A stretch of DNA of 63,734 nt, counting the filler. It is 6 parts of 6 records of this genome, joined end to end, with 100 filler letters (N's around TTAATTAATTAA, not from the genome) between each part and the next. Parts side by side here need not be neighbours in the genome. Positions count along the whole stretch, not along the records: positions 45,884 to 56,223 come from DRR723986_5870; 5 more parts are not named here. One strand, 5' to 3'. This document shows, piece after piece, positions 1 to 63,734 of the stretch (positions are counted from its first letter, which is position 1; every line of letters starts with the position of its first letter). A program made the translations under genes and the position numbers. The notes under the pieces are model-generated. The model did not search any database, had not been told where the DNA came from, and worked only from the letters and a program-made list of their open reading frames with translations.

Positions 1-1035
1 GAGCGGCGGACCCCTTGATCACGCAAAAGTGCGTCCAATCGCGAAGCTCAATATCGCACTTCAACAATACTAATGAGCCGGTTTTGTGAAATTACCCTGA
101 AATCCCGACGAGCCGGAATATTAATGTTAACCTATGCACTACTTTGACATCTGCAATTCGGGAGTAGTCAACCACTGTCTTGCGCAGAAATTGAATAGCG
201 GCTGCTTCAAGTTTGAAAATATTCCGGCTTGTGAATTAACATTTTACAAGGCAGCCATTCGCTCTCGAGACCGAAGGCGCCCAGCGAGTATGGCATTGAT
301 ATTTTGAGATACTCTAAACCTTAGCGTCCACCTTATTCAACTGAATGTTCTAAAGTGAAATATGCCGTGCTATCTGATTTACTGGTTTATTTTGTTCTAA
401 GTGCACAACAAAAAAATCAAAAGGCAAGCCACTGCCAAGGGGCGCTGCAATCAGCTGAATCGCAGTGCAGTGGCTCTTGTTCTTTAAAGTAACATGCGGT
501 AATACTTCAGTGAGTAGGAGCAATAATTGCCTTGTTTTTTGCTTCAGGTCAGTAAATGCTGGTGTTGGTGGTGAATATGCCAAGTTCCTTTTTTTTATCT
601 GCCGAAACTGTGAAACAAAGTTGGCGGTTGGGGATTAGTCTTGGTGATGGGGTCTAATGATGTTTACATTGATGTGGCTGGGGTTTGTTGGTTTGGTCAC
701 AAAGTCTTACAGGCGGAAATTTATGCCCTTTAAAATATGGTCGAAAAGTTGGAAAAGGGAGCGAGATAGTGTACATTGATCACTGAGTATGACCAGTTGG
801 ATCTGTTGGAGATTTCGGAGTAAAAGACTAAGTGTGGAAGGGAGGACAGTACAGTTTACATCTAGTAGCGAATATTATTGGTCTTGGTTGATGTATGGGA
901 CCACACAACTCGAAATCAGACGGAGTAAGTTCACATCCGCTGCAATTACCTACCAGGATACTAATGCCCACGTTCCTGTTCGTTCAATTCTTGCCCGCTT
1001 AACAGCGTATTCTGAATAAAAATTAGGAGGTAACA

Positions 1036-4000
1036 ATGTTTACCCTACACAAAAAGGTGGCGTCGATGATGCTGCGAGGCATTTTATTGTCATTAATGAT
1101 AGGTTCGCCCGGATTGCAGGCTCAGAACCATGACCCGGAGCCGTATGTATTCGATGCAACCGATCCGGTAGTGGAGACAGAAGGAGAAAACGTCGGTCAG
1201 GACCGCTTCATACTTGGTTGGAATTGGGGGGATCGTCCGCCTGCGGCACTAAGTGAAGCTCTTAACATGAACATGCGCCATGGCGATAATTTGAATGTAT
1301 ATTTTGGGCTAAGTGATGTTGATGAAAATAATGACGGGATACCAGACCATGGTACTGATGTTACTGAAGACATGGAGTTGGTTGTTGCTCTACGAGATCA
1401 TTGCACTGTAACAGTCACGGATTACCCTGTTGTAGGTTACGATCCAGAGACAGACGAAGGGTTTGTTCGGTATGACCACAATATATTGTTAACTGGTCTG
1501 GCAACGGAATATTGGCATGCTTCTCTGATTCATGGTCCGGCCATGCAATATAGCCCGATAAATACAATCGATTCTGAGGGCAACTTAGCGGTATACAATG
1601 ATGGTGTAAAAGATGCTTCGAGTCTGGCCTGTTTCGGATTTCAAACTAAGGCCCATGAGGGAATAGTAGAAGAATACAATGGCAAACATCAATGGGTTCT
1701 GAGAGCGGATCTCTTTGACGGTACTGCGACGGTCCTGGAGGATCCATGGCCGAACGATGTGCTGTTCCGACGAGACGAAATTGGTGGTGCGGGAATGGCA
1801 GACGGAATAATGAACGGATCTGAGTGGTACGTTTCAATTAATTTGCGATTGATGGAAGTCTCCAATCTAGATGATGAAGCTGTAGTACTTACAATTGAAT
1901 TGCCCTACACAACTCCGGACATGCTGGATGCCGGAGAAGTTGAGTATGTCGTTTTTGATTCGATTCCAACTACCACAATTGAGGCACTTGCAGATAATCG
2001 TGGCGATGTAACAACGTTGAAACTCGCGCCTGGAAACAAAAGAATTGTAGAGGTTCGGCGTGGAATGCTGCCGGACTATGTGGCGGATGACATTGAAAAT
2101 GACGTCACGATCTCTGCACACTTTAGAATGCGGGGAGTTACCAATGCTAGACTTCCAGTAGTTGAGCAAGTTCCAAATATAGAGCAAGATTATATTAACA
2201 ATGATGTAAATAACCCCCACCCTTCCAACCAACAACTTGCAACTCTAGGCATTGAAGTTAATTACATGGACAATGCAGACTTGGCCATTACCTGGGTCAA
2301 ATTTGAAACACCTTGGGCGCGCTGGCTGGCTCGGGGCAAATTTGATACGAAAATCAAGGACGTAATAGATGATGGTGTCGATCTGGTTAAAAATCTTGCG
2401 AGCCCTGCGGGTGTGACGATCAGTCGATTCTATGGTACAGATGAAGCGCCAATTGCGATGTGGCAGGCGCAGCGCTACCTAAATATCATCACCGGCGGCC
2501 GCGCATCAACCGAGATGAAAATTGTGCATAGAGACGGCGAGCCGAATTCAATTTCGCGTCGCAACATGGCTAACTATTGGCGGCAGTTAATGGGAAGACG
2601 TGAGGTATGGTTTGGTGGTACGCCACTTGGTGCTGGACATGCCGCGCCATTCGTACTTGGTGGTACATATGGGGTGAATCACAACTCAGCATTCATGAAC
2701 TACAAATATCCGTACATTCAGCGTAATTATGGTAGTCTAGATCCTGCAGCTACTGATAATAGATGGCAGCACAACTTCTTAAGCCATTATGAGACGTCTG
2801 TATTTTTGAATAGACCTGGTGACTGGGCTTTACCACCGCTCGACGATGAGGAAGGCTCCGGAAGCCAGCCAAACAGAAGCGCTTACCAGGACATGTTGAG
2901 CGAAAGGGGACTTGAGTATATACAAGCATACTGGGATCAGCGTTTACACTTTGAGTATCACGAGAATACAGAAATGCTATTCGATGTAAACCCCTGGTGG
3001 GTGAACTTGTGGACCTATGTTCATTTTGGATCGCCAAACAGGCCGGCGGGTGACATACTCAGGGATATCAAAGATCATCGACCAAAGACCGGCGAAGAGA
3101 CCCGTCTGCAACTATGGACGAATGTACTACTTGGTGCCAAAGGCTTGGTGTATTATCGGGGTACATCATCTAATTTGCTTGAATTCAATCTTGTCGGGAT
3201 ATCAAACGAGGAAGACCCTATAAATTGGCCTAACGGTCTGAATGGCAGGGACCTGATCGAAGACGATGACCTTCTAGGCGGAGATTTCATCACGATTACA
3301 ATGAACCAGACTGCAACAGATCATACGCAACTGGCAGAGGTAATTAAAAACCCTGATGGAAGTATTGACGAGCAACAGACCAATATCGAAAGAGTTAATA
3401 ATATTCTTCTAAATGGTAGGGGGAATCTGGGGAGTAATAATGACCTTGAAACAGCCCCGATTGTGGATCTTGGCAACAATGAATTCTATATCGGCAGGCG
3501 TTCTATGCGCTTGGAGATATATAATATACACGATTGGATTGCAGGCCCAAGCGGGTTTGATGGAGACCAAACAGTTGGTGAATTGTTGATGGACCTGGAT
3601 CTTTATGATTGGTACGGTCGAGGTTTCCGCAGTGAGCCAACTAGAACTACAAACCCCAAAGTTAATTCTCCAGTCTTGGATCAGCTGGTGAATCTGGATG
3701 ATATCTCAATTTCAAACATTAATACATTCATAGATAATAATCCTGCAGCGCCAGAAGAATCAATTTCAGAGGATCGATTCTTTGACGTCATGTTACTAGA
3801 TGGTCCTGATCTGTCAGATGAAGTCTATTATGTGGGAGTTGTCAATCGTTTAACAAATCCCGTGATTGTAACGGATCAAGATCTTTCGACTGTGCTGGAT
3901 CCAGCTCCAATGGTCTTGTATCAACCTGGAAACCCAAGCCAATCGGCGGTGCTTCCAGGAGTTGATTTGGATGAGGATGGACAAGCAGATGTCGGGCAAG

Positions 4001-6750
4001 GTGGAGTTGAGCTAGATGAAACCGTCTACTTCGTAACGGAATCACAGCTTAAGGAGCTAATTGACGCGGAGGTCCCCGGAATCAACGCTTATTCACAGCT
4101 CGGTTCGCGGAGAATGCGATTGCCGTTTAACTATACCCATGATGGCGATGGTTACGCGCTGTTGCACATTCGTGAAGTGGGTGAGAACAACGATGCGCTT
4201 GAGGGGGAAGGACTGGAGATGGTTATTCGCACAGATGAATTCATAGAATTTAATCTTAAGCCGGGACAAGGGCGGTTTTTCCGCATTAAAGTTTTGGCAC
4301 CAGATGAAACAAATAACTCCGAAGGTGACCTGGCATATGCCAACCAACGTAAACTGGCAGTGCGACGCGATCTGAACGGGAACTCGTCTTCCCAGCAATA
4401 CCTCGCTGTCTTTCATCGTACAACGGATCAGACTGGTGGGGCCCTTAGCACTGACCGTGTATTTTACCAAACCAGCACATCCACAGCCTTAGCCGAAGAC
4501 TTTGAAGACACTGAGTTTGCGAACATAGAGTGGGAGCCGACCGTTACAGATATTTCTCAGGTGATAGAACGCGAAGTCTCTGGGACTGCAATAGCTCTTG
4601 TTCTTGGTTGTTCACATCCGTCGATTGTGTACGATCCAGAACAGGATATGGTGCATGCCGTATATGCTTGTCTTTATCTGGAAAACAATGTGCAACGCAT
4701 TGGAATCATTGAAAATTCATTTCCTCCTGACAACCCTGATGTGACTGGGCGCGAGTTAGCAAGTTTTGACGTTACTGCTCTGCCTGGTGGTTACGATAAT
4801 CCGCTGGATGTTTGGGGAACTCCAGTGATCAGTTTAACAGATGGTTTGCTGTTTATTGCCTGGTCATCTGCAAAGGGTGGAATCGGAGTTGGAGTGAAAA
4901 CTCCTGGCGGCAACGCATTATTGAATCTTCCCCAGACTATTAGTGTTAACAATAATGAAACGGCGCGTCACCCTTCGCTGATATCTTATTCTCGCATTGA
5001 AGGTGGGGAGGATGAAACAGCCTTGGTTTGGCAGGAATCCGCAGGAGGGCCGGCAGCAGGATCTGAGATATTTTACACTCGCCTTGAGTTTAACAATTCA
5101 CAGATTGATCACTTTTTAGCTAAAGGAACACTGCGACCCGCGCTGAGCTCAACGGACCTGTTTCTGGAAGACGGTGACCAGATAATGGTGCTTAGCCGTC
5201 TGACAGAGGATCCGGCTAATCCAGGAGCTTGTGCTGCGCTTAATTATGTTGCTCCAGTTATTCAGCGCGATCAAGCACAACCGCTGAGAGCAACTCAATT
5301 GAGGCCAATTCAGGTACCGCTGGGGGGATATGCCCCTGTTGAAGGGAACTTTATAAGCGATTGTATCTCTTGGGCATGTGACGGTGAGGAAGGTAGTACA
5401 TCGCGCATTTTCTTCAGAATGCCGACCTTTTTTGATTTTGTTGACAATGGTGTTCCAACGACCGAAATATTTCTGCCGAATGTTGGTCAAGTCATCGAAT
5501 TGACAGATCATGCGCTTTCGCGACCTGACTTAACAAACGGTGAGAGCCGGCCACTTTTCTATCCTTTTAACAATGTACCCGAGGTAATCGGTCCATCAAC
5601 TGGAGCTGGGCCATTCAGTTTTATTCTGAATTATCGTGCAGAAAACCAGGGCGCATTTCCAGCTCCGGCACAGGGGCGTCATTTGCCGCTACGGCGGCGC
5701 TCGCTTTTAACAGATCTAAGTGATGAAAGCGACATGGATCGCCTCACTGAGATGCTTCGAAATTCGAGTATTATTCATGGAACCGATGACATTGGGTACA
5801 TACAACTAAGTGCGACTCCGGAATCGGTCTTCGATGCTGATACATACCGGCGTACACGGCGAATTTACAATTTGCCGGAGAGTGATCCTGATGGGCCGAT
5901 TTTCGCAAGTGCGCAGCATTTCTATCTTCAACAAGGTGATGCGCATGAAGTTCTACTCGCGCCTGGCTGTCGGGAATTTTGTTCCACATATATCTTCTTC
6001 TTGCCGGGTAAAAATGGCATAGGTGGTGAATATAAGCGGCTGAAGTTAAGTGGTGCAGTACCCAGCCCCTTGGCAAGTGCGCAATATGGTTCGTTTGAGC
6101 CAATGCTTGAGGAAGTCAGTTCCGACTGGTTTGATGTTAACAACGGTGATGTGCTCTCGTTTTATGGGCGGGGAGATGATTCAGGCTGCTTGTCAGCGGT
6201 TCTGGAACGTCAGGATGGTGGTAGTGAGATTGATATCCCGCTACCGAATACACCCAATGATGAAGCGGTGCGTGTTGAATACACGATTCAGAATCCGGCA
6301 GCGACGCAGTATCGCCTTAAGCTGTCGTTTATTGAAAATAGTCCAATTTCAACCTACAGCGAGTCTTTTGTGGCAGGGCAGTTTGATGTTGGCAGCGGGA
6401 CGGTTGTCGGCAATCTGAAGACTGCGCAGGAACCGCACACCGGCGCGCTCGACCTTGGTTTCCACAGCGTTGAACAGAATGGAACGGCGCTTGCGCTGCA
6501 TCCACATCCGGCTAGTGATTTTTTTAACATGTTGGCTCGCAATACTTCAATGACTGGTGAAGGTGTGAGCTTCACAGTACGTGATGTGCGCGGCGCCGTG
6601 CTTACACGTGTTAATGGTACTTATGGCGTGACCTTGCGCCTGGATACCTCACAGTGGCCGGCGGGGATGTATACGGTGGAAGCCGCAGCAAGTAATCCCG
6701 GTGCCTATGCTGCTGCGCCAACGCGTAGTACGCTGATTCTGGTGCCCTGA
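1036..6750 (+). CDS. Large secreted multidomain protein (1904 aa): putative glycoside-hydrolase-like barrel, beta-sandwich, beta-propeller-like region and T9SS type-A C-terminal sorting domain
   Basis: AGGAGG RBS upstream; signal peptide ending LQA-Q; RPKTGEETRLQLWTNVLLGAKGLVYY resembles clan-A-like TIM-barrel ends; repeated HPSI/TPVI/HPSL blades; C-terminal HPHPAS..TVRDVRGA..LDTSQWPAGMYTV is typical of a T9SS CTD. Confidence 0.75.
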   Translation: MFTLHKKVASMMLRGILLSLMIGSPGLQAQNHDPEPYVFDATDPVVETEGENVGQDRFILGWNWGDRPPAALSEALNMNMRHGDNLNVYFGLSDVDENNDGIPDHGTDVTEDMELVVALRDHCTVTVTDYPVVGYDPETDEGFVRYDHNILLTGLATEYWHASLIHGPAMQYSPINTIDSEGNLAVYNDGVKDASSLACFGFQTKAHEGIVEEYNGKHQWVLRADLFDGTATVLEDPWPNDVLFRRDEIGGAGMADGIMNGSEWYVSINLRLMEVSNLDDEAVVLTIELPYTTPDMLDAGEVEYVVFDSIPTTTIEALADNRGDVTTLKLAPGNKRIVEVRRGMLPDYVADDIENDVTISAHFRMRGVTNARLPVVEQVPNIEQDYINNDVNNPHPSNQQLATLGIEVNYMDNADLAITWVKFETPWARWLARGKFDTKIKDVIDDGVDLVKNLASPAGVTISRFYGTDEAPIAMWQAQRYLNIITGGRASTEMKIVHRDGEPNSISRRNMANYWRQLMGRREVWFGGTPLGAGHAAPFVLGGTYGVNHNSAFMNYKYPYIQRNYGSLDPAATDNRWQHNFLSHYETSVFLNRPGDWALPPLDDEEGSGSQPNRSAYQDMLSERGLEYIQAYWDQRLHFEYHENTEMLFDVNPWWVNLWTYVHFGSPNRPAGDILRDIKDHRPKTGEETRLQLWTNVLLGAKGLVYYRGTSSNLLEFNLVGISNEEDPINWPNGLNGRDLIEDDDLLGGDFITITMNQTATDHTQLAEVIKNPDGSIDEQQTNIERVNNILLNGRGNLGSNNDLETAPIVDLGNNEFYIGRRSMRLEIYNIHDWIAGPSGFDGDQTVGELLMDLDLYDWYGRGFRSEPTRTTNPKVNSPVLDQLVNLDDISISNINTFIDNNPAAPEESISEDRFFDVMLLDGPDLSDEVYYVGVVNRLTNPVIVTDQDLSTVLDPAPMVLYQPGNPSQSAVLPGVDLDEDGQADVGQGGVELDETVYFVTESQLKELIDAEVPGINAYSQLGSRRMRLPFNYTHDGDGYALLHIREVGENNDALEGEGLEMVIRTDEFIEFNLKPGQGRFFRIKVLAPDETNNSEGDLAYANQRKLAVRRDLNGNSSSQQYLAVFHRTTDQTGGALSTDRVFYQTSTSTALAEDFEDTEFANIEWEPTVTDISQVIEREVSGTAIALVLGCSHPSIVYDPEQDMVHAVYACLYLENNVQRIGIIENSFPPDNPDVTGRELASFDVTALPGGYDNPLDVWGTPVISLTDGLLFIAWSSAKGGIGVGVKTPGGNALLNLPQTISVNNNETARHPSLISYSRIEGGEDETALVWQESAGGPAAGSEIFYTRLEFNNSQIDHFLAKGTLRPALSSTDLFLEDGDQIMVLSRLTEDPANPGACAALNYVAPVIQRDQAQPLRATQLRPIQVPLGGYAPVEGNFISDCISWACDGEEGSTSRIFFRMPTFFDFVDNGVPTTEIFLPNVGQVIELTDHALSRPDLTNGESRPLFYPFNNVPEVIGPSTGAGPFSFILNYRAENQGAFPAPAQGRHLPLRRRSLLTDLSDESDMDRLTEMLRNSSIIHGTDDIGYIQLSATPESVFDADTYRRTRRIYNLPESDPDGPIFASAQHFYLQQGDAHEVLLAPGCREFCSTYIFFLPGKNGIGGEYKRLKLSGAVPSPLASAQYGSFEPMLEEVSSDWFDVNNGDVLSFYGRGDDSGCLSAVLERQDGGSEIDIPLPNTPNDEAVRVEYTIQNPAATQYRLKLSFIENSPISTYSESFVAGQFDVGSGTVVGNLKTAQEPHTGALDLGFHSVEQNGTALALHPHPASDFFNMLARNTSMTGEGVSFTVRDVRGAVLTRVNGTYGVTLRLDTSQWPAGMYTVEAAASNPGAYAAAPTRSTLILVP

Positions 6751-6784
6751 CATTGTTAACATGTTGTTGACGTCCGCGATTTGT

Positions 6785-6824
6785 TAAAGCGGCAGCCCGT
6801 GAGGGCTGCCGCTTTATTTCTTTT
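6785..6824 (+). terminator. Rho-independent terminator
   Basis: TAAAGCGGCAGCCC-GTGA-GGGCTGCCGCTTTA perfect 14-bp stem followed by TTTCTTTT, 35 nt after the stop codon. Confidence 0.85.
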
Positions 6825-6898
6825 GGATGGTGAGTTAGGGCATTAATACAACAGGAGATGCGTTAACTCTACGGCTTGCGGCTGATGGATCGATGCCA

Positions 6899-6964
6899 AA
6901 CAAAAAAATCAAAAAAGCCTGAGACGAGTGCGAAGCCCCGCGGAGCAAACGGCTCAAAGCGATC
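6899..6964. repeat. Intergenic hairpin repeat, copy 2 (A7-TC-A6-GCCTGAG..CTCAAAGCGATC)
   Basis: Shares both ends with the reverse complement of 16653-16705; shares 16 nt AACAAAAAAATCAAAA with 407-422. Confidence 0.7.
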
Positions 6965-7036
6965 AAGATGAGGTCATTTAAATTCCGCTCACAAATTTGC
7001 GTGACGGAGAAAACTGCTAGAACTGGAAATAGGATA

Positions 7037-7555
7037 ATGATTAGAATGATGTTAAGATTTACAGCCTTGCTTTTGAGCCTGATGTTTGTCACGCCTATGC
7101 AGGCGCAAGATTCCAGTCCGGAAAATGCTGCGCCATCCAAAGACGGTGGACCGCCGGAACGTGAACAGATACTCGGCATTTGGCAATTGGTGGAAGCGAT
7201 TGAACTGGAAGAGCGTGAGGATGATGCCTGGTCACAGCCATTCCAGTGGTTTGGTTTGTATGATGATGGTTCGATGTGCTCGATGATGACGACCGAAGAA
7301 ATGGAAACAACTGTTGATGAACTGGACGCTACCTTTCAGGTGCTGGACATAACACGCCGCCCAAAATTCGTGTATGAAAAACCGTTCCTGACGGTGACCT
7401 ATCCCGATATTCCGGGGCACAAGGAGCTGTGGGGGCTAAATATTGCCGCACGTGATATTGAGGGCACCAAGATCAAAGAGGGTGACCTGCTGATGTCGCT
7501 CGACAGCGGAGAGGGCGCCGTTATCTACCTGCGTATTTTGCGTAAAATCGAGTGA
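7037..7555 (+). CDS. Secreted hypothetical protein, lipocalin-like (start 7037 or 7046)
   Basis: Signal peptide ending MQA-Q; ILGIWQLV GxW motif at the start of a beta-rich domain. Confidence 0.55.
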   Translation: MIRMMLRFTALLLSLMFVTPMQAQDSSPENAAPSKDGGPPEREQILGIWQLVEAIELEEREDDAWSQPFQWFGLYDDGSMCSMMTTEEMETTVDELDATFQVLDITRRPKFVYEKPFLTVTYPDIPGHKELWGLNIAARDIEGTKIKEGDLLMSLDSGEGAVIYLRILRKIE

Positions 7556-7889
7556 AACAGCGCACAGAATTGCCTGCCGGCAGGTGGTCGGTAACCGAGT
7601 GTAGGCGCCTGCCGATTGCGGAATATCTTTCCAGATAGTTTGAAAACTGGGCCGGGTGTGTTTGATTGCTGAGCTTTGTGTAACTATCCTTGTATGCGTG
7701 GGATTGATCCTGAACCGGGGCCGCTTGCCCGGAACGTTCTGCGAGACAATGACTCTGCAATCAGACCTTGTGAAGATTTCCATGCCCGTACATATTCCGC
7801 CGACGATGCCCGCCTGCAATGGCCGGGCAACTGCTAAGATCGACCGCGCAGCCATCACAACTGACGCGCCAGGTGATTTTACGCCATTC

Positions 7890-10800
7890 ATGACGCTCAA
7901 AACCAAGCTGATAAACTTTGTGTTGCCGACGGCTCTGCTGTGCCTGACGGCGCTTATAGCACAGCCGGCGTTTGGTCTGGAACCACATGCTGAGTTTCCG
8001 GTAGACCTGGCGTTGCAAGATGACGGTGTGCAGGCGCGGGTTTTTGCCGATGGAATGAGGTTTCACCTTGGCCGGAATGCCGGTGCAGGACCAGCAGCAT
8101 TTGTGTATATGCGTGTGGGCACGTTTACCAGCGGGCCACAGCCTGTGCGGAATGTGTCTTTGCAGGATCACCAACACAGGCCACATAGTGCGTCAATGCA
8201 CGTGACGGTACCTGATGTTTTGCCCGGTGTTGATATGCTTGCCTACGTGGATGCGGGGCTGCCGCGTTATGATTTTGTGCTGGAGCCGGGCGCCAATCCA
8301 GATGAAATTGTTCTGGCCTTTAGCGGCATCGACAGTTTGCAGGCGAGGCAGACCGACCTTGCACTTTTTGGTGGTGACTATGTGTTTACGCACCGCGAGC
8401 TGTTTGCGTATCAGGAAATTGGCGGGCAACGCGTACAGGTGGATTGCGGCTTCCGCGACCTGGGAAGCGCTGACAATGAATTTTTGCTTGGCTTTGAGTT
8501 AGGTGCATACGATGCGACCCTGCCGCTGGTAATTGATCCGCTGGTGGATGCGACGTATTGGGGCGGTGGACACGAAGACGAGATTACAGATGTGCGCCGC
8601 CGAGCCGACGGCAGCCTGATCGTTGTGGGAATGACACGCTCGGCAGACTTTCCGCAGACACCCGGCAGTACTACCGCAAATGACGATAACGATCCCGACA
8701 TTTTTGTAAGTGCCTTTTCCGAAAACGGCACGGAGCTGCTGTGGTCGCGGCAGTTTGGCGGCAATGCTGCCGACCTGGCGAGCGGCATGGACGTCACGCC
8801 CGACGGCCGCATTCTGATTTGCGGGCAGACCAGCTCGATGGACTTTGAAGTTGTGGAATCGACGCTGCAGACTGAGCGACGCGGCTCCACCGACGGATTT
8901 GTGATCATGTTAACTGCCGACGGCGCGGCAATTGAATACGCCACCTTCCTCGGCGGCGTGAGTGACGACACGATGAGTGACGTAGCCTGGCATGCGCAGA
9001 GCCGGTCGATTATTCTCTGCGGCTGGAGCGCCTCGGAAGATTTCCCGGTTGTTGGCGTTGAGCCGTATCAGGATGAATTAAAAGTTGGTGCATCCGGCAC
9101 AGAGGTTCGCGATGCGGTCGTGCTGCGGCTGGATCATCTTGATGATGTGATTCTATACTCAACCTTTTTGGGCGGAACGGGCTCGGATGCGGCTATCGGC
9201 ATTGACGTGGATGCCGAAGGTGACGCCTATATCTGCGGCTGGAGCGATTCTCGTGAGTTGCGCGAAGCCGAGAATGCAAATTCTGGCGAGCGTGACGCTT
9301 TTGCGGCGCGTTTTGGAATCAATGGTGCTTTGCGTTATCTGCGCTTTCTGGGCGGTGAATTCGATGATGAAGCCGCGGATATTCGCCTGGTTGACGGCGC
9401 ACTGGCAGCAATTGTCGGCAGCACGAATTCGCCGGACTTTGAGCGCAGCGCCACGGCTCTACAAAGTGAACTTAAAGGTGGACCGATTTTCAGCGATGGT
9501 TTTTTGACAGTCCTGGGAAGTAACGGCGGCATTGAGTACAGCACCTTTGTCGGTGGTGAACTGAATGATGGTCTGGAGGCGGTAGATGTGCGCGAAGGCC
9601 GCTTTATCGCCATGGCAGGTGCCACGGAGTCGGCAGAATTTAGTTTTGCCGTAGAGGGCTGCAGCGGCGCACGCGGCATTAGTGATGTATTTGCCGCTGT
9701 TTTTGACTTAACAGGTGACGAACTTCTGTTTGCCGGTCAGTACGGCGGGGTGCAGGATGACAGGGCGCTGGCGGCGGCCTGGCGCAATGACACGCGCTTT
9801 TTTCTGGCCGGCAGCACCGAGTCGCGCGACTTTCCGGTGGGAGCCTCTGCACTGCAGGCGATGATGCCCTGGGACGACGAATTAAAAATTGCCGAGAATG
9901 CCTTTGTGGGCCAGATGAATATCGAGCAGAGCCAGGAGTATCGCATCAGCGGCTCGCTCGATTTTGGTTTTGTGCCGCAAGACCTGTCCAAGTCGGTGAC
10001 GCTGACCATCCACAACCTGCGCTCCAGCCCACTGACGCTGAACATTAGTGAAGGTGATAAGTTTGGTGACATGCAGCTGCAGTGGACCGGTGAAGTCACG
10101 ATTGAACCATGCGGCAGCTATGAAATTACCGTCACCCTCACGCCACAGTCCCGCCGGCGGCACGGCATTGAAATACTAATCACTTCGGCCGAATCCGAGC
10201 GCACCTTTCGGTTTCAGGCCGGCAGTCGCAGCCAGGAAGACAGTGCTGCCGATGTAGTTTTGCGCATACCACGTAACCTGACGGCAGCGCCGGGCGCAGA
10301 ATTCAACGTGCCGCTGCTGCTGGAGTCCGCCAATTTTGACCTGAATCCGGACAGCCGTCCGGTGCGCATGACCTGCGCGATTAGTTTTAACGCACGCAGT
10401 TTTACGCCTGTTGATCCCGCGCAACGCGGCATACTGCAGGATGACCGCCACGTGATTTTTCAGGACCTGACTTTTGGCCCGGGAGAGTTTGAGCCTGGCA
10501 CCGTTCTGGCCGAGATTCCGATGATTGCGGGTTTGGGCGACAATCGCGAAACTTTGATCTCAATTGATGACGTGACATGGTTTGACGCGAGCACGGCTGA
10601 ACTGACAACGCTGGCAGCGTCAATCGAGCAAGGATTGTTCACGACTGATGATTTGTGGGAGTTTCCCGATGGCCGCACGCGACTGGCACAGCCTGCGGAG
10701 CAGGAACTCTTTATGGAAATTCTGCCGAACGTGATTAGCGATGGCCGGCTGCGGATTCGGGCTTTGCATCCGCAGGATGCGTCATTGCGGCTGATCGTCT

Positions 10801-10964
10801 CCAACCTGAGTGGTGATGAGCTTTTGGACCTCAGTGCTGAGCTAAATTTGAACGGTGGCGAAAGCCAAATTACACGCGATATCAACAGTCTTGGCAGTGG
10901 ATTACTCTTTGTTAGACTGATCTCCGGAACAAATACATTAGCGCGATTGGTCCTGCTTGAATAA
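7890..10964 (+). CDS. SBBP beta-propeller repeat protein with Ig/ASH-like and cohesin-like domains and probable T9SS CTD
   Basis: PLVIDPL..TYWGG linker; repeated STFLGG..D.A..I..D..G..YI.G.T.S.DFP blades; LDFG.V....S...TLTI.N Ig motif; C-terminal ILPN..LGSGLLFVRL; start moved to MTLKTK, which gives a signal peptide. Confidence 0.8.
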   Translation: MTLKTKLINFVLPTALLCLTALIAQPAFGLEPHAEFPVDLALQDDGVQARVFADGMRFHLGRNAGAGPAAFVYMRVGTFTSGPQPVRNVSLQDHQHRPHSASMHVTVPDVLPGVDMLAYVDAGLPRYDFVLEPGANPDEIVLAFSGIDSLQARQTDLALFGGDYVFTHRELFAYQEIGGQRVQVDCGFRDLGSADNEFLLGFELGAYDATLPLVIDPLVDATYWGGGHEDEITDVRRRADGSLIVVGMTRSADFPQTPGSTTANDDNDPDIFVSAFSENGTELLWSRQFGGNAADLASGMDVTPDGRILICGQTSSMDFEVVESTLQTERRGSTDGFVIMLTADGAAIEYATFLGGVSDDTMSDVAWHAQSRSIILCGWSASEDFPVVGVEPYQDELKVGASGTEVRDAVVLRLDHLDDVILYSTFLGGTGSDAAIGIDVDAEGDAYICGWSDSRELREAENANSGERDAFAARFGINGALRYLRFLGGEFDDEAADIRLVDGALAAIVGSTNSPDFERSATALQSELKGGPIFSDGFLTVLGSNGGIEYSTFVGGELNDGLEAVDVREGRFIAMAGATESAEFSFAVEGCSGARGISDVFAAVFDLTGDELLFAGQYGGVQDDRALAAAWRNDTRFFLAGSTESRDFPVGASALQAMMPWDDELKIAENAFVGQMNIEQSQEYRISGSLDFGFVPQDLSKSVTLTIHNLRSSPLTLNISEGDKFGDMQLQWTGEVTIEPCGSYEITVTLTPQSRRRHGIEILITSAESERTFRFQAGSRSQEDSAADVVLRIPRNLTAAPGAEFNVPLLLESANFDLNPDSRPVRMTCAISFNARSFTPVDPAQRGILQDDRHVIFQDLTFGPGEFEPGTVLAEIPMIAGLGDNRETLISIDDVTWFDASTAELTTLAASIEQGLFTTDDLWEFPDGRTRLAQPAEQELFMEILPNVISDGRLRIRALHPQDASLRLIVSNLSGDELLDLSAELNLNGGESQITRDINSLGSGLLFVRLISGTNTLARLVLLE

Positions 10965-10973
10965 ATTTGCCAA

Positions 10974-13088
10974 ATGTGCGACCAAATCCGGCTGATCGTT
11001 TGCAGCCTTGTCTTGTTATTGTTTGCTGAGTCTGCGGTCTTTGGCCAGGCCCAGGTTGAAGATGATTACCGCAGCCCCGAATTGCGACTTGGGGTTGCTG
11101 CCTGGGGTGGAGTAGCCAACTTTGATGCGCCGTCCGTGCCGTTCACCAATATCATTTTACCGCCGGACGCCACAGTCTTTTCATCCGGTGATGCCTTTCA
11201 ATTTGGCGCCAAGGTCGAATATGCCTTTTACCCAAGCCCGGAATACCTGTTTGGTTTGCAGGCCGGTATCGAGTCACAGGACCTTGTCAGCTTCACAGCT
11301 ACTGAGCCGACAACCTTTATCGTTGACCTCAATGAAGTTGACGGCCTTTTGCAGCACAGTCTGGACGTTGAGTTAACAACATTAAGTCTGGGGCCTGTCG
11401 TTGGCTGGCACCTTCCGTTTTTACCCGCTGTACGTGTTTCGGCCGGGCTGGATTTTGCCTGGCCGCTGGTCTCCGACCTGAGCCAGGAAGAAACAATTGT
11501 GTCACCTGACGGCCAGACTTATCCCGGTGGGGAAGAGCGTATCCAGGTGTATGCGGGAGCCTGGGACAGTTTTGCGTCGCCGCGGATAACCGGCAATCTT
11601 GACCTCCAGTTTACTCTTGCCGCTCTGCGCGGCGGCGGCTGGGAGCCCAGAATTATCGCCGGCCTGCAGCAGTCCGTGCGTTCGCTGGACGGCGACGTGG
11701 ACTGGGGAATGCAGTCACTGCGTCTGGGCTTTGCCATGTATCAGGCGGCCGCACCACCACGGCCCGTATTTCGCGATACAACCTATTTACGGGATACCGT
11801 TCAGGTCCTGAGCGACGAGATTGAAGAAGTTCAGATAGTCTTAACCGGCAGCGCCAGTGCCGAACAAATCCAGGAATTGCCCGATGCCATTTATCGCACA
11901 TTAATTGTGCGCGAGCGTTATCAGCGCTCGGTGCCCGAGGAGCGCAGCCTGCTGCTCGTGGGCATGCAGGTGCGTTTTGTGCAGGGCAACGGCACCGAAT
12001 CAGAGAATGTTAAGATTGAACTCGAAGAATTTATCGCTCTGGAGCGTTTTCCGCTCCTGCCTTATATCTTTTTCGAACAGGGTTCTTCCGCCATTGACGC
12101 GCGCTACGGCCCTGCCGGCGCGGCCCGTCAGGGTAACCTGCGTCACTATTGGGCGATCATTGACAGCGTTGCGCAGCGCCTGCAGCGCAATCCGCAGGCG
12201 CGCCTGCAGTTGCGTGCTACCGCGCTGGCAGCCGATGAGTCACCGGAGCTGGCCACCGCGCGCGCACAGAGTGTGCGCGAAGCGATTATGCAGCGTGCGG
12301 GAATAGACACTGCGCGCTTTGATATATCAATCGATTACCCGGCAGTCGGGATCGAAGGCCGGCCCGAGTTGATGGACGAGCTGCGCCGCGTGGAACTCAG
12401 CAGCGCCGAGCGCAGTATCCTGCAGCCCGCGCGCATCAGCATTGTCATGCGGCGCGCCGATCCGCCAATGCTGCGTTTTTATCCGGAAGTATTTGCCGAA
12501 GCCGGCATCCGCGATTGGCGCCTGGAGATTATGCATCGCGATCAGGTGGCGACTGAAAAGCGCGGCAGCGGCGAGCCACCAGTCTCAATCGACTGGGACT
12601 TGCAGGAAACGCAGGCGGCACTCGGCCTGGCAATTGATGAATTGCGGCTGGATCATCGCCTGACAGTCGTGGATCTCGACGGTCGAGAGCGCTCGACAGA
12701 GCGCGGTTCGATAGATTTTCGTCGCAGCACACCCGAGACTTTGATTGACACTCTGGAAGAGCGCTACATGCTGGCCTGGTTTGGTCACGATGAAGCCGAC
12801 CTTTTGGCGCACCACAGGAACGAATTGAATAATATTAGAGCCGCAGCCGGCAAGGTAGACTCAGGCGAAATCACCGTCTATGGTGCTACCGACAGCACGG
12901 GCAGCCGCGACTACAACACGCGTCTATCGGCACGTCGCGCCCGCGGCGCCATCGATGTTCTGGGTGCTGCCGCGCGGATGGCGGCCGAGTCGGAATCTGG
13001 TGCACTCGTGATTTATGATAATCGCCTGCCGGAAGGTCGCATGTATAATCGCCGTGTTGAAGTCATCCTGCAGCGGAATAAACCCTGA
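10974..13088 (+). CDS. OmpA-family outer-membrane protein (N-terminal barrel plus two OmpA-like domains)
   Basis: Signal peptide; YIFFEQGSS..ARAQSVR first domain; GATDSTGSRDYNTRLSARRA..GRMYNRRVEV canonical peptidoglycan-binding motif. Confidence 0.8.
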   Translation: MCDQIRLIVCSLVLLLFAESAVFGQAQVEDDYRSPELRLGVAAWGGVANFDAPSVPFTNIILPPDATVFSSGDAFQFGAKVEYAFYPSPEYLFGLQAGIESQDLVSFTATEPTTFIVDLNEVDGLLQHSLDVELTTLSLGPVVGWHLPFLPAVRVSAGLDFAWPLVSDLSQEETIVSPDGQTYPGGEERIQVYAGAWDSFASPRITGNLDLQFTLAALRGGGWEPRIIAGLQQSVRSLDGDVDWGMQSLRLGFAMYQAAAPPRPVFRDTTYLRDTVQVLSDEIEEVQIVLTGSASAEQIQELPDAIYRTLIVRERYQRSVPEERSLLLVGMQVRFVQGNGTESENVKIELEEFIALERFPLLPYIFFEQGSSAIDARYGPAGAARQGNLRHYWAIIDSVAQRLQRNPQARLQLRATALAADESPELATARAQSVREAIMQRAGIDTARFDISIDYPAVGIEGRPELMDELRRVELSSAERSILQPARISIVMRRADPPMLRFYPEVFAEAGIRDWRLEIMHRDQVATEKRGSGEPPVSIDWDLQETQAALGLAIDELRLDHRLTVVDLDGRERSTERGSIDFRRSTPETLIDTLEERYMLAWFGHDEADLLAHHRNELNNIRAAAGKVDSGEITVYGATDSTGSRDYNTRLSARRARGAIDVLGAAARMAAESESGALVIYDNRLPEGRMYNRRVEVILQRNKP

Positions 13089-13179
13089 GCGTCTGTAGGC
13101 GCAAAGCCTTGGCAAATCACCATCGAAGCGTTTGCCTCTGATCTCTGGCGGAACGCAAATCTTGATCGCCAGGTCTTTA

Positions 13180-13219
13180 AAAAGACCGAGGCCATTACCT
13201 CAAAAGATAATGGCCTCGG
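13180..13219 (-). terminator. Terminator between convergent ompA-like and anti-sigma genes
   Basis: CCGAGGCCATTA-N10-TAATGGCCTCGG 12-bp stem with an A-run on its left (U-tract on the minus strand). Confidence 0.7.
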
Positions 13220-13257
13220 ATTAGCGCGTTAAGTACTCCCACTTTCAGTCAATTCTT

Positions 13258-14265
13258 TTAGTCCTGCAATTGCTCCAGCGCTTTTTCATAGGACTTCGTA
13301 TCACGGCCCAATTCGCGCAGCGTATTAATGCTCTCACGCACGGTTTGCATTGTCGCGTCGCGATCCGTTGCGGCGTTCAGCAGGGCAAGATCGGCCCGGC
13401 TTTGAGCTTCCAGGGCGCGCAGTCCCTGTGTGGCAGCCAGGTCGCCGGCATGTTTGTACTGTTCGGCTGCTGCGGCACGGTCGCCAAGCTTGGCGTAGAC
13501 ATCTGCCAGGCGGTGTGCGGTGCTGGCTTCCAGCGCTGCATTGCCCTGCGCATGATGCTCACGCATCTTCAGTTGCAGGGATTCTACGGCTTCGCGCAAT
13601 TGTTGTTCCAGGGGTGAGGTTGGGCTGGCATTGCCGTCGATTGTTCCAGAGCTGCGTCCGGAGGGCTGTGTTGCATTCGCGGATTGCGGCTCATCGGCTT
13701 TTGGCTCGGGAGCTGAATTGTCGTTAACCGGTGGTTGACTCAATTCATTCTGCTGCTCGGGGCCGGGCCAGTAACCATCAATGGTTTGACGGCCGGTGGC
13801 TTCGTCAGTGCCGCTGTGGGCTTCAAACTGACGCAATTCCGGTTCTGGTGGATTATCCAGCTCAAGGGTCAAATCTGTTTCAAATTCAGGTGTCAGCTCA
13901 ATGGTGTTCGGCTGTTCGGCCGCTCCAGTCATGTTCGCATCACCGCTGGTGCCAATCCAGATCAGCGCGGCTGCGGCTACCAGCAGGACTGCTCCGCCGC
14001 CGTACCACAGGGTCTTTGACGACCCTGCTGCGGCTGGTTTGACGTATTCGGCGCGAATTGAATTCAGGACGTCGGCACGAATCTCACTGCTACCGGCATG
14101 TGTGATGTCCGCACGCTCGGTCAGCAAATTCTCGACCTGCTGCAGCTCACGGACTTCCTCCGCAAGACTTTCGTCCTGCGACATCAGTGTCTCCAGGCGG
14201 CGGCGATCCGCTGCGTTGAGCGTGCCGTCCAGCAGTTGTACGAGTAGTTCTTCGCTCTGGCTCAT
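13258..14265 (-). CDS. Transmembrane anti-sigma factor with C-terminal TPR-like helices
   Basis: N-terminal LLDGTLNAADRRRLETLM anti-sigma helix bundle; single TM (GGAVLLVAAAALIWIG); ATGA overlap with the sigma gene. Confidence 0.7.
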   Translation of the reverse strand: MSQSEELLVQLLDGTLNAADRRRLETLMSQDESLAEEVRELQQVENLLTERADITHAGSSEIRADVLNSIRAEYVKPAAAGSSKTLWYGGGAVLLVAAAALIWIGTSGDANMTGAAEQPNTIELTPEFETDLTLELDNPPEPELRQFEAHSGTDEATGRQTIDGYWPGPEQQNELSQPPVNDNSAPEPKADEPQSANATQPSGRSSGTIDGNASPTSPLEQQLREAVESLQLKMREHHAQGNAALEASTAHRLADVYAKLGDRAAAAEQYKHAGDLAATQGLRALEAQSRADLALLNAATDRDATMQTVRESINTLRELGRDTKSYEKALEQLQD

Positions 14266-14828
14266 GTTGTTTCTTGCATATAAGGTTGCAATGTTTTGCG
14301 GAGAAGCTTTTTGGCCCGAAAGATGCGCACCTTAACCAATGAGAGGCTGATGTTCATCATTTCGGCAATCTCTTCATAAGAGAAGCCACTGAGGTACTTG
14401 TATTCAATCGGCAGCCGGAACTCTTCCGGCAAATTTTTAATAGCCTGATCGAACGCTTCCCGCAGCAAAAAATCATCTCCGGTTTTGTCGGCCGGGTTTG
14501 GGATCGACTCGGCCATCTCATCAACGGGAGTTGTATGCGCGCTAGAGCGTTTGGCCTTTAAGCAAAAATTACGGGCGATTGTGAATATCCACGCAGCAAA
14601 ATTGCCACCACGATACGATGCGCGGCTTCTGTAAGCCGTCATCATCGTTGTCTGGTACGCGTCTTCCGCAGCCTCACGATCTTTCAGAACCGTCAGACAG
14701 TACGCAAATATTCGCCTGTCATACCGCCGGTAAATCTCTTCGAAGGCTTGCTCGTTGTCATCCCGCACCATGGCAAAGACGTCATCGTCCGCGAGCGCTT
14801 CAAGTGATTTGCGATTGTCCATACGCAT
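14262..14828 (-). CDS. ECF RNA polymerase sigma-70 factor
   Basis: AFEEIYRRY, AAEDAYQ, FAAWIFTIARN (region 2); SYEEIAEMM..VKVRIFRAK (region 4). Confidence 0.95.
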   Translation of the reverse strand: MRMDNRKSLEALADDDVFAMVRDDNEQAFEEIYRRYDRRIFAYCLTVLKDREAAEDAYQTTMMTAYRSRASYRGGNFAAWIFTIARNFCLKAKRSSAHTTPVDEMAESIPNPADKTGDDFLLREAFDQAIKNLPEEFRLPIEYKYLSGFSYEEIAEMMNISLSLVKVRIFRAKKLLRKTLQPYMQETT

Positions 14829-15530
14829 TCGATCGAAACAATCCTGACTTCAGTAGAATGTTACACTACACCGCAATATAGGGCTGCAGCGCAATTTTCG
14901 TAAAACAACATCAACACAAGTCCTGTCGATTTGTGTCGCTCCTCTTACGCAATCCAAGGCGTACAATATGAGGAAATCACGCGGACGAAACACCCCGTTA
15001 CAGCGTTTAACATTTTTTTTCAAAAAGGCGGTAACTATTCCGGCGCCCCTGGATTGCTTCGTTCACAGGCCAGGATGCGGTCAACTGACCAACACAAAAG
15101 CCAAACAAGAAACAATGCCGATTCTCCAGCAGTTTTCGCCCAAATGTTTAACATATGCACACTCGCAGTCTCTGCCTGCGCAGCTGTTAAACGCAGGTAT
15201 TGTTTCCAGGCCTAGATCCTGGCACTTAAACACATTTGCCGGCATTCAAACAGGGCCCGTACAGCCGTCAAACCGGCAGATGTTCCCCAAAAGATTTCTC
15301 ACAAACACTCATAACCCGGAACAGACCAGACCCACCAGTCTTTGGCATGCAGCATTTGGACCCGGAAGCCTTATGCCTGTATCCAAAACAGGTCAACGCT
15401 ATGGAAGGTCACAACAAGGACAACCATGGAGATGAAGGGGATAGTGACGAGGCCGCACAGGACTGAGGCGGAACTCAATCCCTGATTGTATACGGCACTC
15501 AACGCTATCACCTAATCCACCACTGGACAG

Positions 15531-15571
15531 ACACGCCGCGTATCATGCTTGATGCGCGGCGTGTTAATTTT
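15531..15571 (+). terminator. Strong hairpin, terminator-like
   Basis: ACACGCCGCGTATCA-TGCT-TGATGCGCGGCGTGT 15-bp stem followed by TAATTTT. Confidence 0.55.
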
Positions 15572-15725
15572 AAAGCACTGGCACCCGAATTCCGCTCTAC
15601 ACTCTTGATTTAATTCATGCGTTACTGTGCCCTGCGCCCGTCATCTGCGCTGTCATAGCGCCCGCAGCATGCGGTTTTGGCGGCCGGCAGGTTCTCCAAT
15701 CGCACATCTATCTTTTGACGCAATC

Positions 15726-16589
15726 GTGAATCAAGACCCAGCTGTAAACGACATTACATCATATTTGCGCGCCTCAATCGACAAAATCGACTTTGTCGTT
15801 TGGGGCCTCGTCGTTGTATTCTTCCAGGTCTCTGCATTCGTGAATGGTGGCGACGGCCCAATGTCGCTCCTGGCAGCGCTTGGAATAATTGCTGCCATGC
15901 TCATGATTAGTGTTTCGATTGAAGTCCTGATCGGTACGATGCGTAACATGCCCGGCATGGGCACACTGATTGGTTTTGTTACCAACGGTCCCGAAGCGCT
16001 CGTCCTTATTATCGGCCTGCTCAACAGCGACATCATTTTTGCCTCATCTACGCCATTGGGCTCCAACCCAATGAATGTAATCCTGTTTTTCCTGGCCACG
16101 GTACTTACCGGCACAGTCGCGCTGGTGTGGTTACGCCGCATTGTTTATCGTTTTTTCGTTTTTATCGTCACTATCGCCATCGCGCTCAGTTTTTACTTAA
16201 TCGAACCGGCCATGTACATTTATTGGGTACTGGGTGTGGTCGCGGTCTCCGGAATTATTTTTGCCACGCGTCCGGCCGAGGATATCCCCGAGGAAGAAAT
16301 TGCTCTCAGCCGCGTTTGGATGCTCCCGGCTTTTGTCCTTCTGGTGGCTTCCGGTGTACTTCTCGACTTTGTCGTCACCTTTGCTTCTGACGTCTCACTG
16401 GCTCCCAAGGGCATCATCGGATTTATTGTGCTTTCGGTAATGACGTCCTGGCCCGAATTCAAATCGACGACTTCACTTCTGCGTAAAAAGCTCTACATGG
16501 CGGCCTTCCTGAATATTTTGGTTAGCAACATCACCAACCTGTGGCTCGCCTGCACGGGTGTACTGATTTACTGGCTGCTGACGCAGTAA
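15726..16589 (+). CDS. Sodium/calcium exchanger (CaCA) family membrane protein; GTG start uncertain
   Basis: About 10 hydrophobic segments with two alpha-repeats: VTNGPE..GSN and MTSWPE..VSNITN. Confidence 0.8.
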   Translation: MNQDPAVNDITSYLRASIDKIDFVVWGLVVVFFQVSAFVNGGDGPMSLLAALGIIAAMLMISVSIEVLIGTMRNMPGMGTLIGFVTNGPEALVLIIGLLNSDIIFASSTPLGSNPMNVILFFLATVLTGTVALVWLRRIVYRFFVFIVTIAIALSFYLIEPAMYIYWVLGVVAVSGIIFATRPAEDIPEEEIALSRVWMLPAFVLLVASGVLLDFVVTFASDVSLAPKGIIGFIVLSVMTSWPEFKSTTSLLRKKLYMAAFLNILVSNITNLWLACTGVLIYWLLTQ

Positions 16590-16652
16590 TTGTTTGTGCG
16601 TGTTTTACCGGTCTTCTGGTTCAAAAAACTTGTGATTTGTTGTGCTCTCTAA

Positions 16653-16705
16653 GATCGCTTTGAGTCCTCTCACTCCGTTCGGTCCTCAGGCTTTTTGATT
16701 TTTTT
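16653..16705. repeat. Intergenic hairpin repeat, copy 3, truncated by the contig end; may also act as the antiporter terminator
   Basis: GATCGCTTTGAG-N20-CTCAGGCTTTTTGATTTTTTT, inverted relative to copy 2. Confidence 0.7.
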
Positions 16706-16805
16706 NNNNNNNNNNNNNNNNNNNNNNNNNNNNNNNNNNNNNNNNNNNNTTAATTAATTAANNNNNNNNNNNNNNNNNNNNNNNNNNNNNNNNNNNNNNN
16801 NNNNN
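16706..16805. other. Artificial contig linker
   Basis: N44-TTAATTAATTAA-N44 (stop codons in all six frames). Confidence 0.99.
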
Positions 16806-17343
16806 GCGTGCCGTCGCGGTCCATGCTGGTGAGCAAAATTTCACCCGCCCCCAAGCTGGCAGCTTGAACGGCATAGTCAACCGCATCAATGCCGGTTGGA
16901 GTGCGCCCGCCGTGGGTGAAAACCTCCCACTTACCCGGCGAAACCTGTTTTGCATCAACGGCAACCACAATGCACTGAGAGCCAAACTTCTCTGCCATTT
17001 GGCGGATAATATCAGGGTTTTTCACCGCCGCCGTCATGACCGAAACCTTGTCTGCCCCGGCCAGCAACAGCTTGCGCACATCCTCAGAGCCGCGCACGCC
17101 GCCGCCAACAGTAAGCGGCATGAAGCATTGTTCTGCCGTGCGGTTCACCACGTCATATAATATGTCTCTCTGGTCCGAGCTTGCGGTGATATCAAGGAAT
17201 GTCAGTTCGTCTGCCCCGGCGGCATCATACACCCGGGCCTGTTCGACAGGGTCACCAGCATCAATCAGGTCAACAAAGTTAACGCCTTTGACAACTCGGC
17301 CGTCTTTCACATCGAGGCACGGTATGATGCGGGACTTCAGCAA
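16806..17343 (-). CDS. hisF: Imidazole glycerol phosphate synthase cyclase subunit (3' truncated)
   Basis: [34 protein letters not shown]. Confidence 0.97.
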
Positions 17344-18071
17344 CCGCTCTCTCCCGCTGCGATGGCTAGTGCAGCCTTCAGGTCCATGCCGCCATCATAT
17401 ATGGCCCGGCCGGTGATCACACCCTCAAGGTTGCCAGCAGTGGCCACGCGCTCAACATCGCTTAGGTCTTTCACGCCGCCAGAAGCAATAACCGGGATAG
17501 AAACGGCTGCCGCTAGCTCGGAAGACGCTTCCGCGTTCACACCGCTAAGGGTGCCATCGCGGTCAATGTCGGTGTGGATAATGGCTGCCACGCCTGCATC
17601 TTCAAATTTTTTGGCAAGCTCTACAACGCCTAACTCGCTGGCTTCTGCCCACCCTTCAACCGCGACTTTGCCGCCCAGCGCATCAATGCCGACAGCTATT
17701 TTTCCAGGAAATAGTTTGCATGCCTCTTTCACCAACGCGGGGTTTTTAACCGCCAGCGTGCCAAGAATCAGTCTGCTAAGGCCCTTCTCCAACCACTGTT
17801 CCATGGTTGCTATGTCGCGGATACCGCCGCCCAGCTGCACAGGTACATCGACGGCGCCCAAGATGGCGTCTACAGCGGCGCCGTTGACAGGTTCACCTGC
17901 AAAGGCACCGTTTAAGTCTACGATATGGAGCCACTTGCAGCCCGCGTCCACAAAAGCTTTTGCCTGTGCCGCCGGATTATCACTGAAAACAGTGGCCGCT
18001 TCCATGTCACCTTTAAACAGGCGCACGCAGTTGCCGTCTTTCAAATCAATCGCCGGATACAATGTAATCAT
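17337..18071 (-). CDS. hisA: ProFAR isomerase
   Basis: [33 protein letters not shown]; operon position. Confidence 0.97.
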
Positions 18072-18724
18072 GGCCGCCACTCCAGAAAGGCTGCTATTAG
18101 GTTGAGGCCAACGGTTTGGCTTTTTTCAGGGTGAAACTGCGTCCCAATCATATTGTCTCGCCCCACAATGGCGGTTACCGGGTTGCCGTAATGGGCAAAC
18201 CCAAGGAGAGCTGGCGTGTCCGCCAGCGCCATGTGGTAACTATGCACAAAATAAGCATGATCTTCAGTCTTCAGAATGCCGGTGACCGGGTGCTTACATC
18301 CAGCTTCAGACAGCTCAATAGTATTCCATCCCATGTGGGGAACTTTAAGCGCGGGGTCGTTGGGTACAAGGGGCTTTACCGCACCGTCAACCCAGCCAAG
18401 GCCGTCGTGGGTACCATGTTCAAAGCCTTGTTTCGCCATCAGGTGCATGCCAACGCATATGCCAAAGAAAGGCTTACCGCGCTCAAGGACAGTTTCTGTT
18501 AGCGCACCCACCATACCGTCGACAGCGCGCAGGCCCTGAATGCAATCACCGAAAGCGCCAACACCGGGCAACACAATGCGGTCAGCACGGCGAATAGCAT
18601 CAGCGTCACTGGTGACGATCACCCTTAAGTCTAGCCCCGCATCTGCTGCCGCGCGTGCAAAAGCTTTCTCGGCGGATCGAAGGTTGCCAGAGCCATAGTC
18701 AACGATGGCGACAGTTTCACTCAT
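18068..18724 (-). CDS. hisH: IGP synthase glutamine amidotransferase subunit
   Basis: [29 protein letters not shown]. Confidence 0.97.
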
Positions 18725-18742
18725 CAACGTCTCCTGACGAGA

Positions 18743-19342
18743 TTACAGGCTGCCGCCAAGCGTGCCTTTGGTGGAAGGAACAGCATCCGCTTTGCGCGGG
18801 TCTATTGTTGTGGCGTCTCGCAGCGCGCGGGCTGTGGCCTTGAAGCAGCTCTCAATAATATGGTGGCTGTTAACACCGTATATATTTTCCACATGCAGGG
18901 TCATGCCCGCAGCGAAGGCGAAGGCGCGGAAGAACTCTTCAAACAGTTCCGTATCCATCTCGCCAATTTTTTCCCGGGGGAATTTCACGTTCCAAACAAG
19001 AAAAGGTCGCCCTGATATATCCATTGCCGCACGCGACAGGGTTTCGTCCATGGGAATATAGGCGGAGGCATAGCGGGTGATGCCCTTCAGCTCGCCCAGC
19101 GCTTTTTTAACTGCCAGCCCGATAACAATGCCGCAATCTTCTGTGGTGTGGTGGCCATCAATGTGCAAATCACCTTTGGCGCGCACTTTCAGGTCCATCA
19201 ATGAATGGCGCGAAAGCTGCTCAAGCATATGATCGAGAAAACCAATACCGGTTTCAACGTCATATTGGCCCGAACCGTCGATGTTTAGCTCGACAGAAAT
19301 TTCGGTTTCCTTGGTCTTTCGTTCCATAGTTGCGGTGCGCAT
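18743..19342 (-). CDS. hisB: Imidazoleglycerol-phosphate dehydratase
   Basis: [33 protein letters not shown]. Confidence 0.97.
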
Positions 19343-19556
19343 ATCACTTGCTCCTGAAGGCGGTCATTATCGCCAATCCTATTCTTGCTCCTGCTAATAC
19401 GCAGTTTTTGAGGTGTCTGCGAGCCTTTTCTTGATGATTTTCCATGAAATAAACGTGAAAAGGCACCAATTATGATGGCTGGCTTGCAACAACCCTCGTC
19501 AGTCCATATATGCAACTGTCTACGGTTTGCGTAAAAATATTTAGAAAGTATCTACC

Positions 19557-20114
19557 ATGACAACCATATGTAGCGTTCGCAAAGGGTCAGACGTTGTTAT
19601 TGCTGGCGACGGTCAAGTGTCGGCAGGCGACACCGTGATGAAAACCAACGCGCGCAAAGTGCGGCATTTGGCTGGCGGTAAAGTTATTGCAGGCTTTGCC
19701 GGGGCAACAGCGGATGCTTTTACCTTGTTTGAGCGCCTTGAGGCCAAGCTTGAGCGACACCCTGGGCAACTGGCACGCGCCTGCGTTGAGTTGGCTAAAG
19801 ACTGGCGCACTGACAAATACCTGAAACAACTGCAGGCCATGCTAATTGTTGTGGATAAGGAAACCAGTTTGGTTGTTACCGGCAACGGCGATGTGATTGA
19901 GCCTGAGCACGGCGTTGTTGCTATTGGGTCGGGCGGTAATTTTGCCTTGGCTGCTGCGCGCGCGCTTTATGACCTGGACTTAAGCGCCGAAGAAATTGCC
20001 CGTAAGGCAATGGCGATTGCGTCAGATATCTGCGTCTACACCAATGGCACGGTTGTGCTTGAGACAATGAGCGCAGACGGTCCCGCCGATAAAAACGCCG
20101 TTAAAGACGTATAG
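19557..20114 (+). CDS. hslV: ATP-dependent protease peptidase subunit
   Basis: N-terminal TTI nucleophile; [23 protein letters not shown]. Confidence 0.97.
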
Positions 20115-20130
20115 TTAGGAGTATCTACAC

Positions 20131-21438
20131 ATGACCAGTTTTTCCCCTCGCGAGATTGTCTCTGAACTTGACCGCTATATCATCGGCCAGTCAGACGCCA
20201 AGCGGGCTGTATCGGTTGCGCTGCGTAATCGTTGGCGCCGTCAGCAGCTTGAAGGCGACATGCGCGAGGAAGTGCTGCCGAAAAATATTTTAATGGTTGG
20301 CCCCACGGGCGTTGGCAAAACTGAAATCTCCCGGCGTTTGGCCAAGTTGGCGCAGGCACCGTTCATCAAAATTGAAGCCACTAAGTTTACCGAGGTTGGC
20401 TATGTGGGCCGCGATGTGGAGCAAATCGTCCGCGACCTCGTGGAAACCGCAATTTTAATGGTGAAAGAAAAGAAACGCGGCGAAGTGAGCGCCAAAGCCG
20501 AATTGCAGGCAGAAGAACGCGTGATTGATGCCCTTGTGGGCGACGGCGCCGGTGAGGCCACGCGGCAGAAGTTCCGCAAAATGCTGCGCGAAGGCGACCT
20601 TGCCGACAAAGAGATAGAGCTTGAGGTCGCTGATACTGCGGGCGGTTTTCCGCAGTTTGACATTCCCGGTATGCCGGGTGCCAGCATGGGCATGGTAAAT
20701 TTGGGTGATATGTTCGGTAAAGCCATGGGCGGCAAAACCGTGAAGAAAAAGCTGTCTGTTGCAGAGGCCTATGAGGTTTTGATGGCCGAAGAGGCCGACA
20801 AATTGGTTGATGATGATGTCTCCACCCGCGAGGCGCTTAGCCTTGTGGAACAAAGCGGCATCGTGTTTCTGGACGAAGTGGATAAAATTTGCGCACGCCA
20901 AGATGCCCGCGGCGGTGATGTTAGCCGCGAGGGTGTTCAGCGTGATTTGCTGCCACTCATTGAGGGCACAACCGTTTCAACCAAATACGGCGCCGTGAAA
21001 ACCGACCATATTCTCTTCATCGCATCGGGTGCTTTCCATTTGGCAAAACCGTCGGACCTTTTGCCCGAGCTGCAGGGTCGTTTGCCCATTCGGGTGGAAC
21101 TACGCGACCTGACCGAGGCTGATTTCCGCCGCATTTTAACCGAACCTGACTTCAGCCTTATCAGGCAATATGTTGCGCTATTGGGCACCGAGGATGTAAC
21201 GCTTGATTTTACCGATGACGGTATTGACGAAGTGGCAAAAATATCGGCGCATTTCAATGAAACCGTCGAAAACATTGGCGCAAGGCGTTTGCATACGGTG
21301 CTGGAAAAAGTACTGGAGGAAATTTCTTTCACCGCCAGTGACAAAAGCGGTACCACAGTGACCATTGATGCGGCCTTTGTTCAGGAACATATGGGCGAGC
21401 TTGCCAGCGGCAGCGACCTGTCCAAGTTTATTCTCTGA
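20131..21438 (+). CDS. hslU: ATP-dependent protease ATPase subunit
   Basis: [42 protein letters not shown]-terminus. Confidence 0.98.
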
Positions 21439-21498
21439 TTGCCGCGCAAGGTTTGCGCGGTCATACTTGCGGCACTGTTTCGGTATTTGAGGTTTATT

Positions 21499-21870
21499 AT
21501 GTCTTACGACCCCGAGAATATATTCGCGAAAATCCTGCGCGGTGAAATTCCCTGCAACAAGGTTTATGAGGACGAGTTTGCCCTCGCGTTTCACGACATC
21601 AACCCGCAGGCCCCCGTTCATGTGCTGGTTATCCCGAAGGGTGACTATGTCTCAATGGCGGACTTCACCAAATCAGCCCCTGCTGACTTAATTGCGGGCT
21701 TCATGCGCGCAGTGGGTAAAACCGCAAATGAATTAGGCTTGGTTGAAGGCGGGTACCGCACCCTTGCCAATGCGGGCGCTAATGCGCATCAGGAAGTACC
21801 GCACTTGCATTTTCATATTTTTGGCGGTGCACCGCTTGGCCCTATGCTTGATAAGCGTTTTTCGGCTTAG
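21499..21870 (+). CDS. hinT: Histidine triad nucleotide-binding protein
   Basis: [22 protein letters not shown] triad. Confidence 0.9.
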
Positions 21871-22064
21871 TCAGTCAATTCGCGGGCTTCATCGGTTAGC
21901 AAAATTGGAATGCCGTCCCTAATGGGGAAGGCGAGCCCAGCAGACCGACTGATCAACTCTTGTGCTGCGGCGTCATACTCAAGGGTTTTGCGCGTAACCG
22001 GGCACACCAGAATTTCCAGAAATTGGCGGGCGGTGCGATGCTTTGACGTGTCTGATTTACTCAT
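21867..22064 (-). CDS. Trm112/YcaR family protein
   Basis: [22 protein letters not shown]. Confidence 0.9.
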
Positions 22065-22100
22065 TTTTCTCTCACGTGCATTAATTCAAAGTGCGTTAAC

Positions 22101-22760
22101 TCAATGAAACTTTGGCGGTTCTTTAGGGCTACTTTCAATCACAGACATTTTCAATAGTGTTTCCAGCGTGGTTGCGCGCTCATTCACTGACATGGCTTCC
22201 AGCAATGCCTGTTTTTCCGGAGCCCCCATGGGAATGATCATTGACAGCGTGTTGACCAAAACATCATTGGGCGCTTCCGCGATGGCATCAAAGTCTGCAT
22301 CAAGCCCTTTTGTATCAAGATAGTTGGATAAGGCCGCCAGCAAGGTTCGGCGGTTGATATCGTCTGCAGACCCTTTTGTTGCCGGGTCGTTAAAGCGTGA
22401 CCAATCCGCATGAATTTGGCGGTAGGGTGTTGTTGTGCTGAGTTCGCTGGTCACCTCAAACCGGGCAAGCCCCTTCAGGCGCAAGGTAAACCTGTTGTTA
22501 CCCGTGTCCACAAGGTCATCAATTTTGCCAACCGCGCCCACAGCATATAGTTCGCTATCACCTGAGTCAGTTTCCGGTGTTTTGGGCTGTATCATGCCAA
22601 TCAACCCGTCGGTTGTGACAGCGTCTCGCACCATTTGAAGATAGCGGGGCTCAAAAATATTCAGGGGTAAATTGCTGCCCGGTATCAATATAACCCCGGT
22701 TAACGGAAAGATTGGTATCTTGACCGGCAGATGCACAGGGGTTGATGCGGGTGAGGGCAT
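22101..22760 (-). CDS. LON peptidase substrate-binding domain protein
   Basis: PIFPL..LPLNIFEPRYLQMV; EKQALLEA; usual position after ybbN. Confidence 0.9.
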   Translation of the reverse strand: MPSPASTPVHLPVKIPIFPLTGVILIPGSNLPLNIFEPRYLQMVRDAVTTDGLIGMIQPKTPETDSGDSELYAVGAVGKIDDLVDTGNNRFTLRLKGLARFEVTSELSTTTPYRQIHADWSRFNDPATKGSADDINRRTLLAALSNYLDTKGLDADFDAIAEAPNDVLVNTLSMIIPMGAPEKQALLEAMSVNERATTLETLLKMSVIESSPKEPPKFH

Positions 22761-22767
22761 GTTTTTT

Positions 22768-23715
22768 CTAGCTGAATAGAACCGATGACAACCGTCTTCG
22801 GTATTTTTGGGTAAAAGGGTCTGTTGGCCCGGCGGCTTCAAACAATTTTAGCAGGTGTTCTCTCGCGCCGTCATCATTCCATTCGCGGTCGCGTATGATA
22901 ACACCAAGCAAGGCCTCTGCTGCGCTGTTCATGTCGCCTGCCGCTTGGTATGCTAGTGCCAAATCAAAGCGTGCCTGGTGATTTTGCGGATCTGCTTCTA
23001 CCGCTTGTAATAAAGGCTCTATGTCACCGGCGTTCTCGGCCTGTGCTGCTAACTCAAGGCTTGCTTCAATGCGATCAATCCGCTCTTTCAGGGCCGGGTC
23101 TTTGCGGTTTTCATCGGTCAGCATGCCAGCTATCTCGTGCGCCTGATCTAGTTGGCCCAGCTTAATGGCGGCTTCTGCCATGCCCACAACTGCGCCAGTA
23201 CAGTTGGGGTCGTGCGCCAAAATTTGTTGGTAAATTTGCACAGCCTGTTCTGTGTATGCCTGCTCGTTTGCCGCCAATAGTTCGTTGGCTTGTTCCAGTG
23301 CTGCGGCAACCGGGTCATTGGCGGCCCCGCCACCTAACGCCACAAGCTTATCGATAAAAGCTTTAATCTGCTCCGGCGGTAATGGTCCTTGAAAACCATC
23401 AACCGGCTGGCCCTGCCAAAAAGCGATAACCGTTGGCAGGCTTTGCACTTGTAGCTGGGCGCACAGTTGTTGGTTCTGGTCGGCGTTCACTTTGGCAAGC
23501 GCAACGGCACCGCCCGCCGCGGTAACCGCCGCCTCAAGTGCAGGTATAAGCTGCTTGCAGGCCGCAGACCTCTCAGACCAAATGTCAACAATTACGGGCC
23601 TTGTTTGAGAAGCTTCAATAACATCGGCGCTAAAGCTTTGCATGGTGGTATCTGAAATAGCGCTGTTAGCACCGCTTTGGGGTGCTGGCTGTGCGCCTGT
23701 CATTATTGTATCCAT
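22768..23715 (-). CDS. cnoX: Thioredoxin-TPR chaperedoxin CnoX/YbbN
   Basis: Trx fold (VDIWSERSAACKQL, VQSLPTV, GQPVDGF); C-terminal DREWNDDGAR..RRRLSSVLFS. Confidence 0.9.
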   Translation of the reverse strand: MDTIMTGAQPAPQSGANSAISDTTMQSFSADVIEASQTRPVIVDIWSERSAACKQLIPALEAAVTAAGGAVALAKVNADQNQQLCAQLQVQSLPTVIAFWQGQPVDGFQGPLPPEQIKAFIDKLVALGGGAANDPVAAALEQANELLAANEQAYTEQAVQIYQQILAHDPNCTGAVVGMAEAAIKLGQLDQAHEIAGMLTDENRKDPALKERIDRIEASLELAAQAENAGDIEPLLQAVEADPQNHQARFDLALAYQAAGDMNSAAEALLGVIIRDREWNDDGAREHLLKLFEAAGPTDPFTQKYRRRLSSVLFS

Positions 23716-23820
23716 TGTACACTCAATTACTTGCTGTTTTGGCCAGCATACCGGGTGTGCTGCCATCGCGCTAGCACGCATTCCGGTAATCGGTAGATTT
23801 GTTGAATTAATCGGGTTTTT

Positions 23821-24357
23821 TTACAGCGGTATTATCGCAGGCTCAAATCTGCAAGCCTTGACGAAAGTGATTAGGCCTTCGCTGCGAACTGCGGTCGTGG
23901 CGGCATTATGCAGCGGGTGAAAATAGAGCAGGTCATGCTTGAGCAGCTCTTGGTCCAGCACTACCTTAATAGGCGGGTGGTCAGGCTTGGCTCTGGTGTG
24001 TGCATTCAAAAGGGCAAACGGCGTTACAGAGCCAGGCGTAACACCCAAATAAGCAGTTAGGCGTTCGGCGCTGGCAAAAGACAAGCGCCCCATGTCAATG
24101 GTGCTGGCCAGGCTTTTCAGGTCAATCGGTTGATCTTCATGGGCGACAATCAAGGCATAGTTTTTCTTTTTGTCGCGCACAAACAGGTTTTTACTGTGCC
24201 CGTGCCCATACGCATGTTTTGGGCTTACAGGCATGCTCGTGCGCGCGGCCTGCGCCTCTTCCACGGTAAAAACCGGTTCATGCCGGTATGTTTCGTGGGC
24301 AATTTTGTGGGTGTCCAGGAAAGTGAAAAGCTCTGTTTCTGAAGCGGGTGATTCCAT
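23821..24357 (-). CDS. YbaK/ProX (PrdX) aminoacyl-tRNA deacylase
   Basis: HEPVFTVEE; KNLF; LGVTPGSVTPF; FHPLHN. Confidence 0.9.
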   Translation of the reverse strand: MESPASETELFTFLDTHKIAHETYRHEPVFTVEEAQAARTSMPVSPKHAYGHGHSKNLFVRDKKKNYALIVAHEDQPIDLKSLASTIDMGRLSFASAERLTAYLGVTPGSVTPFALLNAHTRAKPDHPPIKVVLDQELLKHDLLYFHPLHNAATTAVRSEGLITFVKACRFEPAIIPL

Positions 24358-24549
24358 TACAGTCCTTATAAAGCATAGGCTGAGCGGGCCGTTAAGCCGC
24401 GTGAAAAGGCTTGTTTTTCTTACCGTTACGCCGATTTTCTGTAAATATAAAAATAACTGTTGCAAAGGCAAGGCGGATGGCTATTATCCCGCCTCGCAAG
24501 CGGCATAGCCGTTGTCCCTGCAGGTGTAGTGTACATCTGAACGTTTTGA

Positions 24550-24577
24550 GCGGGCGTAGCTCAGGGGTAGAGCATAA
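24550..24577 (+). tRNA. tRNA 5' fragment, probably tRNA-Gly (anticodon not in contig)
   Basis: GCGGGCGTAGCTCAGGGGTAGAGC acceptor stem and D-arm, cut by the contig end. Confidence 0.75.
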
Positions 24578-24677
24578 NNNNNNNNNNNNNNNNNNNNNNN
24601 NNNNNNNNNNNNNNNNNNNNNTTAATTAATTAANNNNNNNNNNNNNNNNNNNNNNNNNNNNNNNNNNNNNNNNNNNN
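24578..24677. other. Artificial contig linker
   Basis: N44-TTAATTAATTAA-N44. Confidence 0.99.
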
Positions 24678-24723
24678 CCAAGGCGTTATGAGCGCCCTGC
24701 TCTAACCGTTGAGCTACAGGCCC
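24678..24723 (-). tRNA. tRNA with CAT anticodon, 5' part (probably tRNA-Ile2)
   Basis: Minus strand GGGCCTGTAGCTCAACGGTTAGAGCAGGGCGCTCATAACGCCTTGG: D-arm plus anticodon arm with CT-CAT-AA loop. Confidence 0.85.
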
Positions 24724-24869
24724 CAACTTGCGCAAAGGGGTGCCAGACACGCGCGCCAAGGTCAAGCCTTGGAACGCATCTGGCGCCTTTGCTGCGGCGA
24801 TCCGCGCTTGCCGATTGCAAATTCTGCGCCCATCCTATAGGCCGCGCGCAAGCAGAATAGGGGCCCATC

Positions 24870-25916
24870 ATGACGAATGGCAAAAACGGCATCACCTACG
24901 CCCAGGCGGGCGTTGATATTGACGCAGGCAATGCGCTGGTCGAGCGGATCAAGCCGGCCGCAAAACGCACTGCGCGCCCCGGCGTGATGGCGGGCCTGGG
25001 CGGCTTTGGCGCGCTGTTTGATCTCAAGGATGCGGGCTACACCGACCCTGTTTTGGTGGCCGCCACCGATGGTGTGGGCACCAAGCTGCGCATCGCCATC
25101 GATACCGGAAATTTTCAAACCATCGGCATCGATCTGGTGGCAATGTGCGTGAATGATCTGGTGTGCCAAGGGGCCGAGCCGCTGTTTTTTCTGGATTATT
25201 TCGCCACAGGCAAGCTGGTGCTGGAAGATGCCACAGCCATTATCGAAGGCATCGCCGAGGGCTGCGCGCAATCGGGCTGTGCGCTGATCGGGGGCGAAAC
25301 CGCGGAAATGCCCGGCATGTATCATGCGGGTGATTTCGATTTGGCGGGGTTTGCCGTGGGCGCCATGGAACGCGGGCAGGATTTGCCAGCCGATGTGGCG
25401 GCGGGCGATGTGCTGTTGGGCCTGGCCTCGTCTGGGGTGCATTCCAATGGCTATAGCCTGGTGCGCAAACTGGTCGAGATTTCGGGCCTGGGCTGGGATG
25501 CGCCTTGCCCGTGGGATGACACGATCACATTGGGTGCGGCATTGCTGGCGCCGACGCGGCTTTATGTGAAACAGGCTTTGGCGGCGGTGCGCGCGGGCGG
25601 TGTGCACGGGCTGGCCCATATCACCGGTGGCGGATTAACCGAAAACCTGCCGCGCGTCCTGCCCGAGGGGCTTGGCGCCACGATCGATCTAAACAGCTGG
25701 GCCTTGCCGCCGGTGTTTCGCTGGCTTGGCGCCACGGGCAATATGGACGCGGCCGAGATGCTGAAAACCTTTAACTGCGGTATCGGCATGATTTTGGTTG
25801 TCGCCCCCGAACGCGCCGATGCGCTGGCGGCTCTGCTGGCAGAGGGGGGCGAAGAGGTGCACCGCTTGGGCCATGTGGTGGCGGGGCAGGGCGTGTCTTA
25901 TACTGGCGCGCTTTGA
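24870..25916 (+). CDS. purM: Phosphoribosylformylglycinamidine cyclo-ligase
   Basis: [31 protein letters not shown]. Confidence 0.98.
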
Positions 25917-25920
25917 TCTC

Positions 25921-26541
25921 ATGCAGCAGCGCGTGGCAATCCTGATTTCGGGCGGCGGCAGCAATATGGTGTCGTTGCTCGATAGTATGGATGCCAGCCA
26001 CCCGGCGCGCCCGGTTTTGGTGCTGTCAAACGAGCCGCAGGCAGGCGGCTTGGCCAAGGCCGCCGCGCGGGGCGTGGAGACTGCAGTGCTGGATCACCGC
26101 CCCTTTGGCCGTGATCGCGGCGCATTCGAGGCGGCGCTGCACGCCCGCCTTTTGCAGGCCGCGCCAGATATTATTTGCCTGGCTGGGTTCATGCGCATCC
26201 TGACCGAAGGCTTCGTGCGCAAATGGCAGGGGCGTATGCTGAATATCCACCCCTCGCTTTTGCCCAAATACAAAGGGCTGCACACCCATCAACGCGCGCT
26301 AGATGCAGGCGATACCGAGGCAGGCTGCAGCGTGCACCTGGTCACACCCGAGCTGGATGGCGGCCCGATTGTGGAACAGGCCCGCGTGCCGATCTTGCCA
26401 CAAGACACAGCCGATACGCTGGCCGCGCGGGTTTTGGTAGAAGAACATCGCCTGTATCCACGCGCGCTGCGGGCCCTGGCGATGGGCCAGCTGCCTGCAG
26501 CCATTGCGCTGCAACAGCAGGCATCGGATGGCCCGGCTTAG
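25921..26541 (+). CDS. purN: Phosphoribosylglycinamide formyltransferase
   Basis: ISGGGSN; LAGFMRIL; NIHPSLLP; LDGGPI. Confidence 0.97.
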   Translation: MQQRVAILISGGGSNMVSLLDSMDASHPARPVLVLSNEPQAGGLAKAAARGVETAVLDHRPFGRDRGAFEAALHARLLQAAPDIICLAGFMRILTEGFVRKWQGRMLNIHPSLLPKYKGLHTHQRALDAGDTEAGCSVHLVTPELDGGPIVEQARVPILPQDTADTLAARVLVEEHRLYPRALRALAMGQLPAAIALQQQASDGPA

Positions 26542-26621
26542 GCTGGGTTTTCTTTTGCCTGCATTTGGCGTATATCGCGCCATCCTTTGTGCCGCAGGCC
26601 GCATGGGCCCTTTAGAAAAGA

Positions 26622-27794
26622 ATGCCGCAGATGAAGACAATAACAACAACCGAAGACCTGGCCGCGTTCTGCACTATGGCCGCTGGGCACCCTTATGTGA
26701 CGGTCGATACCGAATTTCTGCGGGAACGGACGTATTACTCGAAACTCTGCCTGATCCAGCTTGCCGTGCCGGGCGATACGGCCGAAAGCGCGGTTTTGGT
26801 CGATCCGATCCTTGGCAGCGATATGTCGCTTGCGCCGCTCTATGCGCTGTTTCGCAACCCCGATGTGGTCAAGGTGTTTCACGCCGCACGCCAAGATCTG
26901 GAAATATTCTACGTTGATGCCAAGGTCTTTCCCGAGCCGCTTTTCGACACCCAGGTGGCGGCCATGGTCTGTGGCTTTGGCGAGCAGGTGGGCTATGAAA
27001 CCCTGGTGCGCAAGATCGCCAAAGAGGGAGTGGATAAATCTAGCCGCTTTACCGATTGGTCGCGCCGCCCGCTGTCGGATGCGCAAAAATCCTATGCTTT
27101 GGCCGATGTCACGCATTTGCGCAAAATCTACGAATTCCTGGCCGCGCAATTGCAAAAACAGGGGCGCGCCAAATGGGTGGCGGAAGAGCTGCGCATTCTG
27201 ACCAACCCTGAAACCTATATCAGCCGCCCCGAAGATGCCTGGCAGCGCGTTAAGACGCGCACCCAATCAGGCAAGTTTTTGGCCATTGTGCGCGAATTGG
27301 CCCGGTTCCGCGAGGCCTATGCGCAAGAGCGTAACATCCCCCGTTCGCGCGTTTTTAAAGATGATGCGCTGGTCGAGCTGGCCTCGACCAAGCCGCAAAA
27401 CCTGGGCGATTTGAACAAATCGCGGCTTTTGCTGCGCGAGGCCCGCAAGGGCGAGATTGCCGATGGCATTTTGGCCGCAATCCAGGCCGGTATCGCGTGC
27501 CCGCGCGAGGCGATGCCCGAAGGCGCCAAGGATGACGACAAGCTGCAAGTTAACCCCGCCTTGGCCGATTTGCTGCGGGTCTTGTTGAAAGCCAAAACCG
27601 AAAAATCTGGCGTGGCGGCCAAGCTTATTGCCTCGTCCGCAGATCTGGATGCGCTGGCCGCAGGGCGGCGCGATGTGCCCGCGATGATGGGCTGGCGCCG
27701 TGAGGTTTTTGGCCACGATGCCGAGCGGCTATGCGCGGGCGAAATCGCCCTGGCCGCCAAAGGCAAAACCGTGCGGATTGTCGAGCTGAGCTAA
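26622..27794 (+). CDS. rnd: Ribonuclease D
   Basis: VDTEFLRERTY; FHAARQD; FDTQVAA; YALADV; HRDC region. Confidence 0.96.
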   Translation: MPQMKTITTTEDLAAFCTMAAGHPYVTVDTEFLRERTYYSKLCLIQLAVPGDTAESAVLVDPILGSDMSLAPLYALFRNPDVVKVFHAARQDLEIFYVDAKVFPEPLFDTQVAAMVCGFGEQVGYETLVRKIAKEGVDKSSRFTDWSRRPLSDAQKSYALADVTHLRKIYEFLAAQLQKQGRAKWVAEELRILTNPETYISRPEDAWQRVKTRTQSGKFLAIVRELARFREAYAQERNIPRSRVFKDDALVELASTKPQNLGDLNKSRLLLREARKGEIADGILAAIQAGIACPREAMPEGAKDDDKLQVNPALADLLRVLLKAKTEKSGVAAKLIASSADLDALAAGRRDVPAMMGWRREVFGHDAERLCAGEIALAAKGKTVRIVELS

Positions 27795-27806
27795 GCGCGC
27801 CGACGC

Positions 27807-28316
27807 TTATTTGCGAATGTCACGGGCGTTTTCCGCACCTTCCACGCGGATACGGCGGATGCCTTCCAGCATGTCGGCGGTCACATGGCTGGCCGCAATA
27901 ACACTGCGCGTGCCGCGTGTATTGGTGGCGCCCTCGGGGCTGAATTCCGCCTGCAGGGCAAAAACCAGCGTGTCGCTGCGGCTGCTGTCGCGCGGCACAA
28001 GGCGCAGGTTATAGGCATCAACCCGGGCGATGCCCTGCACGCGCAAAACGCCGCCATTGGCCACCGGGTCTAGCGTGACATCGGTGATGCGGGCCACGTC
28101 TATGCCTGCGTATTCCTTTTCTTTTTTGCGAAATGACAACATGTTGTTGCCCTTGGGCAGCAGCGGGTTCACCTCGTCCTCGCTTGGGGCCTTGGCCACC
28201 TCGCGGCTTTTTCCAAACCAATTGGCGGGGTTGACGCGGCTGTCTTGCACGGCGCCACAGCTTGCCAAAAGCAGGGCGGCAGCCATCAGGGAAACAAACG
28301 GTTTGCGCATGAACAA
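27807..28316 (-). CDS. Conserved hypothetical lipoprotein
   Basis: Lipobox LLASC followed by SRVNPANWFG. Confidence 0.75.
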   Translation of the reverse strand: MFMRKPFVSLMAAALLLASCGAVQDSRVNPANWFGKSREVAKAPSEDEVNPLLPKGNNMLSFRKKEKEYAGIDVARITDVTLDPVANGGVLRVQGIARVDAYNLRLVPRDSSRSDTLVFALQAEFSPEGATNTRGTRSVIAASHVTADMLEGIRRIRVEGAENARDIRK

Positions 28317-28465
28317 GGTCTACCTTTTGCCAATCATTGGGCGGTGGCCTAGGGCTACAGCATTGCTGGGCAGATGAAAAGCCACATCAAGGCTGGACCT
28401 TGGGCCATGCCCGCCTTACCTGTGGCACCAGCGCCGTTCACATTTGGCAAAGATAGGGAAAACGC

Positions 28466-28870
28466 ATGGCCACCGAAGCATTCGAAGCAATCGTCGAAGA
28501 TTTCGACTTTCTCGAAGACTGGGAAGAACGCTACGCCCATGTGATCGAGCTGGGCCGCGCCATGCCGCCCCTGGATGAGGCGTTGAAAGTGCCGGCCACC
28601 AAGGTGGATGGCTGCGCCAGCCAGGTCTGGCTGCATATCCGCCCCAATGACGGTGTGTTTCATTTCGACGGTGATAGCGATGCCATGATCGTGCGTGGGC
28701 TGATCGCGGTGTTGCGCGCGCTTTATAACGGCCTGCCGGTGGCGCAGGTGGGGGCGGTGGATGCCCATGCCGAACTGGGGCGTTTGGGGCTGAACGAGCA
28801 TCTGTCCAGCCAGCGTTCGAACGGGGTGCGCGCAATGATTGCCCGGATCAGAGAAACCGCCGCAGGCTAA
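28466..28870 (+). CDS. sufE: SufE family Fe-S sulfur acceptor
   Basis: WEERY..IELG; VDGCASQVW; DSDAMIVRG; SQRSNG. Confidence 0.93.
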   Translation: MATEAFEAIVEDFDFLEDWEERYAHVIELGRAMPPLDEALKVPATKVDGCASQVWLHIRPNDGVFHFDGDSDAMIVRGLIAVLRALYNGLPVAQVGAVDAHAELGRLGLNEHLSSQRSNGVRAMIARIRETAAG

Positions 28871-29103
28871 ACCACCCCGGGCGTGGCCTGCGCCTGGTAA
28901 TGGCGCAACACGTAAACGCGTATGGCCGATGCCAGCCCTGTTTCGGGGGCGCGCCCTGCATCAACCTGTGCGGCTAAAGCATTCAGCGCAATACCTTTTT
29001 CCTGGGCGATGGTGCGGAAAGCCTGCCAAAATTCCGCCTCGAGCGTGACGCTGGTGCGATGGCCCTGCAGGGTAAGCGAATGTTTGATGGGCCGCCCGCT
29101 CAT
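28867..29103 (-). CDS. Ribbon-helix-helix domain protein
   Basis: KHSLTLQGHRTSVTLEAEFW..LASAIRV. Confidence 0.88.
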   Translation of the reverse strand: MSGRPIKHSLTLQGHRTSVTLEAEFWQAFRTIAQEKGIALNALAAQVDAGRAPETGLASAIRVYVLRHYQAQATPGVV

Positions 29104-29276
29104 TCCTCGCGCTTGTGCCCATCCAGCAGGGTTTGCGCCTTTTTGGCCTGCGCCGCCTCGCGCTGCTTTTGCGCCTTGGTGCGGCCAAATTTCACGGCGT
29201 TTTCATCGGCCGTTTTGCGCGCTTTTTCCCGCGTTTTTGCCTTGCGTGCCTGATTGAGGTTTAAAATCTCTGCCAT
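29100..29276 (-). CDS. DUF4169 family protein
   Basis: AEILNLNQARK..ADENAVKFGRTK..LDGH. Confidence 0.85.
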   Translation of the reverse strand: MAEILNLNQARKAKTREKARKTADENAVKFGRTKAQKQREAAQAKKAQTLLDGHKREE

Positions 29277-29301
29277 AGGGTTACACTTGGGCCATCGGGG
29301 C

Positions 29302-29772
29302 TTATTTTCGAAAACTATCCAAGCTGACCACCTGGGCATCTTGCTGGGGGGGCTCGGCAGGTTCGGCGTTTTCTACGAAACCGGCCTCTTCCTCGTCGTC
29401 TTCGTCGCTGTCGTCTTCGGTTTGGCTTTCAAAGCGCAGGCCAAATTCAACCGAGGGGTCAACAAAGGTGCGGATGGCGTCAAAAGGAATATTCAGCCGT
29501 TCGGGGCTGTCGCCAAAGTTGAGCGTGATGGCAAACCCATCCTCGCGCACCTCTAGGTGGTCAAACCAATGTTGCAACACCACGGTCATTTCGGCGGGGT
29601 AGCGATCGTGCAGCCACTCGGCCATGTCCACCCCGTCTTCGGTGGTATCGAACGTAATAAAGAAATGATGCGCCCCGGGCAGGCCGTTATCGCGCACATC
29701 GGCCAATACTTCTTGGATCAGGCTGCGCATGGCGCGGTGCATAAGCCGGCCGTAATCAATCTTCCGAGACAT
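29302..29772 (-). CDS. sspB: ClpXP adaptor SspB (alphaproteobacterial type)
   Basis: GLPGAHHFFITF; YPAEMTVVLQH; FVDPSVEFGLRF; VVSLDSFRK ClpX-binding tail. Confidence 0.93.
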   Translation of the reverse strand: MSRKIDYGRLMHRAMRSLIQEVLADVRDNGLPGAHHFFITFDTTEDGVDMAEWLHDRYPAEMTVVLQHWFDHLEVREDGFAITLNFGDSPERLNIPFDAIRTFVDPSVEFGLRFESQTEDDSDEDDEEEAGFVENAEPAEPPQQDAQVVSLDSFRK

Positions 29773-29837
29773 GGTTCTTTCCTTTTACATGATCCAAGCA
29801 TAGGGGATTTGCGGCAAAACAAAAGGGGGCAGCGGGG

Positions 29838-31109
29838 CTAATTCAGCCCCGGCCCAAAGCCCTGCAGCGCCACGCCCATCAGCGCCGCCCCAGCCAGCGC
29901 CAAGGGCAGCGGCAGGCGTAAAACCTGCAGCATTATGGCCGCCAGCGCCGCAAGTGCGGCGGCCGTCAAATCAAGGCTGGCCCAATCTGGCATGGGCCCA
30001 AACCGGGTTGGCGTGACCTGCGCAAAAAGCACATGCAAACCAAACCATAGCGACAAAGACAGAATCACCCCTACAACCGCAGCGGTAATGGCCTGCAACG
30101 CATTGGCCAGCCGGGGCAGGGTGGAAAGCCGCTCGATATAAGGGGCGCCTGCGAAGATCCATAAAAAGCAGGGCACAAATGTCATCCACAGCGTCAAGGC
30201 GCCGGCCAAGGCGGCCATCGGCCAGCCACCCTGGCCGTGGCCTGCCAAAATGCCCACAAATTGCGTGACCAAAATAAGCGGGCCCGGGGTGGTTTCCGCC
30301 AGCCCCAGGGCATCGATCATCTGGCGGGTATCCAGCCAGCCAAAATCGCTGACAATGGTTTGGGTCATATAGGCCAACACCGCATAGGCCCCGCCAAAAG
30401 TAACCACCGCCAGCTGCGAGAAAAACAGCGACAGATCCAGCAGGAAATCGGCCTTAAGCAGCCATAAAACCGCCAAAGGGGCCAGCCAAAGCGCGCCCCA
30501 AAACAAAATCACCCCCAAGGTGGTGTGCCGCGCGCCGCCGACCGCCACCGCTGCTGGCGTGGGCTGGTCTGTGTGGGCCGAGGGCTGGAAAAACCCCCAT
30601 AGGCCCGCCAGGGCAATGACCACCGGAAAGGGCAGTTGCAGCACAAAAAGCGCAACAAAAGCGCAGGCGGCCAACAGCCAATGGGCGCGCGCCTTTAGGC
30701 TGCGCCGCGACAGCGCCAGCAGCGCCTGCAGCACCACCACCAAAACAGCCGCCTTTACCCCTAGAAATGCCGCTTGCACAGCCGGTTGCGTGCCAAAGCT
30801 GATGTAGGCTGCCGCCAATGTTGCCACCACGCAGGCGCCCGGCAGCACAAACAGCAGCCCCGCCAAAACACCCCCCGGAACGCCGCGCAGCCGCCAACCT
30901 GCATAGGTGGCCAGCTGCATGGCCTCGGGGCCCGGCAGCAGCATGCAAAACGACAGCGCACGCAAAAACTGCGCCTCGTCTAACCAAGGGCGGTTTTGCA
31001 CCAATTCCCTGTGCATCAGCGAAATTTGCGCCGCAGGCCCCCCAAAGGACAAAAGCCCAATGCGCCCGAATACCGAAAACATCTGGCTTAGGCTGGGGGG
31101 CTGTGGCAT
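29838..31109 (-). CDS. chrA: Chromate efflux transporter
   Basis: SFGGPAAQI; LLPGPEA; TFGGAYA; AETTPGP. Confidence 0.93.
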   Translation of the reverse strand: MPQPPSLSQMFSVFGRIGLLSFGGPAAQISLMHRELVQNRPWLDEAQFLRALSFCMLLPGPEAMQLATYAGWRLRGVPGGVLAGLLFVLPGACVVATLAAAYISFGTQPAVQAAFLGVKAAVLVVVLQALLALSRRSLKARAHWLLAACAFVALFVLQLPFPVVIALAGLWGFFQPSAHTDQPTPAAVAVGGARHTTLGVILFWGALWLAPLAVLWLLKADFLLDLSLFFSQLAVVTFGGAYAVLAYMTQTIVSDFGWLDTRQMIDALGLAETTPGPLILVTQFVGILAGHGQGGWPMAALAGALTLWMTFVPCFLWIFAGAPYIERLSTLPRLANALQAITAAVVGVILSLSLWFGLHVLFAQVTPTRFGPMPDWASLDLTAAALAALAAIMLQVLRLPLPLALAGAALMGVALQGFGPGLN

Positions 31110-31110
31110 G

Positions 31111-31860
31111 TCAGGCCGCCGCCAGGGCCTGCACGATGGCGCTGAAATCTTGGGCGTTCAGGCTGGCACCGCCAACCAAGGCGCCATCTACATCGGCCAC
31201 GCCAAAAACCTCGGCTGCGTTATCGGGTTTGACCGAGCCACCATAAAGCAGCCGCACCGTATGCGCGGCCTCGGTGCCAAACCGCGCCGCCAGGGCTGCG
31301 CGCAGGGCGCTGTGCACCTCGGCAATCTGGGGCAATGTCGGGATCAGCCCGCTGCCAATGGCCCAAACCGGCTCGTAGGCCAAAACCAGCAGCGCAGGGT
31401 CCAGCGTGGCGGGCACCGAGCCTGCGCATTGCGCGCCGATCACCTGCAACGTGTCGCCTGCCTGCCGCTGGGCCAAAGTTTCGCCCAAACAGATGATCGC
31501 GCACAGCCCTGCCGCTTGGGCGGCATGGGCTTTGGCGGCCACCAGCTGATCAGATTCGCCATGCCCCTCGCGCCGCTCGGAATGGCCCAGAATAACCGCG
31601 CTGGCGCCCAAATCGCGCAGCTGCAGGGCGGAAATATCGCCGGTAAAGGCGCCTGCGCTTTGCGCGTGGCAATCTTGGGCGCCAATGGCCAGGGCACTGG
31701 CGCGGGCCTGGGCAATGGCGGGGTGTATCAGCGTGGCCGGCGGGCAGATCAGCGTGTCAATATGGGGCGGCAGGGGGGCCTTGGTCAGCTGATCCAGCTG
31801 CGCCAGATCGGCCAACAGCCCGTTCATTTTCCAGTTACCCGCTGCCAATTTCCGCCGCAT
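31111..31860 (-). CDS. tpiA: Triosephosphate isomerase
   Basis: [33 protein letters not shown]. Confidence 0.97.
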
Positions 31861-31980
31861 ACCCGCCCCCAAAGACCATTCCTGTAATATGGGGGCGCAT
31901 CATTGGCATCTGCGCGCCAAGGTCAAGATGCGCCGCGCGCTGGTGCTAGCGGCCCCGGTATTTGGCGTTGATGGGCCGAA

Positions 31981-32139
31981 TTACAGCTTTGCCTCGGCGC
32001 TGAGCGCATCGACATCTTTGAATTTAATCGATTCTCCGCAGCCACAGGCCTCGGCCACATTGGGGTTGTTAAAGCGAAACCCCGATTCCAGCAGCGATGT
32101 GTGATAATCAATCTCGGTGCCAAAAAGGAACATCTGCGC
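31981..32139 (-). CDS. A-type Fe-S carrier (SufA/IscA/HesB), 3' fragment; not in the ORF track
   Basis: Manual translation AQMFLFGTEIDY..GFRFNNPNVAEACGCGESIKF..AKL-stop. Confidence 0.9.
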   Translation of the reverse strand, partial: AQMFLFGTEIDYHTSLLESGFRFNNPNVAEACGCGESIKFKDVDALSAEAKL

Positions 32140-32140
32140 C

Positions 32141-32240
32141 NNNNNNNNNNNNNNNNNNNNNNNNNNNNNNNNNNNNNNNNNNNNTTAATTAATTAANNNN
32201 NNNNNNNNNNNNNNNNNNNNNNNNNNNNNNNNNNNNNNNN
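32141..32240. other. Artificial contig linker
   Basis: N44-TTAATTAATTAA-N44. Confidence 0.99.
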
Positions 32241-32257
32241 CACTCGGCCACGTCTCC
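32241..32257 (-). tRNA. Possible 5' 17 nt of tRNA-Ser
   Basis: Minus strand GGAGACGTGGCCGAGTG running into the contig end; too short to confirm. Confidence 0.55.
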
Positions 32258-32687
32258 GCTGACGGGTATATCCGCGCAAGCAGCGGATATTCAAGGCCAA
32301 TTCCACCAAGTCCAAGATTTTTTTCTAGATCGCTTAACGGCATTGAAATCACTGGAAATTACCTTGGCGGGAGCCGAGGGTCGGAAGGGGGAAGGGCGCT
32401 TTTCAAATCCCAGTGTTGTCGATCTCAGCGGGATGGGTCCTGAATCATCTGCGCGGGTACGACATATCGCTGCCCGCCCGCGCTTGGGCTAGTGGTAGGC
32501 AGGATCGGGCATCACGGCCCGCGTGCGCAAACTTGTCAGATGCTGGGTTTGTGTCCAATATAGCGCGTACCGAGCACCCCAAGTGTTCATAAACTGCGAA
32601 AAGCACGGTTCAGACGGTACTGTTGCGCCTTATTGATAAAGACATGCAACACAGAACCAGGCTCGCCTTTGTAAGGGTGATTTCTAT

Positions 32688-33314
32688 ATGTATAATTTTA
32701 TCAATAATTTCCCAGTGATACGTCTTGTGGTCTGTATGGTGGCCGGGGGGCTGGCCGCGCCCGCCAGCGCGCAGTCAGCAGGGCCTGAGGCCCATATCGC
32801 GATCGAGAATGCAGCAGATCTTTCGAAACAAGAGGCGGTGCAGGTCTATCAAACCCTGATGGGCCGGATGCGCAACGGCTATGAGGCGGCGCAACTTGAT
32901 ATGATTCTGAACTATCAGGATTGGCCCAAATTCAACGATGCACCGTATATCTCAGCGACCCACGGTCAGCGTTATGTGAATAGCTATGCAAATAAGATGG
33001 CTCTTAACTATGGCGGGCTGAGCGATGGGGACATGTTGCCCGCAGGGTCAGTTCTGGCCAAAGACAGCATAACGGTTACGGACGAGGATCACATTTTCCC
33101 CGGTGCCCTGTTTGTCATGGAAAAACTCCCTCAAGGGACACACCCGGAAACCGCCGATTGGCGATATGTGATGGTCATGCCCGATGGATCTTTGTTCGGC
33201 GATACCGTGGGCAGCCGCAGTCAGGAAATGATTTATTGTCACGAATGCCATGAAGCGGTCGCCCATCAGGATTATACATTTTTTGTCCCGTCGGACCATC
33301 GTGTGACCAAGTAG
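32688..33314 (+). CDS. Cytochrome P460 / c'-beta family protein
   Basis: Signal peptide; YQDW; PAGSVLAKD; LFVMEK; DWRY; C-terminal CHECH heme site followed by QDYTF. Confidence 0.85.
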   Translation: MYNFINNFPVIRLVVCMVAGGLAAPASAQSAGPEAHIAIENAADLSKQEAVQVYQTLMGRMRNGYEAAQLDMILNYQDWPKFNDAPYISATHGQRYVNSYANKMALNYGGLSDGDMLPAGSVLAKDSITVTDEDHIFPGALFVMEKLPQGTHPETADWRYVMVMPDGSLFGDTVGSRSQEMIYCHECHEAVAHQDYTFFVPSDHRVTK

Positions 33315-33447
33315 TTTTAGCGGCGGCGAGAAGCGTCAGAAACCGAGACATCAATCTGTCTCGCCTCAGGGGCAATTGGTTGCCGCCGTGAGGTACGCTT
33401 TGCAGGTAGACTGTTGAGCGACGATTACATGGCTCAGATGCTGCTGT

Positions 33448-33481
33448 GATAGAAATAGAAGTCGGCCCAGATCGGGCCGAC
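33448..33481 (-). terminator. Terminator of the SYLF-domain gene
   Basis: GTCGGCCC-AGATC-GGGCCGAC stem followed on the minus strand by TTCTATTTCT. Confidence 0.55.
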
Positions 33482-33507
33482 GACTGTTCAGTTAGGCTTT
33501 TTACATG

Positions 33508-34506
33508 TCAAAAGTTGAGAGGTTTGATCCGGGTACCCTCAACCGTCCAGTTTGCCATCAGCCCTTTTTCGTCAAACACGAAAGCGACGGTGTCCGTCTT
33601 TAGGTTGGTGGTATCAGCTTCGGCCGTCAAACCGGCATTAAAGACAGCGACTGAGCCATCAACGCCCAGCTCATACCCTTTACTGTTGGTGAATTTGTTC
33701 AACGCGTCTTGATCCATGAACATCACCACATACCCATAAGTCTGCGCTCCGGCCTGGGCACCAAACGACAGCGAAGACGTGCGATAATACCCAAGCACAT
33801 TTTCTTTGTCATAGAGCACACCATTGCCCCCTTCGCCTCCGACGCCAAGACCTACCTTGGTGATCTCAGGGAAAACCAAAGCGGCGAACGCATCTTCGGC
33901 ATACCGCGCTGCCCGGTCATTGTCTGAGATGAGCGAGTTCCAACTTGCAACCGCGCCCATTTCCAACGAACTCTGTTGGGCGGCATCCGCCATGCCAACA
34001 GCCGCAAGGCTGTGCGCTTCGCAGTCGCGTGTCGCAGCCATCGCCTTCAGCGTCCCATCAAGGCTCAGCGCCAACGGGGTGTCCCCATCTGGGTTGATCG
34101 TCAGCACGTATCGCCGCGCCAAAGCTTCGCCAAAGGCTTCGTTGTTTGCCTCGGCGTAGCCACCGCGATAGCCGCCTGATCTAAAATCGCCCTTTGCCGT
34201 ACCGTAGAACCGCGCACCATCAACGTCGAATGTGACATCCTTCGAGACGCCGCCGATCACGTTCACATCTTTATCCTTGGTATAGACTGCAACATATCCG
34301 AACTCGCTGCCTGCTTCCGTCTTCCCAATGCGGAACAGGAAACCGTCTTCGTTGATTTTCTCCATGACACAACCAGCGCGTTCCACGTCGCGCAAAATGC
34401 TCCAGCCTTCGACGTTGTCAACATAGGCCTCATCTTCAGCAATTGCAGGCTGTGCAGCCAACGGCAGGCCCAGAACAAGCGCAATTGTTCGCATTGAAAA
34501 TCTCAT
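33508..34506 (-). CDS. Secreted two-domain protein with C-terminal YSC84/SYLF lipid-binding domain
   Basis: Signal peptide AIA-E; LVFPEITKVGLGVGGEGGNGVL..SFGAQAGAQ..GLMANWTVEGTRI. Confidence 0.8.
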   Translation of the reverse strand: MRFSMRTIALVLGLPLAAQPAIAEDEAYVDNVEGWSILRDVERAGCVMEKINEDGFLFRIGKTEAGSEFGYVAVYTKDKDVNVIGGVSKDVTFDVDGARFYGTAKGDFRSGGYRGGYAEANNEAFGEALARRYVLTINPDGDTPLALSLDGTLKAMAATRDCEAHSLAAVGMADAAQQSSLEMGAVASWNSLISDNDRAARYAEDAFAALVFPEITKVGLGVGGEGGNGVLYDKENVLGYYRTSSLSFGAQAGAQTYGYVVMFMDQDALNKFTNSKGYELGVDGSVAVFNAGLTAEADTTNLKTDTVAFVFDEKGLMANWTVEGTRIKPLNF

Positions 34507-34833
34507 ATTTCTCTCTCCCTGAGTACAGTCAATAACCGTTAAAAATGAAAATGTTTAACTTGCGACATTCTAGGGCGGATGCGCGACCAAACAAGCGCCG
34601 TGAAAAAAACAGACTGTATTTCTCTGCCATCCCGGGAATTTATCTTAAAGTTTATTTTCGATTTAGAGGTTTTGAAATTTGCAGATTCTGTTTTGAAAAG
34701 GGGTGGTAATATCATCATTCAGCTCTGTTTCTATAGGCTAAGGTGTTAATCAAAAAGGAATATTAGACAAAGCGAAATTTGATCGGTAAGCTTCGATAGT
34801 ATTGAATGTATTCGACTTAGGGGAGATGAAAGA

Positions 34834-36411
34834 ATGAGGCATTCTGTCAAAAGATTATTTTTGACCTCAACACTGTTGGCCGGGACGCTGTTAGGGCCTC
34901 AGATACAGGCCGAAGAGCCCACGCCGGGCTTCAATACGAAAATCCCCGAAGGTCTTTTGACACCTGATAAATACACCACCAGAGCGGGAGATATCGAATT
35001 CTTCGATGGCATCCCCACGGCCGCCACTGCCGAGGCGCTGTACAACCATCTTGACTACATCCGCGGTGTCGAAACGTTCCTGTCCGGCATGCCCGCCGCT
35101 TCGCTCGAGGCCATCCGCCGCAGCCAGCAAGTCAACGGCGAAACCAACTCTTATCAGGTGCGTATCTTCGACCAGTTGATGGACAGCAACTCTCTGTTCC
35201 TGACCGGCAATACAGATACCGTCTATCTGAGTGCCATTCTCGACTTGAAAAAGGATGGTGCGACAGTGATCGAACTGCCCGCAGGCACGGGGCCGGGCAC
35301 CGTAAATGACGCGTTTTTCCGATTTGTGACCGACACAGGCGCACCGGGCCCGGATGCCGGGAAGGGCGGTAAATACCTGATCCTACCCCCCGATTACGAT
35401 GGGGATCTTGATCCACCCGTGGGCGGAATGGAGGCCGAGGTCGAGGGCGAAACCTATTTCGTGTCCAAATCCACCAGCTGGGTTAACTGGTTCATTGCGC
35501 GCGGTTTTCTAAAGGATGGCAAGCCTGAATTCTCAAGCCAGCTCTTTAGGGACGGGGTCAAAATCTACGCGCTTGCCGACAAGAAAAACCCACCCGAAAT
35601 GGAATTCTACAACGGATCGGGCAAGGCGTTTAACACGATCCACGCAACGGATTTCAATTTTTACAAAGAGCTGGATGCGGTTATTCAGCGTGAACCAATC
35701 GAGATGATCGGCCCTGAATTGCGCGGTACCTTTGCGTCAATTGGCATTCAAAAGGGAAAGAAGTTCAATCCCGATTTGCGTATGAAAAACATCCTGATCA
35801 AATCCGCCGAAGTCGCCAATGCCACCGCGCGTACTTTCCTGTGGTATGAACGCAACCCGGCTGATTTCCTCTACGAAGGCAGCTATTGGAAACAAGGGTT
35901 CCCCGGTGGCAGTTATGAATTCCTGCGCGACGAAGGGGCCGGTGGCCGTGATTTGGATTCACGCACCGAATTCTTCTATTTTGCGACGGTGAATACGCCC
36001 GCAATGACGTGGAAATTGATCGGCAAAGGCTCCCAATACGCTTGGGGCGTTTTGGATAAGAATGGCGATTATCTGGATGGCAGCAAAAACTATAAATTGA
36101 CGCTGCCGGCCGATCCCCCGGCGAAAAATTTCACCTCAATCGTGCTCTATGATCCTCAAACCCGCTCGCAGCTTCAGACGAGCCAACCCTTCCCAAGCTA
36201 CAACAGCGAAAAGCACAAAGACATTTATGCCAAGAACGAAGACGGCTCAGTGGATCTCTACTTCGGTCCTGAACCGCCCGAGGGCAAAGAATCCAACTGG
36301 CTGCAGACCGTGCCGGGCAAGGGCTTCTTTACCATCCTGCGTCTCTACAGCCCAACAGAGCCTTGGTTCGATAAAACCTGGCGCCCGGGTGATATTGAGC
36401 TGCTCGAGTAA
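34834..36411 (+). CDS. DUF1254/DUF1214 domain periplasmic protein
   Basis: LTGNTDTVY; GPDAGKGGKYLILPP; GSQYA..LDGSKNYKL; NEDGSVDLYFGP..NWLQT..LRLYSP. Confidence 0.9.
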   Translation: MRHSVKRLFLTSTLLAGTLLGPQIQAEEPTPGFNTKIPEGLLTPDKYTTRAGDIEFFDGIPTAATAEALYNHLDYIRGVETFLSGMPAASLEAIRRSQQVNGETNSYQVRIFDQLMDSNSLFLTGNTDTVYLSAILDLKKDGATVIELPAGTGPGTVNDAFFRFVTDTGAPGPDAGKGGKYLILPPDYDGDLDPPVGGMEAEVEGETYFVSKSTSWVNWFIARGFLKDGKPEFSSQLFRDGVKIYALADKKNPPEMEFYNGSGKAFNTIHATDFNFYKELDAVIQREPIEMIGPELRGTFASIGIQKGKKFNPDLRMKNILIKSAEVANATARTFLWYERNPADFLYEGSYWKQGFPGGSYEFLRDEGAGGRDLDSRTEFFYFATVNTPAMTWKLIGKGSQYAWGVLDKNGDYLDGSKNYKLTLPADPPAKNFTSIVLYDPQTRSQLQTSQPFPSYNSEKHKDIYAKNEDGSVDLYFGPEPPEGKESNWLQTVPGKGFFTILRLYSPTEPWFDKTWRPGDIELLE

Positions 36412-36420
36412 ATCAAACCA

Positions 36421-36452
36421 GCCTAGGGCGTGGCTTTGTCTGCGCCCTAGGC
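36421..36452. terminator. Hairpin between convergent genes
   Basis: GCCTAGGGCG..CGCCCTAGGC 10-bp stem. Confidence 0.55.
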
Positions 36453-36456
36453 CCGC

Positions 36457-39400
36457 TCACTCTGGCAAGCGATGGATCTGCACCGACGGGCAGGCGTCTT
36501 TGGCGATGTCGCACAGATGGGCATGGTGCGTCAGGTAAATCACCTGACCCGTTTCGCTCATCTTGGCCAGCAACCCCACGGTTTCAGCCGCGCGTGCGTC
36601 ATCAAAGCTTTCCATGATGTCATCGGCAATGAACGGCACCGGCCCGTTGTTGCGCACAAATTCATGATACCCGGCAATCCGCAGCGCCAGATACAGTTGC
36701 GCGCGGGTGCCGTCTGACAGCTGTGTTGCTTCTTTCGATCCCCCTTCGGCCGCCACCGCCACCAGAACTTCGCGGGTGCCATCGGGCTGGGCGGCAAGAC
36801 CGGAATAGCGCCCCCGCGACATGGTTCGAAACGCCTCAGACGCGCGTTCCAACATGCCGCTGCGGTGGGTGTCGCGATACTGTCTCAACGCGGTGTCCAC
36901 AGCCAGCAAACCCAACCGTTGTTGCAGGTGCTGCTGCGCCCCGTCTTTCATTTCCAACAGCAAGGTCTGGCGTTGTTCATCCAACCGGGCAACCGCCCCG
37001 TCGCCGCCAACGTTTTCCAAATCATCCTCGGCCTTGCGAAAGGCGGTATGCGCCTCCTCCTGATTGCTCCGCAGGGTCTTTAGGTCTGTCTTCAAACTCT
37101 CGGCGCGTGCCGGCAATGTGGTCTCATCCACATCTGCTAAGGCCTCCAACGCCTCGGCAATGGTGTCCGCGCGCATCAACGCACACAGCTCTTCGGCGCA
37201 ATCCCGACGGTCCGCCACCCGCTTGGCGCGTTCCCCCGATTGGGTCAGTGCCTCGCGCGCTTGCTGCCAGGTTTGTACGTTGAAAAAACGGGTAAATTCC
37301 TGCGTGCGGGTCTGGTGAATCTCGGCCCGCTGCGCAAGATCTACATGCGCTTGCTGTGCCGCCCCCAACCGTTTGAGCAGATCCGCGCGCTGCGTCTGGT
37401 GGGTTTCGGCACTGCGCAATCGCTGCTTGATACCACGCCACAGATCCTCGGCCGGACCATCCCCCACGACCCCAAGCCGCGCAGTCAACGTCTGAACCGC
37501 TTGGGCAAACAGATCGCAATTGGCCTGCATCGCAACGATCCGCCGGTCCAGATCCGCCGCCCGGTCGAAATGACGGCGCAGCTGGTCCAACTCGTCCAGA
37601 ATGGCGCGCATTTCCGGCACGCTGGGCGGGGCGTCCGCCATCCACGTTTTGGCACAGGTCGCGACCCAATCGGCCTGCCAGACCTGCATCGCGGCCAGCG
37701 CGCCGCTTAGGGCTTTGTCCCGCCGCGCCAGTTCTTGACGGGCCTGTGTCTCGGCCTCGCTGAACGCTTCGATCTGGGTCGCGCGATCCAACAGAGATTG
37801 CGCCGTTTCAACCGCAAAGCCAAGATCCACCGCGCCCTCCATGACCCGCCCAGCCTGCGCCAACGCAGCCACCAAACCCGCGCGCGCGCGCTCCATTGCG
37901 CCAGCGGTCTGCTCCACCCTGCGTCCGGCCTCATCACGGGCGCGCACCGCGTCGCGAGCGGCATCCAACCGGGTCAACCACGCCTGAAACCCGGCCACCG
38001 TCAGGTCAACGGGCAACAACGGTGACACCTCCGACACCATCCGACCAAGCGTCTCTACCAAAACATCAGATTGCGCCTGCACCCCGCTCAGACGCGCCTC
38101 GCTCGCCGTGATCCGGTCCTGCGTTTCGGCCCGCACCCGGTCCGCATCTTGCGCCATTTCAGCCCGCGCCCGTTGATCGCCAACCGTTGCAGACATCTGA
38201 TCGTCCAGCCGCATCGCCGCCTCGAACTGATCTGCCGTCTCAGGGTTCAACGCCGCACGATGCTGCGCCCAATCCGCCTCGCGCTGCGCCCGAACCCGCG
38301 CCGCATCTTCTAGCGTTACAAGCGGGCTAGAGCTGGCCGCCTCCTGCCGCGCCACATGCTGCGCCATCTCGCCCCTGAGCCGCTCCAGCGTCTCTTGCTC
38401 CCGCTCGATCTGGCGGGCTGCCCCGGCGATCTCATCGCCCAAGGTTTCAAGCCGCGCCCGGTCCGGCGCAACCAGCTCTGCTACAGCAGCACCATCTTTA
38501 AACGCCGCCCCCAAAGCCGCGCGTTTTTCGTGCCAGATCGCCTCGGCCTCGGCCAGTGCTGCGTGCGCGCGATCGCTGGCCCCCACCGGATCATCGCGCC
38601 GGATGCTTTGGACCAACCCACCCAGTCCGGCCAAATCAGCTGTGCCACCGCCAGCCGCTTTCAGCCGCTGCGCTGTGCGTTCTGCCTCTGCCTTGGCGCG
38701 CTCGTGTTCTTCGACGGCGCTAACGCGTTTGCTCTCTAACCCGGAATGTTGCTCGATCAACCCGCGCAACCGCCCAATCACCGCAACCTCGGGCAGGACC
38801 TGTGCGGGATCACGACCAGATTGCCCCAACCGCGCCAGACAATCGCGTACAGATCCGGTTTCCCCGTCCCGCTCTTTCAAACGCTTTGGCAGGTCAGCGG
38901 ATGCCGTATCATAGGCCGATTTCAAAGGATCAACCGCCAGAATATCGGCGCTCAGGTCCAATATCTGTTTATCTTGTGGGATCGCGTCCAACTCTTGGCT
39001 CAACGTATCAACAGCCCTTTTCGCCGTCTCCAGCAACGTCGCCATCTCTGTCTCTGCGCGATCCAAAGTGGGCAGTTCGGCCATCCATCCCTCGGGTGCT
39101 TCAGGCAAATCGCCAAAGGCCGCAATCTGACTGTCCAACCGCCCCAAACGCCCCGCAACCGGCAAAGCCCCCAACAACCGTTCGGTCTCAAGGGCCTTGC
39201 CTTGCGCCGCTTCGGCCTCTTTGCGCGCGGCCTGCCATGCGGCGCGCGCGCCATCGCGGTCTTTCGCCAACCGGGCATAGTCTGCCGCCGCCGTGTCCAA
39301 TGCCTTCATCTGATCGCCCAGATCATCAAACTCGGCCCTCAGCGTGCGCAGCCGTCCCTTGCGCCCCGTTGCATTCAAGAACTCCAACGACCCCTCGCGC

Positions 39401-39900
39401 AGGGTATCAAGCTGTGTGCCCAGATCGGTCAACCCGGCGCTGGCTTGAAACAACAACTGCCCCAGATCGCCTTCACTAGCCAGAATGCTCTCGCCGCCAG
39501 CATCCAACGTCTGCCCGTTCAGCGAGAACATCGCCGCATAAGCCGCGCGATCCAGCCCCCGCAACCCGCCGTGCAACAGCGCCTCGGCCACCGGCGCGCC
39601 CTGCGTATCCAGCAAAGAGTTATTAGGCTTCTTGATCCGGACCAACTGGTGCAGGCCGCCGTCGATTTCTAATGTCGCCCCAAGTTGCATTGATGCATAT
39701 GGGTGCAAGAAAGACATGTCGCTACGCGTCGGGATCTGAAACAGCAGATCCAGCCAGCCGGACAACAGCGTTGATTTGCCGGCCTCGTTGGGGCCGTAAA
39801 TGAGGTGCAGATCCGGTTTGCCAGCCTCGGGGGCGGCAAACGGCAGGCTCAGATCGGTGAATTTCCCATATCGGGTCAGGTCAAACTGGTTCAGACGCAT
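36457..39900 (-). CDS. YhaN-like (AAA_27) SMC/Rad50-type coiled-coil ATPase
   Basis: YGKFTD; Walker A GPNEAGKST; long coiled coil; signature LSDGTRAQLYLALR; PFIADD..FDD; YLTHH. Confidence 0.9.
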   Translation of the reverse strand: MRLNQFDLTRYGKFTDLSLPFAAPEAGKPDLHLIYGPNEAGKSTLLSGWLDLLFQIPTRSDMSFLHPYASMQLGATLEIDGGLHQLVRIKKPNNSLLDTQGAPVAEALLHGGLRGLDRAAYAAMFSLNGQTLDAGGESILASEGDLGQLLFQASAGLTDLGTQLDTLREGSLEFLNATGRKGRLRTLRAEFDDLGDQMKALDTAAADYARLAKDRDGARAAWQAARKEAEAAQGKALETERLLGALPVAGRLGRLDSQIAAFGDLPEAPEGWMAELPTLDRAETEMATLLETAKRAVDTLSQELDAIPQDKQILDLSADILAVDPLKSAYDTASADLPKRLKERDGETGSVRDCLARLGQSGRDPAQVLPEVAVIGRLRGLIEQHSGLESKRVSAVEEHERAKAEAERTAQRLKAAGGGTADLAGLGGLVQSIRRDDPVGASDRAHAALAEAEAIWHEKRAALGAAFKDGAAVAELVAPDRARLETLGDEIAGAARQIEREQETLERLRGEMAQHVARQEAASSSPLVTLEDAARVRAQREADWAQHRAALNPETADQFEAAMRLDDQMSATVGDQRARAEMAQDADRVRAETQDRITASEARLSGVQAQSDVLVETLGRMVSEVSPLLPVDLTVAGFQAWLTRLDAARDAVRARDEAGRRVEQTAGAMERARAGLVAALAQAGRVMEGAVDLGFAVETAQSLLDRATQIEAFSEAETQARQELARRDKALSGALAAMQVWQADWVATCAKTWMADAPPSVPEMRAILDELDQLRRHFDRAADLDRRIVAMQANCDLFAQAVQTLTARLGVVGDGPAEDLWRGIKQRLRSAETHQTQRADLLKRLGAAQQAHVDLAQRAEIHQTRTQEFTRFFNVQTWQQAREALTQSGERAKRVADRRDCAEELCALMRADTIAEALEALADVDETTLPARAESLKTDLKTLRSNQEEAHTAFRKAEDDLENVGGDGAVARLDEQRQTLLLEMKDGAQQHLQQRLGLLAVDTALRQYRDTHRSGMLERASEAFRTMSRGRYSGLAAQPDGTREVLVAVAAEGGSKEATQLSDGTRAQLYLALRIAGYHEFVRNNGPVPFIADDIMESFDDARAAETVGLLAKMSETGQVIYLTHHAHLCDIAKDACPSVQIHRLPE

Positions 39901-39903
39901 GGC

Positions 39904-41154
39904 TTAATCCTCGGCCTCTTCCAACCGGGCCAGCACATCTTTCGCGCCCTGTTTCATCGCCGTATCCAAAGCGGCCAAAACCTCGTCCTCACTGTCGCCC
40001 AATAGCCCGCGCAATTCGCGGGGCAGGTGTTTGAGGACCAGATCCATCTCGGCCTGAACACGCGGATCATCCGCACGCAACGTGCCCGCCGACACCAGCG
40101 CTGCCATATCGCTCACCGCGCCACCCGTCGCGCGCGACTCTCCGGCGTGCAGATCGATTTCGATCTTATCAATCCACAACGTCCCAATCTGTTCCGCGAA
40201 ATTCTGCGCCTCGTTGCGCAACAAATCCGCATCCCGACTGGCCCGCCACGCCAAGGGCGACTGACCGACAAACATGGGCCGCACGATCAGGTTTTCGCCC
40301 CCATGCGCCTGCCGCGCGTCCCGCAATCCCTGTTTCAACGCCGCCACCAGATCGACCCAATCGGTGATCCCAGTGCACTCAATCGCCAGCCGCTCGAACT
40401 GCGCGACCGCCACCTCTTTCGCCTCAAGCCGCACGTCGCCAGCCTCATCCACACAGACCAACGTGACCGATTTCGCCCCGGCCTCGCCAATATCGCGCCC
40501 CTGCGGGATGCCGGGCATCACCACATGAGTTGCCCCCGGATGCACCGCGCGTTTGTGAATATGGCCCAAGGCCCAATAATCGAACCCGGTTTGCTGCAAA
40601 TCGACCAGCGAACAGGGCGCATAGGGATCATGCCCCGATGCCCCGTCCAGACTGGTATGCAGCAAGCCAATGTTAAAGGCGCCGGATACCGGCGGGGCAA
40701 AGTTGGGCAACAGGCTTTCGGGCGCATGGGGCAGGCGGAACGAAATGCCATGCACCGCAACCGCATGGCCACTCCACTCGGTCTCAACCACCTCTGCGCG
40801 CCCTGCAAACACCTTGACCGTATCCGGCAACACCAACTCGCGCGAGATCTTCGACGACGCATCATGATTGCCCCGGATCAAAAACGCCGGAATGCCCGCC
40901 GCCGCCAGCCGCTCCATCTCTTGCGCCAGAAACCGCGCGGTTTTCATCGAAGTCTGGCTGCCGTCATACAAGTCTCCGGCAATCGCCAGCGCCTGCACGC
41001 TCTCAGAGATGCACAAATCCACGATCCGCGACAGGGTGGTGCGCGTGGCATTGCCCACCAGCTCGGCCAAGCCCGCATCCCGCAACGCCAGCGATTTCAG
41101 GGGCGAGTCGAGGTGAACGTCAGCGGTATGGATAAATTTGAAGGCCACGGTCAT
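39904..41154 (-). CDS. YhaO/Mre11/SbcD-like metallophosphoesterase nuclease
   Basis: HTADVHL; AGDLYD; GNHD; LLHT; ALGHIH; PGIPQGR. Confidence 0.92.
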   Translation of the reverse strand: MTVAFKFIHTADVHLDSPLKSLALRDAGLAELVGNATRTTLSRIVDLCISESVQALAIAGDLYDGSQTSMKTARFLAQEMERLAAAGIPAFLIRGNHDASSKISRELVLPDTVKVFAGRAEVVETEWSGHAVAVHGISFRLPHAPESLLPNFAPPVSGAFNIGLLHTSLDGASGHDPYAPCSLVDLQQTGFDYWALGHIHKRAVHPGATHVVMPGIPQGRDIGEAGAKSVTLVCVDEAGDVRLEAKEVAVAQFERLAIECTGITDWVDLVAALKQGLRDARQAHGGENLIVRPMFVGQSPLAWRASRDADLLRNEAQNFAEQIGTLWIDKIEIDLHAGESRATGGAVSDMAALVSAGTLRADDPRVQAEMDLVLKHLPRELRGLLGDSEDEVLAALDTAMKQGAKDVLARLEEAED

Positions 41155-41255
41155 GTCCCGAAAAGAAATAGATTTGTGTCAGAGTGTGACGGCGCACAGA
41201 CCCTGTGGTCAAGCTGGGAATGCCCCAAAAATCAACCGCCTAGCCTCAGAGACGG

Positions 41256-42164
41256 TCATGGCCCCTCTTGCGGCAGGGCCAATTTGGACATGCTTTGGGA
41301 CACCTGCGCCAGAAACTGCTCGCCAATCGCCGAAATCGGACGCCCTCGCGCGGTCAGAATGACCACGTCCAACCGGATCTGTGGCTCAAACCGGCGCAGC
41401 AGATACCCCTGCCGATCATCACTGGACAGGGTGAATGGGTCCACCAATGTGACCCCCAACCCCTGTTTCACCATGTTCAGCGCATTGCGGAACAGATCCG
41501 TGTGGCAGCGCACCCGCATATTGGCCCCCTCCCGCTGAAACGCCTCGCGGGCACGGCGATTGACCATGTGATCGGCCCCCATGACGATAAAGGGCACATT
41601 GTCCAACAAGGCAGGGGTCAGCACCGCGTGCTTGGCCAAAGGGCTGTCGTGGGGCAGGGCGCACATGATTTCAAAGAAAAACGGGATCTGATCCAACCCA
41701 TCGTGGCGCACTGGTAGTTCGCAAATCCCGATCTCGAACAATCCCGCCATGACCCACTCTTGGATCTTGGTGGAATATTGGGATTGGAACGACACCGTCA
41801 GATTGGGTTTGCTCTGGGCAAATCGGGCGATCTCACCGGGCATGAACCCAAAGGCCATAGCGTGATTTGTCGCCACCTGTAGCTGCCCGGCCTTCTGGTT
41901 CTGTAAATCCACAACGGCCTGATTTACATGATCTAATCCACGCACAACCGTGTCGATCTCTTCGTACAGAACCATCGATTCCGGGGTCGGCAACAACCGC
42001 CCTCGGCTGCGCTCAAACAGCTTCAGCTTGGTCTTACGCTCCAGCTGGCCCAACAGGTTGGAAATCGCGGGCTGCGACACCCCCAATTGTTCCGCAGCAC
42101 CCGTTACAGTGCCGGTTTCGATGATGGCGTGGAACGCCTGATAATGACGAAAGTATGAGGACAT
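41256..42164 (-). CDS. LysR family regulator
   Basis: [29 protein letters not shown]; 302 aa from MSSYF. Confidence 0.93.
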
Positions 42165-42267
42165 ATCAGGCCCTATATCACCAATTCTGATACCTTGGCA
42201 AAATATTAGTATTGGAAATGATGACCTGAGTTGCGCAAGCTTTGTCCAACGTCGCTCAGGGGGAAAC

Positions 42268-43395
42268 ATGACGGAGCTATTGCAAACCATCACCGGATTC
42301 GATTTGTGGCACCTTGCCTTGCCGGTGGTGTCCGCACGGGATCACGGCATTGGCCGGGTCGAAGGATCGTGTGAGATTGTCGTTCTGCGCCTGACCGCCG
42401 AGGGTGGCGCACAGGGCTTTGGCGAGGCCTCGCCGTGGTCGGTGTTCACCGGCACGCCCGAAGCAACCTATGCCGCCCTTGATCGCTATATCCGCCCACT
42501 GGTCGTGGGCAAGCGGGTGGCCGACCGTGCCAAAATCATGGAACAGGCCAGCCGCGCCGTCGCCCATTGTACCGAGGCCAAGGCGGCGCTCGAGACCGCT
42601 CTGCTTGACCTGTCGGGTCACATCACCGGGCAACCGGTCTGGGCCTTTCTGGGCGGCAAAGCCCGCAATACCATCCCGCTCAGCTGTTCCATCGCCAACC
42701 CCGACTTTGATGCCGACATCACGCTGATGCAACGGTTGCGCGACGACAATGTGGGTCTGATCAAGCTCAAAACCGGCTTCAAGGATCACGCTTTTGACGT
42801 CATGCGTCTGGAACGCATCGCGCAGGATTTCCCCGAATTCAACGTCCGGGTGGACTACAATCAGGGCTTGGAAATCGAACAGGCCATCCCACAGGTGCTG
42901 GATGTGGCGCAGTTCAAACCCGATTTCATTGAACAGCCCGTCCGCCATCACCATTATGACATGATGGCCCAGTTGCGCGGCATGATGGATATCCCACTGC
43001 TGGCGGACGAAAGCGTGTTCGGCCCCGAGGATATGACCCGCGCCGCCCGCGAAGGCATCTGTGACGGTGTGTCGATCAAAATCATGAAATCCGGTGGCCT
43101 GACACGGGCCCAATCCGTGGCGCGCATCGCCGCCGCCAACGGTCTGATGGCCTATGGCGGTGACATGTTCGAGGCCGGACTGGCCCATCTTGCTGGCACC
43201 CATATGATCGCAGCCACACCGGAAATCACACTGGGGTGTGAGTTCTATCAAGCCAGCTATTTCTTGGTCGAAGACATCCTTGAAACCCCGTTTCACGTGG
43301 AAAACGGGCAGGTCGTCGTGCCCGATGCACCGGGTCTGGGCCTGCGCCCTGATCTGTCAAAGCTGGATCACTACGCCAAGCAGAGGTCGTTCTGA
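42268..43395 (+). CDS. Enolase superfamily, muconate-cycloisomerase (MLE) subgroup enzyme; substrate unknown
   Basis: GFGEA; KLKTG (KxK); VDYNQ, EQP, ADES metal ligands; [13 protein letters not shown]. Confidence 0.88.
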
Positions 43396-43409
43396 TGCGC
43401 TCTGTCTGG

Positions 43410-43925
43410 TCAATAGGCTGTCGCGGCGCGCGCCGCTTGGTCGTATTGGCCGGACATCAGCCGCAACAACCCCGAAATCCGGCCCAGCTGATCGGGGTCA
43501 ATCCCGACCTCTTTCATGTTTTCCAACAACAGCGTCTCGCGGATTTCACGATAGGTTTCGCAGGCCTGCGCCCCTTTGTCCGTCGCCTCAACCGTTTTTT
43601 CCTTGCCCAGACGACCCGCCGTCACCAACCCGGCTTTGGCAAGCTTCTTGATCGCATAGTTGACTGTGTGCGTGTCTTCGACGTTCAGAACCAAACAGAT
43701 ATCAGCCAGCTTTTTGGGGCGGTTCCGGTGGTGCACCGTATGCAGCACCAGAACGTCCAGCGACGACAGCTCAGGGTATCCGGCGGCGGCCATTGCCCGA
43801 ACGGTCCATCGTTCAAAAGCATGGCTTGCAATGATCAGTCCGAATTCAAATTCAGACAGTTCAGGAATCTTTCCATCGGCCAGATGAGCCGAGGACACGA
43901 TGGGACCAAGGGGAGCGTTTGACAT
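43410..43925 (-). CDS. MarR-like winged-helix regulator
   Basis: LSEFEFGL; KKLADICLVLNVEDTHTVNYAIKKL; YDQAARAA. Confidence 0.88.
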   Translation of the reverse strand: MSNAPLGPIVSSAHLADGKIPELSEFEFGLIIASHAFERWTVRAMAAAGYPELSSLDVLVLHTVHHRNRPKKLADICLVLNVEDTHTVNYAIKKLAKAGLVTAGRLGKEKTVEATDKGAQACETYREIRETLLLENMKEVGIDPDQLGRISGLLRLMSGQYDQAARAATAY

Positions 43926-43944
43926 GTCTCAAACCTACGGAACA

Positions 43945-43971
43945 TTGACAAAATGTCAACATTTTGTTGAC
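43945..43971. promoter_or_regulatory. Nested palindromic operator overlapping a TTGACA -35 box between divergent marR-like and dadA-like genes
   Basis: TTGACA-AAA-TGTCAA, ACAAAATGT-CA-ACATTTTGT and GTCAACA-TTT-TGTTGAC overlap. Confidence 0.7.
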
Positions 43972-44045
43972 GTATCGCAAATGTGTGTCACTCTGCACGT
44001 CATGGAATCGCGTTTTCTGCCTGCACGCGCAGGTCTGGAGGGGAA

Positions 44046-45308
44046 ATGACCCAAGAACCTAAAACCATAGCCATCATCGGCGCCGGGATTGTCGGGGTTT
44101 CCACCGCCATCTGGCTGCAACGTGATGGGCACAAGGTCGTGCTGATCGACCGCGCCGGCCCCGCCGAAGGAACCAGCTATGGCAACGGGGGCGTTCTGGC
44201 CTCCTGCTCAATCGTGCCCGTAACAGGGCCGGGTCTGCTGGCCAAAGCGCCGAAAATGCTGCTCAGCCCGAACCAGCCGCTGTTCCTGAAATGGGGCTAT
44301 GTGCCCAAATTGCTGCCGTGGCTGCGCAAATACATGAGCCACGCCAACGCCGCCGACACCACCCGGATCGCCAAAGCGTTGACGCCGATTGTGGGCGACG
44401 GCCTGAACGACCACCTCGCGCTGTCGGCTGGAACCGGCGCGGAAAAGTGGATCAAACCATCCGATTACATGTTCATCTACGATGATCGCGCGCACTTTGA
44501 GACCGACGCATTCGGCTGGAACCTGCGCCGCGAAAACGGGTTCACGTGGGAAGAGTACGAAGGCCAAGCTTTCCACGATCTCGACCCCGCCTTTTCACCG
44601 GATCTGAACTTTGCCACCCGGCTCAAGGATCACGGGCTGATCGCGGATCCGGGGCAATACGTTAAAGACCTCGCCACTCATGTCGAGGCGCAGGGCGGCA
44701 CCTTCGTGCGCGCTGACGTCACCGATATTGCCCGCGAAAACGGCCATGTCACTGGCGTGCGGGCCGGGGGCGAAACCATTGATTGCGATGCGGTCGTGGT
44801 GGCCACCGGCGTCTGGTCCGGGCCTCTGGCCGACATTCTGGGCCTTGATGTCCCGCTCGAGGCCGAGCGCGGCTATCATCTGGAATTCTGGGAACCCAAC
44901 ATCATGCCCAAAACCCCGGTCATGGTCGCGGGTGGCAAATTCGTCGCCACCCCGATGGACGGCCGCTTGCGCCTTGCTGGCGTCGTCGAATTCGGTGGGC
45001 TCGAGGCCGGACCCTCCAAGGCCCCACTCGACCTGCTGCGCCGCAATGCCGCCAAGGCCTTTCCGGGTCTGCGCGCCAAACATGTCACCGAATGGATGGG
45101 CCACCGCCCCGCCACCAGCGATTCGATCCCCGTGATCGGCGAGGCACCGGGGCTGAAAGGCGCGTTCACGGGTTTCGGACATCACCACATTGGCCTCACC
45201 GGAGGCCCAAAAACAGGGCGTTTGCTGGCCCAACTCATCTCGGGGCGGCAACCAAACGTTGACCTGAGCGCCTATTCACCGGCACGCTTCACGAAGGCCG
45301 GGCACTAA
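44046..45308 (+). CDS. FAD-dependent D-amino acid dehydrogenase-like oxidoreductase
   Basis: IIGAGIVG; TSYGNGG; ERGYH; WMGHRP..DSIPVIG; GHHHIGLTGGP. Confidence 0.9.
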   Translation: MTQEPKTIAIIGAGIVGVSTAIWLQRDGHKVVLIDRAGPAEGTSYGNGGVLASCSIVPVTGPGLLAKAPKMLLSPNQPLFLKWGYVPKLLPWLRKYMSHANAADTTRIAKALTPIVGDGLNDHLALSAGTGAEKWIKPSDYMFIYDDRAHFETDAFGWNLRRENGFTWEEYEGQAFHDLDPAFSPDLNFATRLKDHGLIADPGQYVKDLATHVEAQGGTFVRADVTDIARENGHVTGVRAGGETIDCDAVVVATGVWSGPLADILGLDVPLEAERGYHLEFWEPNIMPKTPVMVAGGKFVATPMDGRLRLAGVVEFGGLEAGPSKAPLDLLRRNAAKAFPGLRAKHVTEWMGHRPATSDSIPVIGEAPGLKGAFTGFGHHHIGLTGGPKTGRLLAQLISGRQPNVDLSAYSPARFTKAGH

Positions 45309-45347
45309 AGATCAGGCAATCCAACAGAACCACTAGGGAGAAGAACC

Positions 45348-45783
45348 ATGAAAAAACTTACGAAATTGCTGGCCGCCACGGCCCTGACTGCCGCGATCGC
45401 ATCGCCAGCGGCTGCCGAAGTCTGGGATATGCCCATGGCCTATTCGGCGTCCAACTTCCACTCAGCCACAGGCGCTGAATTTGCCCAGTGCGTCACCACC
45501 GGGACCGGCGGCGAAATCGAAATCAACACCCACCCGTCGGGCTCGCTGTTCAAAGGCGCCGATATCAAACGCGCCATCCAAACCGGTCAGGCGCCAATTG
45601 GCGAGCGTCTGCTCTCTGGTCACCAGAACGAAAACGCGCTGTTTGGCTTTGACTCGATCCCCTTCCTCGCGACCTCGTTTGATGACAGCGACAAGCTGTG
45701 GAAAGCAGCCAAGCCTGCGATTGAAAAACTGCTGGCCGAGCAGAACCTGACGCTGCTCTATGCCGTGCCATGGCCGCCACAGG
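45348..45783 (+). CDS. TRAP transporter solute-binding protein DctP family (3' truncated)
   Basis: Signal peptide; WDMPMAY..NFHS; HPSGSLFK; DSIPFLA; PWPPQ. Confidence 0.88.
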
Positions 45784-45883
45784 NNNNNNNNNNNNNNNNN
45801 NNNNNNNNNNNNNNNNNNNNNNNNNNNTTAATTAATTAANNNNNNNNNNNNNNNNNNNNNNNNNNNNNNNNNNNNNNNNNNNN
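45784..45883. other. Artificial contig linker
   Basis: N44-TTAATTAATTAA-N44. Confidence 0.99.
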
Positions 45884-45921
45884 GTACAATTGGAGTCGGC
45901 TGTTTCTTAGGAAGTATCACA

Positions 45922-47262
45922 GTGATGCGCAAACTTTTCGGCACCGACGGCGTCCGCGGACAATCTAACAGCTATCCAATGACGTCCGAGACGGTTTTAA
46001 AACTGGCAGCCGCGGCTGGACGCTATTTTCGGCGCGACCAGTTGGAGCATCGCGTGGTCATCGGCAAGGATACGCGCCTGTCGGGCTACATGCTCGAGAA
46101 CGCTTTGACTGCTGGGTTTACCTCAACTGGGATGAATGTGTTTCTGCTGGGCCCAGTGCCCACACCCGCCGTGGGGTATTTGACCCGATCGATGCGCGCG
46201 GATGTGGGTGTTATGATTTCGGCCAGCCATAACCCGGCGCATGACAATGGAATTAAGTTTTTCGGGCCTGACGGATTTAAACTCTCTGATGCTGCCGAGG
46301 CTGAGATTGAGCAACTCATGCAGGGTGACATAGCTCTGTCTCACCCGTCCAATATTGGCCGGGCCAAACGGATAGACGACGCAGGCGGCAGATACGTAGA
46401 GTATGCAAAAACCACCTTCCCCCGTAACTTGCGGCTAGATGGCTTAAAGATCGTTCTCGATTGCGCCAACGGCGCCGCATATAAAGTTGCGCCAACTGTG
46501 CTATGGGAGCTAGGCGCCGAAGTCATCCGCGTAGGCGTCGACCCAAACGGCACCAATATTAACCAAGACTGTGGCTCAACCCATCCGGAGCAAGCAGGGG
46601 CCAAAGTGCGAGAAACCGGCGCACATGTGGGCATTTGCCTGGACGGCGATGCTGATCGGCTCATTTTACTCGATGAAAAAGGCAGCGTGGTCGATGGCGA
46701 CCAGCTGATGGGGCTAATCGCCACGCGCTGGGCGCAGGAGGGGCGCCTGTCCCATAACACTCTCGTAGCTACCGTGATGAGTAATCTGGGGCTGGAACGA
46801 CACCTGAATGAACACGGCATAGCTTTAGAACGTACCTCCGTGGGTGATCGCTACGTGGTGGAAGCCATGCGTCGGCAGGGGTTTAACTTAGGCGGCGAGC
46901 AGTCAGGCCACTTGGTGATGACCGATTACGCCACAACGGGCGATGGCTTGATTGCCGCCCTGCAGGTGTTGGCAGCTATGGTGGAAACTGGACACACGGC
47001 CAGCCATCTAACCCAAGTGTTCCAGCCTGTGCCACAAAAGCTGCAAAATGTACGCTTTTCAGGGGAGAGCAATCCTTTGGAGGCGGACGAAGTGCAGCAG
47101 GCTATTGCACGAGGTGAGCAAACTCTGGACAGTAACGGTCGCCTTCTCATCCGCAAGTCAGGCACCGAGCCACTGATCCGCGTAATGGGCGAAGCCGAAG
47201 ACATGAACAAACTGGACGCCGTGATTGCCGACATTTGCAACGCGATCGAACGCGTTAGCTAA
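45922..47262 (+). CDS. glmM: Phosphoglucosamine mutase
   Basis: [44 protein letters not shown]. Confidence 0.97.
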
Positions 47263-47433
47263 GTGACATCACGGGCCTCACCTCAAAAAATCTGAGACCC
47301 AACACAAAGACCAACTTACCATAGGTCAGAAGGCGCGTCCTTGGCGCGCCTAATTTCATAGTAAAAAGATTTTATGTCTCAGAAATCTGTTTCTTGACAC
47401 AGGGACTGCAGTCTGAGAAACAAAGAGTGAACA

Positions 47434-47482
47434 ATGAGCGTTATGAGCGACTAAGTAGAGCATTATCTAAGTAGAGCGTCAT
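47434..47482 (+). repeat. Tandem direct repeats upstream of the hypothetical gene pair
   Basis: ATGAGCG twice (47434, 47443); CTAAGTAGAGCRTYAT twice (47451-47466, 47467-47482; 14/16 identical). Confidence 0.7.
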
Positions 47483-47526
47483 CCCTCCCGATAGGGGGGC
47501 CAACGTAACATTGTGGAGATCCTTCC

Positions 47527-48171
47527 ATGACAGAGACAAACACTGCCGCAGACAGCGGCCTGGTAACTTTTGCCGAATTTTTCGACGCAATTGCGGCACG
47601 CGCGACAATATACGGAGAAACGCGTGACGGCCATCGACAATTCCGAACAGCGTTGATGAAGTCGCTTACACCTTACACACCATACGAGCGCGCCGTGGCA
47701 GAAAACCTGGTCGCGATTGAATGGGAAATCTTGCAAAAGCGCCACATGCTGGATGCTATAAGGCGGGATGTGATTGAGGGTCTGCTTACGACACTCATAC
47801 TTAAGCATGCCGAGGAGCGCCACGAGCACGATCTCGATAAGGCATGGAGCGCGTTTGAGGCTGACGGGGGCTCTGAGGACGACTGGGACCCCGAGCCGTT
47901 TGACAAGGAAAGCGTGACAAGGGAGGCACGCGATCTGGCAAAAAACGCCCTCAGCAATGACTTGGAAGTCGCCATGGAGGCCTCTCGAACTTTACGTGAT
48001 ATGGGCGTCGACGCCGTGTTAGTGATGGCGGAAGCCCAGCTCAAACTTGGCAAGAGCGTGCTGAGGATAGATGAAGATATCCGCATCCTTGAGCGTCGCC
48101 GGCGCGAGGTCAATAAGGACTACAAGACGCTTAAAGCATGCATCCTCTACGCGCCCGCCAGGATACAATGA
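47527..48171 (+). CDS. Hypothetical helical protein (GE..L.P..PYE...ENLV..EWEI motif)
   Basis: GGAG RBS; 214-aa ORF; ATGA overlap with the next gene. Confidence 0.75.
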   Translation: MTETNTAADSGLVTFAEFFDAIAARATIYGETRDGHRQFRTALMKSLTPYTPYERAVAENLVAIEWEILQKRHMLDAIRRDVIEGLLTTLILKHAEERHEHDLDKAWSAFEADGGSEDDWDPEPFDKESVTREARDLAKNALSNDLEVAMEASRTLRDMGVDAVLVMAEAQLKLGKSVLRIDEDIRILERRRREVNKDYKTLKACILYAPARIQ

Positions 48172-48794
48172 CCCTGAGTATCACACGGCGCAATCAGGCC
48201 AACGCGCAACATAGCACGGGCCCAAAGTCAGAGGACGGAAAGGCGCGCTCGTCTCAAAACGCGCGCGCCCACGGCGCAACGGCGGCACCCAGCCCCTCAC
48301 ACGTAGCTGCGTGGCTGAGGGTGATCTTGAACAAAGACACCCTCGAGGAGCATGATCTAAAGCCAATAACGCGGGTGGGGCGATGCGCGTTAGAGCTTGC
48401 CACCGCGGAGGCACGCCTCGCAATCACCGAGCAAGCGCGTCGCGATCGGGGTGAGGAAGACTGGCAAGCCAAGACACTCACCTCTCTCGTGCGGGAAATT
48501 AGCAAAAGTCTCAGCATAATCTATGATGACCCTCCACCGGGTAGAGGCCGGAAATTCCGGAGCCCGGAGGAGGCGCTGTTGGAAGGGCTCAACGCGGTGG
48601 AGCGCCTAAAGCTGGCGGTGGATACGGTGGAAGCCGACAAACACCGGCTCACCTGGCGCTATCAGGGGGAGGCGCAAGCGACACGGCGGCGCGCTCTGTA
48701 CGCGTGGGGCAGCGCGCTAAAAGAAGACTATGAGAGCAGACAGAGGCCTCTATGCGAGGCTGAGATCCCGAAACGAACCCAAACACACGCCTAA
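48168..48794 (+). CDS. Hypothetical protein with N-terminal NxxNAxxSTGPxxxxGKARSSxNAxxHG motif
   Basis: ATG at 48168 overlaps the upstream stop; motif RNQANAQHSTGPKSEDGKARSSQNARAHG; C-terminal RY..EA..TRRRAL and PKRTQ. Confidence 0.8.
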   Translation: MTLSITRRNQANAQHSTGPKSEDGKARSSQNARAHGATAAPSPSHVAAWLRVILNKDTLEEHDLKPITRVGRCALELATAEARLAITEQARRDRGEEDWQAKTLTSLVREISKSLSIIYDDPPPGRGRKFRSPEEALLEGLNAVERLKLAVDTVEADKHRLTWRYQGEAQATRRRALYAWGSALKEDYESRQRPLCEAEIPKRTQTHA

Positions 48795-48838
48795 CGCGAT
48801 ACACTTTGCCAACACGATTTCCCGAAACGAACCCAAAC
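48766..48838 (+). repeat. Exact 19-nt direct repeat TCCCGAAACGAACCCAAAC, two copies, 35-nt spacer
   Basis: Copies at 48766-48784 (inside the ORF 3' end) and 48820-48838. Confidence 0.9.
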
Positions 48839-48946
48839 CACAACCCATAGGTGTATTCACCCCATAAACCTCCGATAACACATCCCCATGGCCATTCGGC
48901 CAAGCTGTGCTAAACATACATCCAGTAACCAGTAACAGTGCCTTTT

Positions 48947-49501
48947 ATGCCCCCCATGCCCCTTCCCGGCCTTGTGCATCACACACCCCGCCGCCATGGC
49001 GACCACCGTGGTTTTTTTGCGGAAACCTACAGCCAGCGGGCCTATGCGGGCCTGGGGGTGGATGCCACGTTTGTGCAAGATAACCACTCGGTTTCTGCGG
49101 CTGTGGGCACGGTGCGGGGCCTGCATTTTCAGGCGCCGCCACATGCGCAGGCCAAGCTGGTGCGCTGCGGGCGGGGTGCCATTTTCGATGTGGCGGTCGA
49201 TATTCGGCGCGGCAGCCCTACCTATGGCCGCTGGGCGGGCTATACGCTGAGCGCGGAGAACGGCGCGCAGCTATATATTCCCGTGGGTTTTGCCCATGGC
49301 TTTGCCACGCTCGCGCCCGACAGCGAGATTATCTACAAATGTAGCGATTATTACGCGCCAGAAACCGAGGGCGCGCTGCGCTGGGATGACCCGGATATTG
49401 GCATCAACTGGCCCCTCACCAGCGCCCCGGTGCTGAGCGGGAAAGACGCCGCAGCCCCGCTGCTGGCCGGCTTTAATAGCCCATTCACCTTTGAGGGATA
49501 A
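48947..49501 (+). CDS. rmlC: dTDP-4-dehydrorhamnose 3,5-epimerase (start uncertain, 48938-48956)
   Basis: DHRGFF; FVQDNHS; RGLHFQ; DVAVDIRRGSPT; GFAHGF. Confidence 0.95.
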   Translation: MPPMPLPGLVHHTPRRHGDHRGFFAETYSQRAYAGLGVDATFVQDNHSVSAAVGTVRGLHFQAPPHAQAKLVRCGRGAIFDVAVDIRRGSPTYGRWAGYTLSAENGAQLYIPVGFAHGFATLAPDSEIIYKCSDYYAPETEGALRWDDPDIGINWPLTSAPVLSGKDAAAPLLAGFNSPFTFEG

Positions 49502-49504
49502 CAG

Positions 49505-50557
49505 ATGAAGCTACTGGTCACAGGGGGGGCGGGGTTTATCGGCTCGGCCGTGGTGCGGCTGGCGGTGGCGCGCGGGCATCAGGTGGTGAACCTTGATGCG
49601 CTGACCTATGCCGCCAACCTGGCCAATGTGGCGCCGGTGGCGGATAGCCCGCTTTATGCCTTTCAGCAGGCCGATATCCGCGATCGTGCGGCGCTGGATG
49701 CGGCCTTTGCCACGCACCAGCCCGATATCGTGCTGCATCTGGCGGCCGAATCCCATGTTGACCGTTCCATCGATGGGCCCGCCGATTTTATCGACACCAA
49801 TATCACCGGCACGTTCAACATGCTGGAGGCCGCGCGCAAATATTGGCAGGCGGCGGGGCGGCCAGATAGCTTTCGCTTTCATCACGTCTCGACAGACGAG
49901 GTGTTTGGCTCGCTGCCTGCAGACCCCTCCGTGCAGTTTACCGAGGCCACAGCCTACGACCCGCGCAGCCCCTATTCCGCCTCGAAAGCCGCGTCAGACC
50001 ATCTGGTGCGCGCCTGGTTTGAAACCTATGGCCTGCCCGTGGTGCTGAGCAATTGCTCGAATAATTACGGGCCCTATCACTTTCCAGAAAAGCTGATCCC
50101 GGTGGTTATTCTGAACGCGCTGGCGGGGCGGGCGCTGCCGATTTACGGCGATGGCAGCAATATCCGCGATTGGCTTTACGTCGAAGATCACGCCGATGCG
50201 CTGTTGTTGGTGGCAACGAAAGGCGCGCTGGGGCGCAGCTATAACATCGGCGGCGAGAACGAGCGCACAAACCTGCAGCTGGTGCACACGATATGCGCCA
50301 TTCTCGATCGGCTGCGCCCGCGCGATACGGGCGCTTATGCCAATTTGATCACCTTTGTCACCGACCGCCCCGGCCATGACGCGCGCTATGCCATCGACCC
50401 CACGCGCATTCGCGCCGAGCTGGGCTGGCGCCCCAGCGTGACGGTGGAAGAGGGGTTGGAACGCACCGTGCGCTGGTATCTCGAAAACGAGGCCTGGTGG
50501 CGCCCGCTGCTGGGCCGCCAGGGCGTGGGCCAGCGGCTGGGCCGGGCCGCACCATGA
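49505..50557 (+). CDS. rmlB: dTDP-glucose 4,6-dehydratase
   Basis: [35 protein letters not shown]. Confidence 0.97.
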
Positions 50558-51420
50558 GCGGCCTGTTGATCTTTGGCCGCACGGGCCAGGTGGCGCGCGA
50601 ACTGCAGCAGCTTGCCCCTGTTCTGGCCCCGGTTTTCGCACTGGGGCGCGATGCGGCCGATCTGGCACAGCCCGGCGCCTGTGCGGCGGCCATCCACGCC
50701 TACCGCCCCCGCGCGGTGATCAATGCCGCAGCCTATACGGCCGTTGACCGTGCGGAAGCGCAGGAAGACCTTGCCACCGCCATCAACGGTGCGGCGCCGA
50801 CGGAAATGGCCCTGGCCTGCTCTGCGCTGAATATTCCCTTGGTGCATATCTCTACCGATTACGTGTTTGCTGGCACCGGCCACCGCCCTTGGGCGCCCGG
50901 TGATATGGCACAGCCCGCCAATGCCTATGGCCGCAGCAAATGGGCGGGCGAAGAGGGCATTCGCGCCAGCGGCTGCACCCATGCCATTTTGCGCACCTCG
51001 TGGGTGTTTTCCGCCCATGGTGCGAATTTTGTCAAAACCATGCTGCGCCTGTCTGACACCCGCGACCAGATCAGCGTGGTTGATGACCAAATCGGCGGCC
51101 CCACGCCGGCGCGCGCCATTGCCGCTGCCTGCCTGGCGATCGCCGAGCAGCTGCAGGAGGCGCCGGAAAAAACCGGCACCTATCATTTTAGCGGCGCGCC
51201 CGATGCCAGCTGGTGCGCCTTTGCCCGCGCGATATTCAGGCAGGCAGCCCGGCCCACCCGCGTGCAGGCGATTTCCACCAGCGCCTATCCCACGCCAGCC
51301 GCCCGCCCGCTGAACAGCCGCCTTGAGTGCAACACAACCACCTCCGTTTTTGGTTTGGCGCGCCCAGATTGGCACGCAGGGCTGAAGGAATGTTTAACAC
51401 AGTTAGGGGTATCCACATGA
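50554..51420 (+). CDS. rmlD: dTDP-4-dehydrorhamnose reductase
   Basis: [34 protein letters not shown]. Confidence 0.95.
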
Positions 51421-52289
51421 CACAGCGCAAAGGCATTATTCTGGCCGGTGGCTCGGGCACGCGTCTTTACCCCATCACCATGGGTGTGTCGAAACAGCTG
51501 CTGCCGATTTATGACAAGCCAATGGTGTATTATCCCTTAACCGTGCTGATGCTGGCAGGCATCCGCGAGATCATGATCATCACCACCCCCCACGACCAAG
51601 AGCAGTTCATCCGCACCTTGGGCGATGGCAGCCAATGGGGCATCGCGCTGCAGTATAAGGTGCAGCCCAGCCCCGATGGGCTGGCGCAGGCCTTTATTCT
51701 GGCCGAAGAGTTTTTGGCCGGCAGCCCTGCGGCTATGGTGCTGGGCGATAACATCTTTTTTGGCCACGGCCTGCCGAACCTTTTGCAAGCGGCAGATCAA
51801 ACCACCGCCGGCGCCACGGTATTTGGCTACCGCGTGTCAGACCCGGAGCGCTACGGCGTGGTGGATTTTGACGCCAATGGCACGGTCAAAAGCATCATCG
51901 AAAAGCCGCCCGTGCCGCCCTCGAACTATGCCGTGACGGGGCTTTATTTTGTCGATGCCACAGCGCCCGAACGCGCCCGCGCGGTGCGCCCCTCGGCCCG
52001 GGGCGAGCTGGAGATCACCACGCTTTTGGAAAGCTACCTGCACGACGGCCAGCTCACCGTGCAAAAAATGGGCCGCGGCTATGCCTGGCTAGATACCGGC
52101 ACCCACGCCAGCCTGCTGGACGCCGGCAATTTTGTGCGCACCCTGACCGAACGCCAAGGCCAGCAAGTGGGCAGCCCCGATGAGGTGGCGTATGAGATGG
52201 GCTGGATCAGCAAACCCCAACTACAGGCCCGCGCAGAGCAGTTTGGCAAAAATACATATGGGGCATACCTAACGGGCCTGGCGCGCTAA
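51417..52289 (+). CDS. rmlA: Glucose-1-phosphate thymidylyltransferase
   Basis: [39 protein letters not shown]. Confidence 0.97.
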
Positions 52290-53185
52290 CCAAAGCCCAG
52301 CAGCCCCAAAACCAGCGGCAAGCTGGCCATCGCCGCCAGCGTTTGCGCTGTGACCAGCCCCGCCATCAATGTGCCATCGCCCCCCATTTTGCGCGTCAGC
52401 ACATAGGCGGTGGGGGCCGTGGGCACCGCAGAAAACACCACCAGCACCAGCGTGGCGCTGTGACCCAGCCCAAAGGCCTGCGCCACCATCATCGCGGCCA
52501 GCGGCATTGCTGCCAGCCGCAGCACCGACAGCACCACCAGCGCCAGCCCATCGCCCCGCAGCGCCGATGGGCGCAGCGCCGCGCCCACACATAACAGCCC
52601 CAGCGGCAAGCTGCCCTGCCCCAAAAGCCGCAGCAGATCCAGCCCGCCGGGGGGCAGCGCCCATTGGAAATAGGCCAGGCCAAACCCCGCCACGCAGGCC
52701 ATGATCAGCGGGTTGGCAATAACCGCGCGCAAAATCGGCCAGGGGCGCACAGCGCCAGACAGCGCCACCACCGCCAGCACATTCACCAAGGGCACCGCCA
52801 CAGCCAGATATACCGCCGCCTGCGCCAGCCCATCGCGCGTGGCCAAAACGGATAAAACGGCCAAGGCCAGATAGGTGTTAAACCGCACCACCCCCTGCAC
52901 CGCAGGGCCAAAACGCGCAGGCGCCATCGGGCGCAGCCAGCGCCAGGCCATCAGCACAACGCCCGCCGCCACAATAAGCACCGCCGCCGCAGCCCCCAGG
53001 CGCGGCAATTCGGGGCTGTGCAGCGGGGCCTGCGCCAGGCTGGACAACAGCAGCGCCGGAAACAGCAAAAAGTAGTTCAGGCTTTCCGCCGCAGGCCAAA
53101 ACCCTGCCCCGGGCAGATCGCGCCGCGCCATCAGATAGCCGATGCAAATCAGCGCAAAAACCGGCCAGATGGCAATGATCAGCAT
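52286..53185 (-). CDS. AEC (auxin efflux carrier) family transporter
   Basis: About 10 TMs; [31 protein letters not shown]. Confidence 0.88.
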
Positions 53186-53200
53186 TGGGGTATTCTGCCT

Positions 53201-54601
53201 TTAGGCCCAATCGGGCGTGGCCACATCGGGGGCGGGGCTGGCTGCCTCGATCGCACGGCCCGCCGCCAGCAAAATATCCTCGCGCCAGCGTGCGGCCACC
53301 AGCTGCACGCCCAAGGGCTGGCCATTGTGGCTGCCTGTGGCAAGCGCCAAAGCAGGCATACCCAAAGCGGGCAGGCCACGCTGGGTGAGCTGCGCCTCGT
53401 AAACGGCGTCGAATGCCTCGGGCGAGGCCACATCTTGTTGCTGGGCAAAGGGCAGCTGGCCAGACACCGGGCATAAAAACAGCGGATGCTGGGCCAAGAA
53501 CATATCCCATTGCCGCACCAGCCCGGCCCGCGCCTGCAAGGCCTGCATCAATTCGGCAAAGCCCACAGGCCCCACGTGGCGCGACATTTGCTGAAAGGCA
53601 AAGCTGGCATCGGGGTCGCCCTCGCGGGCAATCATATCGGCGGCGCCAAACTGCGTCTCGCCCATCCATAGCTGTCCGTTCAGCTCGGCTGCGGCGCGCA
53701 TGGGGGGGCAATCAAGCTCTTCGACGATCCAGCCGGCATCGCGCAGCACATCCGCCGCTGTGGCCAAAGCCGCCTGCACCGCGGGCACCACGGGCATGCC
53801 ATCGGGGGCAAAGCACACCGCCGCACGCCATTCATAGGGCGCGCCTTGCAAAGGTGCGGGCACATACCACGGATCGCGCGGGTCGGGCTGGGCCATGGCC
53901 GCCAGCCCCAGGCCAATATCGGCCATGCTGCGCGCAATCGGCCCCGACACGGCCATCATCTGCGCGCCAATAAACCTGTCTGCCCCGCTGGCATTATAGG
54001 CCGGAATACGCCCCACAGTGGGGCGCAGCCCATGCAGCCCACAGGCATAGGCCGGGTAGCGGATCGAGCCGGCAATATCAGTGCCATGGCCCAAGGCACA
54101 TAGCCCCGCCGCCACAGCCGAGGCCGCCCCCCCAGACGAGCCGCCGGGCGTCAGCGTCATATTGCGCGGGTTCAAGGTTTGGCCATGCAGCTGATTGTTG
54201 GTAAACCAGCGCAGCGAAAACGCAGGCGTGTTGGTGCGCCCCACAATCACCGCCCCCGCGCGGCGCAAATTGGCCACCACGGGGCTGTCGGTTTCGGCCA
54301 CCAACCCCTGTTGCAGGCGCAGCCCATTGGTGGTGGCATGGCCCGCTTGATCGACATTCACCTTGATCGTCACCGGCACGCCCGCCATTGGCCCCAGGTC
54401 TTGGCCCTGGGCACGCGCCGCATCGATCTGGGCTGCGGTGGCCAGGGCCTCGGCCTCGCAAGGCTGCACTATGGCGTTAATCGCCGGGTTCACAGCCGCG
54501 ATCCGCGCCAGATGGGCTGTGGCCACTTCGGTGGCGCTTAGCGCGCCTTGGCGCACCGCTTGGGCAATTTCTGTGGCCCCCATTTGCCAGATCTCGGTCA
54601 T
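53201..54601 (-). CDS. Amidase signature family protein
   Basis: GVPVTIK; GGSSGG; GTDIAGSIRYPA (Ser-cisSer-Lys triad). Confidence 0.93.
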   Translation of the reverse strand: MTEIWQMGATEIAQAVRQGALSATEVATAHLARIAAVNPAINAIVQPCEAEALATAAQIDAARAQGQDLGPMAGVPVTIKVNVDQAGHATTNGLRLQQGLVAETDSPVVANLRRAGAVIVGRTNTPAFSLRWFTNNQLHGQTLNPRNMTLTPGGSSGGAASAVAAGLCALGHGTDIAGSIRYPAYACGLHGLRPTVGRIPAYNASGADRFIGAQMMAVSGPIARSMADIGLGLAAMAQPDPRDPWYVPAPLQGAPYEWRAAVCFAPDGMPVVPAVQAALATAADVLRDAGWIVEELDCPPMRAAAELNGQLWMGETQFGAADMIAREGDPDASFAFQQMSRHVGPVGFAELMQALQARAGLVRQWDMFLAQHPLFLCPVSGQLPFAQQQDVASPEAFDAVYEAQLTQRGLPALGMPALALATGSHNGQPLGVQLVAARWREDILLAAGRAIEAASPAPDVATPDWA

Positions 54602-54686
54602 TGGCTTGGCTCCTTCACAGGTGTGTGCCCCACCCTAGGGGCAAGCGGGCCAGCCTGCCAAGCACCGGAAACTACGGGGTGTGGGC

Positions 54687-55769
54687 CTAGTCGCTGCGCG
54701 CCGGGTCGTATTGCTGGCGCTTGCGCTGGTAATAAGGCTCGTCCGGGTTGATCTGTGACAGCAGGCTGTAGCCCTGAAAATTGGCACGGCGGTTGGCGGC
54801 GGGGATGGGCTTTATCGCCTCGATCGCGGCCTGTTCCAGCAGGCGCAATTCTTTGGGGCTTAGCTGATATTCACGCGAGAGCTGGGCAAACAGATCTTGG
54901 GCTGCATCCAGATCTTTGCGCGCGATCACCCGGGCCAATTCCTGCACGCGTTTGGGGCGGCGATAATCGCGCAACTCAACAGCCGTGTCGCGCAGCGCGG
55001 CCTCGGCCCGGGCCAATTGGGCGCGCAGGCCATCAATTTCGGTTTTCTGCGCTGCTAACTGCGCGCTCATTTCCGCAATCACCCCTTCCAGCGCGGTTGC
55101 ATTTTCCTGCGCCTGCAGTTGCAATTGGCTATATTCATCGGCCAGCTTCCAGCATTCGGCGCTGTTGCGCTGATCGGGGGCGGCCTTGGCCAAAATCTGC
55201 TCGATCGCTTCTAGACGGCGCAGTTTTGGCACGCTTTCGCTGTAGGCGCGGGCGTAAAACGCGCCCGAGGCCAGATCGAGGTTGCGCTGAAACTGTGCCT
55301 TAAGCTGTGCCAGCTTTGGGTTTGGCGCGCGCAGTTTTGGCTCAAACCCCTGCGCAACCGAGGCCTTTATGCCATTCACCTGTGCCCAGCATTGGTTGGC
55401 CATCAGGTTAATCTGCCCGTCCATATAGGCACGCAATTCAGCCGCCTCGGCCCCAGCATAGCCATCCACAACCAGCATTTGCCCCGCAACAGCCAGGGCT
55501 TGCACCTGGGTTGCTGTGGCCTGGCACTGCACCGCCTGCGCGGGCCAGTCCAGCCGGTAGGCGCCACCGCCCATCGCGGTTTCCTCTGCGCCGTTTTCAG
55601 GCAGCGACAACCCCGCAAACGCGCGTGCCGCTTGCACGCATTGCGCATAAGGGTTGGCCCCAGCCATAGTGCCAAACACACCAGCCGCGCAGCATAGCGC
55701 CAGCGCCAGAATACTGCGTTGTATTTTGGGGGCGGGGCAGCCAATGGCCTGTGCAAGCAGCGATGGCAT
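54687..55769 (-). CDS. Hypothetical exported coiled-coil protein
   Basis: Hydrophobic signal-like segment; heptad-rich centre; codon pattern like neighbouring genes. Confidence 0.65.
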   Translation of the reverse strand: MPSLLAQAIGCPAPKIQRSILALALCCAAGVFGTMAGANPYAQCVQAARAFAGLSLPENGAEETAMGGGAYRLDWPAQAVQCQATATQVQALAVAGQMLVVDGYAGAEAAELRAYMDGQINLMANQCWAQVNGIKASVAQGFEPKLRAPNPKLAQLKAQFQRNLDLASGAFYARAYSESVPKLRRLEAIEQILAKAAPDQRNSAECWKLADEYSQLQLQAQENATALEGVIAEMSAQLAAQKTEIDGLRAQLARAEAALRDTAVELRDYRRPKRVQELARVIARKDLDAAQDLFAQLSREYQLSPKELRLLEQAAIEAIKPIPAANRRANFQGYSLLSQINPDEPYYQRKRQQYDPARSD

Positions 55770-55940
55770 TTTTGTTTTTCCTGTCCGAACATCAGGGCTT
55801 TGGCGGAAAAATGCAAAAACAAGTAAAACACAGCCAGGTGCAAGCCGCACCCGGCGGCCCCTATAGGCCCCGTTTCAGCGCCGCTTGTCTACCATCTTTT
55901 GCCACATCTCGGGTTGGTTGGCGGGAAGCTGCCTGCGCCC

Positions 55941-56222
55941 CTAAACCCCAAGATAGCTGGCACGCGCCGTTTCATCGGCGCGCAGCGCATCGCCACTGCC
56001 CGCCCACACAACACGGCCACGCTGGATAATATAGTGGCGATCTGCCAGGCGCAGCAGATCTTGCAGGTTTTTATCGACCACCAAAATCGACAGCCCGGTT
56101 GCCCGAATTTCGGCCAAGGCGGCCCAGATTTTCTGGCGGATCAGCGGGGCCAGCCCCTCGGTGGCCTCGTCCAAAATCAACAGGCGCGGGTTTGTCATCA
56201 GCGCCCGGCCAATGGCCAGCAT
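55941..56222 (-). CDS. Branched-chain amino acid ABC ATPase LivF-like, 3' fragment
   Basis: MLAIGRALMTNPRLLILDEATEGLAP..YLGV. Confidence 0.88.
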   Translation of the reverse strand: MLAIGRALMTNPRLLILDEATEGLAPLIRQKIWAALAEIRATGLSILVVDKNLQDLLRLADRHYIIQRGRVVWAGSGDALRADETARASYLGV

Positions 56223-56223
56223 C

Positions 56224-56323
56224 NNNNNNNNNNNNNNNNNNNNNNNNNNNNNNNNNNNNNNNNNNNNTTAATTAATTAANNNNNNNNNNNNNNNNNNNNN
56301 NNNNNNNNNNNNNNNNNNNNNNN
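56224..56323. other. Artificial contig linker
   Basis: N44-TTAATTAATTAA-N44. Confidence 0.99.
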
Positions 56324-56647
56324 ATGCTGCGCACCATGGCCGCGGCCTATGAGGTGGCGCAGCTGCGGGGGGTGGCGCTGCACCCGGCGCAGCTGATCTG
56401 GCTGGCCACCGAAGGCTCGGCCCGGGCGCTGCGGCTGCAGGGGCAGATCGGCACATTGGCCGTGGGCAGCGAGGCCGATATCGTGGCGCTGGATCTGGCA
56501 TCAACCCCCGCCATCGCCCAGCGCGCAGATCGCGCAGGCGATATTTGGGAGGCGCTGTTTCCCACGATCATGATGGGCGATGATCGCGCCATAGGCGCCA
56601 CCTATGTGGCCGGCACCCTGAAAGCGGGGCGCATGGCCGCAGCTTAG
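56324..56647 (+). CDS. guaD: Guanine deaminase, 3' fragment
   Basis: LRTMAAAYEVAQL; IGTL..GSEAD; MMGDDRAI..TYVAG. Confidence 0.88.
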   Translation: MLRTMAAAYEVAQLRGVALHPAQLIWLATEGSARALRLQGQIGTLAVGSEADIVALDLASTPAIAQRADRAGDIWEALFPTIMMGDDRAIGATYVAGTLKAGRMAAA

Positions 56648-57552
56648 GATGCGTTGCGCAAATTCAGCGTATGCTGGCGCAGCCACGCCATAAAGGCGCG
56701 CGGGTCTTGGCTGCGTTCGGCGCATTCATCGGGGCTGATCGCGTGGCCGATCACAGGTTTTTGTGCCTTGTCAAAGGCATGCACCACCTCGTGCAGCAAC
56801 AGGCCCTGGCGCAGCACCGGCGAGATACGGTTGGCCACCTGATACCAGCGCGAATTTGCACCGGGGAAAAACAGCGGCACCACCGTTGCCCCCGAGCGGC
56901 GTATCATCTTGGCGGTAAACACGTTCCATTCGGCCTCTTTCACCGGGCCAAACATGCTGTCTGACGTGGCCACCACCCCGGAAGGAAACAGCGCAATCAG
57001 CCCACCTTCGGCCAAATGCCCCATGGCGCGGCTGCGCATTTCCAGCATTTTTTCCTGGGCGTCGGGTTGGTGGGGGAAGGGCACCGGTATCATGTAGCTG
57101 GCCGCGCTTTCATCGATCCCGGTCAAAAGCGAGCGGGTCAAAATGCGGTAATCATTGCGCACCCGACCAATGAGATCGGCCAAAATCATACCATCCACCA
57201 AACCATGCGGATGATTGGCCACCAACACAACCGGGCCGGTTTTGGGAATGCGGGCCAATTCTTCGGCCGGGGTTTGCAGGCGAATGCCCATCACATCCAT
57301 GGTGGCGGGCCAAAACGCCTGCCCCGTGGGGGCGCCGCGGCGTTCAAATTCGCGAATGCGGCGCACGATGGTCCATTTGCCAGTTAACCATTCGAGGGCG
57401 CGAATAACGCTGGCCGTTAGTGGCGCATCAAAAGTATTGGCATAGGTCAGACTGCGGCGGTCATATTTCGTATATACCACCCCGGCCCCATCCTGGGGCT
57501 TGGCACCATTATTCACACCGTCTACCACGTGGTTCCGCATTCCTGTTGGCAT
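56644..57552 (-). CDS. Lysophospholipid acyltransferase family protein
   Basis: VANHPHGLVDG (HX4D-like); LFPSG. Confidence 0.85.
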   Translation of the reverse strand: MPTGMRNHVVDGVNNGAKPQDGAGVVYTKYDRRSLTYANTFDAPLTASVIRALEWLTGKWTIVRRIREFERRGAPTGQAFWPATMDVMGIRLQTPAEELARIPKTGPVVLVANHPHGLVDGMILADLIGRVRNDYRILTRSLLTGIDESAASYMIPVPFPHQPDAQEKMLEMRSRAMGHLAEGGLIALFPSGVVATSDSMFGPVKEAEWNVFTAKMIRRSGATVVPLFFPGANSRWYQVANRISPVLRQGLLLHEVVHAFDKAQKPVIGHAISPDECAERSQDPRAFMAWLRQHTLNLRNAS

Positions 57553-57572
57553 AGGGCTCGGGCCCTTTGCTT

Positions 57573-57851
57573 TTACATGTCTTCGCCGAACCTGTCTGCC
57601 ACCAGTGCCTCGATCGCATCGGCCAAGGCCAAGGCATCCGGGCCCGACGTTTGCACGTCAATAGTGGTTCCTTTGGATGCTGCCAACATCAAAAGCCCCA
57701 TGATACTGTCGCCACAGGCCGATAGCCCATCGCGCGCCACATCTGCGCGCGCATCGAACCCTTCAACTACCTCAACCAGCTTGGCCGAGGCGCGGGCGTG
57801 CAGCCCCTTTTCATTGATGATGCGCAAAATGCGCTGCACCGTCTCGGACAT
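57573..57851 (-). CDS. ptsH: HPr-family phosphocarrier (NPr/HPr)
   Basis: NEKGLHARAS; SIMGLLML. Confidence 0.92.
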   Translation of the reverse strand: MSETVQRILRIINEKGLHARASAKLVEVVEGFDARADVARDGLSACGDSIMGLLMLAASKGTTIDVQTSGPDALALADAIEALVADRFGEDM

Positions 57852-57857
57852 TGCGGG

Positions 57858-58250
57858 CTATTCCTTGCTAAAGCTTTGACTATCAATATATTTTCTACCC
57901 GCCTCGGTGGCGGCGCGCACTGCATCGGCCAGCGGCATGTGGCGGGATTTGGCCAGTTTGATCAACATCGGCAGGTTGGCCCCATATAAAAACCGCCGCC
58001 CCGATGCCTCGCAGGCGCGCATCGACAGGTTCGAGGGCGAGCCGCCGAACATATCTGTCACCAAAACCACACCATCGCCTTGGTCAACCATATCGGCTGC
58101 GGCCTGAATTTCGGCCTGCTTGGCCTCGCGGTCGTGGTTTGCCTCGATCGCGATGGCGCGCATGCCAGCCTGAACGCCCACCACATGCTCGACTGCTGCC
58201 AGATATTCACGCGCCAACCCGCCATGAGCGACGATCACGATCCCGATCAA
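57858..58250 (-). CDS. manX: PTS EIIA mannose/fructose-type component (TTG start)
   Basis: [29 protein letters not shown]. Confidence 0.9.
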
Positions 58251-59179
58251 ACCTGTGCGTCCTTGTTCTGCAGGCCGGCATCTGCCCCGCTGGGTGCGTG
58301 GCCAGTGCGGCGTTCCATTTCCCGATGCCTTATTGACACTGGCCAGCCCATATCTGCAAGCTTTTTGCCCAGCATTTCGCATATCGCCACCGAACGGTGC
58401 TGCCCACCCGAGCAGCCAAAGCCAATGGCCAAATGCGCCTTGCCCTCGTCGGCATAGGCGGGCAGCAAAATGCCAGCCAGCCCTAAAACATGCTGAAATA
58501 CCGCATCAAACCTGGGGTCTTGGGCCACGTAATCGGCCACGCGTGCATCGCGCCCATCCAGCGCGCGCAGCTCGGCCACCCAATAGGGGTTGCGCAAAAA
58601 CCGCACATCCAAAACCACATCTAACCCCCGGGGCAAGCCGCGTTTGTAGGAAAACGAATTCAGCGTCACCGCCAAACTGCGCCCCAGTTCACGGCCCAAC
58701 AGGCGATGCACCTCGTCGCGCAGCTGGTGGGGCGACAGATCTGAGGTATCAATCAAGATATCTGCGCGCCCACGGATGGGCACCAACAGGTCTTTTTCGC
58801 GGGCGATGCCGGTTTCAGGGTCTTCGGCCGGGGCCAGCGGGTGCCGGCGGCGGGTGGCGGAAAAGCGCTGGCCCAGCACATCGTCGCGGCAATCAAGATA
58901 AACAATTTCTGCGGCGATACCGGGCCATTTGCCCAGCTGATCGATGGTTTCGATCAGCGCGTTGGTGGAAAAATCGCGGTTGCGCACATCCAGCCCCAAG
59001 GCCAGCGGGCGGGCGCTGGCAGGCCCTTGCAAAAGCCGCGGCAACAGCGACAGGGGCAGGTTATCGATGGCCTCAAAGCCAATATCCTCGAGCACATTAA
59101 TCGCGGTCGATCGCCCCGCCCCCGAAGGGCCGGTCACCAAAATCACCCGGCTTGTTTGCTCTGCGGGGGGCAATGCCAT
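58247..59179 (-). CDS. rapZ: RNase adapter RapZ
   Basis: [39 protein letters not shown]. Confidence 0.95.
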
Positions 59180-59180
59180 G

Positions 59181-59615
59181 TTATTCACTCCTGCCCACAG
59201 CCAGATATTGCAGAATCGCTGCAGGAAAATACGCGCTGTCAACATTGTGAAGCACGCGCCGGCTAAGGCCAAGGCAACTGCACTGGCGCATTGGGGGTAG
59301 GCGCTGGGTTTCTTTTTGCGCCAGATCCACCCACAAGCGCAGGGGCGCAGGCCCATTGGCGCGTGCGTTCAAAATACCCACGCCACGCGCCTCGATGCGC
59401 CCACGCAAGGGCGCGGGGGCATCGGCCATCAGCTGGCCATCTTGGCGCCACAGGCATGTGCGGTCATCGGCCACCAAAGCGGCCCCTAGCGCCATCATTT
59501 GCAGCGCCAAGCCAGATTTGCCCTGCCCCGATGGGCCCAATATGCCCACCGCAGCGCCGCCAAACGCCACGCAGCTGGCGTGAATGATCAGGGGTGTATC
59601 TGGCCCATGGCCCAA
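59181..59615 (-). CDS. hprK: Short HPr kinase/phosphorylase (start uncertain, TTG assumed)
   Basis: [26 protein letters not shown]. Confidence 0.88.
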
Positions 59616-59661
59616 CTGCCCGGGTTCTGGTGCCCCTGTGGCATGGGCGAAATAAGCGGTT

Positions 59662-61356
59662 TCACAGCGGCAATCCAACGACAAAACGGGCACCCAAAGG
59701 TTCAGAGCTGATATCGGCATCGGTCGGGCGAATATTTTCCGCCCAGATAACGCCGCCATGAGCCTCGACAATTTGCTTGGAAATTGCCAGCCCCAAGCCC
59801 GAATTATTGCCAAACTGGCCTTCCGGGCGCTCTGAGTAAAAGCGCTTGAATATTTTTTCCAACGCGCCTTCGGGAATGCCGGGCCCGGTGTCTTCGACCA
59901 CCACCAAAATGCGGTTTTCGCGCTGGCGGGCCCAAACGCGAATGGCGTCGCCCTCTTCGCAAAAGGAAATCGCGTTGGTGATCAGGTTCACAAACACCTG
60001 GGCCAACCGTGCCTCTAGCCCGTGGATCTGTATCGCATTTGGCGGCAGATCTGTAATGAAATCAATGCCCTGCTGCCTGGCTTGCTGGCCCAGGTATTCG
60101 CCCAGGTTGCCCAACATGCGGATCAGGTCAAAGGGCTCTTGTTCTTCTTTCACCAATTCACTGTCCAAACGGCTGGCATTCGAAATATCGCTAACCAGGC
60201 GATCCAGCCGGCGCACATCGTGTTCGATCACATCCAGCAAACGCAGGCGCTGTTCGTCGCGTTTGACCATACGCAGGCTGCCCACCGCCGAGCGCAGCGA
60301 GGCCAGCGGGTTTTTCAGCTCGTGCGCCACGTCTGCGGCAAATTGTTCGTTGCCATCGATGCGGTCGTAAAGCGCGGCCACCATGCCCCGCAATGCCCCC
60401 GACAGGCGGCCAATTTCATCGGGGCGTGCGGTTAGATCAGGAATGCGGATGCGCCCGCCAGCGTTTTTGCGGCGGTCGCGGTCGCGGCCCAATTCGGCCG
60501 CTTCGGCCAGATCGGAAATAGGGTTGGCGATGGTCGAGGCCAAGACAAGGCTGAGCACCACAGAGACCACTATGGCGATCAAGAACATGCGCAATACGCG
60601 CTCGCGTTCAAGCTTCACCAGCGCGTCGATCCCATGGCCCGCGCTGGCCAGCACCAGCACGCCAACCGCCTGCTGGCCTTGCATGATGGGGGCCGCCGCG
60701 GCCAATTGCGGGCCTGTGGTATCCAGCTGCACCTGCCCCCCCAACGCCGGACCAACCAGCGCCTGTGCCTGTGCCTGAGTATCAAATGGCAGGCCAGGCT
60801 GCGCGCCGCCCACCCATTGGGCCACGCCCGCCCAAAGCAGTGCCAAAGCATCCACAATCGGTGTGGCGGGCTGCGGGCTGGTATCGGGGCCTGCATCGGC
60901 GCCGGGCTGCATGGCCAAAAGGCTGGCACGCGGATCGAAAACATAGGCGGCAATGCCCGGGCGCAGCGGCAATGCCGCCAGGGTTTGGCCCACATCCAGC
61001 CCATCGCCCGCAGCCAGGCTGACGGGCACCGCGCTGGGCAATTGCACGGCAAAACTGCTGGCCGCCAATGCCGCCTCGCTTGCCAGCAGATCGGCGCGCT
61101 GCAGCGACACCGATTGCCGCGATGCATTGACAAACAAAATGCCCGCCACCAGCACATTCAGCGCGATCAGGTTGAACATGATAATCTTGCGCGCCAAGGG
61201 CGAGCGTTTGAGCGCAAAAAAGCCGCGCCGCGCCCGCCTGTCGCGCATTTCGCGCCCAAGGCCGGTATCGGGGGAAACAAAATCCTCGCCCAGCACCACA
61301 TCGCCATCACGCGCGGGGGGGGCAACCCCTGTATCCGCCCGTTCAACAAGCGCCAT
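59662..61356 (-). CDS. chvG: Sensor histidine kinase ChvG/ExoS
   Basis: Two TMs and HAMP; FAADVAHELKNPL; NLITNAISF; EDTGPG; SGLGLAI; synteny. Confidence 0.93.
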   Translation of the reverse strand: MALVERADTGVAPPARDGDVVLGEDFVSPDTGLGREMRDRRARRGFFALKRSPLARKIIMFNLIALNVLVAGILFVNASRQSVSLQRADLLASEAALAASSFAVQLPSAVPVSLAAGDGLDVGQTLAALPLRPGIAAYVFDPRASLLAMQPGADAGPDTSPQPATPIVDALALLWAGVAQWVGGAQPGLPFDTQAQAQALVGPALGGQVQLDTTGPQLAAAAPIMQGQQAVGVLVLASAGHGIDALVKLERERVLRMFLIAIVVSVVLSLVLASTIANPISDLAEAAELGRDRDRRKNAGGRIRIPDLTARPDEIGRLSGALRGMVAALYDRIDGNEQFAADVAHELKNPLASLRSAVGSLRMVKRDEQRLRLLDVIEHDVRRLDRLVSDISNASRLDSELVKEEQEPFDLIRMLGNLGEYLGQQARQQGIDFITDLPPNAIQIHGLEARLAQVFVNLITNAISFCEEGDAIRVWARQRENRILVVVEDTGPGIPEGALEKIFKRFYSERPEGQFGNNSGLGLAISKQIVEAHGGVIWAENIRPTDADISSEPLGARFVVGLPL

Positions 61357-61358
61357 GG

Positions 61359-62060
61359 TTATTCTTCGTTATAGCGATAGCCAATGCCGTATAACGTTTC
61401 GATGGCCGAAAAATCGTTATCAACGCTGCGCAGCTTTTTGCGCAACCGTTTGATATGGCTATCGATTGTGCGATCATCGACATATACTTGGTCGTCATAG
61501 GCCACATCCATCAGCTGATCGCGCGATTTCACAAAGCCCGGGCGTTGGGCCAAGGCCTGCAGCAGCAAAAATTCGGTCACGGTCAGTGACACGTCTTTGC
61601 CCTTCCAGGCCACGGCATGGCGCAGCGGATCCATCCGCAGGTTGCCGCGTTCGATGACTTTGGTTTCTTCGGTTTCGGCCACCAGATTGCCCGCCACCGC
61701 ATCCTGGCGGCGCAAAAGCGCGCGGATACGTTCCACCAGCAGGCGCTGGCTGAAGGGCTTTTTGACGTAATCATCCGCCCCCATGCGCAGGCCCAGCACC
61801 TCGTCGATCTCGTCATCTTTCGAGGTCAGGAAAATCACCGGCATCGTGGTTTTCTGGCGCAGGCGCTGCAGCAGGTCCATGCCATCCATGCGGGGCATTT
61901 TAATATCTAAAACCGCCATATCGGGCAGTTTTTTGTTGAACGCATCCAACGCCGACTGGCCATCGGTGAATGTTTCAACCTCGAACCCCTCGGCTTCGAG
62001 CGTCATGGAAACCGACGTCAGGATGTTGCGGTCATCATCCACCAGCGCAATTCGCGACAT
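61359..62060 (-). CDS. chvI: Response regulator ChvI
   Basis: [38 protein letters not shown]. Confidence 0.96.
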
Positions 62061-62262
62061 TCACACACCTCATTACTCTTTAACACGAAACCGAATTCCT
62101 TAATTAATCCTTAATTTTCGTTTCTCAGGCAATGGCTAACTGACATTTTCAGGTGATTCTGCGCATAGGCGCGGCGAAATCCTGTGCCCGGGCGATATTT
62201 TGCCGCCCCTGCCCCACAGCCTGGCCAGATGCTTTGGTGAAAATCCGCCGCCCACCGGCGCC

Positions 62263-62294
62263 GTTTGCGCTAACCTGCGACTGGTTGCGCTAAC
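62263..62294. promoter_or_regulatory. Tandem LacI-type operators upstream of pckA
   Basis: GTTTGCGCTAAC (62263-62274) and GGTTGCGCTAAC (62283-62294), near matches to the palindrome GTTAGCGCTAAC. Confidence 0.6.
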
Positions 62295-62429
62295 TGCACA
62301 AATGCGCCTGTTCCTTCATGGAAACGTCATGTTAAGAGGCAGCCATCGGGTGTTGCGCCCGATCAGGGCAGGCCGGTGGCCCGCCCCGTTGCACAGAACC
62401 GCCGCATTGCGGCTACAGGAGCTTGGCAT

Positions 62430-63734
62430 ATGGCATTTGGACGGGTGAACCCGCAATTCCGGCTTGAGGATCAGGGGATCGATGGGCTGGGCAATGTCTA
62501 TTACAATCTTATGGAGCCCGCGCTGATCCAAGCCGCGCTCGAAAAAGGCGAAGGCACCTTGGGCCAAGGCGGCACATTCTTGGTGACCACCGGCAAATTC
62601 ACTGGCCGCTCGCCCAAAGATAAGCATGTGGTCAAAACCGCCAGCGTGGCCGATACGATTTGGTGGGAGAACAACCGCGCCATGAGCCCCGAGGGCTTTG
62701 ACGCGCTCTACGCCGACATGCTGGCCCATATGAAGGGCCGCGATTATTTCGTGCAAGATCTGGTTGGCGGCGCCGATCCGGCCTATGCGATCAACATGCG
62801 CATGGTTACAGAACTGGCCTGGCATAACCTGTTTATCCGCCACCTGCTGCGCCGCCCCGAACGCAGCGCGCTAGACAGCTTTACCGCCGATTTCACCGTC
62901 ATCAATTGCCCCAGCTTCAAAGCCGACCCCGAGCGCCACAATTGCCGTTCGGAAACCGTGATTGCGATGAATTTCGACAAAAAGCTGATTTTGATTGGCG
63001 GCACTGAATATGCCGGCGAAAACAAGAAATCGGTGTTCACGCTGCTGAACTACCTGCTGCCGGAAAAAGGCGTGATGCCGATGCATTGCTCGGCCAACCA
63101 CGCCATTGGCAACCCGGTAGATGCGGCTGTGTTCTTTGGCCTGTCGGGCACCGGCAAAACCACCCTTTCGGCAGATCCGTCGCGCACCTTGATTGGCGAT
63201 GACGAACATGGCTGGTCTGATCGCGGCACCTTTAACTTTGAAGGGGGCTGCTACGCCAAAACCATCAACCTGTCGGCCGAGGCCGAGCCGGAAATTTACG
63301 CCACAACCAGCAAGTTTGGCACCGTGATTGAAAACATGGTTTTCGATCCCGAAACCTTTGAGCTGGATTTCGAAGATTCCTCGCTGACCGAGAACATGCG
63401 CTGCGCTTACCCGCTAGACTATATCTCGAACGCGTCGGAAACGGCCCAAGGTGGCCACCCGAAAAACATCATTCTGCTGACCTGCGATGCCTATGGCGTG
63501 CTGCCGCCGATCTCGCGGTTGACGCCGGCGCAGGCGATGTATCACTTCTTGTCGGGCTTTACATCGAAAACCCCGGGCACCGAGCGCGGTGTGGTAGAAC
63601 CCGAGCCCACATTCTCGACCTGCTTTGGCGCCCCCTTCATGCCCCGCCGCCCCGAGGCCTATGGCAACCTGCTGCGCGAAAAAATCGCCAAGCATGGCGC
63701 CACATGCTGGCTGGTCAACACCGGCTGGACCGGC
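62430..63734 (+). CDS. pckA: Phosphoenolpyruvate carboxykinase (ATP), 3' truncated; not in the ORF track
   Basis: [59 protein letters not shown]. Confidence 0.97.

Follow-up and report, generated by a model that had tools for sequence, protein, structure and literature searches.

Here, we describe two translationally coupled genes, ORF1 and ORF2, in a 63,734-nt stretch of DNA (the window, meaning the whole stretch that was analysed), whose products belong to a family of small, helical bacterial proteins that is very large and lacks annotation. Genes of this family are associated with a short DNA site at their 3′ end, an association that is conserved across phyla, and selection acts on this site at the nucleic-acid level, whatever its reading frame or orientation. 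The gene pair and its site together point to a protein-plus-binding-site unit of an undescribed kind.

A coupled gene pair between glmM and rml genes

The pair is flanked by glmM and an rmlC-like ORF (Table 1), and the rml side of the locus in the window comprises rmlCBDA. Both ORFs lie on the + strand and both are predicted to be all-helical, confirming an earlier description of the locus as two helical ORFs joined by ATGA. ORF2 starts with MTLSITRRNQANAQHSTGPKSEDGKARSSQNARAHG and ends with ...IPKRTQTHA, and its opening motif, NxxNAxxSTGPKxxxGKxxSxxNAxxHG, spans N9..G36, a segment predicted to form a helix, an STGPK loop and a second helix. AF2 models reached a pLDDT of 80.4 for ORF1 and 83.9 for ORF2, the latter an all-helical monomer with an N-terminal helix-loop-helix. 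Because the GC3 of ORF1 and ORF2 (0.62 and 0.68, respectively) is close to that of glmM (0.62), the pair carries no compositional sign of recent import; the module region is C-rich and G-poor, with a GC skew of −0.165.

Table 1 Features of the locus, with positions along the window, and groups of family copies found within single genomes
Feature	Position (or loci)	Strand	Remark
glmM	45922-47262		Flanking gene
Upstream leader	47451-47499	+	16-nt tandem repeat (47451-47482), then CCCTCCCGATAGGGGGG (47483-47499); ends 28 nt before the ORF1 start
ORF1	47527-48171	+	214 aa, predicted all-helical, without the STGP motif
ATGA overlap	48168-48171	+	ORF1 stop and ORF2 start
ORF2	48168-48794	+	208 aa, predicted all-helical, N-terminal STGP motif
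Coding region of N9..G36 (NQANAQHSTGPKSEDGKARSSQNARAHG)	48192-48275	+	Family-defining motif at the N terminus of ORF2
DNA motif copy 1 (TCCCGAAACGAACCCAAAC)	48766-48784	+	Within the last ORF2 codons, read PKRTQ
DNA motif copy 2	48820-48838	+	Identical to copy 1; 26 nt past the ORF2 stop
ATAGGTGT box	48847-48854	+	Fixed distance after motif copy 2; read by eye; tentative
Second module-linked motif AACCTCCGATAACAC (consensus CAAAyNCCCGATAAC)	48866-48880	+	78 nt after the ORF2 stop
rmlC-like ORF	48938-49501		Flanking gene
Within-genome copy groups	L017/L030/L035/L049; L018/19/20/32; L026/L038		79-94% identity over ~0.6-1 kb

Fourteen homologues of ORF1 were found, and an ORF1 homologue lies directly upstream of an ORF2 homologue in loci L001-4, L006-8 and L021. 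The upstream ORF is also present in three of three plasmid loci, where its 3′ end and the start of the STGP gene share 4 nt, according to the annotation in L081 and L082 and to the open reading frame in L083. These loci bear out the earlier claim that the two genes co-occur, and in every two-gene locus that could be judged the ORF1 homologue precedes the ORF2 homologue. A hint that the two proteins are paralogous stood only in part. Compared directly, ORF1 and ORF2 show no likeness (BLASTP E 21; hhalign probability 0.5%), whereas ORF1 (A1) aligns with the core of the wider family (A7) with an hhalign probability of 80.5% and an E value of 1.3e-5, its residues 29-84 matching the stretch downstream of the STGP motif in single-gene members.

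A family of small helical proteins in several phyla

A profile of ORF2 relatives (A2) matched 24,342 cluster representatives, each standing for a cluster at 50% identity, at E ≤ 1e-3, with 926 at ≤ 1e-10 and 111 at ≤ 1e-30. The family is spread over several phyla, with members in Alphaproteobacteria, Acidobacteriota and Planctomycetota, and single genes make up the majority of its members. A genome scan yielded at least 602 pattern matches, 420 of which were confirmed, and the loci examined here are the best 80 of those 420. Residues N9..G36 form invariant columns in the family alignments A2, A3 and A7, and ORF2 homologues share the same start Met. Synonymous codons in the N9..G36 coding region vary across 12 relatives, and selection there is therefore on the protein.

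The earlier note had named a match to a characterised family as one of the findings that would count against it, and no such match emerged among the families searched (Pfam, NCBIfam, PHROGs and PADLOC), in which the window proteins and up to 69 relatives gave only scattered single weak matches. Pfam returned no match for ORF1, ORF2 or 12 canonical relatives, and ORF2 had no match in PHROGs. In the ESM Atlas, the nearest clusters were all labelled 'hypothetical protein' and lacked a Pfam family. A sequence profile search of the PDB and Foldseek searches against PDB and BFVD gave best E values of 0.16-0.34, all to generic coiled coils, and no fold or sequence relative was found among DNA-binding proteins. 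No longer fused forms with the N-terminal motif were found, which is weak evidence, and literature string searches returned only unrelated papers. The family has neither a name nor a domain model.

A DNA site at the gene end

In the window, TCCCGAAACGAACCCAAAC forms an exact 19-nt direct repeat of two copies with a spacing of 54 nt, a pairing far beyond chance; the shuffle controls apply to the looser 13-mer with up to two mismatches, not to the exact 19-mer. The window contains exactly two occurrences of GAAACGAACCCAA, one within each 19-nt copy (48770-48782 and 48824-48836), and the site is present there only as the two copies at the module. The repeats had earlier been described as bracketing the gene pair, a claim that has to be withdrawn, as both copies are 3′, one in the end of ORF2 and the other past its stop. 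An upstream look-alike at 47299-47326, placed before the glmM terminator hairpin, scored within the shuffle range.

Across the family, the core of the site is ACGAA[C/G]CCAA, with CCGAAAC[G/A]AA[C/G]CCAAAT as the alphaproteobacterial form, and members carry one to three copies at or just past the 3′ end of the gene. The 10-mer ACGAASCCAA was found 32 times on the + strand and 16 times on the − strand of 692,627 nt, against ~1.3 expected per strand, and 20 of the 32 + strand matches lie no more than 100 nt from a stop. Sites scoring at least 12 bits with a position weight matrix (PWM) were present on the + strand between −120 and +150 of the stop in 28 of 78 genes, on the − strand between −250 and +150 in 20, and on either strand in 48; because the PWM was built from the same gene set, these near-stop counts are partly circular, and the fair control for them is the far-field rate of 0.064 per kb. 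No site of at least 12 bits lies near the stop in 30 of the 78 genes, and in 15 of the 78 one strand bears at least two sites, spaced 39-218 nt from each other. Among two-gene loci, the site is clear in 11 of 12 and degenerate in L006. A complete 191.5-kb plasmid contains a single strong site, directly after the module, which scores 30.1 bits against 15.6 for the runner-up. In plasmid NZ_CP139709.1, the second module has lost the STGP motif and the site together, a single example.

Selection on the site as nucleic acid

Among the 150 best family representatives, 42 carry the motif within their last 35 residues, compared with none when the tails were reversed, and the motif is read as K[RQ][TS]Q in 16, N[EK][PA][KNR] in 9 and ET[NK]P in 18. 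The claim in the earlier note that KRTQ, NEPN and ETNP tails are one DNA motif read in different frames therefore holds, and homologues in which the motif lies just after the stop agree with it as well. Some relatives end in Ala-Ala. At the DNA level, the copies inside ORFs are distributed over the frames as 9, 4 and 2, with a further 20 copies after the stop, and the core stands at the gene end in all three frames or just past the stop in Alphaproteobacteria, Acidobacteriota and Planctomycetota alike.

In one subfamily, the core is inverted within the ORF. In 12 Bryobacterales genes, the inverted site is written with the codons GGC (11/12), TTC (12/12), GTT (12/12) and TTT (11/11), whereas in the remainder of these genes Val is encoded mostly by GTC and never by GTT, and Phe by TTC. 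This codon use shows selection acting on the nucleic acid itself, as had earlier been proposed. Because the site occurs in any frame, in inverted copies and with otherwise-avoided codons, it is best understood as double-stranded DNA, not as a peptide or a folded RNA.

Further sequence elements around the module

Past the second motif copy, the ATAGGTGT box has a ATAGGTTG-like counterpart in several alphaproteobacterial loci. The pattern CCAA-N5-12-ATAGGT has five matches in the window against 0.38 expected, and the box is tentative because only two of these five loose matches lie near the module, the other three being at unrelated sites. For the second module-linked motif, CCGATA[AG] is present on the + strand 74-131 nt past the stop in the window and in L002, L006, L008, L082 and L083, and farther away in L081, the background being ~0.1 per kb per strand. 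A bracketing of the module by CCGATA was rejected as marginal, the upstream copy being present only in the window and L002 of 12 loci. The upstream leader may be a control region, and it is not conserved in the other loci inspected. Comparison by eye with consensus sequences for a sigma-54 promoter, LexA box, tRNA T-arm, hammerhead, attC, Tn3 end and CRISPR repeat end gave no fit in spacing or symmetry, and these candidates were set aside.

Neighbourhood and genomic copies

Members of the family sit singly next to diverse, unrelated housekeeping genes, with about one quarter of the loci no more than about 1.2 kb from a contig end. Some pairs are hosted by variable regions and plasmids, and one is adjoined by ccdAB. 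Several genomes hold multiple diverged copies (Table 1). In Bryobacter, the repeated unit takes in 125 nt or more before the start, the gene and the site, and the similarity between copies stops shortly beyond the site; the units have 100-250 nt of upstream sequence of their own. A repeat search over 46800-49400 detected no pair of repeats, inverted or direct, that flanks the genes, and neither terminal inverted repeats nor target duplications were seen in this interval. No transposase, recombinase or HUH domain was matched in any domain library searched, and the predicted folds are helical bundles for which no relatives were found.

A candidate cassette and its alternatives

Our preferred reading of these observations, to which we assign a chance just short of even, is that of a self-contained cassette; its protein would bind the site at the 3′ end of its own gene, and the unit may be mobile. 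In the two-gene form, ORF2 would bind the site through its N-terminal helix-STGPK-loop-helix, and ORF1 would supply the core segment that single-gene members hold in the same chain; the two-gene form naturally separates the motif-bearing portion of the protein from its core. The predicted binding would depend on ACGAACCCAA and on residues 9-36 (STGPK). The bound complex would have its analogues in transposase-end, initiator-iteron or centromere-type units and would serve the maintenance, duplication or spread of the cassette; because no known catalytic domain is present, breakage or copying of DNA would need a host or helper enzyme. Counting against a cassette, copies within a genome differ by 6-21%, unlike copies of active insertion sequences, a few strong sites lie beside toxin-antitoxin-like genes 2-4 kb from STGP genes, 30 of 78 genes lack a site of at least 12 bits near the stop, no relative among DNA-binding proteins was found, and no terminal inverted repeats, target duplications or compositional signature of import were seen.

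In its widest form, which we put forward only as a speculation and hold to be rather doubtful, the proposal is of an unrecognised, phylum-spanning class of self-contained cassettes, in which a helical protein of ~200 aa reads its own 10-17 bp double-stranded DNA end site via a conserved N-terminal STGPK arm and which persists, duplicates or moves with no transposase, recombinase or phage machinery of a known kind; in Alphaproteobacteria, two translationally coupled proteins would share the task. If the protein does bind the adjoining site, the unit would be a new and very common selfish or regulatory DNA element. Thousands of 'hypothetical proteins' whose unusual tails read KRTQ, NEPN or ETNP would then be accounted for, and annotators would be warned that such tails are read-through into a DNA signal.

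The site might instead be a signal read by the host, such as a promoter, an operator or a regulatory box (of the ECF type, for example), with the STGP protein as an ordinary regulator or a passenger, which we consider unlikely. Several of the alphaproteobacterial copies have GTTG 16 nt after GAA[C/G], a spacing that resembles that of ECF-type −35 and −10 elements, and the second motif, CCCGATAAC, looks like the sigma-28 −10 box. The placement of some sites would also suit a host signal: in L051 and L041/L057 the site is upstream of the gene, and a few strong sites are 2-4 kb away from the nearest STGP gene and adjoin toxin-antitoxin-like genes (VapBC-like and HEPN/MNT-like). However, a −35 box would be shorter than the conserved stretch of ~15-17 nt, the inverted orientation is kept within ORFs, and scans for sigma-70 promoters and terminators found none at the site. 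Of 25 loci with a + strand site near the stop, 16 have a co-oriented downstream gene, which is the overall rate (51 of 76). A general signal should, moreover, recur, but the site is found nowhere else in the window or in the 191.5-kb plasmid.

Less probable still is a divergent terminase small subunit or satellite-type packaging specificity factor, a relic or hijacker of phage or GTA packaging for which the repeats would be the pac site. A cis site inside or adjoining the gene is the classic terS/pac layout, and in L058 the site separates the STGP gene from a Terminase_6N ORF that starts 42 nt past it; nuclease genes (HNH or DUF968) adjoin the gene in L041, L057, L049 and L065, and L045 weakly matches two TerS PHROGs (E 3.4e-4 and 6.7e-3). 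Yet that TerS match is confined to one of 69 proteins, no Pfam terminase family was matched, tblastn with three family proteins found nothing in 50,697 phage records, and Foldseek against viral and PDB structures found nothing. Only one of 73 downstream neighbours is a terminase, most being housekeeping genes, and the window module itself is flanked by glmM and rml genes.

The transcript-like look of the repeated unit would be explained if the element acted as RNA, whether as a signal in the 3′ UTR, as the target of an sRNA or as the 3′ recognition tag in a copying process like that of retroelements. This very unlikely reading would fit the location of the site, which in most loci is the 3′ end of the mRNA, the extent of the Bryobacter unit and the C-rich, G-poor composition of the region. 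On the other hand, folding of the site region gave no stable structure (z +0.62), with an energy not below that of shuffles; an Rfam search of 46800-49400 at E ≤ 1 returned only a chance sR55 match (E 0.14), and Rfam matches in 14 loci were only riboswitches and tRNAs away from the site. In the 20 genes with an inverted site the mRNA would carry the complement, and an upstream or divergent site, as in some loci, does not suit an RNA element.

A toxin-antitoxin, addiction or defence module with an incidental DNA motif is scarcely credible, for although two small genes with a 4-nt overlap, locations in variable regions and plasmids and a single ccdAB neighbour would suit it, there is no consistent PADLOC, Pfam or NCBIfam match, family members are mostly single genes, each protein is a helical ~210 aa without a known toxin fold, and the conserved site would be left unexplained.

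Comparison with known systems

As a cassette whose protein would bind its own 3′ site, the locus shares features with several known systems; readings as a terminase small subunit, toxin-antitoxin system, insertion sequence or integron each failed when checked against features of those systems. Terminase small subunits with their pac sites (for example, P22 gp3 and SPP1 G1P) are likewise small, mostly helical proteins with a cognate site in or beside their own gene, sometimes in several boxes, and the relative in L058 directly precedes a large-terminase ORF. They differ in that the family has no convincing sequence, profile or fold match to them and that nearly all its copies stand alone among housekeeping genes.

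Like insertion sequences, the family is multi-copy in some genomes and inserted between unrelated genes, with about a quarter of its loci near a contig end and, in one genome, a repeat-unit boundary that coincides with the site. By contrast, it lacks a transposase, recombinase or HUH protein as well as terminal inverted repeats and target duplications, its copies diverge by 6-21%, and the site is mainly at one end. Integron cassettes with attC sites also combine one ORF of no known function with a 3′ site and occasionally have toxin-antitoxin neighbours, but the family site is short and is not an imperfect palindrome, no inverted repeats follow ORF2, the loci contain no arrays and no nearby integron integrase, and the units have 100-250 nt of upstream sequence of their own.

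With initiator-iteron and ParB-parS systems the family shares repeated short sites in and just after the gene, in either orientation and 39-218 nt apart; in lambda O, too, the ori lies inside the gene. Unlike these systems, the family has no homology to Rep, ParB or related proteins, its copies are chromosomal and number several per genome, and the window offers no replicon or partition ATPase context. What the locus has in common with protein-plus-cognate-site units as a group, Rep/iteron, ParB/parS and TerS/pac among them, is a site that adjoins the gene and an association between the two that is conserved across lineages.

A gene pair with a direct repeat on its 3′ side

The pair lies between glmM and an rmlC-rmlB-rmlD-rmlA block, and an ATGA joins its two frames, the ATG of ORF2 overlapping the TGA of ORF1; the start methionine of ORF2 is the same methionine in its homologues. 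ORF2 begins with RRNQANAQHSTGPKSEDGKARSSQNARAHG, which carries the STGP motif, and ends in IPKRTQTHA. An exact 19-nt sequence, TCCCGAAACGAACCCAAAC, includes the PKRTQ codons and recurs 54 nt on. The GC3 values of ORF1 and ORF2 (0.62 and 0.68) are like that of glmM (0.62). The earlier note had direct repeats bracketing the pair; both copies lie 3′, and no equivalent was found upstream, where the best look-alike, before the glmM terminator hairpin, scores within the shuffled-sequence range, so bracketing was not confirmed. No third copy of that note's 13-mer occurs in the 63.7-kb window at up to two mismatches, and a repeat search at the pair revealed neither terminal inverted repeats nor target duplications.

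Ahead of ORF1, 16-nt units of the form CTAAGTAGAGC(A/G)T(T/C)AT stand in tandem and are followed by CCCTCCCGATAGGGGGG, whose end is 28 nt from the ORF1 start. This stretch, possibly a control region, shows no conservation among the further loci inspected. Masked stretches appear in the window as five pairs of runs of 44 N; the pair at 45784 cuts the TRAP solute-binding ORF that immediately precedes glmM.

Coordinates of features in the window and in related loci (L numbers, loci of the genome scan and of plasmids)
Feature	Record	Position (nt)	Strand	Remark
glmM	window	45922-47262		5′ flank of pair
rmlC-rmlB-rmlD-rmlA block	window	from 48938		3′ flank of pair
ORF1	window	47527-48171	+	214 aa
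ORF2	window	48168-48794	+	208 aa
ATGA overlap	window	48168-48171
19-nt repeat	window	48766-48784, 48820-48838
Upstream look-alike	window	47299-47326
Tandem-repeat stretch	window	47451-47499
CCGATA box	window	48866-48880
44-N run pairs	window	16706-16805, 24578-24677, 32141-32240, 45784-45883, 56224-56323
Terminase_6N ORF	L058	472-2728		exceptional neighbour, 42 nt after STGP gene; position includes the STGP gene
ERF/DUF968-HNH genes	L041, L057			exceptional neighbour
HNH gene	L049			exceptional neighbour
Rad52+DUF968	L065			exceptional neighbour
PD-(D/E)XK nuclease	L045			exceptional neighbour
Mutator transposase	L075			exceptional neighbour
c-di-GMP-I riboswitches	L051	4503-4592, 4669-4759
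DNA motif copies	L051	4917, 4961
REP-like repeats	L017	~4840-4870, 5700-5790
Tandem array	L039	5693-6338
Single related units	L031	1101-1207
Single related units	L066	911-1020
Distant strong motif copies	L041	991, 1308
Distant strong motif copies	L074	7660
Distant strong motif copies	L065	3843
Degenerate two-gene module	NZ_CP139709.1	97963-101147		L085/L086

A very large, unnamed family

Word-indexed homologues, nearly all metagenomic and labelled hypothetical, numbered 32 for ORF2 and 14 for ORF1. When 28 ORF2 relatives were built into a profile and compared with 1.84 billion cluster representatives, 24,342 proteins matched at E ≤ 1e-3; the number fell to 926 at ≤ 1e-10 and to 111 at ≤ 1e-30. 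The family-wide N-terminal motif is N-x-x-N-A-x-x-S-T-G-P-K-x-x-x-G-K-x-x-S-x-x-N-A-x-x-H-G. In the genome scan, pattern matches numbered at least 602, 420 of them confirmed; the best 80 of the 420, the loci that we read, come from Alphaproteobacteria, Acidobacteriota (many Bryobacterales) and Planctomycetota, and also from one Zixibacteria, one deltaproteobacterial and one Acidimicrobiales MAG. Pfam, NCBIfam, PHROGs and PADLOC gave scattered weak single matches at most for the window proteins and up to 69 relatives, the closest ESM Atlas clusters are unnamed, and text-string matching of the literature returned unrelated papers only; the family is very large and has no name.

AlphaFold2 with alignments predicted confident, all-helical structures (pLDDT 83.9 for ORF2 and 80.4 for ORF1), in which the N-terminal motif of ORF2 is modelled as helix 3-14, loop 15-21 (STGPKSE) and helix 22-35. 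Foldseek returned generic coiled coils only (best E 0.34 and 0.16 for ORF2 and ORF1 against PDB, 0.28 for ORF2 against viral entries), and a PDB sequence search was negative.

A 3′ motif conserved in any reading frame

The site at the end of STGP genes is a short DNA motif whose frames yield the tails KRTQ, NEPN and ETNP, as the earlier note had proposed, and this frame-independent conservation held up. Among the 150 best representatives, its translation lies within the last 35 residues in 42, with tails K[RQ][TS]Q in 16, N[EK][PA][KNR] in 9 and ET[NK]P in 18, against 0, 0 and 0 in reversed tails and 2, 6 and 1 in the protein bodies, which hold 4.5 times more residues. In 692,627 nt of loci, the 10-mer ACGAASCCAA was found 32 times along the gene strand, 20 of them no more than 100 nt from the stop codon, and 16 times on the other, with ~1.3 expected per strand.

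A 26-nt PWM was applied to 78 genes, drawn from 75 loci, two plasmid loci and the window; the set leaves out L053 and L081 as well as four ORFs that continue beyond their contigs. It placed a gene-strand site at -120 to +150 of the stop in 28 genes, an inverted site at -250 to +150 in 20 and a site in either orientation in 48, counts that are partly circular because the matrix was built from 29 near-stop instances; at distances above 1.5 kb the PWM matched at 0.064 per kb, both strands summed. Gene-strand copies within ORFs were divided 9/4/2 by frame, with 20 after the stop, and 15 of the 78 genes carried at least two same-strand sites, spaced 39-218 nt.

Inverted sites are almost all in one frame, read G-F-V. 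Their codons in 12 Bryobacterales genes are GGC (11/12), TTC (12/12), GTT (12/12), TTT (11/11) and TCA (10/12); in the rest of the same genes Val is mostly encoded by GTC, never by GTT, and Phe by TTC. The STGPK codons show synonymous changes in this test. Selection acts on the protein at the N-terminal motif and on the nucleic acid at the 3′ motif. The 3′ motif occurs in both orientations and has no predicted fold, and a double-stranded DNA site is the simplest reading of it.

Three loci also have strong motif copies at a distance of 2-4 kb from the STGP gene, beside HEPN/MNT-like and VapBC-like pairs and near tRNA-Leu; STGP genes are thus not strictly the only places where the site occurs. 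A second conserved box, CAAAyNCCCGATAAC(G/A), stands 74-131 nt after the ORF2 stop in the window, L002, L006, L008 and the Gemmobacter (L082) and Sulfitobacter (L083) plasmid loci, and farther from it in the Aestuarium plasmid locus (L081); the background of CCGATA[AG] is ~0.1 per kb per strand. The box resembles the sigma-28 -10 box GCCGATAA, but no TAAA stands at the correct spacing.

The two-gene form

The expectation that the two genes co-occur was borne out: an ORF1 homologue lies directly upstream of the STGP gene in eight of the 80 loci (L001-L004, L006-L008 and L021; hmmsearch E 5e-86 to 1e-8), all Alphaproteobacteria. The layout also occurs on the three plasmids, where both genes are annotated hypothetical and where the test for homology of the upstream ORF to ORF1 covered the Sulfitobacter plasmid; the 4-nt overlap is present as annotated in Aestuarium and Gemmobacter and at open-reading-frame level in Sulfitobacter. 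L005 is cut by a contig end, and L022 has a weak ORF1 match (E 0.069). The site is clear in 11 of 12 two-gene loci and degenerate in L006.

The suspected paralogy of the pair found no direct backing, similarity between ORF1 and ORF2 being undetectable, and survives indirectly: ORF1 residues 29-84 (GE..F...L...L.P.TPYE..VAENLVAIEWE) align with the post-STGP segment of single-gene members (hhalign probability 80.5%, E 1.3e-5, 56 columns), and weak reciprocal HMM matches agree. Judged by this alignment, the alphaproteobacterial module looks like the family's two conserved parts split over two translationally coupled proteins. A second, degenerate module on NZ_CP139709.1, in which ORF2 lacks the STGP motif and the downstream site has decayed, adjoins an HTH gene, a tyrosine recombinase and a gene annotated terminase small subunit.

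Genomic neighbours and copies

Among 73 downstream and 62 upstream neighbour ORFs, those matched by Pfam are mostly ordinary genes (PEP carboxylase, EF-G, TyrRS, acyl-CoA dehydrogenase and transporters, for example), and the exceptions are tabulated; the Terminase_6N ORF of L058 appears broken into two frames that overlap, resembling a packaging module gone defective. Two-gene modules often stand beside cell-envelope polysaccharide genes (glmM|rmlCBDA at 45922-52289 of the window, galU and an epimerase on the Aestuarium plasmid, a family 2 glycosyltransferase in L004) or VanZ (Sulfitobacter and Pontibaca), the loci listed being L081, L083, L006 and L004. In a deltaproteobacterial MAG (L051), two c-di-GMP-I riboswitches and two motif copies precede the STGP gene, a layout that suggests a family member under second-messenger control.

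Some MAGs hold several copies with 79-94% identity over 0.6-1 kb (L017/L030/L035/L049, L018/L019/L020/L032 and L026/L038), and in Bryobacter the similarity runs from at least 125 nt upstream of the start codon to just past the site. The 21 of 80 loci within ~1.2 kb of a contig end count as weak evidence, MAG contigs being short. REP-like repeats, GCCGCGACC(N)CAGGGAGCG, on both sides of Bryobacterales copies (L017, L030 and L035) are a separate repeat family, and in L039 the STGP gene is closely followed by a tandem array of ~93-nt units, with single related units in two other MAGs.

Proposed working and comparison with known systems

The gene and its short DNA site have been inherited and have spread together across phyla, and the N-terminal arm and the site, and nothing else, are conserved across the whole family. 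We tentatively favour, as possible rather than probable, a reading in which the arm would read the site and the complex of protein and site, frequently formed on two or three sites, would serve the cassette in maintenance, copying, movement or control, with enzymes presumably supplied from elsewhere because a catalytic domain is absent.

That the site is instead a promoter or operator read by the host seems unlikely, since its co-orientation with the downstream gene (16/25) is no higher than background (51/76) and it is absent elsewhere on a replicon; the complete 191.5-kb Sulfitobacter plasmid holds one strong site (30.1 bits), directly after the module, the next best scoring 15.6. A divergent terminase small subunit with its pac site has an attractive layout, and L058 fits it, but we doubt this reading more strongly, given a weak TerS match in only one of 69 proteins, no phage record matching the three family proteins queried and no fold match. 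A signal acting at the RNA level is improbable, given that sites also occur inverted and that structure is lacking: no RNA fold was predicted at the site (z +0.62) and no Rfam match was found there. A toxin-antitoxin or defence pair we consider highly improbable.

The STGP proteins end in Ala-Ala in 22 of 75 complete cases (loci L002-L079), ends that resemble ssrA-type ClpXP degrons and that could reflect either short-lived proteins or another DNA-level constraint at the stop.
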